Part shown: positions 1 through 64,000 of the stretch, piece by piece | Numbering within the stretch: the stretch's first letter is position 1 | Layout: every line of letters starts with the position of its first letter | Source: Kudoa neothunni | Taxonomy: Eukaryota; Animalia; Cnidaria | Reading direction: 5' to 3' | Length of the DNA: 64,000 nucleotides | Assembly: GCA_964304625.1 (NCBI GenBank) | Contig: OZ199840.1 | Location: forward strand, 3,423,631 to 3,487,630 | Made by a program: the position numbers and the translations under genes | Notes under the pieces: generated by a model | Database searches by the model: none | What the model was told of the DNA's origin: nothing | What the model saw: only the letters and a program-made list of their open reading frames with translations

Positions 1-199
1 TGATATGCAAGTTTCATCTCTGCCAAATATTCCAACGAGAAGTTAAAAAGGAAAATATGGAATAAATTCAGAGAAAAAATTGTAAGTATGAAAAGTTTCG
101 ATGAAATAGTTTATAGTATTAGTAAGGACCAATTTGATCCCAGATGTGATGAATTATATGGGCGCGGATTTTACAACCTCAATATTTATTTTGATAAAA

Positions 200-560
200 T
201 ATGGAAATTAATCGTAAGTGAATGGGTCGTTGGTGTAAGTTATGCTGACAATTATTTTAAAATTGCACAAATGAAAGATCGAAAGCGTTGTTAAGAAATT
301 TTCAACTCCGCAAGAATTCTTCATATCGTTCTTCTGTTATCTGAAATCCATCAGAATTGAGAGAAAACATATAATATAATGGTTACCAAATATTTCCAGT
401 CATATGATATTATAAGTAATAACGGAACTTTCTATCAATACCATACTCGTCTGGCACTTTACGCATCTAACATTATTATGGAGTAACTTTCCAAAATAAA
501 AATTATAAGGAAAATGAGTAAAGCATCTGTTATTGGGCTTGCCAAAAAAACCATCAAGAA
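200..560 (+). mobile_element. Decayed LTR-retrotransposon (Ty3/gypsy-like) integrase fragment
   Basis: Broken frames give I-I-S-N-N-G-T (cf. integrase IxSDNG) near 410-430, with weak V-x-x-D and S-N remnants; many stops. Confidence 0.3.
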
Positions 561-1419
561 GAAATGACTTAATTTTTTTTAAATAAAATTATTATCTATT
601 ATTGATTCAAAAAATTTGTGACTCAATGAATTTAATAAAACTAGTATTTTAACAAATCGATAAAATTGTTGTATGAAAAATAGTAAAAATGTAGAAATTG
701 CTAAGATGCCGACAAAAGATGGATACAAACATATTTGAATTAAAAAATAAGTGGTAGTTTGGCGGCTGCAGTTTTTTCTACTATTTATAGCCGCTGGAAT
801 TAATTGTGAAAGTTAGCTGATACACATGCCACATTGGCGTTGGTGGATAATTTGAATTAATTGGCTTAGGATAACATAAATTAGTATTTAATGTTACTAA
901 ATCGGGAAAAATATAATTTTGATATATGTAAAATTATTCAAATATGGTTTTAATAGACAAATTTTCCATTTAAAATTCTTAAAAAAATTTATAAAATTTC
1001 TTAGGATAAATATAGTCTATTGTTTTGTGAAATCGAATTTTTAATAATTTACGTATTCTAGGAGATACTCCCACCCATGCAGATAACCGCGCATTTTTAG
1101 CAAAGCACAGATTAGCTCTTTCTGTATTGACTAAGATACCTGTTGTACTCTATAATATCCATTTATTTTATAATAATAATAATAATCCTCGGTAAGTTTT
1201 TATTTCGCGAATCATGATTTCTTGAATTATCGTCAAAAGAAACCCGCTTTTAGTCACAACATATGAGATTTTAAATGAATATTTTACAATTTTAAATAAG
1301 GCGGTCTCGATACTTTGTGTATATAAATACTCGACTCTCATCGAAAGTTCAAGATTATCAAAAGCGGAACAGAATAAGTTTTATAATTTAAACTAAATCA
1401 CTTAAATGGCGAATTTTCT

Positions 1420-1480
1420 TTAACCATCGAATACCTGGAGGTGGCCGGTGGCCACTGTGGTTAATCCACGCTTATTATAT
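1420..1480 (+). mobile_element. piggyBac-like element end (TTAA|CC...)
   Basis: ttaaccatcgaatacctgg matches ttaaccctcgaatacctgg at 63821 (18/19), with a TTAA target followed by CC. The partner end is not clear. Confidence 0.45.
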
Positions 1481-2436
1481 CAATAACTTTTACAAAATAT
1501 TTTATTTCCTTTTTTATCTACGTGTATTTTATAGTATAATGATACTTTCAAAAATATTAAAATAATGGAGTTTTAAGTTTAATTCCTTTTTTAAAAATGG
1601 AAAAAAAAATTATACACATACCTAACCTAAACAGGCCCACCGTGGCCAACATATAAACAATAACGTTTAGATAGTTTAAAAAATGTAAAAAACCTTTCTG
1701 AAGTAAAATAGAAATTATAAATGTACATTGAATCAAGGAATTTTTTTCAAATTAATTTTTTGTTTCTATAACAACTCGATTCCGTTAACTAATTTAATCT
1801 AGCATGTAAATCGCGCATTATATAATTTTGTTAAATTTCACATCAACAAAAAGTAGTAAGGTAAATATAAATGTTCAAGTGTAATTTAAACCATCTTACC
1901 ATAACTCAAACATTTGAAATCTAAAAATCCTTGGACTATATATATATATATATATTTCTTATTCATATAATAATTTATAATGCTAAATTTCAATTTATAA
2001 AGTACGAATTTATATACTTAACATATTTCTGTTAACAGAGAAAGAGATTTCGCTAATGGGAGAGTATACGCCTAACCAAAATCGGCATTTTCTGCATGTT
2101 CAACATTTCCGTTTTTTTTCAAAACTTATTGCACACGATTTTTAAATATTGAGTGAACAATGAAAACTTAGAAATCATAACCTTAAAAAATATGAAAAAT
2201 ATGTGCCTTCGGGAAAAATCAGCATGCACCGACGCTTAAGCGCATTTTGGTCTTAAGTCGTTTTAAACTCTATTTAATCATTTAAATAACTTTATACAGC
2301 TAGTTTGGGTTAAATTGATTAATGATGGCCTTAATCAAAATTAAGGAATACGATAACAACCGATCCTGTTATTTATTTTTGGATTTATCGACGTTTCATC
2401 GCCAGTAGGAGGTTACTTCAGGTGTTATTTTTGTTA

Positions 2437-4182
2437 TCTATATCTACTATCTTCTATATATAAAAGTTGAAGTGTCCGTGTGTGTGTGTGTCAGAAAGTA
2501 CGCATATGTGACAAATTTTTTTCCGTATATATAGACACTTATTAGATTTTTAATAGTTTATGATAATTAAAAAATTCTTTTATTTGTTGTTACATTGATA
2601 GAAGTTCCAAAATAATATAGGAAATTGTGTTGTCCTCGGTGTCAGGTTTGTTAAGCGGATTACGTGGTTTTCAATAATAGGATTATATTTATTTATGACG
2701 ACATTTAACTATACTGAGTTTCTGCAAGTTCTTTTGAAAGTTTTTAGTGGTTCAGACTTAAGCTATATATCCACCATTTTAAGATACATTTGTTTGTATT
2801 GGAACTTTTAATATATTTGGCTCGATAAATGCATTCTGAAACTTCTATAGATGGTTTTTAGTATAAGAAAAATACGCAAATTTGTCAAATTCATGGAGAA
2901 TGGTAGCGTATGTTATAATCAGATAGATTCAAACCTAAAATACTGAAACCAAGTCCTCAAATTTCATTAGTGTCCGTTTAACTTACTTTTAAACGATATG
3001 ATTTAATATATAAATTGAAATATACTTTATTTAATTATTTAAAAGTTTTTGTTATATTAAGGGGCTATACAGGGATTTTGAGGGATAAGGAGAAAACTCT
3101 TCCGCACACACGCAACAAATTCCCGATTTACAGATGGCGGCGTTAACGAATTTATTTTCAAATTACTTTTGATTCAACAAAATCAATAAACGATTTTTAT
3201 GAAAACTATTTCTACTAAAAACACTATGAAACAATACAAATCTTGTAGGTGCCAAAATAGATCTTGACCGGTTAGACTGAAAACGACTATGAATAAAATT
3301 GAAAATAATTTGTCAAACGATAATTATAACCACGTTATGAATTAAAATGAAATATTAAAAATACTTTTGACGTTAAGAATTAAAAAGTTGGCTAAAAATT
3401 GCATACACCACACATAAGATATATTCGGTTGCAATCAATACAATTAAATTGTGTGAACATCCAATTTCAGATAAAAATTAAATAAAAAAGAATTCTAAAT
3501 ATAAGAAAATTGATTATTATTTAGAGTACGAGCAATTTTACAACCATATACAATTAATGGGAGAATGCCATCCAAAGATTTTCTTATCGTTTGTATACTT
3601 TTCGAAACAAACAAAAGATGTGTCATTTTAAATGTTTTCATTACTATTTTTTCAAAGTGTGAGATGAGTTTTCTTAGATGTATTATCATAGATTTTTAAT
3701 TATCAGCTTTTATTGTTTTTATAAAAGAAACAACAGTCATATCTATTTTTTTCTTTCACATTTTGGCCAGTGCATGTAAACAAAATTACAGGAGACTGAA
3801 TTAAAAACTGAATATTTTAAAGGTATTGGATTCCTCCATTTTATAAATAAATAAATTAACAGTTCCACCTCGAGCATGCGCGGCCGAGTTTTTCTTTTGC
3901 GAGTTTGAAGAATGCACATGTAAAAATGTGTCGGATAATGTTATTAATTTGAGAAATAAAAATTAATTATTGAAAGTTATTATCGAGGTATTCAGGCTTG
4001 GCTACTTTCATGATCTCAATTTTTTACTGTGCCCATCACAGCCTTTAAAAATATGATACTAAACAATATTTATTTAATTTCTCCTCTGGTATAATCAAGA
4101 GTCATATTTCTTTATTTGTTGACCGTATTCTTCCATGATGAAATTTTCCAAATCCCCGGCGAAGCTGAGCATTTAGCGCTAG
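2437..4182 (+). mobile_element. Non-autonomous Helitron
   Basis: 5' A|TC...tctatatataaaag followed by (GT)n (exact TC start 2437-2450); 3' GC-rich hairpin-like ccccggcgaagctgag ending GCTAG|T at 4182. Confidence 0.65.
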
Positions 4183-4499
4183 TAATAAATATTTTAATAA
4201 AATTGGGGATATAAAATAAATAATTTAAGTTTTCCTTTTCTTTCCAAATTTTTCTATTGCATCGGGAATTTTTTAAATAGAACTAATATTAAAATTATAT
4301 ACAATTAAAATGTTAAATATGTTAAATTTTTTTAATCTGCCCACTAAAGTGAACGATGGGAATGAAAAGCTTAACTTATTTATACGTATGTTTGAATTAT
4401 ATATTAAAAAAGATGGGGTCCGTAAATTACAAAGGTTAAGAACCACTGCATTAGCTAATTAATTAACATTATTATTATATAAAAAATATGTACTAGAAA

Positions 4500-5060
4500 A
4501 TTTCCAGAATAAATTACTTCATATCTCAATCATTTTATATAGATGAAGCAGGGTTTTCCAGTTCAATGAGATCATTCGGTAGATCGATTTCTGAGACCAG
4601 AGCAAATTCCGCGATTAAAAGTGTCCACCTAACAAAACAATATCAATTTCGGCTATAAACTCGGAAAGATTTTGGACCTTTCATGTGAAACGTAGATCAG
4701 CAAAACAAAATATTTTTCGTCTTTTCACCAATGAATTATTCAGTGATTTAGTTCACGAAGAAATCAAAAGAGCTATCTTCGTTATTACAGTGTTAGATTC
4801 CATACAACATATTTAATCATGGAATTAATTCAGACGAGTAATCATAAGCTTATATTTTTACAATATATTCGCATTTTCTTAATTGTATTGAGAAATTTTT
4901 CTATCAATTAAAAACGACTGTAATGAATAAAACTCGAAAAAATTAGGAAGAAATACTACACACTATTATGGAGAGTTCCATCGAAGTTACCTCACAAAAC
5001 TGACGTAATTATTCAAATCACACTGAATCTTATTTTCTGCGGTCATTGAATATGGAAGAA
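4500..5060 (+). mobile_element. IS630/Tc1-mariner DDE transposase fossil
   Basis: YIDEAGFSSSMRSFGRS (first catalytic D), ...VRFH (second D region) and YSHFLNCIEKF (SPxLNPIE motif), interrupted by frameshifts. Confidence 0.7.
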
Positions 5061-5574
5061 ATTAATAATTAATTTTAATATTTTATTTCTAAGAAAGTTG
5101 CATTTTGATTTTACACGGTTGAAATTTGAACTAACCCAGTTGTATTATGATCCTACATATTGGTATTTAAGGCGCGTTTTTTGCATTTTGGTTTCACCTA
5201 GCTACATTTAATCTTGAAATACTGTATATCATCACCGATTATTACTGAGGAAATGTCTACACGCCAATGAGTGTACCTGGAGTTTACTGCATAAATGTTC
5301 ATTTCTCCGATGTTTTCAGCCTATTTTATGTTGAAAATCAACGTTAATGATTACTTAAGGAGAATAAAATATATCGGCGGCTTTTTAGTTTAACATTATA
5401 CAAATAATGCTGCTGACAAATAAATTCATGTAAATAACTCTAGAAACAATAATCCGCTTAATATTCGTTATCGAATTGTTAATCTAGGTGTCTTGTTCAC
5501 AATAAATAAAATTGAGATGAACTGAATGGATGTAAATGTAATGGTTGATTACATGAAGGACGTGACCAAAGCCA

Positions 5575-5630
5575 ACGGATGCGCGGGGATTCGAACCCCA
5601 CCCGCGAAAATTCATTACACTAAAGCATAT
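5575..5630 (-). pseudogene. tRNA(Gly-like) pseudogene / SINE head lacking the anticodon arm
   Basis: Minus strand reads atatgctttagtgtaatgaattttcgcgggtggggttcgaatccccgcgcatcc: A-box-like tagtgtaatg, T-arm gggg-TTCGAAT-cccc, partial acceptor stem ATGC/GCAT, no anticodon arm. Confidence 0.55.
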
Positions 5631-6460
5631 TTTACTGGGGTCAAGAAATATCCCTGTCAGGTACACGCGTTTTATTTTGGAGATTTTTACAAGGTAGGTG
5701 TATCATTTCACATACAGAGAATATGAAGAAAACATTCATGCTCCGAAATTATCTACAAAATACATGCTTTCTCAATAGGATGCGATTAATCTTAATTTAT
5801 CAGAAATTTAGTTAGTTTACTGAGAACCGATAATCATAAAGAATTTATCGTCTCAACCTTTCTCCGATAGATTTAAATTACTTTTCTTCTCATTCATTTT
5901 AATTATTTTAAAATATTTAATATAATGTTTTTATGATAGCTACAAATTTTATAGGATCAAAATGACTTATGTATTTCGCTTAATCAAAACTAAAATAAAT
6001 ATCAAAACGGAGAAGTTTATGTTCCGCTAAAAAGAAAAAAAGATAAGATTATTCATACATTTTTAATATTTTCCGTCGTTTCTATAGATTAAATCGACTA
6101 ATATTCTAATAATTCACAAGCTTCACTAAGATTTAGATTTAGAAAGTAACCCCGTAATACTCGACCGCTAGCTCAACTTACTTCGTATTGATTATATCGT
6201 ATTGTTAGAGGGATATCATTCCGAAAAAAATGTCATTTTCCACCACGAAAATTGATATCAATAAAGAAACAACACACTACGAATTTTTTTAAACTTAAAT
6301 TGTTCTATTTTATTTAACTAATTTAAGACTATTTCGATATTATGTTATATTCCGAGAGAAAGATAATTATTTTATGCATGCAACCACCAGTTATAACAAT
6401 AATAGAAACATACAATCAAAATAATAATGGAGGGTTATCTAAACAAAAACTACACTTAAA

Positions 6461-7842
6461 TTAAGCAACAATTTTTCTTGCACGCAAAATATATCCTCCA
6501 CCGGCATCCATCGTATTCAGAGGGTGAGTTCTGTTGGGGGCTACTTGATATTCTCTCAACCAGGTCTCTGTCATCAACAAATCCACACAATTTTTTTTGT
6601 TTTTCAACTTCACATAACATTCAGTGAGAGGTTCACGATACGGATGATAGACAATAATTGGAGAAGATGGTAGCACAAGGTCGAATAATTGTTCGATTAT
6701 TTCAAAAGGATTATCGTGCTTTGTCGCAATAACCAACGAATGATATTTCTCTACAACAATAAAATCAAAAATTCCGCCAAAGAATAAACACAAACTTGAA
6801 GAAACTAAGGGAAACGTCTCCGAGGTGGGAGGTAACACTTTATCCCATGGGAATTTCTGATAATTGGATCCCATAGCAAACAACTCAAATTGAAGTTGTT
6901 TGAAAATGTTACAAGTGTCACTCCTGTTGGCAAAGTCCAAATGACATAAGAATCCTCCAATGTAGCTTTTTTGGTTGGGATCGAAATAAACCAATTTTTC
7001 AAATAAGGCAGCAGCAACGAGTCCTTCACAATTTTCCACCAACAACACCTAACACAATAAAACATTTATTCGGTTTAATATTTTCACAGTTGTACTCACA
7101 TTTAAATTAAATGCAGCCTCACTATAGTAGACCAACTGAGCTAAGGTATCAGGTCGACAGCTTAACACCTTTTGGTATGAATTAGTGTAGTAGGTTTCCG
7201 CTAACGTTTGTACAGTTGGCTTGCTCACGGTAAAAATATGGCAATGTCTAAAATACATAAATAAATCAGCAAACTGGAGGCAGCGGTCTTCCATGTATTA
7301 TACTTTCTAAGTTTCTTTTTTATGTACTTTTCCTGTGAAAAGGGATTCTTTGCCAGAAATGTGCTGCTCCCGTCCACTATATATTTGAGAAGTTCGTTAA
7401 TAGATACATTTTGAGCTTTCAACTTTGAAATATCATCACATGTGACTTTTTGAGCATTGTGCTCTGAAGTGTTTTTAAGAAACTGATTGTTGGCGTTATA
7501 ATTAGGTTGCTCCTGAGCAGAAATTAATGAAGCTTTCAGTTGTTCAAAAAATTCTTTCTCATTGATTTCCATTATAGATCCATCTGAATTACGATAATAT
7601 GTACGATCGAATAATGTCCCCTTGAGGTATTCGGTTTTCACGTATACATTTCTTGTAATCTTAATTTTATTGCCTTTCACTATACGTTCGCACTTTCGAT
7701 GACCATTATATTCAATAATTACAAAATCATCATAATTGACATAATTTTTAGAGTCGGTTAGATTGAAAGAATCGGTAGGTTGGTGACTGGGTGAGTGGCT
7801 CACTATTTCCATTGATGTTAACTGCGCCGCCGAAGGATTCAT
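6461..7842 (-). CDS. TRM6: tRNA (adenine-58-N1)-methyltransferase non-catalytic subunit (Gcd10/TRM6)
   Basis: Motifs F-S-Q-E-K-Y-I-K-K-K, R-P-D-T-L-A-Q, E-T-W-L-R-E-Y-Q-V-x-P-x-R-T-H-P and GGGYIL. GT-AG introns 7248-7303 (56 nt) and 7049-7099 (51 nt) join the three ORFs; a possible extra in-frame 45-nt intron lies near 6751-6795. Confidence 0.92.
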
Positions 7843-9999
7843 CGTTTAAGTATCTAAATACAGGTTGATTCGCTGTGACTTGTTTTTCATTTAATCCGCC
7901 TTAAACCACTTAAGAAAAATATCCCAATGAATCCAAGTTCATTGAAATCTATTATTTAGCAAAGTAAAAAACGATAGTTTGAAGGTTTCTGGGTTTATTC
8001 GCCACATATCCACATTACCAGAATGATATAAATATTTATTTTTTTAAATTTCTATTATAGTTTGACGTATATTTAAAATATTAATTTTACCGCTTAGCTT
8101 TAAATTGATTTAAAAAGCGAATAAAGCAAGTAATTCATCTATTTACTTTTGCACATGCTCACTGGAGCACAATTTTAGAATCACAAAGCTTAAACCCTGA
8201 GCAGCTTTATGTGTTTAACCCTATATTATTAGTAACCCGGAATCTGCTAAGCACATCTATAGATGATATTAGCTTTGTGAATGTTAAATATTTGTTGCAA
8301 CCATAAATATCATGCAGATTAATGGGATTTCTTTCGTTAGTCTTTGCAATTCACTGAAACTACTTATACATTTATTATTGTAAGCTTATCTTGTTCAAAA
8401 TATAGATTATCAAAGTTTTAGTATCAACATTTGGTTTTCTGTATTAAACTATGTTCTTTATGAAAATAAGACGAGTATAATTTAACTTGGATGTAAATTT
8501 TTGTTGAGTAAATAAACTACTTTTAGCCAATCTTCAGTTTAAGTTGTTTATAAACTTGGAGTTTTATTATCAATCCGCAATAAGCTCTATTAAGTTACGC
8601 TGGACTTTTGAAGTTCATGATGATTATAGCAGAATAGCATTAGGTCCCATTTCTCATCCTTCTTTGTTGAATATTGGTTTAACAGCTCAAACAATCGCCG
8701 GTATAAAATAAAAACAAAAAAATAAGTTAAAAAATTCTCGAGATGTTACGAAGGATTTATTTAAAAAATTTAATAATTTTTAATTCTCCACGACAGGTGG
8801 AACTTTGATCTCATAATGATTGTATATCACACCTAATAATATCTGCTTTGGACATGTTTTTTGGCAGATAGCATTCGGAATAAGGGACGAAAATTTAAAA
8901 ATTTAAATTATATAAATTTGGTATTATTTCAAGATTATTTGGTTTGTTTAAATTTTTGAATAAACTTATTTTATTAGTTTTGTGAAAATAATGAATATTT
9001 TTCACAACTATTAACCCAATATCTCATACATTATATGATCACCACCGTTTTACTGACATATCTGTTCGATATTAATTACTATTATCTGTTCGACACAGTA
9101 AATAACTCAACAAACAGCAAGAATAAAATTGAAATTTAATATTGTTCAGTATCATTTATTTGTAGAATAAATTCAATCATGTTTTCTCTCCTTACACATC
9201 TCTTAGGAATAACATAGAAAAATGTATTAAAAATCTAAAATGAGGTATCAAATCTATTTCTTTATTCGAAAAAATGATATCAGTCTACCTCAATAAGTTC
9301 CGTATTACTATTTGAGTCAAAAGCAATGATCAACAAAATATTCACCTAAATAAATTTTTAGATTACAAAATCAAGCTGTATTTACTTCGTCATTAATTTT
9401 AAGAATCAATATTAGATTGTTATGAAAATGAAAATAATTTGGAATTATTAATATGATAATTATTCGAATTTTGACATGCACAAAACATGGATGGTTGCGA
9501 GATTTGAAAATTTTAGTGCTCGTACTTGTTTAATAAAAGTTCGTTTCGCGAAAAAATTTATAATAACACTAGAAAATTCTCAACCAGTATTTATAAAAGC
9601 ATCATTATGCTATTTAACAAAGTTTAACTTTTGTTTTAAAAGAATTATTAAAAGAGAATCCTGCAAGGGAGAAACGATGGCTTCAAGAGCTTAGCTTAAT
9701 TAATTATTTCTTATCGTAATTAAAAATATACACAAATAATGATTAAAATTGAATAAAACGAAAGATGCAACGAAGTACCTATAATAATCATTAGATTTTT
9801 TACTCTTCAAAATTTGATTGAAAATTAATTTAATTTTTATCTACTTATTACCATATATAACTAAAATAAAACAGCAACTTTGACATAATAAAGGCGTAAT
9901 AACATCTGCATTAAATTAGATTAACTTATAATAATGATAAGAAGTATTTGATAGGCTAAATACAATATTTCAAGGTCAACTTGCAACCATTATGTGCAC

Positions 10000-10480
10000 C
10001 AAGGAGGAATGTAGGGTCGTTCTCCAGTGTAATTAGATCTTATTGTACCTGTAGCGAGAAATTCTCTTACAAATATTCTAATTGCAAAAAGATATGAACT
10101 ATTATTTGTTTATTTATGTCCAAAAATTTTAATTATGTGCTCGAATATTTTAATATAAGCCTATAGAAACGACCCCAAATAATTTTTATGGACGAATCTG
10201 GATTTTCACTATTTAAGTGGCAATCTTTGATAGATTATCATTATTTGTCGCAGAAAATAATGTAATTTGCTCTATAAGATCAAAAAATATTACACTTACC
10301 GCTGCTATCAGTTGTAATAACGTGTGGGCTTTTAAAATTTGTGGAGGTTACTGAATCAAAATGTTGTTTCAGAATATCATTCAAGTTTTCAGGGATTTTA
10401 ATACTAATAGAGTTCCAAATGTTTGATTATCATGGACAAAGTAAAATTCCATAAGACTAATGTTATTGTTAATAAATTAA
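10000..10480 (+). mobile_element. IS630/Tc1-mariner DDE transposase fossil (second copy)
   Basis: IIFMDESGFSL near 10180 and IIMDKVKFHK near 10426, with stops and frameshifts between. Confidence 0.7.
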
Positions 10481-10940
10481 TTAACCTAGGCACGGTGTGG
10501 TTTCGCGATTATACTCCCTATTTTTCATCAAATTTTGAGATTTTTTATTTAACCCTCTAACGATCTTAGAAACGCTACCCCCTAACACTTTTGGGGTAAA
10601 AATTATCCCACTTTTTTTATTGCGCCGACGTGTGTAAAAAAATAATTAATTGAGGAGTAAAAAATATTGTTAAATTTAAAAGAGTAGAACCATTGGAATA
10701 TTGTATTAATTACGCCAAATAATCTCAAACTAATCTCGATTATGACATTATCGGGATATATCGACGTTCTCCGTAAGTGTTTACAAAATTAAAGTAACGT
10801 TATCGACTAATAAACAACTCATTTAAAATTGGAGAATAAAAAAACCAAAATAAGCACAAAAATTAATTTTGGCATTATAACAGAATTTCGAGGCATAGGT
10901 GGAGAAATAAGACTTGCAGCAATTATGACACCATTTAGAG

Positions 10941-12418
10941 CAGTGTTTCCCTACAGGGGGTGCGGGAGTCATTCTGGAATAAATTTAAAAATTAACCTTA
11001 GTTTATCCGCTTCGTAATTTTCGTTAATCCCCGTACAAATCATGTGAGGACGTAAATCTTCTAATAACATTTTTGGTTGTTTTGATATCAATTATATTCT
11101 ATTAAAAAACGAGACATGACAATTTATTTAATTTATTCTGTTTGATTCTACGAAATAGCGCAATAAAGTAATAGTTTATATTAAGCCTATTCAGCTTACA
11201 AAATCTACCGCTATGTTCATGTAAAATTATAACTTTATTATCTTTCAAAATAACATATTTATATGCTTAAGCTGTAAGTAGGTTGTCAGCATTTTTGTGT
11301 TCTTAGAAATAATCTATATCCATAAAAATAAGACCACGATGCAATTTTAACTTTGTCTTCTGTCTAAATTTGAGATCCATCATTTAATCGTGTAATTTTC
11401 ATTGTTACGTTTCAAGTTTTACTTTAAAATTTGTACCTATCCTCTGATATAAATCTAAGTAAAATTATTCTTTAAAATATAGGTAAATCAAGGATCCAGC
11501 ATTCATTTATACATATAAATAAATGAAGGACAGTTTTAACAATATGTATTAGTTATTTTTGTTCAAATATATTTAGAAGGCATATTTTTTGAATCTATTG
11601 AAGTTTTGTTAACTCACCACCTCAAAATTTAAGTCAACACATGACTCAATATTGAATAAGGCAGTTGCCAGATTTATTCAGCACAAGATAGTATACGAAA
11701 CAAGCTAATCGATTTTATTATATACATATAATAAGTATTGGAATTTATTAAACATCGGAAACGATTTTCAGGTTTCATAATTCAACATGATGTCCTGCTT
11801 TGAATTACTTATGAAAAACCAGCGAGAGCAAGAGAGCCGAAAAATCAAATAAATATTAAATAACAATTGATTTTGAAATAATGTTTCTTGTGAACTATAC
11901 GAATTGGCTATTTTTATTCGGCTTGTTTAATCTTCATCTTTAAGTACAGAACTTATTAAGTGACCATACTTTTTATAGTTTGGTATTACTCTTTTATTTA
12001 TTTTTTGCGTCTAATATTTTGGAATAATTATAATAACATAATTTATTATAATTATTTATCACTTTACATAAGAATGGTATATATAAGCAGGAATGAATAA
12101 TAGCTCCAATCATTGAGTATTAAGTCATGAATAGTGAAAAGATAATGTTCATCCCTTTTCAATTATGCATAGAAAATTGAGATAACCAAAACATTTCAAT
12201 TTTAATTTATTTTAGAAGTAACTGGGAAAATTTGTAAGTTAAAATATAAACTAAAATAATACAGATTATAATTTAAATATATTTTTCATTGGTATTATTA
12301 TTTTCGTATTCAAATAAAAAGTATAATTGAGTCTTTACATTCACATGGAGGAGGGGGTACGAAGTGAACGCAGAAATTACGATGGGGATACGGGTGTAAA
12401 ATTTGTAGGGAAACACTG
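10941..12418. mobile_element. hAT (Charlie/SPIN-like) non-autonomous element
   Basis: Perfect 15-bp TIRs CAGTGTTTCCCTACA / TGTAGGGAAACACTG; flanks atttagag / ctctatac resemble a decayed nTCTAGAn 8-bp TSD. Confidence 0.8.
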
Positions 12419-13129
12419 CTCTATACCTTTTTCTATAACCTGTTTGTTGGTTTCTAAAATATTATTTTTAACCGCAGTATATACGCGCCTAAGTAAACGA
12501 CTATGTATAGATTGAAAATCACTGTGATATTCATTACGCGAATGTGGAATGTGGATTTGGGTATCCTATACTAAAGTTCAGCAATGAGACGCATTTAAAA
12601 ATCCTTACTTTAAGGAATCCTAAAAATAGGGGAGAAATTAACAATTAGACTTAAAAAATGTATTTAATTAAAGTTCATTACATCTTTTGTTTTTGAAACG
12701 TCCAGTAACCTTTTAAAATTTAAATAGGCATTTTTATAATCCGATTTTAACATTTTAGTGGATATTCACGCTGTTTTCATCTCGATTGGACATGATCGCG
12801 TGTTGATCGTGAAATAGTGTACTTAAAATTTAATAGATTTAAATACTATTCATTGTGTAGTTACTATAATATTATAAGGGTGTTACTATTCATAGAATTT
12901 ACATGATGTTTTTTTGTTAACAAACTTATTTAAAATAATAAAAATAACACACGGAAACATTTTTCAACATGTGAAAGTTTATGCTGCTCGAAAAGTATCA
13001 CAAACACATAGAAGGGCTAGAATAATAACAACTTAAATCTACTTAAAAATATTTAAAATCTATCTATTAACTTCATACATAAGCTACGGGTGGAGTGATC
13101 AAGCATTGCATTATCACTGATGAAGACAT

Positions 13130-13320
13130 AGTTCGGTGGCGTGACGGTTGGAGACATTATCCGAAGGTATTGAGTTCAACCCCGCTGTCGCTCAGCTTAC
13201 CGTCTCGGTACGAGTCACTATATATTCCTCAATGGAAGCTGTTGGTACATTGAGATTACACTCCAATATGTATTTTCACTTGAAATTATAGTTCAGCCAT
13301 ACAGAGGAGGTTGAATTAGG
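13130..13320 (+). mobile_element. tRNA-derived SINE-like element
   Basis: A-box-like tggcgtgacggt and B-box-like gagttcaaccc at tRNA-like spacing, followed by a GC-richer body; abuts the Helitron 3' end. Confidence 0.4.
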
Positions 13321-13325
13321 CTTAA

Positions 13326-14510
13326 CTAGCTGGAACTGCCCAGCGTTGCTTGGGGAAGATTTCGCCTAGAGGCATTTTTTAATAGCATTCAAAAAATATA
13401 TTGAAATCTCGAATTAACCCATAGAAACAAAATAACCAAAAATTTTTAAATAACTTACTATAACGACTTGGATTATGCAATTTAAATTATGATAATTTCT
13501 GTGAAGGAAAGTATTAATCCCTGCGTCCATTTAAAAATTTCGTGGCTCGGCATCAACGCTAAACAAGTTAAGGTCAACGTTGTATTTATTTTTAATTCCG
13601 AATTATTTAAATCCCGTTAAAGTGTTATCTAAAACGTTATTTTTTGGCCCGGAGGATTTTTAAAAGTCGAATTCTGGCCTGACTCGGTTACTGGGTGCAC
13701 CACTAACTTTTTAAGAGATAAAAAAATAAAAGAGATAGAAGAAAACTTATGAAAATTAATCGATATTGCTAAAATTAGCATCGTTTAGCTCGGCATAAAC
13801 ATACATGCGCTTCTATCATAAACAGCCACAAATTGCGTCGATTTCAACATGAACAATTTAAATAATTTGGTGAAATAAAAGTACAACCATCCGCATTGAA
13901 CTTAATCACGTAAAGTAAAACTTAGCGGACAATTTAATGAAACCTATGAACGCAGTATTTCCATTATAACGCCTCAATCAACGTAACTTTAACGTTCTCC
14001 ACGAATTCGTTATTTATGAAACATATATAGATACTTTAACACATTGAAAACCATTAATAGAACTTATAAAATATACTTATCAAGTCATATACGTTAAAAC
14101 TCCGCAAATAAGGAGTGTGTTTAAACAAACACTCAAATAGAAACGCCAACCTTATATATAAAGATAGATAGAAGAAATTAATGAACATATGATGGAGCAT
14201 ATAAAGGAGATAGTTAACTTCAACCGACCATAACCATGAAATAAGCAAGTGCTAATTCTATAGTTGAACTCATTTAATCCGAAAACAAACTTTAAATCGA
14301 CAAAATCACTATTTCATAAATACTTTTTGGAAACTTTCGTCGTCCGAAAACAATTAAACGATTTGTTTAAATATCGCAAATTTATAAAAATTTTATATAT
14401 GGCTCTCTATAAGGACAAAATTATCCACACATGCGTACCTAGGGGCATACACACACAAACAAACATACCGACAGCCCTCTTATATATATATATATATATA
14501 TATATAAGGA
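13326..14510 (-). mobile_element. Non-autonomous Helitron
   Basis: Minus strand: 5' A|TCC(TA)n...gtttgtgtgtgt at 14510; 3' hairpin cccaagcaacgctggg then CAGCTAG|T at 13326; inserted between A and T. Confidence 0.75.
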
Positions 14511-14719
14511 TAATAGTCGGGGATTAATTAACAGGTGTGAAATGTATATGACGCGAAAGTTCTTGTGGGATAGGGTTTAGTGGTTTCGAAAAAACGAGGA
14601 TGTTTACTGAGGTACATAACTACCGAGGGAGACTAAGAGAGGAAGGGTAGATGTTATTCGTGTTGCTGTGCATACAGCTTTGCTGGATATGGATTACAAA
14701 TCATAACTCCATTAAATAA

Positions 14720-15000
14720 TAAGTTGCGCCTGATTTTTATCTTTGTAAACATAAAAAACTCCATTCCATAATAAAATGAGCTGAGAGTTGGACCATTTAT
14801 GCCAAAAAATTGACTGCTTATCATTATTGTTGAAGAATAACTAGAAATACTTTAACAACAATTTTAAATTCTCTCTTATGACGTGAAAGAATTATTTCTA
14901 TAGTTGAGTTTGAAGGTTTGATAGAAATTTAAATACTCGATACATTCAGGAGTGACACAAAAGATATTATGTTTTTCAATTTATGGATCCACTGGAAACC
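14720..15000 (+). mobile_element. Non-LTR retrotransposon reverse-transcriptase fossil
   Basis: Remnants S-G-V-T-Q...M-D-P-L (cf. GVxQG...LFNxxMDPL) and a degenerate LIF..K..S region; frameshifted. Confidence 0.35.
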
Positions 15001-15506
15001 TCATTGGGAATTTGAAGCAACAAATATATTGAACCTGAACTAAAATTTCATTTTTTCAATTAAACCAATACCATTACTGGGGCAACAAAGAAAACGATTC
15101 AACCTATCTTATAACTGAGACACACACAATAGTAATAGAAGTGACACGAGAGGAAAAGAAAATAACCTATCGATTGTATTCGTTGATATAAATCATTTAA
15201 AGGGTGAGAATTTTTTTTATATAGAGCTAGAGCCGTGGTTGGACATTCATAAAGTGTTAGTTCTAGTTAAATGGATAAAGTGGATCGATTGAATGGTTTT
15301 GTAACCAACGACCTGTTGGTGCTGTTTTGGTGACTGATCCCAAACCAGGATGCCAATTTAAAGATATAATTTATCAATAACATTCTTAGGCAATGTTATT
15401 TTGGTAGGTGACTTTGTAATATATTGTTTGAGGGTTGTTTTTAAATTCCAATTCTGGAGAACCTGAATTAGACTTGAACCCACACTTACATTGGTTCGGC
15501 TAATCG

Positions 15507-17303
15507 ATGGCAAATACAATCTTTGGCGGTTCTGTGTGGTTTGCTGTTCCATTATTGTGTTTTATCACATTGAAAATCCATGTATATACGTTAGAAACTG
15601 TAGAATATGGGAGCGAATCGATTCCCTCTATAAATTCGGCTGATTTTAAATCCGCTAGCGGTCTGCTTGAGTTTTTCTACCATGATTTTGAAAAAATGAC
15701 CTTATATATACAACGGCTGTCACATCAATATCCTCAGATAACTAGGTTATATTCGGTGGGTAATTCGGTGGAAGGAAGAGCACTTTGGGTTCTCGAAATT
15801 ACCGAAAATCCAGGCGTACATGTTCTACTTAAACCCGAATTTAAATATATTGCCAATATGCATGGTAACGAAGCTGTGGGTAGAGAACTTTTGTTGGATT
15901 TGGCAACCTATTTTTGTAAAAACTACTACTCAAATTACACTGTTAATTATCTCCCTCACAGATGTAATCTAATAATGGGTTATAGATCAGGAAACTTTTA
16001 CAAGAAACACGGATTCATTTGATGATATCAATGAATCCGGATGGTTTCGAAAAATCAAACAACAACGGAAGAGTTAATTGGATTATTGGCAGAAATAATG
16101 CTCGGGATGTGGATCTAAACAGAAACTTCCCCGATATATTTGATATAAAGAAAGGCAACATACCGGTGGCCCAACCTGAGACGTCCAACGTTATCAACTG
16201 GATGAACTCGATACCTTTTGTGTTGTCAGCCAATTTGCATGGAGGAAGTCTTGTGGCCAACTATCCCTATGACAATAACTATGAGGGTGTCGTAAAAGAG
16301 ACGCCCACCGATGACAACGACATTTTTGTTTTTCTAGCTACCACATACTCTTTCACTCATCCAACAATGCATAGTGATACACCCCCCTGGGAATGTACAG
16401 ATGTTATGCCGGATCGATTTCGTAATGGAATCACCAACGGTGCTGCTTGGTATAATGTTCCTAATGGAATGCAAGATTTTAATTATGCATTTTCCAACTG
16501 TTTTGATATCACACTTGAACTTGGTTGTAACAAATTTCCCCCGGAAAAACTTCTTCCAAACTACTGGGAAGATAATAGGGACGCTTTAATATTATTTATA
16601 ATGCAGGTATATAAAATTTGGGACTCGAAATAATAATCGAAACTGAATTATTTAATATAAAATCTATTAGATTCATCGTGGAATCAAAGGGATTGTGACA
16701 GATCTGGATGGACGACCTTTGTCAGGTGTGAGTGTGAATGTTGAGGGAAGATACCACACTATCAGCTCAACCAATTATGGAGATTATTTCCGACTTCTTT
16801 TACCTGGCAGCTATAGGATTAAATTCTCTAAAATTTCATTCGAACCAACAACTATCGAAGTATTATTAACTAATTCGAATCCTATCGTTGTGTACAATAT
16901 CACAATGACCCCTCAACAAATGCAACCAATGAAAGCATACCCGGACAATCCCAGGAAAAAAAATATTTTTCCACATAACAAAAATCATCTTTTGGTCAGA
17001 AATGCTGACAAAAAACCCAGTATAATATCAAAAGTACAGAATATAATTATTGTGTTTTTAGAGAAGGTGGATTCAATTAGAAGGCGAAAAAAGTTTATGA
17101 CCAATCATCTAATGAAATCTTTATTTAAGGATAAAAAAGATAATATATTGGTGAAAAATGAAGATAAAAAGAATAGTAAGAAATTTAAAGAGATAACAAC
17201 TTTTATGTTATTATTAGAGAAATCGAATTTCAATCAAAAGAAAAAGTTTATGAAAAATCATTTAGAGTGGTCCGTATTTAAAGATCAAAGACAAGCTGCC
17301 TAA
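15507..17303 (+). CDS. Secretory M14B zinc carboxypeptidase (CPD/CPE/CPM-like; one catalytic domain, transthyretin-like domain, duplicated basic tail)
   Basis: Hydrophobic N-terminal signal; KPEFKYIANMHGNE, GRNN..DLNRNFP, SANLHGG, NGAAWY, GMQDFNY, TLELGC, GDYFRLLLPG. Introns 15942-15985 (44 nt) and 16607-16670 (64 nt). Zinc ligands and catalytic Glu are present. Confidence 0.93.
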
Positions 17304-17544
17304 TATATCAGCATTAGCTAGGTTTAATTTTCTTGTTTGAATGCCAAATCTACTTTTTTTAAAATTATTTGCGTTTTTATTCAATTATCAAACATATTTA
17401 ACACTCGTGCAGAGACTGAAGTATGTCTAACCCATATATGGTGGGATCTTTATTATCAGTGATATTTTCGCTGTTCAGTTTAAATTTATAAGAATTTCAA
17501 TAAATCTCTTTATTAGGTTTTATTAAAAAGACGTCACTTTGATA

Positions 17545-17670
17545 ATAACGAATCTGTTCATTAACTTGGGTTTGTGCATGTGAAAACTATAAATAATCGA
17601 TATCATTTATTTTTACTCCAGAGAAAGTATCTCTACACATATTCAAAAAGTGTGTGTTTGAAGTCATAAA
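17545..17670 (+). mobile_element. Merlin/ISXO2-like transposase fragment
   Basis: L-G-F-V-H-V-K-T-I-N resembles the Merlin GYxHxTVNH motif; heavily decayed. Confidence 0.3.
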
Positions 17671-18577
17671 ATATAATTTCCGCTTTCAAAAGTTACACTA
17701 TTAGAGAAAAATATGAGTTACTGTTCAAAATATCCAAATGACACTAAAATATTACCGGTAGTTAAAAAAACTTCTTTTTTAACCAAACTGAAACTAAAAA
17801 ATTATTTAATTTCATTTATATTTGAAGATACATAAAAATTAGCATAACTTGGTTTGGTCAAAAACTACCATTTTATATAAACTTAGAAAATCTAAATGTA
17901 AAAAAATTGATTTCCTGGCGTTAAAATAAACATAGAATTATTTGTTAATTATGGGAACTAATAGTTTTCGATAAAGTAAAATATGAGATTAAATTAATTT
18001 ATTATTTAAAGAAATAATTCTAAATCCAAATACTCGTTACATCTAGATTCATTTTAAAGTTTATAAGGTGGATTATGGATATTTTGCACGCAGTAAAATA
18101 ATATATTTGAATTTGAGTTCTAATCAAAGAAAATTTATTTATAAATGTTAAATAATGTATAATATACACATTTAAGAAGCAAAATAATGCGAGAAATTTT
18201 ATATTCTGTTTATATAATTAACGATTAATATTTATTGTTTTCCTTTTTTTTTTCGAATCCTCCAAAAAGTGTACAATAAGCAACATTGATTGTTGATAAA
18301 TACGCAACAATTTCATGTGCTAACTGTTTATAATTTCGGGAGATATTATTAATCAAAAAATCATCACCTTATGTTTAATCAAAACCATTTTTATTAAACT
18401 TTAAATATAATATCCATTGAAATTTTGAATATGTATTAAATAAAAATAATTATTTAAAATTATATGCTCATAAACAAAGAAATTTCAGTATTTGAAAGAA
18501 ACGAATATAAAATTTATCAAGAAAAAGTACAAGAAGAAAAACTCGATCCAAATAAAACAAGCCAATTTAAATTGGGT

Positions 18578-21500
18578 TTATAATTTAGAAATATTCTTAA
18601 TAAAAATATCAGGTGTCAGCAATTGTGTGGACCCAATAACTGTGTCATAATTATTTTCAACACCAACCTCATGGGCACATCTGATTTCGGAGAACGTTAG
18701 ACCACCAACAACAAAAACGATAACTCTGCTATCGTTCGTTTTTGACGTTTTGCTAGAGTTATCTTGTTTCCACTTGCCAAATTGGAAACGGCTTCCTCCT
18801 CCTGAATTGCTATTCTAAATAGCAGTAATGAGCTAAAAAGCGACACCAACCTAAAAATTACTCTAGCGTCACCATCGTTGTTGTCGGAGGTAGAAATCTC
18901 AACAAATTCTTTGTTAGAAATTTTTTTTGAGATAACTTCCTTCATAATCATCTTCAGAGGCGGTACGAAACGGGAAAGACTGTATCCACCCTCGACGTAT
19001 TCTTGTGGACGATATAAAGATTTGGATACATTATCATTTTCCATAACTCTGAGATTCATTTTGTTAAATTTTGTAAATATAGTTTTGTCATTTTTGAGTT
19101 TTCCATGTTCAATAATCTAATTAGACAAAATAAGAGTCAAGAAGGCAGTGCAGTGTGTAAGCATCCATTATTGATGTTGTTTCTCCATTTGGAGTCTAAC
19201 CACCATATCACATCCGTTAGCCAAAAAACTATTTTTAACCATTTATCTATAAAATAAGCCAGAACAACCTCGTTTCATAATACAAAGGATAAAAATCTTC
19301 ATTACTTCTTTATATTATCAATTTTTTTGGATCAAGACAAAATTATAGTTATTGTTCAATACCAACCATGGCTGATAAGATTTTTTATTAATTATTTGAA
19401 AAGATGGACAATAATATCTGCGGATTGAAAAAACAGCTGATATCTGATATTTTACGATTAAATTTGAAGCTTATATTATAAAACTGAATTTTATACAAAA
19501 CATAAAATTATTCGAATTCCACTAATACTTTGATGCCAATATTACATACATATCTTCCAAATTTTATAAATATATACATATATCCTAATATATAAAGTAG
19601 TAGTTTCAGTATGTTTGTCATAAGCACACACACACACACAATGAAATTTTTACCCCTTATAAACAGATATCTATGGACCAATAATAGTTTAATTTATCGA
19701 AAAAATTCTTTAAATGCCATTAAATCTTTGAAAGCTTAAAAAGGATTTGTAAATTATATTAAAATTTTGAAATATAACAATAAGGTTCACGTTGGCCGAA
19801 TTAATGATTAATATATAGCGCACATGCCATAATATAATAGATTAAAAACTCAAAATATTAGGACCGCGTCCTTAGATTCCATTAGAGCGAACTACTAAAT
19901 TGAACATTCGCTAATAAAGTTCGATATAAAAATTATAATTTTACCATATATAATTAATCAAATTATTTAGATTGATATTAACGTGATTCGTAGCTATTTG
20001 CCAGAACGAGCGTATTTAAATTTATATTGGGTATTAATTTGAGCAATATAAATTGACTATCACAAGTTTTCGTCAAGCTATATATTTGTTTCTAGCTGTA
20101 TAGTCTCCTTAAACTTATTGTGAACATCATTTCGCCAACCACAATTTTTAAAAGAATGACTCCAATTTTTTATTTTAAATAATTCTATGAATTAACTGAA
20201 ATCATTCATATATTTGTTTTAATAATTTAAACGATTTTTTAATGAAAAACATCCCCCTTGCATAACTCTTCGTTAGGCAATTCTCATTAATATTTGATAA
20301 TTTAAGACCGTTAAAACTCAATAATAGATTCAAAAACAAATGTCACTATTTTATTTAGTTATTTCCATTTAGATATTAATATTCTTAAATATATTAAAAT
20401 AGCTAATCCCTTTAATACATAAAAATAATTTCAAATAACTTCGCGCGCATAATTTGAACCATCTCATAAAAAATCATTTCAGCAGCTAATTTAATATCTA
20501 ATCAATTTAGTTAATTAAAAAAATGATATACAGATAACATCACGAAAACAAACTAGACTTTCGAATTAAAAGTTCAATCATTGAATCATTTTAAAGAACC
20601 CTTGAGTTGAATTTTGGCTAATTATAACTATACATTTACGAATTAACTGAAATCCCGAATTTCCTCGAAAAAATGTTGTATTTCCGTTTCATTTTTAAAA
20701 TTCCTCTCGAATTAATAATAAAAGGACCAATTTCATATCTATTTCGGTATTATTTCAATATGCGTAAAATACTTACAAAAGTAACTAGGAATCAATTATT
20801 TATTGGTGTATACAAATTTAATCTCATGCATGTTTTTTTAATAATTGTTGTTAAATTCTAGCCTATTCTTACAGTTATACGGGGGGGGGGGAATTATTAA
20901 ATATATAAGCTACACAAAAATATATGTTATAGGTAATATTATGACGGGAACCCCTTAAATTTAAAATAGTAAAACGCACACGCAATTAAGAAATTAAAAT
21001 TTTTAATCCCGCGATGACCAATGACCACACATACATATAAATGAAAAACAACAGTTTGTTACAAATATATTATTCTGAAATTGAATAGCTGATTAATATT
21101 TAAGTAAATAATTAAAAAAACACAATGGATTTAAACATATAAGACAACAAGATATTTCTTTGTATTGTAATATTGTATATATCGAAAATATTGAATAATC
21201 ATTAATAACTCGTATAACATCATAGGAAGCAGTAAACAATATGAAAATCAAAACCAATTAATATAAGCAGGTGAAACTATTCTATTCCTATTCTAGAATC
21301 AATACGTAAAAATAAACATTAATTTGGTGGGGATCGATTAAATTTCAACGGATGTGAACATGATATTTTGACTCGAATAGTAACTAAAAATTATATACCT
21401 TATCCAAGTTATCCTGGATGAGACCATCCTTCTTCGAAAGAGCATATAAAAGAATAACACGTAACTTCTCTTCGTTTGAATAATTTCCTTGAAGTATGGG

Positions 21501-22810
21501 CAACATGTGCCCGACAGGATCGGTGACAACTTCGCCATTTTTGTTGGTACCAGTGGCAATATCCTGTTCGATGGCGCACAAGTTTTCCAATTTTCTGCTT
21601 TCAAATTGATTGTAACAGGATTCCGCCAAATGAAGTAGCACCTAAATTAAAGTGAATTGTCAGCTACACCGAAGATCAACTACCTGATATCTGTTAAGTT
21701 CGGCTTTATATTGCGGCAACTTGGACAACATAACTTTCAAATCTTGCAGTGATCCTTTGTTAGCGGGCAATTTCATTTTGTTCTGCGACGCCAGCTCTTT
21801 TATTTTCCCAGGAACCTGACGATGAGAATGTGAGATTTATTTTTTTTCGTTTGAGGAAAACAATCAACAAATTACCAACTGCAAAACATCTGCAATATGT
21901 TTGTAGGCGATTTGTGACCACATCTCATTGGATTCGTCGAGAAAACTTGTAGTTTCAACCCCATTCAAATTTTTATACACATAAACATTATCGGTAAGGT
22001 TGAGAATGTCTGCTGCCATTGCTTGAAGAGTGAGCTCATGAACCAACGGAGTCATTCCATCGTAACTTCGGTCCAGTAGAATAAGGGTGGTAGGTTTGTT
22101 TGGGATATCGCTGCTGTTGGTCACAAGCTCAAAACCTTTCAACTTTTCCGATATAATGTTGACTAATTTGCAACAACTGTCGGAGTTTTTCTGAGCAACC
22201 ACTGTAGGTTTGCAATTCAATGTGACACAAACATATGCCAGTTGTTCGCCTAATTTTTCCAAATATTTGCTTAAATCCTTGTTCGTGGCACTATTTCAGA
22301 CGACCATATAGTCACAAATATTTATGCAATATTAGATTGAGATTACCCATATAGAATACCATAGGAATCGGTAGTTTTGCAATCAGTAGTAAACACATTT
22401 CGACTATTGATAAAAAAATCAATATATGACTCGGAAAGGGTTTTTAGGCGTCTTATGAGATTAGAATTTTTTATAATATCAATCAAATTTCGATCCAAAT
22501 GACTTGTACAAAATATATGCGCTCCTGAGTACAATGGCTTTTCAGCAGACTCGAAATCTTTCACCACTCTTTTGATGTTGGTTTCGGTTGGTGATATAAA
22601 ATAGATAGCATCCATCTTAAGGGGTTGTCTATTTTTGGCCAACATCTCAACACTTGTTACACCACTATTGAGAATATCTTTCATTTTACACACCGACGAT
22701 AACACTCCCAAACTGTATTCATCACATATGAGAAGACATCTAGCACTTCTATTTTCACATTCGATTATATTTTTGGTTATACGGTTGAATGCTATTTGTT
22801 TTAAAGACAT
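18578..22810 (-). CDS. STXBP1: Sec1/Munc18 family protein (syntaxin-binding protein 1-like)
   Basis: RQPL..DAIYFISPT, LILLDRSYD..TPLVHELTLQAM, EQDIATG, EKLRVILLY, Y.LSRFVP, VIVFVVGGLTFSEIRCA, VIGSTQLLTP. Six exons; introns include 22291-22346 and a 2282-nt intron at 19117-21398. Stop TAA ends at 18578. Confidence 0.92.
19583..19640 (+). mobile_element. Helitron 5' end inside the long Munc18 intron
   Basis: A|TCCtaatatataaag...gtatgtttgtc followed by a (CA)n run, similar to the other Helitron 5' ends; 3' end not located. Confidence 0.45.
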
Positions 22811-23559
22811 AATTTTCTACACAAATACCCTAATCTTATTTAGGTGCGATGTTCCACGAGATGTTAATCGTTATTTGCGATGAGAGTGTCAGTTGCTGGG
22901 GTTTTGGTTATTTTTCGTTTATTATAATATCAAAGGATACGAAATTTTCTTGTAGATTGGTTTCTCGATTCATATATTTCAAATGTTTGTTAATTCATGA
23001 AATTTCTTAATCCTATAATTAGTTGTTAAGCTTAACAATTAATTTAAATAATTTTGCTCTTATGACACCCAATGTACATTTAAATATACTAAAATATACA
23101 TGATAGAAATCGAAATCGTTAAAAAAACGATTTCGATAAGATTATAACGTTTGAAATATTTTACTTATTGCTAGGTTTTAAAATTAAAATTTTGTAGGTA
23201 GTTTCACCAAATTTCAATCGGAAGATATAAATTGAATGTTCCTAAATTATGCTGTAATTTAAAGTATGAGAATCAATATTGAATTTTTTTAAATTTTATA
23301 ATGCAAGTTTATGGAAAAAATAGATTTTTAATTTAATATAATTATGGGATTAGTTAAAATGAAAAATAATTTTTAATGAGATACGCATGCAAAATTGCTT
23401 GAATATTTAAAGATATGACAGTCTCATATGTAACAGATTTGAACACATCATAATGAATTACAACGTTCAATCTGAAAAGTTAAAATGTAGCTGCTCCACA
23501 TCAAAAGAGAACGTTTGTGATGTGGAGCTAGGATGTTTCTAATCATGATGCCATCTCAG

Positions 23560-23870
23560 TCTCAGATGACGGTATCATTATTTTAGGTAAAAACAAGGAT
23601 GATCTTAAGTCGCAGGAATACTTTTCTGATGACGAAGAGCACTATTTTGATGAGAAAAAGTCTCAAACGTTCAGTAAAATACCTAAAAAGATTTTTTAGC
23701 TCTTCATTGCTTAACTGGATTTCCCGAGAAACTAATGCACATTCTGTTCAATGTGACGACTCCTTCAGAATTGATGTGGTAGGGATGGAAAAATACATAG
23801 GTATTGTTATTTTAATTATTATTCTCAAAATACCGAGGATTCGTCGCTATTGGCAAAACAATTGAAGTAT
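23560..23870 (+). mobile_element. piggyBac transposase fossil
   Basis: I-S-R-E-T-N...M-E-K-Y-I-G-I-V-I-L...K-I-P-R-I-R-R-Y-W matches the PGBD N-terminal blocks (ETNxYA; ExxxFxGxxxxM; PxxxxYW). Confidence 0.7.
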
Positions 23871-25996
23871 TTTGTCTATAGTTCTTTATGGTTTTGTTCG
23901 AATATTATATCGTTGCGTAGCCAAATCAGCTCCGCTTTATCCCAATGTATATTTAAACATATAAGGTAAAAGGATAAATAATTAAGATTCAATAATTGGC
24001 ATTTTTTGAAATTTTGTATTTTTGAAATTGCACATATTTGGAAATATATTTTGTTCGTGAGAAAAAATAAAGTAGGGATTGAATAAATTAAAATGTGGGA
24101 TAATGAAATTTATTATTAGTAGGATTGCACCGATACCAAGGTTTTCCGTGACCTCGGTACTCGCAAAATTACCGATACTCAAAATAGATACCATAGACTC
24201 GATGTTTTGAACTAATTATAAAATAACCTAAATTATACCTCTAATTTAATTTCATTTTATCAAAATTCAATATTATTGGCCATCTGATTAATTATTTTTG
24301 TTTTTAATACTCACACATTGTACTCAAAAAGATAAAAAAAATCCATTATTTCTTTAAATTTAATATGCGTTTTCAATAAATTTTATATTCACAATAAAAT
24401 CGTAAAAATGGTCAACATAATAACAACCGCGTTTATTCCAAGAAGTAAAGCTGTTTGATAAATTGGTGATAATGCGCGGTTTTACGTAATTCACACTATG
24501 ATATATTAAATGATTTTTTTGCTTTATTAAAACATTTATTAAATCTTTGTTTGTTGCCAAAAGAACACATTTTGTTTTTTTCTTATTAAATTGTTACTAT
24601 TTTAATACAGCCAATAAAGTTAATAAGAATTATTTTGTGGGGTCTTTAGTCTTTAATAACACGGATTAATTAATTTTCGTCCACGAATTTTGCATTTAAT
24701 CAACTCGAAATTGATTGAGCTATTGGTATTAAATTAATTAATATTTTCATAGATTTTTCAATAAAAAATTGTGTTATCTATAATATGATTGCATTTCGGA
24801 TTCTGTTGCATTTACATGATTAATTTAATTTAATTTTAATTGGTTAAATAATAATATACTATTATTTGCGTAAAATAATTTATTTTATCTAACTAAAGAA
24901 TAATTATCAATATATAAAAAATGATAATAAATTTATCAGAATGATGTTATTAATTGGATATGGGGTAAATTTAGATTTATTACTAACTGTGTTGATTACG
25001 TAGAAAGTATAATATTGAAAGCTGTTAGTATAATAAATAAGTAATTTAATGCATGTATATAATGCAAGCATAAAATATTTTTCTATTTTTAACAATTCTC
25101 CTAGATACTCACTTATAAGTTAAACTTGTAGTTTCCAAAATAAATGAATTATTATTATTATTATAATAAGGAATATTATTGGATAATTATGATAAAATTT
25201 AGTTAAAATAATGCACAATTCAAACGAAAAATATACGCAGGAGCACAATATGGTATTATTATTTGTTTTGGGGAGTCCTGAATATTTCAATACTCGTTTA
25301 AAAATGGTATCGACGGAACTTCAGTCTAAGATTATAATTTTAGCGCATTCTTAATGAGAATGCAGTTTGACATTAACGTTAATTAATTCCACGAACTATG
25401 GAATAATAATAATAAATATCTTTCCAAGAGGTCCGTTTCATTAACGTAATTTAAGAAATTATATATTTCTTTTAATGAGAAATAAAAAAATTAAGAAACT
25501 ATGTATTTAGACAATTTTATTCTGAAGCGATATTTTGCGAAATAAGCCAGAAATCTACCGAACATGCATAAGTGGATTAAAATTCTCATTAGTTGTTGAA
25601 TTTCTCATTAAATACACGATAAAACTTCTCATAACCTACCAGTAACATAAAGAGAATTTTTAAAATAATAACACATGGAGTATTTACACCTAAAATATTT
25701 GTTGGGCGGTGGCAATTTTTTATCAGAAATATTAAAATAGGAGACATGAAAATTTGGAAAATTGTGAAATATAAGAATTCTAACAAAATTATCATTAAAT
25801 TATGAGAATTTATTTTATTTAAGTAATTCGTTCCACTACCAAAACAGGAAATCGGGACCTAATAAGGATTATTTGATGTCGACCGTGAATACCGTTGAAT
25901 TGGTGGTTGGTGTCGAATATTTTATTTGAATAGTCAGTTGATTAGTTTCTGTTATTGGTTGAGCAAACGAAAACCAAAGTTTCACAACACAGTTAA

Positions 25997-27267
25997 ATGG
26001 AGATTATACGGGAGAAATTATGTGACTATGCAATCTCTTACCTGCAATACACAGGCGAACACACCAAATGGAGTTTTAACGTGGTGTTTTCTTCGATCAG
26101 CTGTTACACCACTATAGCTCTATTGCAAATGTGCACATCTGGATACACTATGAAAGAGCTGGAAGAATTCACTGGCTACAATTTTAGCGAATACACCCCA
26201 GATGAGATATCCAAAGTGAGTAATGTACTGAAACAATTGTTGGAGAATAACCCCTACAAAAAGTTCCAAGCCAAAATATTCACAGACTTTGAAGTGTCGC
26301 AGAAACTGTTTGAGAATTTGAAGCTATTGTTCAACTGTAGTCAAAACCACCCTCAACAAACCTTGCTTTACGCTCCACATCCATCGATTCAAACCGTCAA
26401 ATTTGATCAGAAAAATCAAACCATTAAACTAATAAACAATTGGCTGAAGAAAATGGCCAAGGATAAAATAATTCCACCCCTACAACGAACCGATATAGCA
26501 AATCACGGAAGGATTTTTGTGGTAGGGGCCAGTTGTTTTCGGAACAAACTTCGAATGGACCTTTGTGACACCACCAAAGTGAACAAACCATTTTTCAACT
26601 ATTTTGGTGAGGTAGTCTACACCGACTATGTCACTTTAGTGGGCAGTTGTAAGCTTTTCAAGGATGATACCAAAACCTTCAGCTTAATTGCTATGCCGTT
26701 CAAAGATGAACAGTATGAATATGTGATTTTGTTACCCAACTTCTCCAAGGTGACAATGAAATCATTCCTTCAGAATACAAATGTAGGTGTTGTTAGATAA
26801 TCTAATTATACGAATAGTTGTCATTTGCTAATTAAAATATGGGTTATTGTTTTTTTCATCAACTAATATTTGTTTAGTTCTACGAGGAGATCTTCTCTAT
26901 AATATATCACCTGCCGGTGACCAATAATGTCAAGGTGACAATACCCAAAATGAAGTTTTCAGATAAAAGAAACATCTTGGCCTTCATCAGTCACAAAGGA
27001 GTTACCACCTTAACCTCGACCGAATGTGACATTGGGAAACTCAATGAGAAACGGTTCCATCCAATCTCTCGACTCATCAACACAGTTTCCGTTGTGATAG
27101 AACCGATCTCTACCAATAAAAATGTTTACGATCCAAACCTTCTTAAATCCAGTTCAAAAAATCAAGTGTTTTTAGATCACCCTCACGTATCTATGGTATG
27201 GGATAGGAAATTGGGAGCTCCTATCTTCTCCTCAATAACACTCTCCACAACCAATATCAAAACTTAG
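25997..27267 (+). CDS. Divergent serpin, probably non-inhibitory
   Basis: NVVFSSIS..IALL (s6B/hB), INNW, T..KPF, LIAMPF.....YVILLP, V.VTIPK.K and DHP..MVWD...API.F. One intron, 26783-26877 (95 nt), joins the two ORFs in frame. Confidence 0.85.
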
Positions 27268-30200
27268 TTCCCCTGTCTTGTTAATGTATTATTTTCTCAC
27301 TTTTCTTAAATCATCTTATTCATCTGCCTCCCGCCTTAAATTATTTTTTTAAGAAGAATATCTTATATTACTATAATTTTTAAATCTATTTATAGTTTAT
27401 AAATTAAATTAAATATAACTACAATTATAACTATATCTACATTGGTTATCTAATTTTATGAATAACTCCCACATGTCCCTTACTTTACACATGCGCGCGC
27501 AACAATTAGAATATGCCTGGTTTTCTTCAACAAATTCTCCACATCGAATCTCAGCCTTCGGTTGATTGCAGAAAACCAGGTAAAGATGCCAGCGATTTTA
27601 TCAAATCGAAGAATAGCTTTAACGTATGTTATAGAGGGAATCGGCCCATCGCAAGAATATAAAATTTATCAACTACCTGAGCGTATAATCATAGTTTTTT
27701 AATCGAGTAGCTTAGACTATTCAATTTTAGCACAAAGATCTATATTAGAAACTTCGCAATGCTTATCATTGGAAGTTGATTTTGAGTTTAGAGAAAATAT
27801 TTTAACCACTTGATTTAGTACATTGCGAAATTGTACAAGCTAAAATGCGATTTTTATCAATGTGATAACGCTCCTTTTGTTGCCACAGATGGTATGCATG
27901 GTCTAGCTTAAATTTTAAAGCAATTTTTTATTTCCGTTGCTATGGTTATTAGGGAAGGCTTCGTTCACCGTTGCCAATGGATACGTGTGGAAATTTGATG
28001 AATTTCTGCAGTTGATTGACAAGAGTGTAGATATATTTGCAAAAAATGTCATTTTTTGTAGTGATTTATTAAAATATCTTTTTAGTATCCGCACCAAGAG
28101 CAACTTGAAGATGAACCGTGGAAAGTGAACGCTCTTTTAGCGTTATTTTCCAAATGCGAACAACTTGAAGTAGTTTTATTCATAAATATTTTGTTTATAT
28201 AAAATAAAATATTTAGGTTGCAATGAGTTTATTGGATAAAAAAAGTTTTTATTTTGAAGTAGATTAAAATACACCTTTTATCTAATATTCTAAGTGGACT
28301 TAAATAAGTATAAGTGTTGCTCGTATTTTGGATCGGAACAAAATTTCCCCGAAAGCCACATTTACTCATATTTTTACTATAAAAAAATGCTAAAATCATG
28401 CGGCAATGCGATTTATTATACGTTGGATGAGGTGAGTGACTATATTCAAGTTTAAGGGGGAGATATTATTTTTATTCATCTTAGTTGATTTACTCATTTG
28501 ACCATATTCTCACTGTTATTTTCTCTTTACTGGATTCAAACAATTTTCTTCTTGGTAAAAAGTATGTAATGTATGCGTCATGTGATTATATAATTTGACT
28601 TTGTTTAGACCCCATGCGACTGATGCTATTCTTTATTCACATATTCTAACGTGGAATAGATTTTTCACAATTAAGTACCCCAACTTTAGTGATTTTTTAA
28701 AATCAGACCGTATCAACAAGTATATGAATGATTTTTGTGAATTTATTAGCGAATAATTCTAATCATATTTATCCTTTCGATTTTCTGTGTTTTTATGTGA
28801 TTCGAATATGCGTTATTTCATATTTTAATTTATTCTCTGTTATGATTTTGAGTGGGTTTTACAGAGATTTAATTTATGAATGGATTAAGAACTATGACAA
28901 TTTTTCTATATTTGAATAACTAATGAAGGAATAAAAATATTAATTCATGAGAATTTTTTTTATGTTAAGATTGATTTCATCTAAATTATATTATAATTTT
29001 AGTCATTGAAGTTTTTAAAATACAGGAAATACAGTCGGTAATCGATTTTGCACACAATCGAAATAACACACTTTTTGGGGAAGTTATTTAATTATAAATT
29101 TTTTTATTGTTTATGTAAACAAATATAAACAAATTAGCGTTAATCTTGGTTCAAATAATTAGCTGTAAACGCTGCTAAATATATGCAAAAACCACGTGAT
29201 GTGTCGATTTTGCACACTTTTTCAGACACTCTGTTGATCCATATAAAATTATTCCCTAAAAAATTAAAAATGTAGCGATAAGTTAAGATAAAAAATTAGA
29301 ATGTTAGAAGTAATATACAAAATCATTATATGCTTTGAAAATTTTCCGTTAAAATGTTAAGATAGTTGCTCTGAGACATTTCGTCATATAAAATATACCA
29401 ACCCTGAATCTAAATGACCATCCCCAGAGCAAGATTTAAATTTTCTCGTTAGTTCAAAAATATTTAGATCATTTTAGATTATTGTTAGAATTGGAGATTG
29501 TCGTGTATATGTTATAGCGGATCAAAATATGACACAACTCAAAATAATTGATTATTTCAAAAGTTCAAACTAATTATCACTTGATGTTTTTGATTCATTT
29601 ATATTAAGTTAATAAAAAGGATGACGATTTTTTCTTTTAAATTCCAAAAATGGGATATATAATTATTTTTTCGCATAAATGTGCGAATTTGATTTCTTAT
29701 TGTATTAAAAAACGTGTCGTATGCTATTATTTTTAAATTAGCCGTATTTTAGGCAAATGTAATTTTACGCGCGTGCGCATCTAATTTTTTATTATTCCTC
29801 GCGTATTTAAGCACTTAAGCTTTTTTTTATTGTAATTTTTGATCATTGAATGCAATAAGGAAGGAAATTTTATTATTAAAAAAATATGTAAAATTAAATA
29901 AGAGATTAAATTTGAAGGAGATCAAAAATATAAAATTTAATACAAAGTTAAAATATTATCATAGAATAATTATTGTAGCGATAATATTTAAGTGCGTAGA
30001 AAAACTCATCCAGTTAAATTATAACCGAACAATTTCGGCTAATGCTTTATGTTAATTTAGAAAGTTACATTAACAAACGTAAATACATGAAAATAATTTA
30101 CTTTAAGAGGGAAATTTGAAATAGTAGATCATATTGTGAAATAAAAATTAGAAACAGCCCTGCTATGCGTAAAAATGATAGAATAGATCAGAAACTGTGT

Positions 30201-30606
30201 CGTTTATTATTTTCAAATTCTGTAGATTCTTATTATTAGTGAATTTTCGATTAAAATGAAAAGTCGACATTGCATTATATATTACATTATGTAAGGATAT
30301 TTATATTGAATTTTGCTTTGTAATATTTTTATTTCAACAAATAAACCAGGAAATATTTATTTTAGTAAGTAATTAAATATTAAATTCACAAAAAGATTTC
30401 AATTAAACTGATGATATTTTGTAGCTTTATCTACGATGTTATTTAAAGTTAGATAAGCCTAATGATTTTTAAAAATTACTCAAACCGACCGGGGATATTT
30501 ACAAAAATCATGAAACCAACATGTAAAAAGAATGCTGCAAAAAAGAACTACTTAAAAACCAGATTCTTCAACAATATTTGTATCGTATATTTATGAAGAA
30601 AAAAAT

Positions 30607-31290
30607 TCAAAGATGAAGGAAAGCCAGACAAAGCTTGGTTATTCCCAAATCATTGTAATTAAGCCATAATAATCCCAATAGATGGATAACGGAAAGTATT
30701 TTCCAGGTGGTTAGAACCTTGGATACAATTTTCGTTGGAGTATAATCGATAATGATAGAATTGGCACCCCTAAAATTATATGACAGCTAATAGAGCAAAA
30801 AGTGATTAGGTAAACCCACCAGAATGTATGTAAAGGAATCATAAATGCAAGTATAGTATCAGGAATGATCGTGAAGCGACTTTCCGGAGCAACAAACGCT
30901 GCTACAAGAGCAAGTATAGTATAACGCTCCAATTTCCAATGTTTTATGCCATCCATGTTGCCGACAAATACTTTCGAATTCACATACGCAGTGGTTCCTA
31001 CATAATTTAAAAATGATTTCTCAAAAAATCGTTATCACCTTGACTGGAAACATATCTGCTAAAATGCTTTGGAATAATGTTCGACTTGAGATTTAAAGAT
31101 GAGAACAAGCGCGAATTCGAATTTTTTGTAGTGGTAAAATTCACTTGTCGAATGAGTGAATTAGTGACCAGTTTGTAATGTGGAGTTATCCCTCCAGTTT
31201 TATTACCTAATTACAATATTAAAAAGTCCGCATAAACAGCCAAATATCGGATGATATACAAAGACGAGCAGCGTAAACTGTAAAATTCAT
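30607..31290 (-). CDS. SDHD: Succinate dehydrogenase cytochrome b small subunit (CybS)
   Basis: Four spliced exons: basic Ser/Arg-rich presequence, HWKLER, D-T-I-L...LHTFWG..SIIIDY, GLLWLNYNDLGITK, then TGA at 30607-30609. First intron 31207-31259. Confidence 0.88.
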
Positions 31291-31299
31291 GTTAATATG

Positions 31300-31313
31300 A
31301 CACGCATGCGTGT
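31300..31313. promoter_or_regulatory. 14-bp palindrome ACACGCATGCGTGT (NRF1/ewg-like site) just upstream of SDHD
   Basis: Perfect palindrome with a GCATGC core, 9 nt upstream of the SDHD ATG; resembles the NRF1 consensus YGCGCAYGCGCR. Confidence 0.4.
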
Positions 31314-33951
31314 GTTTAAATTTAACTCTGTTATAAGTAGGGTGGCTTAACAATTTTATTAATAATTGACAGTTTTATTAGTTAAAACATAATTTTTAAA
31401 GATTATTCTTAATGTAATAATACATTGTCCAAAAAAATATTATAGCGGAAAATATCAACCATTATCACATTGATACCAATTTATTCAATAAAAAATTGAA
31501 TCTAAATATTTGTTAATGATAATTTTGTTCACTTAATTTACTTAATGTTCAAAACTTAGATCGGAAAAGTTTTATTTAAGATATGCGCAGACAAAGATTA
31601 TTGATCTCATAGAACTGACAATGCTATTGCATTAATCCAGATATAACAACCAATTACCTAATTGTAGCATTTTTATGAAATCAAATAACAGATCGAGTGA
31701 ATTTATTTCTAATTTAATGGGTTCATAAATTTTTACGTCAACAGGGGAGTATTTCACGCTTGAATCGCAACTCTCACATCGAAAACAACCAATCTACAAA
31801 TCTATTTTTAGTCAAAATGATTTTGAGAAATTTTTCCGTTAACACAAGTATTATGATCACATTGGATTTAGAACCTTTGTTAATCCCACAGTATTGTAGA
31901 GATCACGAGGGAAGGTGGTTACTGACGTGTTTCCCCTTACAATTATAGTCAGCGTTGCCGGAAAAAATCAGAATTTGTTGTAAAAACGGAATTAATATTT
32001 AATTATATGTATAAATATTATGTTAATTTATAATTAACTCAAAAACTTCAAATTTAGGACATCGTTCGGTCAATGTATTGATAAATTTCCTCATTGGAAC
32101 AAGATTATCTAACGTAGAGCACAACATTTAATTTTTTTCTGATGTTTTCGATAATTCCAGAAGAGAACATGCTCTTTCCGGAGAAGCGTTAATCGGAGTT
32201 AATTAAAATAAAGATGTGCTATATTTTCCGATGAAATAAAAACTATTTTGCCGACCAGCAAAGTTCAAAAAGGCGATTATTAATAATTGAATCAAACAAA
32301 CTTTGTTTTTGAGCCTATTCAATTCCTTTAATTTCGAACAATTGTATTACAGTCATTCGTTCGATTTTTGAATAACACAAAGCAGCTATACCTATACCTA
32401 TACCTAGATGAGGTTTTATTTTTATGTGCGACCATTTATTCATTAAAATTAAGAAAAATTAGTCAAGTAGATAATATTTAGTTAAATTTTAAATTAAATT
32501 AGAAATTTTTGAAAATTGATAAAAAACTTTTTTTTTTGTTTACAAGGTAAAACCCCTGGCGTAACTTATTAGGTTGGTCATAACTATTCCATTAATGCTT
32601 TAGGCACCGCAGGACATAACATGAAACCCTGTCCTTATCTTTATGTGGTAGTGTTGGACTTTAACCAACTAAACATCCTTGTCTCAGGGCAACCACCATC
32701 CCAAAACCTATTCCTTTAAGGACGTTGGCTCTGTGGGAACTGCAAATGTAGATATATACTAGTGTGGTGTATAATGGTGTCCTCCCTAATTCATAGTAAT
32801 AACAATGGAGCAATGACAGTCCCTCCCCAATAATTCAGAAACGGGTGATGATTTTATTGATCAAAAATCGAGCCTTTCATAGATAGCTTTATATTATTTA
32901 GAAGAGTTTGGCAATTATTTTAAACATTTTAAACATCATGGCTCAAAAAATGGGAGTTAATGTGCGACTCTACTTCAGATGTTTATTCATAATCAAATCG
33001 TAATTTTAAACAAAAAAATGATTGGTTTTCTATTAATATTTAAGTTGTAGTTAATTTTGTGTTTTTATATTTTTTGTGTGATTGCGCAAAAAGTACGTAC
33101 TACCTACCGATCCCGGCTGAATAGTACGCACAATTTTCTCATCCCAAGGGGAACTATGTACGACCGACACATTACTACTATACTATGTTTTCCAAATAAA
33201 TTGGAATACTTTATTATTTCATGGCATATATTTTGGCCAAAGAGAATAAAAAACAATCCGAAATACACTTAATCCTTTGATGATAGTGGACCGTTGGTCT
33301 TGGGAGACCATTCGTAATATTCTCAATCGAAGTTCTCGATTTAGAGGGTTTATTTAAATTCCACTCAATGCCATTCTTATTTTTCAGTGATCCTTCAAGA
33401 ACATGGGATTCGATAGAATCATTCGAATTTTCAGAAGATCCAAAAACCTAATCATCCAATTCGCTACCAGATGATTGTATTTCATTACTGTAGTCTTCAG
33501 AGCTGTTCTACATTATGAAAAGGGAGCATGCTCAAACTAAATTTTCGTACACCAATTATTTAATTAATAAAAATCTACTCGATGGAATTCTTCTAAACTT
33601 GTTTAAAACAGAGCACATACTATAACGGTTATAATAAAGGGAAAAAATCTGAGGTGTATTACACCCCAAAAATCGTCAGAAGGTATTATTTTGTTCGGTG
33701 GACTTATTTACTATATTTTCCCAAAAAATTTCAAAAATTCAAGTCAAAATTATTCTACAAGAATAGCTCGACTTTAGGAATGTGCGAAGAATATTAAAAA
33801 AAGTTATAACTAGTTCAAATATCGTTTTGGGGTTAAATATTATATCTCAAATTCATCTTATTTAGGAAATTTTGGAACAAAATCCGGAATTTCCGATCAT
33901 TTACTATTTACTGTATTTCAATGGTTGTGGCTATTTATATAAGGGGCTATA

Positions 33952-34592
33952 TAGTAGGCAACCGATAATACGCACTTTCATCGATACGACTTAGTCAAAG
34001 TTTATATTGAGTGAAACGTTTTATAATATTTTTATGATAGTAACAAGATAAAAGTCTTAAGAATATTTTTGAATTAAACTAGGAAATTTCCAATCTATTA
34101 TATCACGTGACTCACTGATAATACGCACTTTTTCGACCATACCACTTGGATTAAATTGTTTTTTTAACGAGGGGAAAATTTCAATTCAGACGTTTTAAAT
34201 TTTGAACGAAATGAAAATAAAATAAATTTTATTTCAAGACAGTATTAGTTGTCGATTAAATAATGTTATTTAAACACATAAATAAGGATTTTAAGGTAAA
34301 GATATAAAAAATTTCATATTGCGCTAAAAAATGAATAAGAAATAAAATAGTATTTATAAATTTTTAAAACTGACCATTCACTAAATTTTACCCCACTGTA
34401 AAAAGATATAAATATTTATCAATAAATATGATTGGAACAAAAATTGCGAATCATTTTTCGCCAAAATATTCTTGATAATTTTTGTTTTTATTCCAATTAA
34501 ATAAAGGTATAATACCTATGCTGAAAAATAAAGAAAACACAACCCAACGTGAAACGCGCACGCAACCCAGTGCGTATTACGGTTACCTACTA
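33952..34592. mobile_element. Tc1/pogo-type MITE
   Basis: TIRs tagtaggcaaccgataatacgcact / agtgcgtattacggttacctacta, TA on both flanks, and an internal repeat of gataatacgcactt near 34118. Confidence 0.8.
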
Positions 34593-35253
34593 TAATCACT
34601 AACGGAAAGTACGCACGCGCTCCACCATTTTTAATCCTAACAACTCATATTTAAGTTTGATATATACAATAAATATTTTAGAATCCGTATATTTCATATA
34701 TTTGATGTATTTTTATTTTGATATTGAATATAATAATCCATAAAAATATCCATTAATAATATTTTTATACTACGAAAAATATTATTAATTTTCATTAGAA
34801 CTAATTTGACCTTTGAAAACTACAGATATATTCGTGTAAAATTATTTCTTATGTGAACATTAAAGTTTTTAAGTGACACAACACAATAAGTAAATCAATT
34901 AGCAAATAAGCCAATATCGATAGCGTATAACGTAAAATTATAACTGATTTTAGTTTATTTATTTTATGAGTGATAATTTATCTTCATGACTTGTTCTGGG
35001 GTTACCCTATAAATATAGTCGATTTATTGTTCTTCTACAAACTTTGATTGTTTATTATCGTTTCAAAATAATTAAATACACGATAACATCTAACAAGGAG
35101 AACAATGCTATTTTATTTGTCGAGAATAGGATTCAAACGATAATCATTTATTTAGATGTAGGCACTAGGGAATAACGTTAATTCGACTTGAATTGAATTA
35201 AATGTATTTAGCATATTTTTATCTCAAGATAAAAATATTCAGCACTTCCCTGT

Positions 35254-35288
35254 TTCATAGTTCATAGTTCATAATTCATAGTTCATAG
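35254..35288 (+). repeat. (TTCATAG)x5 heptamer array upstream of LSM14
   Basis: ttcatag ttcatag ttcataa ttcatag ttcatag, read directly. Confidence 0.9.
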
Positions 35289-35353
35289 AAACCCTTCCAT
35301 TATATGCGCGCGCAGAAGGATATATCCGTAGTTTTTTAGCCCTCAACACCCTC

Positions 35354-36659
35354 ATGGCCTTCGACGAAATCACTTTTGGATCCAACATTAGCATCATATC
35401 CAAAAGTAGCATTAGATATGAAGGTGTTTTTGAGAGCTTTGACGAAACAACACTGTTGTTGAGCAACGGTAAAAAATCGCTACTGATTGATATCGAATTA
35501 AGATGGGATTTCTTTAGTGAGATCATTTGGAACAGAAGATCGTGCTGTTGAACGAAAAGTGGAACCATCGAATAAAACCTACAAATTTATAAGGTTTAAA
35601 GGAGATGACATTGCCAACATAGATTTGGCAGAGAAAGAATTTGTAGATCCAGCTATTTTGAACGTAGATATTGGATTGTTGGGTGAGATGAAACTGAGCT
35701 GGAATCATTTATTGTAGGCTGAAGTATTGGAAGACAGTGGACAAGAGGAACAACCACAGATAGAAAGCAAACAACTTTCAGACACCGCCGAAGAGTTGGG
35801 GAAGCAGAAGAAGAAATCCTCCAACAAAAGCAGTCTGTGTATTGCTGTTTGTGTAGGTAATTTCAAATTCTTTAGGGAATGAGGAGAGAAAAAAATTCTA
35901 TAAACCATTTAATTTGTCGAATTTCGAACGAGATTCCACAGTTTCCTCCAAAACTGAAACTATAAACGATAATCCTTATTCGAAACCATCTCAGCCGACT
36001 TTTGTAGAATCCAACCACAAGACTAAAAAATTACAATCCAAAACTTACTATAACTCTCGAAATAATGTTAGTGTTATAAGTTCGATGGTGGACGAAAAAG
36101 AAGATGGCGTTGATGCATCCTCAGATGATTGTGCCCAGTATGTTTTCTCCAGACCCGTCTCCGTAAAGCCTCCTAAAAGTACCCACAATAATTTTTCATT
36201 CAAACAACAATTTGATGGTTGTTCGAATAGAAAAACCAATCGATATCATGAACATGAACATTAAAGAGTTTAATTTTGACAATAATAATGAAGATGACGA
36301 TGAAAAAAAGACATCAACAAAAAAATGCGACAATCAACAATCTAAAACTAACAACGAACCCATGACAATTGAATCTTCCACTTTTACTAAACCTTCCTAT
36401 GATGCAACCAGTTCATTTTTTGATCAGTTATCCTTAAAAGACGAGTATAATAAATTTTTGTTATGAGTGTGATGATTATCTATTGTTGATTAATTAAAAT
36501 AGAAATAGTCACTCTTTCAACCAACAAAATGAGTACTATTCAACAACTCGTCCTACTGAAAACAGATCTAGATCAAATTGGCGCGATCATTATCATAAAA
36601 TGGTGATGTCACCCAATAGGAACAATAAGCCTAAACAACAAACTAGTACACAGCAATAA
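35354..36659 (+). CDS. LSM14: LSM14/Scd6/Trailer hitch family P-body protein
   Basis: GSNISIISKSSIRYEG...VRSFGTEDR...YKFIRFKGDDI...DPAI (LSm14 domain), EFNFD (FDF motif) and YD..SSFFDQLS (FFD box). Five short GT-AG introns restore one frame ending in TAA at 36657-36659. Confidence 0.88.
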
Positions 36660-38094
36660 TATCAATAGCTATTTTTGGTTTACTATTGTTTACCTAACAA
36701 TTATGTGCATTCATTCTTTTTTGATTATTCTGTTGGTTTTTTTACGCCAAGTTTGTTGGTATTTTGATTATAAACTGGCGCCAAATTTTAACTTATTCTG
36801 GTAGTGTGGGATTGGTTGTTCAAAATTGATTGTTATGCTGTTAATTTAATGCAATGAAAACCAATGTATCAGTAGATTTCTTGCCAGCGTTGAAATTTCG
36901 GTAAAATTATAATTAAGAAAAAGTACTCATTTTAGTCGTGTATGAAAGCAGACGTTAAAACAGATTAGCGAGACTTAACGCAATAATTGAATTATTCCCT
37001 TATTATGAATAAATTTTTCGAGTTAAATATTTTTATATTAAGCAGACATTTTTTATCATAACTGATAGATTAAAATGTTATTTGTTGTAAAAAAATACTA
37101 GAAAAAAAGATTAATACATATAACATTCCAATAAGGTCTTGAAACAGTGTGATTCGATTTTGCGTAATTAATTGTTTATGTTTGTTTAATCTAAATGTGT
37201 GGTTTGTTAATAATAATCAAAAGTAATCTAAAACGTGCAGTGGAACTAAATTTAAAATTTCGTAAAGTTGAAAAATGGGGATTACTTTAGATTTTACTAT
37301 TGCTTAACAAATTGTTTGTATTTTAATCTCCCCATCCCTGATTTTTACTCTTCCAATACTTAGTTTAACCAAGCTTTGCAAACAGGAAACTAAAAGTATA
37401 CAATTTTATGAATCAATAAAATATAGTTTATGTTAAAAAACTATGATTACGAAACATTTATACTTGTCAAGTGAAGGGTGTGTATTATAATACCAATAAT
37501 TTGATGACGTATTTCAATCTTAGATATTATTTCTATTAAAAGAATAAAAATCTAAAATTCCAAAATTACTCGAAACTAAAGTAATATTAGATTGATGAAA
37601 GTACGAAGTATTTGAAAATATCCCGCAAATCTAACGGGCTGGTTGTGACGAGAGAAAAAGTGGACATATATCCGGACTTTTATGTCATTAAAGTTCCCTA
37701 AATTTAAGCTGATTTTATTGGTATAAAGGTGTGAGTTGAATTAAGCTGTTATTTTCAAATTTAAAAGTTTCTTTTTAGTCCAAGAGTATTAAATTAAATC
37801 TATAATTGAACCATGAGATATTTGTTAGGTCCGAGATCCACATTTTATTTTTCAGGTGTAATTTCCATAAATACCACATACAAATATACAAAACTTAAAT
37901 AAAATCAATCTTTTTAAGGGGATTGGTGAGAATATTTGTTTAAAAATCTGAATGAAGCGAATTTAACATTCACGTAAATATTATAAAATGGTGTAATCGT
38001 GCTAAAATTAAAATCGTTTCCATGAGAGATAAAAGTTTTTGTACATTCATTTAGTAAGTTGAAAAATTTTTTAAGATAATTTAAATTAATAAAT

Positions 38095-38575
38095 CAGTTT
38101 CTCAACCGGGGGTAAATCAAGTAATGTTTAAAATGGATAGGGTAATTTTTGCACTATGGGTTTGTGACTTACTTCAGGATTTCTAAGGAATTATATTATT
38201 CAGGGTTATTAAACTCAATAAGAATTGGGCAGAAATGTTTAAAATGACTATTTTCATTGTAAATAATATTAACGTTTTTATTATTTTTAATTATTTCTAG
38301 TCGTAAGAGCGGAGGAATGGGCATAAAATAATTTAATTTAACAAAATCTTAACAATTGAATCTCTATACAGTATATGCGTAAGAGTCGATAGGATTGAAA
38401 AATGTCATTGCATAAGCGTACATGCCCTTTGGAGTTAGAATTTAATCTCTGCTACAGATAAACCGACATAAAACCTTAAAGTAAATATGGATTTGGCTTC
38501 CAAATTATGAAGGTAAATTTAGATTTTTCATCAGATCGAGGGGAAATTGGAAAAAAAAACGGTTGAGAACACCTG
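38095..38575. mobile_element. hAT-type MITE
   Basis: Ends cagtttctcaaccg / cggttgagaacacctg, with near-identical 8-bp flanks taataaat / aaataaat. Confidence 0.7.
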
Positions 38576-40086
38576 AAATAAATAATTTCTCAATAAAATA
38601 TCCTTTACAAGTTCAACAAATTAATGGAAAAACGCTTTTCTTAAATTTTATAAAAATTTGAAGATTTTCTTTTTGTAATTTTCTAATAAGTATAGAATGA
38701 TTTTTATTTTCATAGATCAGTATTTCTCGCTCCAAAAGCAACATTAAAATTCATTTAATATAGAGTTTCTTGTTTATAAACACCACAAGCTTCGTTCAAC
38801 TCATTTATTTTAAAATTATGTGTGGTCTTGAGGTTGATTGATTGGAAATTTTATGAAAGGAACATTAATTCTCTGATATTATGTACTATATATTTTAATA
38901 TTGCAAGTTTATTTGATCATAACCGATAAATTTGGTATATAAATAGTGAATTTCAAACTTTAGAACACTTCCTAAAGAATTGATGAACTTTTGTCTTAAA
39001 CATATAAATATGGAATTATATTTGACATCAGCATTTTTGAAAAATGCATTCAAGTTTATGATTAAAAATAATTTGGGGGCGTTCTCCTTATTAACCGTTT
39101 CGTTGAATGACTAAATTGAGAATTTAACTATAACGATATTGAAAAGGAAAAGTTAATGAAGATTTTTATTAATAAAATAGAAGTATTAGAATTTTAGTTA
39201 GATATTAAATTTATAATTACTGCCGAAATATTTTAAATTTCTGAATAAAATAATTCCATTAATTAATCACAAATTGGTTTCGGAGACTAAAAAATTGCAT
39301 AATTTGCATATTATAATATATTTAGATTATAACAAATTAAAAAATGACGATATAATCTAAATTAGAAATTTCACGAAAGAAATCAATTATATATCTGACG
39401 CATGCGTGAACATATATAGCAAAACTTGTCTTGTTCCAAAAAATTGTTCAATATTAAGATCTTACTATTATTTAAATTATTAACATTTAGGATAAGTATC
39501 ATAAAAAATATTTGTTCATTAAATTATTTGAAAACAATTAAAATCATTATTTATGAAAGCAAAATTTCGATATATATTTAATGATATTGAAATATAATTA
39601 AATCAATGTAATTTTATATTGGTAATTTAGAATCGATAATGAATGTATTATAAATGGGTAATACTGATTATTAATTCTAATTAAAGCTTTAAATTAATTT
39701 TTTAAATTATTGAAACTAACTAATAACGATGAATTATTATAAAGATGTTATCAATTTGGAATATAAACTTACTTTTGAATGAAAATCGTGAATACGCCAT
39801 ATTTTTAGATAATCTTATTCAACACGAACCCCTAATAAATAATCGGGATAATATCAAGACTGATGAATAACTAATGTTAGATCTTAAAATATTGAGGCCA
39901 AAAAATGACGAAATTTAATGATTAGATTATCAATAAATCCCTTTTTATTATAACACTCAGCTACACACGTATAATCTGGCACTGGAAATTGGTTTCCGAA
40001 TTTTTAACCGTCCTACTTACTGTACACTTTAGTATACATTACTAGATTTGGGTTGGATTCCATAGACAGATAGTATTAGTATTAGA

Positions 40087-42287
40087 ATGTGGTTGAAAAT
40101 GAATAATTTTATTATAGTGAATGACCCATCGAATGAAGAATTGGAAGTCTCTCATAATTTAACCTTGCCTATAGACAAGGAATTGGATCGTTATAGGAGA
40201 TGGTTAGCGTCAGGTGCCATCATGAAAAAATTATGTTATCTATTTGTCCTCCTTATCACATTAAGGTCAACGATTCTCAGTGCCAAGGTAAGTTAAATCC
40301 TGGATATTTACTGAAATGGTTGGATTTGAGCTGAACTAATAAGTTCTTTTAGTATGTATTGTTTAGCGACAGTAGGTTGTATTATGGTGAATTTATCGGT
40401 GGAATTGAAAGAACTCTGAATAATTGGTTTCTTAAGGATGTCCAAATTGTGGATAGATCCAAATTAAACACTTTAACGAATAAGAATCAATTGAAGACAT
40501 TCATTTATTCATTATATGCTAAGGTCAATACATGTGATAGAATTTTTTTAATAAAATGTCACAGAATAAAGACATAAACTCAAATTTATTTTATCAATTT
40601 AATTACGTGAATGATACTGCATTAGTGGAAGCTATAGTGTACTTCAAAGGTCATCCAGATTTGACGTAGTTTCAAACGTATTATTTCTAACTATCTAATT
40701 CGCAATTTTAGTGACAATAAATTTTATAATGTGACCTGGAAAAAAGCTAGTACGAGTATTTAAGAATAAATTTAGGGCCTTTTAGCTAAAAAATGTTAAG
40801 TTGTAGGATGTGGATTGAAAGATCGAAGGGATTTCGCCATCTTTTTGGATTATTTCATCGATAAAAACCTTGTTAAGTATTTCAATCAATTTTTAAATAT
40901 CAATTAAATTTTTCTAAGCATCTCAAAATTGCAATTCCTTTTCAACTATAATATTGAGCATGATATTTTCGATGAAAATACGTTAAAACTACATCAAATC
41001 ATTTTCTACGAAATAATACATCAGGTAGGTTTGGTTATTGGCCGATCCTATTCAATCTAACCTTATATTATTAGATTGACTTAAGTATTAACTCGAACAA
41101 TTTTAAAGGAGCAGTCTTAGGGTATTTTACGGATTTAAAATTCAAAAATGTGAAATCTGTGGAAAAAAATGCGTTTGTATATGAACGAAGATTTTTATAT
41201 TTTACTAATCGTGATAACCGAATGTATTGTAAGTAACATATATTATTGTGATTATTTTAACTCGTCATTTTATTGTTGTCATAGTTGATCTCTCAGAGCA
41301 CAGACGTGCCACACTCATCGATGTCACTATGGTGGGGTTATGTGTTATCGACATGCTGTGCTCGGTGGGTGTTCTTATATTTTTCTTTGTAGTTCTACGG
41401 GTAGATTTAATTAGAATTGTGAAAAAATAATTTTTCATTTTATTTGTGAAGAGAATGCTTGTGTTGATTAAGCCTTGGAAGGATCCCTCAAATTGGAATG
41501 TGCTAAAATGCTTGATACATTCAGCATTGTGGCCGATTGTGTTTATTCTTGCGGATTGGTGTTTTCTTTTATCGTTTATCTACAAAAACAATTTCTATAA
41601 TCCAGTGTGAAACTAATCCATATTATCAAACTTTACCTGTGTCTAGGATATTGATGGAAATAAGATCAGCGGCTTATTGGACCTAAGTGCTTTTGTAGCT
41701 ATTTGGTGTTGCAATATGTACTCTTTGAAGTATAATAAATTGTTTCAGGTTCTTTTTTTCACTTAGTATAAATTTATATTTATTATTTAGCAAATATTTT
41801 GTACTATTTTAATCGCCCTGCCAACACTTTTAAAATATTTGGTGTCGTTTACTATTATTTTTGCAGGATTTGTCGTTGTGGGAAGAACTATAGTCGGCAT
41901 TGTTGAGGATCAAGTAGGTGGTATTTGTTTGTCTACACAAATCAACTATTTTAGTTCGATGGTATCGAAATCACGTCTCAAATATTGTTTGCTCTCATGA
42001 ATGGTGATAACGCATTCTTTACTTTCAACGGAATAAATTCAAACTACGGGGCGATTAGTACGTTTTCAAAAATTTTACTCTATGTGTTCATTATTTTTTC
42101 CGTATTCTTCGGTTCACCAATCCTCATCGCCACGATAAACAACCATTTTAGTATCAATGTATGAGTTGGTGTTGCATGGATTCCCATTGTTTGACTTAAT
42201 TTGTAGGAGAATCCTGCGGATTACAATTCTTCCGATCCATTTTTGGAATTGCTTGGACCTCCAAGTTCAACTGAGCTTCAATATTAA
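40087..42287 (+). CDS. Mucolipin/TRPML-like cation channel (divergent), 13 exons
   Basis: Twelve GT-AG introns give a continuous frame: S1, large luminal loop, S2-S5 (ALPTLLKYLV..IIFAGF..VG), pore helix and filter SQILFALMNGDN, S6 (FSKILLYVFI...ILIATI), then TAA at 42285-42287. Confidence 0.8.
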
Positions 42288-43575
42288 ACGTCTAACAGCC
42301 TCATTAACACAAACATATATTAATTTGTCGATCAAAAAATATATATTATCATTTTACTATATTGATATCGAACTTGTTTTGTGACATGCTACATGAAACG
42401 TGCCAAAAAGCATTCAGTATTCAGTAATTGTGAAAACAAATAATTATATATTTTGTGGGTCCAACGTTTACAAATAGTAAAATGCTATTAAGGACCCTTT
42501 AAAAAGTTTAAATAGAAATTCATATGCCATCTATTTTATTTTTTACTTGAGTAAATTGCTTTCTGATCTTTTTAGTTTAAAAAGAAAGAATACTGCCAAT
42601 AATATATCAAATTGTAATAATTTTTGGTTTTTATTCGTGTACTTTATTTTTCTAAATAAAATCCCTCCTCACACTTTGTTTATTTAATATTTTTGTCTCT
42701 ACTAGAACAAAAGGTCTATTTACCGGATACATAAAACGTGTGATTTTTGGCCTTAAAAATTCCCGTTTAATTTAGAGATAAATTATTATCTTTTATCAGT
42801 TAATTTTTACATCATGAATTATTCACCGAAAAACTAATTAAATATACGTGAAAACTTATCCGATATGAATTTAGTTATAATGTTCCTATTGTAAAATTAA
42901 ATTAATGAACATCGATACATTAATAATAAGGAAGGGGCTGCTATTGGCACGGTTCCTAATATCCAGGTATGCGTAGTTTTGACTGCATTTAATTATTCTT
43001 GACCATTGGGAGCGGTAGCGATGAAACAGAATTAATTTAATACAACATATTCTTAGAAATAAACTTTTTAGATCACCTATAACTAGGAGCTACAGGATTA
43101 AACTTGAGCACTCCCACGCACCGACATTTTGGATTAAAATAATCATTCGATAAGTTATCCCAACTGAGGACCTGAAGCTGTTAAATAATTTATAAAAAAA
43201 ATTTATTATTGGGTCAAAATTATTACTATGTAAATTTTAAGGAGCTTGTTAATGTTTCAAAATAATTAAAGCTCTAACATTATTTTTTATAATTATACCC
43301 GAAAACCACTCAGCACTAATATATCTTCTTCAGAAGTTACTCAATCTTCTGATATAATTTAATTACTCTTTCAAATGGTTTGGGTTTTAAGTTTCGAAAA
43401 ATGAAAAAACTAGTATTTTTATCACAAAAAAGTATTAATAGCTAACAAACAAATTTTGTGAATATTGTAGGATTTATTTTCAGTTTGGCGTAGATCAGGT
43501 CGATTTGTATGCTTTTCTTGAGTAACAAAATTAAAAAGATTGAAAAGAGTTCAATTGAGATAGACTTTATTGTTT

Positions 43576-46570
43576 TCAGTTGCTGGTTGAAGTTTGCATT
43601 CCATCGTATTCACAAATAACAATTTCAGGAAGAACTGGCGTCTTTACTTCATTGTTTGTAAAGTTGTCGTTAGGACTATCAATTTGTGTGAGTTTTGAAT
43701 TAGAAAGTGTATTTTCGGATAACCAGACTGTCGTGGATCTCTCATTTAAACTAAAAAACTTTTTGAGAGTTTTTCTTTTATTGTTAATATCTTTATTTGG
43801 TAATAATTGGTGATTGAGACTTTTAGCCCAATAATTGGAGTTATAATAATCTTGGGAATAAGAGATAGGACATGGCGTAATATTGGAAGTTTTTATATCA
43901 AATTTCCCATTATTTTCTATATCTAATGATAAATTTAATGAAGGTGGACTTTTAGAGAATATGGTTTTAGAACTCTGAATAGGATTTTCGATGTGATATT
44001 CTATACTAGCTGACTTTCCTAAGTGAACTCCGTTTCCCTAAATTTGTTAAATTAACAAAGTTACATGCAAAACTCGAAGGTACTGTATAAACATTTGCAC
44101 TTGGAGAATCATGGCTACATTTGAGTCGATTTTCTAAAGGAGACGAATACTTCACATTGTTAGAGTCAGGATTAGCCCAGAAACTAAAATCTTTTGTCGG
44201 AGGTATCATCGACGACTCAGATGGTTCCACACAGTCTGGAGCAATATCTGATTTTACTTCAACGTTGTTTAAGCGTGGTGATGTCGTCTTCGGAATTCCA
44301 GATGTTGATTTTGTTCTTCTTGTACGCCGATTGGCATCAACAACAATATTATCAAGATCGGCCACAAAGTCCCATTTTGGGATACTTAAATATTGATAAT
44401 CTTTTTCTTCCAGCTCTAAACTTACAGAATTGGAAGTATTTTTATTATGGTGTTTGAATTGGGGATCATTGGCCTTTGTATTCGATTTTGAAGTAGAACT
44501 AGTTGTAGTTGAGGGGGATTTCTTGTTAGCTTTGCATTGGCACTTTTCAAAAAATATATTCATATTTCGTTTTAGAGCTTTCATCTCATTTTTAACACTA
44601 ACCAGCTCGTTATTTATGGTATCAATTATCCTTTCCTTGTTGAAAGCCAGCATCTCGAATATGGAATCAATTTTTTGATTCAGTTCGTTGTAATCCATTG
44701 AGATGACAGGTTGACTGGTGCCTTTTGAAAATCTATCGGATGTCATCTTCATCATGTTTATTCCACTTGGCCGAGGATGATCAGTCTAAATGCCGTAAAT
44801 GTTTAAACTATTATCAAACATATATGTATATGGCATGTTCTTCAGCAGAAAAACAATTATATTTAAAATATTTCTAAATTATCCTAGATTTGACATACGT
44901 TTCGATTCGACAAAATATCTGTAGAAATTTTTTCTGGGAATACAATTCCAGTATCACTTGAAAAACTGTCATAAATATTTTTAGCTATGTTTAAATATTA
45001 GTCTTATATGCGTACGAATTTCAATTGTAGAGGTTACTTATTGAAAATATGGTCGGCATTTTTTTTTGTGTTAAAGTTTTATTGGACGAACCCTTGGATT
45101 CAATAGGAAACTTAGTCTCCGAAACCGACGAATTGTAACTACTATAAAGGTTCAGTTCAATTTAATTTGAAGAGGAACATTGAATAAATATGTAAATTAC
45201 TTGCTTGAGGTTTTGTTGCATTCACTCTGCTCAGAAGATCCATAGTTCATAATAAAATTCTAGTTCATAAATGGTGGATTATTCCACCACATTAACACTT
45301 AGCATATGCTTACTCTGTCATAGTTGCTGTGTTCTTCTGTTTGTTGAGGTGAGAATGAACATATCGAATGACGATGCTCTGGTTTATCTGTTTCGGGTGG
45401 CTAATTATGTCCAACGTATCTTTCAGTAAAACCATATCATACACTTCAAAATATTACCCATTCAGATCCAATACAGAAATCCCGGTTAAACGGCCAGTGG
45501 GGGTCATTTTCCATAAAGGCATTACCATAATCAGTTTTCTATATGAAATTAATTTTCGTTATTAAATGAATATATTTTATTGAATCCAGAATTTACCAAG
45601 TTAAAATCCGGGTTTTTAATTTTAAAATTAAAATTTTATAGAAATTTCCTTATTTTTTTATAAGGATCAGAATCCGTTAGGAATTAACAATACATATTTT
45701 TGAAAATCTACTCTATACATTTATCTGCTTGTAATAATACATTTGTTTATTTTTAAAATTATTATATCAGTAAAAGATAACTGAATATGAAATATAATCA
45801 CTTTTGATTGAGGTTTTGGGCCATTTGAAGATTTTTCAACTACTTAAATATGTGATAAACCAAACCTAAAATAAAAAATGAAGGTACAAGTGATTGAAGC
45901 GTGGCGTTGTTTCATAGCGGATTGATCAGGTTCGTTCTCTATTTAAGAAAAACCACTGAAATCGATACATAACATAAATAAAATATGTTAATCGAACTAA
46001 TTATTTTCAATAATATATTATAAAATAAATTCTTCCTATTTTATTATAAATAAAAAATCTACGTTTATGTAGTGATTTGCTCGTCGGTATATTGCATTTG
46101 TCTTTGTCCAGCGTAGATGGTGCTTCACTGATATCAACGCTCTCAACTCTATGCTGTCGCGTGGCCATGTGTTTAATTTTAAATGTCTGTTTTTTATTTT
46201 CTTCTGTATGATTTTTATTATTTACTACGTTGTCAGCTATAGTTATTTTGGTCTTTCTTCCAACTATGCTAAGCTACAAATTCATTGTAAACAGTTGAGA
46301 CATTTTCAGAACTAATGAAGTACGCTTTTTAGTTTGTTTTTCCGGAGTTCTACTTTTTGATTATTTTTATGAGCTGTGAGGTTAATGCGGGGTCGAGAAT
46401 GATCAGATCGGAGGTTTGCACAATTCAAATCGTCTGAGCTCTCACAAAAAACAAAATCCAATATTGCAGAAAATTTCCATTGCGTATCCCAAGTCTTCGC
46501 AAAGAGGCTTGTGGGCTCCACATTTACCTGCTGCTGGTTTAGGCATGGTACTTTTGGATATTCCCCCAAA
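43576..46570 (-). CDS. Orphan family paralog A: S/T/K/N-rich protein with a coiled-coil module (start codon unresolved, upstream of about 46570)
   Basis: Frame-consistent exons: ~46530-46324, 46273-46063, 45938-45888, 45839-45802, 45538-45458, 45400-45314, 45259-45201, 45141-45038, 44984-44899, 44785-~44090, ~44037-43576 (TGA). Supported by homology and shared intron phases with 52903-55175. Confidence 0.65.
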
Positions 46571-47297
46571 CTCAGTGTATATTATTGTTTTTAATATATC
46601 GATGGAAATATCAAGTCTTGTCTTTGCTGTAGTGCCTAGCTCGCGATGGTGTGCTCGAGCTAACAACTAATACTATTCACTTTTCTTGAATTAAGATATC
46701 GTGAGAGATCTATTCATTCCCAAGATTATGCTGATTGACGATTAAATAACTCGGAACAACGAGTTGTCCATAGCTATCTAGTAAAGTGTGCAGGGAAGAT
46801 TATTTAAATTAAGTTAAATTGGTGTAAATTCGAATAACTTACCTATAATTGGTATTTCTCAATGACATTTAGACTCTGATTAATCTCCCACCCTACGGAC
46901 CAAATTTTTCAATCGCATTTACCAATTTTTTAAACATTGCATAAAGTTGTATATATTAATCAATTTATTAAAGGTAACGTTCTAAGGGAGACAATCATAT
47001 AATCCTGTCAATTCATTTAATAACTCCACCATAATATTTTTGCTTATGAATTCCCTTTTTAAGCAAATGAAATTTTAGGCTCAATGTTTTCAATAACCTG
47101 TTATAATTGAATGTTATACCTATATTCTTTTAATAAACAATGGTTCCCATCATAATCATGAAACATATTGACTTTTAATATGAGTGAAAAATTTGTAACA
47201 TATATGATATATAGTTATAGTTATAGGCATGGTAAATATTTTTATGGTATAGAAGCATGTCTGAGAATGAATTTTTTTCAGTATCTTTGATTTCATA

Positions 47298-48270
47298 TTA
47301 ACCCTCTAAGTATACTTGGGTTCTTTTGGACCCCAGGCGACATTAATTATCAATTTTCTATCACATTCACTTGTGAGAAATTTTTGGCAGTCAGTCTATT
47401 CTTCTAAAACGTTCTGTAGTAAAATTTCACCAATTAAACAACTTTTTCATTCCGTAGAAAAAAAGTTAATGCAAAAACACCCTCCAAGTAAAATTGCGGT
47501 CTTTTGGACCCCACGATTTTTTTTCATCCAATTATCCAAAATATTGATTTAAATGTTTGGGAAAACTTTCAACGAATTCTATCGAGTAAATATATTTCTA
47601 TTGCATGAATATCATATCTTAATCCACACCGCGCAATAATTATTTTCAATTATGTGTTCAAGTGATTTTGATAATAATTACTCTGATACCGAGTCTTCAG
47701 ATTCATTTTTTTGTTTCATGATTATTTATTATCAGAAAAATTGGATATTGATACAAATATACAATTTAACATATTAATGAACAAGAACGGAATGTTACGG
47801 TCGATGAACCCACCGTCGGCATCTAGATGCTAGGATATGTGTTGCAAATATTATGAGTGGTCACCCTGGTGTTTCTCCGTTTTTTTACAAAACACTATTG
47901 ATATTATCAGAATATTATCTAATTCTGTTATGTACGCAATTATTTTAAAATATACCAGCACATCGATGAAAAAATTGTTGTTGATGAAAGTATCGATTTT
48001 TATGAAATAGAATTGGATGGGTTCATTAGCTGTTTATTATTTATGGGAATTCACAGGGTTGATCGAGAATCGGTTAAAGAGATATTTTGGTTAGAAGAAG
48101 GAAAGATACATCGTGATTTATTCTTGTTACATAAATTTCTCAAAATAATGCAAGTTTTACATTTTGATGATATGGACAATATTGAGGTAACAAAATAATC
48201 CGAGGAATTTTTGCCATATTTACGAGCTACGGCATATTTGAGTTGATTTTTTACACGTAGTTATCGTCCT
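47298..48270 (+). mobile_element. piggyBac element left end plus transposase fossil
   Basis: TTAA|CCCT end, internal direct repeat tcttttggacccca (~47321 and ~47500), and E-L-D-G-F-I-S-C-L-L-F-M-G-I...I-F-W...I-M-Q-V-L-H-F-D-D. Confidence 0.75.
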
Positions 48271-49014
48271 AATGAAGATTTCAAGTGTATCCATGTTACC
48301 TGTTTTATGTAATAATCTAATGTTGTTTTTGACACAATAATATCTAACAAATTCTATGGTTCTGGATGCTATAACAATATGATAAAACACATATTAAACA
48401 TATTATTTATTATTCTTATTAATATAAGATTATTGTAAAAATTTTTATTTTGATTGATTTGAAATGTGAAAACAATAAAAAAATAATATAATGTGGAGTA
48501 GAAAGGCGAAAACATGAATTAATCCCGAGTTCGAGACTGCGCACTCAGTTTAAAAATGAAGATCACATTGATGACCATGGCAAAGGCCGCTAGAGGTAGA
48601 ATCTACAATGGGTATTATTGAATTGAAGTTTTTTTCCATCTGAATCTTCACACGTATACTTTAGTAAAAGACCGAATTTTAAAAGTACCAACCTACAGCG
48701 AGAGACAATATGTGAATAAAAATATCGATCTTATTAATCACAACGAGAAATATTTGCGGGTCCCTTGTTTGAATGAGGTTGGCCATTATCAATTAAACTA
48801 AAAATAAGGACTCATTAATTGATATAGGTTCAAGAGAGGAATTTCTGTCGATTCAACTATCAATATTATAAAAATTCGTTCAGACGCCGTCTTCCATACA
48901 TGAAACTGAAATTTATAAAACACCCCCATAAACACTATTATTAGTATTGTTGGTATTGACGACTTGTATGTCATTCATTGCGCTTGCGCGTTAATTTCTA
49001 AAAATTCGTAGTTA

Positions 49015-50668
49015 CAGTGGTGTCTCAATATTGCGTAAAATATATTGGATTTTTGGGGCCGGGGAAAAATTACGCAATTTCGAGTTGCTTTTTTTGCTCA
49101 TGCGCGATAACTTTAATTTAACATTTCCTACAATACAACTCATCTATTCTATAATTTTTTTATTAATTTATTGATAATTTCGCGTAAGACATCCTTAAGT
49201 TGATGTACAGAAAATAATTCAATTGGATTCTCAATACACATTTTTTTCGCGGATTTATAAGATTTTATAATTGTCAGGTTGTAACGATTTCATCGTGTTT
49301 TATAAGATCAGGGTTTTCACTCTAAAAATTAAATTTACCTTAATCCTCTTAATTTAAATGTATAATTTTATTTTCTTCCAACAAAACAATATCATTACAC
49401 ATTATTATCTACACATATGGATATTAAAATTTCCTATTAATTACTTTGAAGCTTTATCTTGATAATTTTTCAATAAAAATAAATTATTGTTGTTTGAAAA
49501 TAGGCGGCTTATTAACTCAATTACTAATATTTTAACTGTAACAATTCACTAATCTATTTTAACGTATTAAAGTAATCGAATATGGCATATTTAAATATTT
49601 TTCTCTAATTGGTTGTTATGTGGTGAATTATTCCCAGGTAAATTGGTTGCACCATATTAGCAGTGTTTTTGATAGATGTAGGAGCTGGATGTTTTCGAAA
49701 TAATCGATAGATTAAGGACAATATGAGCATTGTTATATTAAAATAAAAACTTTTCTGTTTCCTTTAATGAACCTCTGGCTCATATCTTTGAGGATCTGAT
49801 GAAATACGGATGAAGATAATCACACATTTATTTGCGAATGGCACTAAACTGAAAGCTCTTTAATTCCTCTAAAACGGAGATTTTTATTAAAATTTTATTA
49901 TTATGTGTAATCGAAATTTTTCTTCGGTCATTGTAGACGTGATAAACATCGTAGCACGTTTTTGAATTATTTTACACCATTACATTGTGCTAATTTTTAA
50001 TAATGGACGTACGCTGTATCAGATGTTCATAAAATTGAGCCGTCTCATGTCTCATCAAAATTTAATATGTATTCTGGATTGTATCTTGACAACATCTCGG
50101 GAAAATTTCTCACCCATACATAAATATATATAAATCAGCCCTCTCCTTCTCCGTGAGATTTGAGTTTTTCAGACCGTAACGCCTTCCGCAATTATTAAAC
50201 TAATCCTCAGTTCCGCTAAAATCTTTTATTCAAATATCTTAGACAATAATACAAGATTATTCGAGCATTAAAAAACTAAATAATAATTTTTCTCTCGCAT
50301 TGAAACTACCCAACTGTAAAAATTATTTTAATATCTATATTTTCGGGGTTTAAATATTTTTCGAAATTTTTAAATATTGGAGTCTATGGTTTTTTGTTGT
50401 TTAGACAAAGTTCTAAAAAGATTTAAATAACCTATTTTAAATGATCGAACAATATTGAAGTTAATATAAATTGATAAACCGAAACGTTTTACAGTAATAT
50501 AATTAGCACCCGATTTAGACCTCAAAAAATTATAGTAATCAATTATTTTTATTATATCTTCATTAGTTATTTGAGAACTTGCAATGCTTTTTATAGTGCA
50601 TCCATCAGATTAAGGGGATTAAAATAAAAAAAAATAAGTTACGCAATAATGAGACTGAGACACATGGT
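49015..50668. mobile_element. Decayed TIR (Tc1-like) element
   Basis: Left end TA|cagtggtgtctcaatattgcgtaa and imperfect inverted right end ttacgcaataatgagactgagacac; repeated ttacgca subterminal motifs. Confidence 0.4.
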
Positions 50669-52902
50669 TTTTCCTAATTTGCTTGATATCCGCCAGTTCA
50701 AAATTTTGTTTTTTCGTATGATTATACATTTAAGAATATTGTATAAGATTTATTTAATGAATTAAAGTACATAATGCTTATAAACTAAATTACGCAGTAT
50801 CGAGTCATGACTGTATTTTCAAGCGAAAACTCGATATTTGCGTAACTTTTGTAATATACTTCGATAATTGATGGATGAGTATACGAGATTATTTTTTAAC
50901 TTGTTTTTAAATGGATAAAATTCACCAATATCATTTTCAAATTATTTTTGAGAAAATATTCAAAATAGACTACCATGGAAATACAATTTCTTTTCTTGTT
51001 CATTTAAAATTTAAAATTAAATTTTAAATAAACACAGGGCATGAATAAATTAACTTGAATCGTAAAAAATCAAATATATTAATTGTAATAGAAACAATGA
51101 TAGTGAAACATTAATTTCGGATTGTAAACCAAATTATAGTTCCATTAGAGAGATGTATCTATGATTAATGGTCAGCTGGAGACTCAGTATTTTCTATGAT
51201 AATTGCAGGTGGAATATAATGTGGGGGCTCAGAATAAATGTCTTGATCATTTTTGCGGATATTTTGAGAAAGAGAAAGTTTCTTCTTGTGACCAGTATAT
51301 TCCTATAGTCATTATCAATCACAAAAAATTTCACATTATTTACTAATTGAATATAAAATAATAAAAAATGATATTATATTAATCCCCTAACGAAATGAAA
51401 ACTATCTACTATGGCGATTCCAATGGAAAGAGGTAACAACAATAATAGTGGATACATCTAATATTCATATCGAGAAAAACATAGATTTAATATGTAGAAA
51501 GAATAATTTAAATTAATAACCTTATATTTTACAATACAAAATGAACACTGTTAAACTCATTATTATCAATACGGTAGACATCGTTTGCTCGTCGTAAGAT
51601 TACGTAAAATTAATAGATGAAAAATTCATCTTTTAATTGTAAATTAGAACTTCTAATTCATTTAAAACAAATAATACATATTTTAGCAATTTTTTTTCAA
51701 ATATATATTATATATATTTCAGATATACAAGCAGGATTACAGCTCCAAAAGGGATTAATATTTTAAAGTTAATCTATGGCATGGATCGGGAGAAATTTCA
51801 TTTGGCACTCGCATTGTTCTCTTGATAATCCACCTTTAATTAATTGATTAATTATTATAAAATATTATTTATAAATTGACATTTTATCGACAAAGTTTAT
51901 TAAAATCGGCGAGTTTCGGAAACTATCGCTATGCCATCGGTCATTAGAATTCTCTGATATTTTATTTTTATAATTGCCAGAAAATAGCCCAGACAGATCT
52001 AAGTATAAAATTTCAAATATTTAGAATTGAAATAATTGCAAGAATTTATAACTAAATCTTTACAATTGTAAATTCCCAATAATTACTTTGGATAGGTAGG
52101 TAAAAGTCTAATAAGATTATTATGTACAAAAATAATTACAATTTATACAAATAAAGTCTAAAAGTTTTTGAAACAATTATTTATTGAATAACTCTTATAA
52201 TATAAGGAAATAAGACCCAATTTTGTTAAATTTCCATTGCGTGAAATTGGCGGGAGAATAAATGTTTTTAATGCATAACTAAAGTAATAAGGGTCTAAAC
52301 GAAGTATTTTATTTTGATCTATTTTCAAAAATACTAAAATAATCCAAAAGTTCTAAAATTATTGATATATGATCGAGATTATTAATTTAAGAAGGTTTAA
52401 GGAATTAGTTTGGCTGTGGCCACTTTTATGAAAACATTTAATCTTAAATAGGGTGAGCGGTTTTTTGTTTGCCACTTTAATCTTCCCAGTTCAAATTTAT
52501 ACATTAATATGCATTTCAATTTTTAAAACTTGCAATATTTCATTATTTTTGACCCACCACTACACCCACCGCTAAGGACTAGAAATAATTCATATAGTCA
52601 AAAATAAATCTCTCTGAATATTTTTTGTCATTAAAAGCCATTTAAAATTATTATTTAGTAGAAAAGAGGCGGTAATTCTAAGCTATATGACGAGTAATTA
52701 CGATTCATTTAGGATATTTATTGAATAAAAGCAGTTAATAAGAATATTAATATTTTTAATATAACTCTTCAATCAAAGAATATAGTTAATTATTTTTTGT
52801 TGTTCGCACCCTAATATAACTTATCTACAAATCGTCATAAGCTTGTACCGTTAAATGCCATATTTTACCGTAATCAACTTTTATAAAAATTTAATATAAG
52901 GC

Positions 52903-55175
52903 TTATGCCGAATTAACTTCAATAACCTGCTCACATTTTATCTGAAACAAGATATTGTATATTTTTATGGGATAGGAATCAAATATTGGATAATCACCTC
53001 CTCGTCGTTAGGGGATTAAATATTTCAATAAAATGAGAAACCTAATCATTAATAGTAACAACTTACTCTTTTGATTAATTCACTATGGGTGTTTGGAATG
53101 ATAAGTGAACCACTTTTGGATCTTTTTGTGATAGCAGGAGTGTTAATGTCTGAGGGTGTTGGTTTTATTTGTCCATAGAATTGGTTAGTGTTTATGGTGG
53201 ATGAGTTGATTTTTATTCTACTATGTTGCGCCATCAGTTGATGGCTTTGACTTTTATCGTAACTGCCAGTGTGTTTGTGCCCAATTTTCCGATATTTTTC
53301 CTGGTTATTTTCCACTTCATCTTCCCATATTGTATCTCGTGCTGAAAATAGTTGTTGTCTAGTTCTAAATAATAACTCATGAAATAATGATAGATATATA
53401 TATATATATATATATAGATCAATAAAGGTTGGGTTGGTATTACTTTTTCTTAGGTGAACTACCACCTGTGCTATCTAAGTAGACTTAATAAAAAAAGAAT
53501 ATAATTTTTCGTATTACTAAAACTCAAAGATCGCGTTAATAATTTATTCGTCACATCATCTTCTTTCGGAGACTTACAGGAAACGGTTGATGATTTTTTG
53601 CTATAGTGACCATTATTAATTAGAAGTGTATCTACATAATTTCTAGTTTTAACGCTCCGAACTGAGTTAATTACTACCACTAATAATAAGTTTCTTTATT
53701 TCCGTTATTTCGTCCATTATTGTATCCATGAGCTCTTGATTTCCATTGTATAGCAGGTGGTAAATTGCATTAATATCATTTTTTATATAGTTGAGTTGAG
53801 TTTGTATATCACCCTGATCCACACTATTTTCATATGCTTCTTCATATTGGGGTTCGTTAATTGTGTCTAATAGCTATATCAGTTTTGTTAATTTTTTAAA
53901 TTTATCCATCAGATCACTTTAATATTTTTAATATCTCCCTTATTTCCTGCTTATTTAATAATTAATTAAACAAAATACACAAGCACAGAACTAATACTTT
54001 GGTAAACACAAGGAACTGATTTTGCTGCGGAAAATGACGATTTCCCACTATAAAAGTGACAAAGCTCACTGTTTACATATTCCGACGTTGATTCAGAATC
54101 TCTATAGTGGAACTAGTAAGCTAATATAATTTTCATATTGAATAACTTTTTAATTTGATCAGATTTGTCAGTAAAATATTCTTCGATGTGACACGATGAT
54201 TCAATTATATATCTCTTAAAATACCAATCAGAATAATCATAATATTATTAGCTATTTGTATTGTTATATATAAATAATGTTACATCCGAACTTCTCTCAT
54301 AGTTATCATCCAAGATGTAGTGGTGTGTTAGGAATGATCCGCGGTGTGAGATGTCGCTCAATTCCAACTGACTTTCAACCTTTTTGCATTAGCCTAGTTA
54401 TCATTCACAATCCGATTCAATTTACCGCCATTTCTTCATCTGGTAGAACGTATAATTGTTCATCTCTGCACATTTTCATGAATTTTGAGCTTGACTACAA
54501 TAATATGTAGTGATTATTAATCGGTAGACATGGATTACGTTTGATGCTAGATTAGTATGAGTTAGCAAAAACAGTCACATAAACGAGTTACATATTGATT
54601 TCCTTTCCGCTGCATTTCGAGGATCATTATGTGTTAAACTCGAGTAAAGTTTGGTTTGAGAGAGTCTTATTACGCTTGATACTACAGTGATTGTGTTATT
54701 GTTGTTGATAATATTGGTTTTCAATTCAAATACCTGGTATAGGTCTAACTTCAAATGATTTTTTGTTTCCTACGTTGGGGTTGTGATATCATATGCAAAA
54801 AACACAAACAACGAGTTACTGAGTGAATAAGTGTTTGAAACATGGACGATTTTCTAAACACAAACCCACATTAGAATAAATCAGAAAACTGTAAGATTTC
54901 AAATGGTATTTTGTTGAAACTTATCTATCGAAAGTAACACCAGTATTGCTTAATATTACTTTTAGTTTCTTTGAATTATTTTTTTCACACTTCATATTCT
55001 TCATACATAGACTGCTTAACGACGATACAAGTCCATCTTCATCACTCAAAAGGTCTGATTCCAACCAATCGATTCCGGTGCCATTGGTTTCATAACACAA
55101 TCCCAAATGATTCAGAACATCAACTGCCCAAATTGGATCGTTTATATCATAATAAACTGATTTTTCGATTCTCAT
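52903..55175 (-). CDS. Orphan family paralog B: S/T/K/N-rich protein with a coiled-coil module, about 15 exons
   Basis: ATG at 55175. Frame-consistent exons include 54681-54592, 54546-54539 (8 nt), 54494-54426, 54379-54284, 54214-54147, 54101-53998, 53946-53918, 53873-~53678 and onward to TAA at 52903-52905. The junction near 54855-54960 is less certain. Confidence 0.7.
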
Positions 55176-56571
55176 GCTAACGTTAGATCAAGGCTACTTA
55201 TTTGATTTGATTTGATTTGATAAAGTATTTTGTTATTAGCTGATACAAATTAGGACCAAAGCTCAATGGAGTCAAATATGTGATTGCTTATCGCAACTTT
55301 TCTAAAGTTTTCCTGCTCTACAGATATTAAAAATATACAATTATAGGAAATATTTTTGAATTAATACAAATAAAAACCCACTCGTTGGAAATCGCTCGGT
55401 AATGTTATAACGCCCTTTAACAACTTTATTGTGTAATTACTATAAAATATTACAGTATTTATTAGAATATAATTTTTAATTAAAACTATGACTTATGATG
55501 CATAAAATTCATTCTGAGGGGTTTCTTGATTATGAATATGTTCCAAATAATTGGATAAAATGCCTTAATTACATTCCAATTAAAACCCAACTAAAGTGGT
55601 ATCTTTTAGTTTTTATAAATCGTCGTAAATGAGATCGACACAAAATTTTGTAAACTAATAATGACCTTTTTATAACAAAACAGTTATAGTGAAAAGATCA
55701 GAAAATATAATTATACCATCGTAATCGTACGAGAATACTTATAGTTAGCTAGCTGCTGGGAATAACAAGTAATTAAATCTGTCATATATAATAGATATTT
55801 TATAAAATAAATTATTTTACGACATATTTCGTTTTTCCAATTTCATGTTATCGATTTCTTTGAATCTCCTCCATGGATTAATTTTGAATGTAAAAATTAT
55901 ATAAAATTTTCCTTATTTATTGTCGTGAATAATTTAATTCTGGTATAAGGTTGAAAAACTATTGTTTTAACCGTACATGTCTCTATTTACATCTCTAATG
56001 CAGGGAATGAGACCATTTGAACTTACAATGAATTTATTTGTACACTTTAAAATAGTACATACGTAGCTAATAATGATTGAAAAATAAGATAGCTTACGTT
56101 ACATACAATTCTGTCTTTGAAAATGGATACAACTAATTGATTTTTCTCTAAGACCACTATTTTCAGTTAAGAGATAAGATAAAGAATTGTTACTGTATTA
56201 TATAAACTTAAGACATTGATTTAAATTAGTATCTAATTTGTAGTTAACTATTTTTAAAACTGTTTACCTTTAATTATGCTTCATTAAAAGCTATAGGTGT
56301 TTGCTCTGCCAAGTAAACTAATAAAATGATTTAACGAAAAATAATTTTTATTTGTTTTTATATTATATACATATGTAATGAGATTAAATATTGTAACATG
56401 ATATTATTTTGTTTTGAATAAATGGAATGATTAACAATATTAAACAGTCTTAAAAAGTGTCGATCTGTATTATAATGATATTAGTTTATCATAATATATT
56501 TATTAGAAAAAACCATAGTTAATTCATTTAAAAGTAACTTAAATAGTTTCATAATAAAATTTTATCTTTCC

Positions 56572-56599
56572 ATATATATATATATATATATATATATAT
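56572..56599. repeat. (TA)n microsatellite (others at ~1937, ~14481, ~53394)
   Basis: Read directly. Confidence 0.9.
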
Positions 56600-56639
56600 G
56601 CTCAAATGGAGCAATATGTCCCTCTATTAAGAATGAAAA

Positions 56640-56683
56640 ATGCGTACACACACGGATTTTTGGTTTGCTTTATATAGTAGAGA
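56640..56683 (-). mobile_element. Helitron 5' end
   Basis: Minus strand A|TCtctactatataaagc...tccgtgtgtgt, similar to 2443-2490. Confidence 0.5.
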
Positions 56684-57313
56684 TTATAATATAATCATTT
56701 CTGATTTAGAGGTTGATTCATAATTCATTACAATTTTTATTATGTGACCTGAATATCAATTCGAACTAATTTTATTGTTAAGACATAATTATCTCTTAGG
56801 TTTGTTGTCATGTAATAATCGATCTCTGTCTGAATGGCCTGAACGTTAATATTCTCTAACGTACATTTACATTCGTCTTTACGTAAATGATCAACAATTA
56901 TTGGTTAAGTTTTTACATTTTACTTTTCATTTTTTTAATTTTTTTATTCGTGGTGATAGTTAACTTAGAGTTTGAAATTATTAAGTGATAGAAAAAATGA
57001 AACTAAAATTACAACAAAATATGTCATAATTAATTATTCGTTATTTTTCCTAAAAAATTAATGCTCCAAAAATAAAGCAATCGATATTGTATTGAAGGTT
57101 AAGAGAAAAACAAAAATAGATTATGTGCAAACGCATTTTCAGATACAAAAAATACACACACATGCAATATTACAAATGTACTAAATAATTTATTTGAAGT
57201 TCGTTCATGTTAAACAATTTTATGTGACAATTTATATACAATAAGTAAATAAATGGAAACTTGATTTATTAAAGTTATAATAATCTTAACAAGAAAATGC
57301 AATATGATATTAA

Positions 57314-58763
57314 TTATTTAGTTTCTGGTTCAGTCTCAACAGTAACCTTGTCTCCATTATTATAATGGTTATTACAGATCGCCAAGCATTCAGTCCCCGA
57401 TTTAAAATTGTTAGAGTTCCCATCATATCCTTTGTAATAAAAAGCTTGGCATTTCTTATTAGGCTTGTCATAATAGAATCTTTTGACTTTGAATTTATTT
57501 TCGTCGCTTTCCCAATAACCCTTTTTTGGTTGAACACATGTTTCTTCGATCACAATTTTCTTTTTATATTTCTCTAAATTTATTCCAAATAGTTTTTAAG
57601 CACAATATAATTATTAAAATTCTTTATAATTTAATTTTTTAACAAGAATTAACGTGAGTACCGGCTCCGCAATAGCTATGACACATTTCCATCGTCGGAA
57701 AATTGTTTTTCTCTGGATCAAAGTCATTACCGCCATTGTTACTTCCTGTTTCCATGCGTTTACAAACCTGTTCCGTTTGGTCATAGTAGTATCGGAACTC
57801 AACATCATTCCCCGGATTATTTGGGTCAGTTACACCATACTGAATTGGATTTCCTTCACACGCAGCTACTTTCCTGTTATATTGCGTTACATCGTTAACA
57901 ATAGTATCCGTACTTGCGTATGCTAAAATATATAAGGCATGAATATAAAAAATAAACATACGAAAACATTTTTTAACACATTCACCAAACGAACCGAAGA
58001 TTCCTCTTGTGTTTGAGTCTAATGACACTGCTGCATAAGCACACTTTCTTTTCGCAGTATCAGCAATAATTGCTGTACTTGGGTCTTTGTCTTTTACATC
58101 AGGTCTATGGTTGCAATCCAATATATTCGGTACTGCAAATTCTGATGGTATTTTCGTATCATCGGCAGTTGTAAGCCCGCCATTCCTTTTATCTACAAAA
58201 TATGATTGAATTCTATAGAAATGTTCATAATTTTTTACTCAAGCAATGTAATTTGCATTCTTTTTCATCATTGTAACGATTAAAGCTCCCACCACATCCA
58301 TTGTATTGAAAAGAAACACATTCGGCTTTTGTTTGATCAAAGTAAAACTGTTGTTGCGTTGATGTGTTTTTTATGCAATGCCCTGGATGCATGGGTTTTT
58401 TGCATCCCTGAAGTTTTTCTTTTGTTGTCAACTGTCCCACTAGAAATGATCATAAATTTTCATTAATTTATAAAAAATACAATGGAGTTCGCATAGTCCT
58501 TTTGATGCGAAATTGTTATAGTTTCCTTTGATTCCTCGGTATTCGAGAGGTTTGCATTTAGCATCTTGGATATCAATGAACCATCGATCGATGACATTGT
58601 CCATACTTCTATTCTCACCTACAGGCCAATCTCCCTCATCCCGATCATAAGAGGGTAATATAGGATCTAACGGATAATCAAAACGGGATGAAACTGTTTA
58701 TTTACCAGACAAAAAATTTGGAAAATATAGCACAAAAAATATCTTTAATAAGAGCAATTTCAT
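57314..58763 (-). CDS. Secreted multi-Kunitz (BPTI-like) protein, five domains
   Basis: Signal-peptide exon 58763-58706, then exons 58666-58481, 58439-58239, 58192-57962, 57922-57662 and 57573-57314; all introns phase 1. Motifs FYFD...C..F.Y.GCGG..NRY...EC...C and RFYYD...C..FYY.G..GN.NNF...C...C. Confidence 0.9.
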
Positions 58764-61700
58764 TTTATGGCAGACAATCAATAACAGAATTGAGACGAAG
58801 ATGGATTATTAAAAGCACAAAAAATTAACTCAATCATTCATTGGATAAATACGATTATAACAAGTTAATTAACATTATTGAATAATCATAGCTGCAATTA
58901 ATATGAATAATTTATTTACTAAATGGTTGGCAAAACATGCAACATTTTTAAATTAAAAATAAGATATAGGCGATCAAATTTGAATGATTGTCCTTATAGT
59001 AATTTCGATTTAATATTTTCGTAAGTGTATAGCCAATGAATGGTAGTCAAATATCCGCATAATTTAACGTTGACCTATTAAAATAAATAAGAAACGGATA
59101 ACAAAACATCACTCGATAATCAAGTCTTCATATGCTTCGATCACGTTACTTTTGATATGTTAAGCTTGCTGTATACAATAAATTCTCAAACTTCATACAC
59201 TAATTCGAGCATTACATCAGCGCTTATTATTTAAATTTTATATTCAGCCTCCATGCACAGAAAAACAACAATTCAGTTCACGTTAATTTAAGTCTGCAAC
59301 CTTTAGAACCTAAATATGTCAGCCCAAATAAATTATAAATTTGTCATATAGAGTATTACATTTTTACATTTCACATTGGATTTTAGCGTTAGGAGGTTTA
59401 TTCTAAATACTATGTAAATCAAACTAACTATTTCCCATTTTCAATATTCTAATGTACCCAAAATTGTTTAAAAGGAAACAATCTAGCCCAACTTTTCATA
59501 GGTATAACTCAAGACAGTGGCTATTCTCATGGAAACGAATAACTCCTCCGTTGTAGGCGATATTTCAAATCTGACTTCATATTTGAATTGAGCTATTTTT
59601 AATCTAAATTTTTATGGAAAAATTGTTTGAAATTTAAAGAATAAAAATTCAACACTTTGTCTGCCCTATTTACACTGTTCACTAGTAGTACATTCACGTT
59701 TTGAGTCTAATATTGTGTAACTTTTAATATTAATTTTATCTTTAAGAATAAAATTTTCTTCATGAATTAATTAAGTCATAGACAAATAAAAAGTAAAAGC
59801 TATATTAAAACAATGTACTGTAAAAAGGACTTGTTGATCATCGTGATGTAAATAAGTAATTACCAAAAAGTTAAATAATTATATTAAACATTTTTCAAAT
59901 AAATTCATCAAACGTGTTGTTATTATTTTTATTATCATTTATTACTATTACTGTGTGGGAAACAACCGTTTTAAAAGTCCGATGATAAATATTTTTCATT
60001 ATTAATCAAATACCTTTTAAATTTAGCAAGAGAAAACCGCTAAAAAAATTAATAAACTAAAACATCATTATTAATTATTGAAAATTATGTTTAATTGTAA
60101 AAATTTTGTATTGTAATTAAAATTGTTTTTAAATACCGAAAAATGCTTATAATTATGAATGATATGTATTAAAAAAAGAATAATATATTGGAATAACTTG
60201 CATGTTTCGGATTTAATTATCATGTTTTTTATTCCACAATTCTAAATCAACATTTTTGAAACCGTTTTTTATAAAACTATATTATTACATTCTACAACTG
60301 TGATAGTATCTAATTGCATCATTGTTAAAAAATTCCAATGAATATAAAGATAAACGATTATATCAGATGAAATCACAAATTTTAAAATTAAATTAAACGT
60401 AACATAACAACTTCATTCTAAATACTCGCGCACCCGTATATGTCGTGATTCTTACGTGTATCTTTTGCGTTTGCGTTTGCTTTTGCTTTTGCTTACCCAA
60501 CCAAACGTTGCTAAATTCAAATCTGTCTATAATTGAATTCACAAAATTAGATTTAGAAGAAAAACTTATCGATAATTAATTCGGAAGAAACAATTTTCTA
60601 ACTACACAAGACTATCAAGCATTGCTCAAATTCTCAATTTTTAAAGTTTTAATAAATCTCACAAGGTGGTTGTATCATTATTAATCAGTTAAACCATGCA
60701 AAACATGAGAAATTATAGAATCTGGTTTTTATTCTTATAAGAACACTCCATCTCTTCGATGTGAAAATTCTCAATATGATGCAAATCACAATGAAAATGA
60801 CCACCTCACGTATGTATGAAAGTATGTATTAAACGCGGGGGAACTGAAGAACGTTATCTCAGAAATACGCTGAACACTTTAACGTAAGACCCAAATGGAT
60901 TGAATGATTTCTGCCCAGTGATGGATAGGATATTTAAAATTGTAAAATATACATAGAAATGTACGTTTATAACAAGTGTCACAAAAAATAAACGTTAATT
61001 AGATTGTTTTAAAGAAAATAATTGAATTTTATTTTTCACGCACGTGCAATCAGATAGATATTGCGCACAGAATATTTATTTAAATTAATATATTGCGAAT
61101 TATCAATAGAGTTAACAAGCTAATTTGAAATACACATTTATTATGACTTTTTTGCATTGAAGTCTAACAAAGATAAAAGCTGGTTGTTGAGGATATCATT
61201 ATGATCCCATTTATTAATTTATTAATATGAAAAAATTCTAAAAATAAATGTCATTATTAAAAGAATATTTTGTTCGCAGTAAATCCCCCTCAAACCGAAA
61301 ATCACGCTATTCGAATTATTTTTAAAAATTTATTTGAAAATGATGTGGATTTTAAATAAAAAAAACTTCGTATAACCGAAACAACTTTTGGATGGAATTT
61401 TCGGATAAAAGAGCCTGGGTCTGGGTAAAATGGCATCTACATTTATTTTTATGATACACATGGTCGTTATTTATTCATTTTAAGATTATATTTAATGAGT
61501 AAAAACAACGTAACATATAACATATATACCATATATTATTTTAGGTTCAAATTGCAGCCATGTTGATAATAAACAGATAAATGTTGGATAAGGACAAATT
61601 TCCTTATATCTTTTTATGGGTAATCTAATATAAAAAAAAATAGAATTTATGGGATTGTATAATCACAATTTGGCAGTAACACTATAAGATAAATTTATCT

Positions 61701-63330
61701 ACAGAGTTGGCTCAATTAAACAATGTTCGTTCGTTCACACGTCTATTTTTCCTCATAACACCACCACTTTTAAGTTCTATTGAGTATTGAGTCGTCACAA
61801 TCATTAATAAATATTAGACTGTTGGAATAAGATATATCTTAATGAAAGAAAAAATTCTAAATATCGTTACGGAAAACTCTGAGAAAATACTTCTCATTGT
61901 TACTTTAATTATTTTCACTCACAATATCCAAATAAGGAAGAAATTATAAAAAATTAACATTGAAAATAGTCCATTTTTTAGATTCTAGAGTGTATCTTTC
62001 GAATATGGCGCACATTGAAGTCAATATCGCTTAGTTTTAAGTGACAATCGACATCATAAAACATACACAAAGCAATAATTAATTATATAATAATTAATAA
62101 TAATAATATTCGACGTGTCCTTCACCCGAATAGAATCAGAATGGGTTGAGACTTATTCTTGCCTCATTTAGAATCGTATGACCCTTTTTTGGTTAATCCT
62201 AATATAATATTGATCAATTTTGTATTCATATTATTTGTTATCCGTTTATTAACCATGTCTACACGAAAGTCTTTCCTAATGAAAGTTGGATTATCATGAG
62301 TTTCAATTGACGCTATTTTTGAAGGAATGCAGGACTAAAGGGATTAATTTGTAAGGTGCATCGATAAATTAAGTTAGATCTGATCGAATACATTTTAATT
62401 TTGGTGAGAAACAAAGTATATATTAATTTATTTCAAATTTCAATGCTATAAATAGTTTAATTTAAAAAAATCAATATCTTTTCAAGAAAAAGTGGGCCGC
62501 AATAGAAAAAATAGTTTGGAAACACGTGTTTAACCGAAAATTCAGTATCCGAAAAGAAAATGCTAGATCCCGACATTTTCGGATAAACGGGGCTCGACTG
62601 TATTTAAAAGGAAGAGGCTATTGTGATGGATCATAATATCCATGTAAAGATAGTTAATTAATTTTGGCCCATCACTACTGCGCCTTGATGTTATAAATAA
62701 TTAAATACAATCGATTCTTAAAAGGACACTCCACACATCAACTATAAATGAGAGTTGTTTAGATTGAAATATGCTGATGCGCACGCACAAATGCTATTAA
62801 GATAAAAATATCTATTGCAATAACCTCTGCCTTTCAAAAATTGAAATATACCTCGCCTAATTTAATATGATATTTTTAGTTAGCGACATAAAATGTAGAT
62901 TCTGTGTGAAATTGGTAAAAAAATAATTCCTCGATCACACGTAATTTTCGTGAGCTTAACATAAACTGTAATAAAGTATATCTGCTTCGTGAACGTCGCT
63001 TTTACTAAAAATCCCCAAAATAATCCCTTTATTGTGTTATAAATTATAACATTTCACAAGTAAAATACGGATGTTTATCGTAAACAAACCCCTAGAATTA
63101 TATAGTCACGTGAGCAGGTTATCTTGATTTGTCGTTTCCTGAAGCCAGTTCAGCAATTTGACGACTTTAACAGCGTTTAAATTGTCCACTTGATTTAGTT
63201 CTATTGTGGATTAGTATATATCTGAATAAATTCGTATTCTTTTGAATAGTCTAATAATATATTGTTAGTTCATTAAAGTTAAATCGGAGATCTATCGAAT
63301 ATTACTGTAATAGGGACTGAAATTTGAAAA

Positions 63331-63709
63331 ATGGCTACCTCAAAAATATTGGAGCAACTAAGAAAGCTGATGAGTGATCCCAAATATTGCCCTGTTAATC
63401 TCAGTGCATACATTGTCCCTTCATCGGACGCTCATAATGTACATTTAATTTGTCGATTATTATTATTAGCAATTATTATTATTATTTTAGAGTGAATATA
63501 CGGCCGATTTTGATAAACGAAGAGAATATTTGAGCAAATTCACCGGCTCCGCAGGTATACAGTAAAATGCGATGTGGAGTTAGTTAGATGTGTACTTCCT
63601 AAAGGCACATGTGTGGTGACAAGTGATAAAGCTCTTTTATGGACGGATGGGAGATATTTTCTTCAAGCGTCCAAAGAATTAGATGAAAATTGGACTCTAA
63701 TGAAATCAT
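63331..63709 (+). CDS. XPNPEP1: Xaa-Pro aminopeptidase 1 (aminopeptidase P), 5' part; continues beyond the window
   Basis: LEQLRKLM...[11 protein letters not shown]|SEY.....[11 protein letters not shown]|[28 protein letters not shown]; three exons visible. Confidence 0.9.
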
Positions 63710-63820
63710 GTGATTTTTTGATTGTAGCATTAATGGCACACATGTTGAAATGCTATGTATTAGATTAATAACTAAAATATTTAAATGAATTATAATAAGC
63801 TAGTTGCAAAAATGTCTCAA

Positions 63821-63880
63821 TTAACCCTCGAATACCTGGCAAAAAAGTTACGCGAATGCTTGAAGGGGACAGCTGTGGTC
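63821..63880 (+). mobile_element. piggyBac-like element end within an XPNPEP1 intron
   Basis: ttaaccctcgaatacctgg, the same end as at 1420. Confidence 0.5.
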
Positions 63881-64000
63881 CTATGCAATTTAATTGTAAC
63901 ATAATTATATTTGAAACTATATGACTATAAAGATAAATAAAACAATAGAACAGCTTGGTTTTAAGTTAAAAAAAGAGAAAAAAATTAATTTAAACCATTA

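Follow-up and report, generated by a model that had tools for sequence, protein, structure and literature searches.

Two neighbouring gene models of Kudoa neothunni that share a helical module and are probably old tandem duplicates

The locus and its gene models

The assembly of the fish-muscle parasite Kudoa neothunni used here totals 40,260,978 bp, split into three large contigs (17.15, 12.04 and 11.05 Mb) and one of 18,219 bp; the published description gives three chromosomes in 40.2 Mb, an N50 of 12.0 Mb and a mitochondrial contig of 18,219 bp (PMC12239612). The SL1 leader was looked for and is absent, which set aside a nematode source. The window, a stretch of 64,000 nucleotides, carries two genes on the minus strand of chromosome C3, gene A at about 46.6-43.6 kb and gene B at about 55.2-53.0 kb, neighbours on one strand as described in the initial annotation. 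Between them sits a transposase remnant that is not a member of the family, and comparison of the A region with the B region found no DNA-level repeat linking the two genes.

47923..48195, plus strand: piggyBac-type transposase remnant (Pfam DDE_Tnp_1_7, E 2.2e-5, 24.3 bits against a cut-off of 22.4)

Exon chains were evaluated with an ab initio gene finder, run either with a broad intron-length prior or with a prior placed on the published intron median of 49 bp. Run with the latter, it recovered the true 44-nt intron in a carboxypeptidase test gene. Exons were joined only for measuring the chain and for translating it to count stops; exons, the module and tail alignments, rather than joined spliced proteins, served as queries in searches and folding. 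The model of gene A is as follows, a slash marking the splice junction.

46324..46569, minus strand: first open stretch (exon 1), donor AAAAGC/gtactt, phase 0, no in-frame ATG
46063..46273, minus strand: exon 2, 211 nt, phase 0 to 1, also found by the independent gene finder, its codon bias at percentile 95 of the null
45888..45938, minus strand: exon 3, 51 nt, NEPDQSAMKQRHASIT, phase 1 to 1
45802..45842, minus strand: exon 4, 41 nt, phase 1 to 0
45458..45538, minus strand: exon 5, 81 nt, phase 0 to 0
45314..45400, minus strand: exon 6, 87 nt, ..HRHS..NYDR/gtaagc, phase 0 to 0, codon bias at the 98th percentile
45201..45259, minus strand: exon 7, 59 nt, phase 0 to 2
45038..45141, minus strand: exon 8, 104 nt, phase 2 to 1
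44899..44984, minus strand: exon 9, 86 nt, phase 1 to 0
44084..44785, minus strand: exon 10, 702 nt, a long helix followed by a low-confidence S/T/N/K-rich tail, donor as chosen by the gene finder
43576..44037, minus strand: last exon, 462 nt, stop TGA at 43578-43576, AATAAA at 43571-43566

The chain as first read was reproduced exactly by an independent gene finder and came top of 2187 phase patterns, ahead by 5.5 bits; the full model scores 3.8-5 sd above reversed-sequence controls. At the 5' end the ab initio alternative is an ATG exon at 46546-46528, a 94-nt intron and an exon at 46433-46324, and an internal ATG at 44755 in exon 10 offers another start. The last exon ends in a conserved motif, PEIVI[CH][ED]Y.G.

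A 1-kb metagenome contig (L003) holds an orthologue of the last two exons, matching the exon 10 tail at z 12.6 and the last exon at z 13.2. It reaches the 3' exons only, and identity between the two species is only about 25-33%; the acceptor of the last exon, tttag/GG, is kept in both. Gene A is a real gene, on the evidence of this orthologue, the conserved acceptor and the score above reversed-sequence controls. Three raw-read RNA runs from 2026 and one contig RNA run, all under the same species label, gave 0 reads on gene A (43300-46900), a result that says nothing about transcription, as the organism is not established to be present in these 4 runs.

The chain of gene B, with its alternatives, reads as follows.

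54960..55175, minus strand: exon 1, ATG at 55175, donor CTAAAA/gtaata, phase 0
54820..54853, minus strand: candidate micro-exon, uncertain, 34 nt, phase 0 to 1
54592..54681, minus strand: exon with NDPRNAAERKSI, 90 nt, phase 1 to 1, alternatives 54769-54592 or 54769-54579
54539..54546, minus strand: speculative candidate micro-exon, 8 nt, introns of 45 and 44 nt on either side
54426..54494, minus strand: exon 5, 69 nt, phase 0 to 0
54284..54379, minus strand: exon 6, 96 nt, ..HRGS..NYERSSD/gtaaca, phase 0 to 0
54147..54214, minus strand: exon 7, 68 nt, phase 0 to 2
53998..54101, minus strand: exon 8, 104 nt, phase 2 to 1; a 115-nt alternative to 53987 scores 1 bit better
53918..53949, minus strand: candidate micro-exon, 32 nt, phase 1 to 0, alternative 53938-53918 (21 nt)
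53678..53873, minus strand: module exon, aligned part 53840-53694, donor AGTG/gtagta straight after the helix
53049..53631, minus strand: 3' part, candidate exons 53631-53524 (or -53555), 53474-53466 and 53341-53049 (or GTAAGT donor 53066)

With the published intron length the gene finder recovered the exons of 34, 90, 8, 69, 96 and 68 nt; the 34-nt candidate was found only with an intron prior peaked at 48 nt together with a low intron penalty. Under the broad prior the best model of gene B has phases 0,2,0,0,2,0, and the first-read chain lies 22 bits lower. The 3' part contains a (TA)n run at about 53400-53425 and bears no likeness to the conserved tail of A and L003, whose profiles do not find B. 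A C-terminal micro-exon at 53000-52965 (EVIIQY..), considered as akin to PEIVI..Y of A, was dropped as a match of four residues only.

The shared helical module

The coiled-coil module reported in the initial annotation stood up well, and is the part of the two genes with significant similarity.

44591..44737, minus strand: A copy of the shared module, aligned with B over 49 residues at a Smith-Waterman score of 59
53694..53840, minus strand: shared module, B copy, the aligned part of the gene B exon at 53678..53873

The score of 59 has a z of 5.97 against shuffles that preserve composition, none of 2000 reaching it, and of 5.4-6.2 against heptad-preserving shuffles, with one best diagonal, 59 against 32 for the next. 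It was reached by none of 136 control segments (maximum 55), and none of 11,788 control fragments scored at least 59 against the module. The two copies are reciprocal best matches, the maxima over 318,380 control residues being 49 and 47. Their common core is Q/E-x-[LI]-[IM]-D-T-I.

AlphaFold modelling, one of the checks suggested with the first reading, gave a confident helix in gene A exon 10 (residues 32-86, about 44692-44528, pLDDT 85-90) with low confidence elsewhere, but only a low-confidence model for gene B exon 1 (mean pLDDT 46). Neither a signal peptide nor a transmembrane-like segment was found in the products, the highest 19-residue hydropathy mean being 0.57.

Similarity outside the module

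Homology had also been claimed for an N-terminal W/C block and for two short motifs, and these do not separate from chance. For the W/C block the local alignment gave z 1.55 (p 0.08) and the global one z 2.15 (p 0.03) against shuffles, and 27 of its 37 residues on the A side fall inside the 94-nt intron of the ab initio model, so most of that block may be intronic. NEPD/NDPR reached z 0.35 and HRxS..NY[DE]R z 0.40. Summed over exons E1-E9 the comparison yields z 0.99 (p 0.16), and an unbiased collinear chain of weak A-B matches scores under the mean of 136 control segments. The comparison with shuffled sequences is thus passed by the module, but failed by the N-terminal block and the short motifs; by these alignment statistics, significant similarity between A and B is confined to the putative coiled coil.

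Intron layout and phases

Both chains are stop-free and use GT-AG at all junctions, with the phases 0 followed by 1,1,0,0,0,2,1,0, just as first read. The 104-nt exon (45141-45038 and 54101-53998) exists in both genes, starting at a phase-2 acceptor (tatag/) and ending at a phase-1 donor. The two encoded peptides align at z about 0. Ahead of the module the exon sizes in A and B are 81/69, 87/96, 59/68 and 104/104 nt.

The matching phases had been offered as evidence of paralogy. When micro-exons are allowed, 76-83% of the nine-intron phase patterns have a valid chain in gene B, and the first-read chain itself requires exons of 34, 8 and 32 nt. The pattern of gene A ranks 78th of 1668 valid patterns in gene B under the broad prior and 21st of 2187 under the prior on the published 49-bp median; with one additional phase-1 intron it is the second-best ten-intron pattern, 1 bit under the best. 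The high rank stands, but with about 80% of patterns feasible the identical phases argue less strongly than they first seem to, and the layout match varies with the intron-length prior and relies on micro-exons.

Search for relatives

Pfam searches with the module exons returned no family at E<=1 apart from two sub-threshold entries, both rejected: ATG17-like (PF04108; 15.1 bits against a gathering cut-off of 43, E 0.016) and DUF6115 (11.9 bits against 27). SNARE (PF05739) was likewise rejected, having no Pfam match at E<=1 and no C-terminal membrane anchor. A PDB profile search with the module returned generic coiled coils only, at E of 0.13 or worse, and Atlas look-alikes gave no usable match. 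Word-index protein searches with the 249-aa exon of A, exon 1 of B and the last exon of A were all empty, as were two JGI metagenome scans, one using the A/L003 tail alignment and the other that of the module. An exhaustive search of 1.84 billion representatives gave a single real relative, the metagenome fragment P0004.

Within the 40-Mb genome the module profile finds A and B and no third copy; a third match (E 0.016) was discarded, falling in a piggyBac-like gene. Bacterial cysteine-repeat surface proteins (P0001, P0002, P0005) were also rejected, their E of 2.5e-21 being a sum over 20 stretches of one repeat protein. Gene A has one weak stretch, residues 187-245, resembling a copy of the repeat unit C..P.AD..V.ASDACG.

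As far as these tools reach, the initial view that the predicted proteins belong to no recognised family holds, and the family appears to be small, consisting of A, B and one orthologue fragment.

Discussion

In our judgement A and B are probably protein-coding tandem duplicates of old date, of a family restricted to Kudoa or its close relatives, whose members may act as helix-pairing adaptors or scaffolds. The paralogy proposed at the outset is likely because of the module similarity and the intron/exon layout that the gene finder recovered independently, but the N-terminal block and the short motifs lend it no support. An old tandem duplication would have given rise to the two genes, after which similarity would have been lost everywhere but in a helical module of about 50 residues, with order, phases and rough intron and exon sizes upstream kept. 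Such a loss outside the module would follow from the very fast evolution of myxozoan proteins, myxozoan sequences being described as evolving extremely fast (PMC12239612; 10.64898/2026.02.11.705288).

The products, about 660 (A) and 430 (B) residues, would each consist of one long amphipathic helix set in polar, S/T/N/K-rich and probably disordered sequence. The helix could form a coiled coil and pair the proteins as homo- or heterodimers, and the disordered arms with their short conserved motifs might recruit partners, as in intracellular adaptors or scaffolds. The chromosome-axis, centrosomal or spore-structural scaffold role suggested with the first reading is conjectural; the observations amount to one confident long helix in an otherwise low-confidence chain. 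A long shot is that A and B are helix-dimerising scaffolds specific to Kudoa that pair with each other through the conserved helix and serve as structural proteins at particular stages, for instance in building valves, polar capsules or the cytoskeleton during sporogenesis, or in organising chromosomes.

Among the alternatives, the one that survives best holds that the gene models are partly wrong, with A consisting of its last two exons from the ATG at 44755, the supposed exons ahead of them non-coding or part of a different gene, and B being a decaying pseudogene or not one gene. We regard this as unlikely. A high intron penalty makes the gene finder keep only 44755-43576 for gene A, the orthologous contig spans the 3' exons only and exon 1 of A lacks an in-frame ATG, but the codon bias of nearly every proposed upstream exon lies at the 86th-98th percentile of non-coding fragments, and the A chain takes first place among the 2187 patterns. 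Gene B as a whole scores only about 1.7 sd above reversed-sequence controls, requires micro-exons and has a last open frame that crosses the (TA)n repeat, and all junctions are predicted from genomic sequence. Against this, its exon 1 starts at a clean ATG with an in-frame stop upstream, and its module exon has no methionine ahead of the helix, so that upstream exons are needed.

The two genes could also be unrelated neighbours in which amphipathic helices arose by convergence, the phases matching through free choice among GT-AG chains in AT-rich DNA. This would fit the chance-level scores of all non-helix blocks, the large share of phase patterns feasible in B, the departure of the best broad-prior model of B from the pattern of A and the failure of the A/L003 tail profiles to find B. 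We nevertheless give it little credence, since the helix match withstands heptad-preserving shuffles in a unique register, is reciprocally best by at least 10 score units among 318,000 control residues, and is accompanied by a phase pattern of A in the top 1-5% for B and by similar exon sizes before the module in adjoining genes on the same strand.

Extreme divergence from a known metazoan coiled-coil family (SNARE-like, shugoshin-like or another short-helix adaptor) would accord with the pace of myxozoan sequence change and with the SNARE-like look of the core, but is very improbable given the sub-threshold Pfam matches, the generic PDB hits, the absence of a membrane anchor after the helix and the lack of a usable Atlas match.

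Probable tandem duplicates as they are, A and B form a lineage-restricted family of an ordinary sort, in a genome where genes of this kind are known to abound. They open no long-standing question and will surprise specialists little, and add a further example of the fast-evolving, lineage-restricted myxozoan genes that escape annotation guided by homology. As K. neothunni was annotated from protein hints with no RNA from Kudoa to draw on, genes like these are likely to be missed. The pair would also illustrate that intron layout and one short conserved helix can still tie old duplicates together after other sequence has decayed, which is of use in re-annotating Kudoa genomes, relevant to fish-muscle spoilage and food-borne illness.

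Comparison with known systems

Like coiled-coil adaptors and scaffolds with disordered arms, the predicted proteins have one long amphipathic helix (in AlphaFold), polar low-confidence surroundings and short conserved motifs; they differ in that neither sequence nor profile searches tie them to such a family, and their oligomerisation is putative. With SNARE motif proteins they share a helix of about 55 residues and a central polar position followed by hydrophobic-D-x-I, and the core of the module resembles the centre of SNARE motifs, a likeness taken as a lead only. Unlike SNAREs, A has a tail of about 300 residues after the helix and no C-terminal membrane anchor. The closest resemblance in general character is to the orphan genes of Kudoa and Sphaerospora, which are likewise fast-evolving, without relatives detectable outside the lineage, and built of short exons with introns of about 45-60 nt (PMC12239612; 10.64898/2026.02.11.705288). 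Compared with these other myxozoan orphans, A and B stand out as a specific pair tied by one conserved helix and a predicted common intron layout.

Genome and features

The assembly used here (G000) totals 40,260,978 bp and comprises three large contigs (17.15, 12.04 and 11.05 Mb) and one of 18,219 bp; the window is C3:3423631-3487630. For Kudoa neothunni, an assembly published from data on yellowfin tuna has 40.2 Mb in three chromosomes, with an N50 of 12.0 Mb, a mitochondrial contig of 18,219 bp, a G+C content of 30.4%, a median exon of 112 bp and a median intron of 49 bp; its annotation relied on protein hints alone, as the number of mapped RNA reads was too low (PMC12239612). The window has a G+C content of ~29%, and its animal-type genes encode an M14 carboxypeptidase, a serpin, a Sec1 protein and a Kunitz protein. 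The SL1 leader of nematodes was not found. The following features are used below.

15942-15985 and 16607-16670 (+): introns of 44 and 64 nt in the M14 carboxypeptidase gene
45141-45038 (-): 104-nt exon of candidate gene A
44737-44591 (-): helical module in exon 10 of gene A
47923-48195 (+): piggyBac-type transposase remnant between A and B (Pfam DDE_Tnp_1_7, E 2.2e-5)
54101-53998 (-): 104-nt exon of candidate gene B
53840-53694 (-): helical module of gene B

A longer piggyBac-like gene, with frames up to 159 aa, is found on chromosome C2 (L022, G000:C2:6895508-6898597).

Exon chains and gene finder

The initial annotation had spliced two genes by hand on the same strand. Both were rebuilt on the minus strand as stop-free chains with GT-AG at all junctions, and both carry the phases 0 and then 1,1,0,0,0,2,1,0. 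The 104-nt exon claimed for each was found in both, running from a 'tatag|' phase-2 acceptor to a phase-1 donor.

A small gene finder was written to score the A and B chains independently of each other. Its codon bias was trained on 116 long open frames and its splice-site matrices were taken from 52 putative introns, together with an intron-length prior. This prior was either broad or peaked at 48 nt, the peak being chosen after the published intron median.

Gene finder results with the two intron-length priors
Broad, A: chain of the initial annotation recovered except one acceptor of equal score
Broad, B: seven-exon upstream chain favoured, phases 0,2,0,0,2,0
Broad, carboxypeptidase test gene: one known intron mis-called
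Peaked, A: exact match to the chain of the initial annotation
Peaked, B: 34-, 90-, 8-, 69-, 96- and 68-nt exons found
Peaked, carboxypeptidase test gene: true 44-nt intron recovered

Since the 44-nt intron is placed correctly only with the prior peaked near 48 nt, the carboxypeptidase gene is well suited to calibration in this genome. With this prior the A model also has a 46-nt intron with its acceptor just before 44037. The B model has one extra 36-nt exon relative to the hand-spliced chain, and 115+21 nt in place of 104+32 nt, a 1-bit tie.

Support for the gene models

The whole-model score of gene A is 3.8-5 sd above reversed-sequence controls. No RNA reads aligned to gene A, which does not argue for its being silent. 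An exhaustive search of 1.84 billion representatives gave one genuine relative, the protein P0004 from L003, a 1041-bp ENA metagenome contig. Two open frames of L003 match the exon-10 tail of A (z 12.6) and its last exon (z 13.2), the C-terminal ends being PPEIVIHDYNG in L003 and LPEIVICEYDG in A. The acceptor '..tttag|GG' upstream of the last exon is kept in both, which fixes the A junction at 44037 and the stop at 43578-43576; AATAAA follows at 43571-43566. At the other end, exon 1 of A as first spliced is without an in-frame ATG. The gene finder starts at ATG 46546 and adds an intron, so that 27 of the 37 residues in the N-terminal block of A are spliced out.

In positions 1-135 of L003, two stop codons and a probable intron, which directly follows the helix region, come before the serine-rich tail. 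Gene B likewise has a putative intron directly after the helix (donor gtagta at 53677); gene A has none there. At the intron/exon boundary upstream of the last exon of A (44050-44010, -) lie adjacent similar 18-nt units, TTAGGGAAACGGAGTTCA and TTAGGAAAGTCAGCTAGT, which read NLGKRSS in one frame and HLGKSAS in another. Residues 187-245 (44190-44015, -) of a 249-aa ORF in A (44755-44006), with the pattern C..SP.A....V..S.AC..V.LT, weakly match a cysteine repeat unit found in P0001, P0002 and P0005, which are bacterial surface proteins. The match has an E-value of 2.5e-21, which arises as a sum over 20 repeats, and the likeness is probably due to chance.

In favour of gene B are an exon with a clean ATG, a module exon that stays open for 68 codons, a long last open frame and a codon bias in the proposed exons that resembles coding sequence. 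Against it, the whole model scores only ~1.7 sd above reversed-sequence controls, and a (TA)n microsatellite (53400-53425), read IYIYIYIY and probably intronic, takes up part of the last long open frame. A consensus donor AAAAGA|GTAAGT at 53066 and a 66-nt intron lead to a candidate 36-nt terminal exon, 53000-52965 (-), EVIIQYLIPIP*. Its start resembles PEIVI..Y, the conserved motif at the C-terminus of A and L003, in a match too short for significance.

Sequence similarity between A and B

Most of the alignments listed in the initial annotation are at chance level. Against shuffles, the N-terminal block gave z 1.55 locally (p 0.08) and z 2.15 globally (p 0.03), the NEPD/NDPR match z 0.35 and the HRxS..NY[DE]R match z 0.40, so that none of these three was upheld. 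The peptides of the 104-nt exons gave z ~0, and exons E1-E9 summed gave z 0.99 (p 0.16). Comparing A with B by tblastn returned noise only, and the collinear chain over all three-frame fragments scored 310 against a control mean of 331 (136 segments of the same genome).

The proposed coiled-coil module is the sole block above chance. Its alignment covers 49 residues without gaps and has a score of 59 (z 5.97 against shuffles). Shuffles that keep the heptad register gave z 5.4-6.2, with one outstanding diagonal (59, next best 32), and 59 was reached in 0 of the 136 control segments (maximum 55). The best control scores, from 11,788 fragments with 318,380 residues, were 49 for the A module and 47 for the B module, so that each module is by far the best match of the other.

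The identity between A and its L003 orthologue is only ~25-33%, meaning rapid protein change, which explains why older paralogues would be recognisable in constrained parts only. B was not found with profiles of the A/L003 tail, and thus the tail of B is not detectably related.

Matching intron phases

The shared phases had been offered as evidence of homology. Matching chains are valid and A's pattern ranks high in B, but with micro-exons allowed B has a valid chain for 76-83% of the 2187 possible patterns of nine intron phases, and finding a chain that matches is therefore no evidence in itself. When patterns are ranked by their best score, however, A's pattern is 78th of 1668 valid patterns in B with the broad prior and 21st of 2187 with the literature-based prior; within A it ranks first, with a lead of 5.5 bits. 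The exons just upstream of the module are also close in size, measuring 81/69, 87/96, 59/68 and 104/104 nt (A/B). The layout of introns and exons gives moderate support for paralogy (p ~0.01-0.05), conditional on putative junctions.

Paralogy, fold and possible role

A and B are probably paralogous, given the module (p ~1e-3 or lower), the intron layout, the adjacency and the common strand, and we regard the pair as real enough.

Single exons served as the queries for all searches and structure predictions. The initial annotation recognised no family, and none of the exons of A, B and L003 has a Pfam match; a PDB profile search gave generic coiled coils only, and an Atlas search gave no match. 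A module profile run against the genome found no third copy, the only extra match lying within a piggyBac-like gene. AlphaFold predicts one confident helix, residues 32-86 of A exon 10, with low confidence for the rest; B exon 1 has no confident predicted fold. No hydrophobic segment was found in the A and B proteins. The products are best read as soluble proteins that would pair through the coiled coil and carry disordered arms with short conserved motifs. A and B would form a small, lineage-restricted family in a genome already known for such genes.
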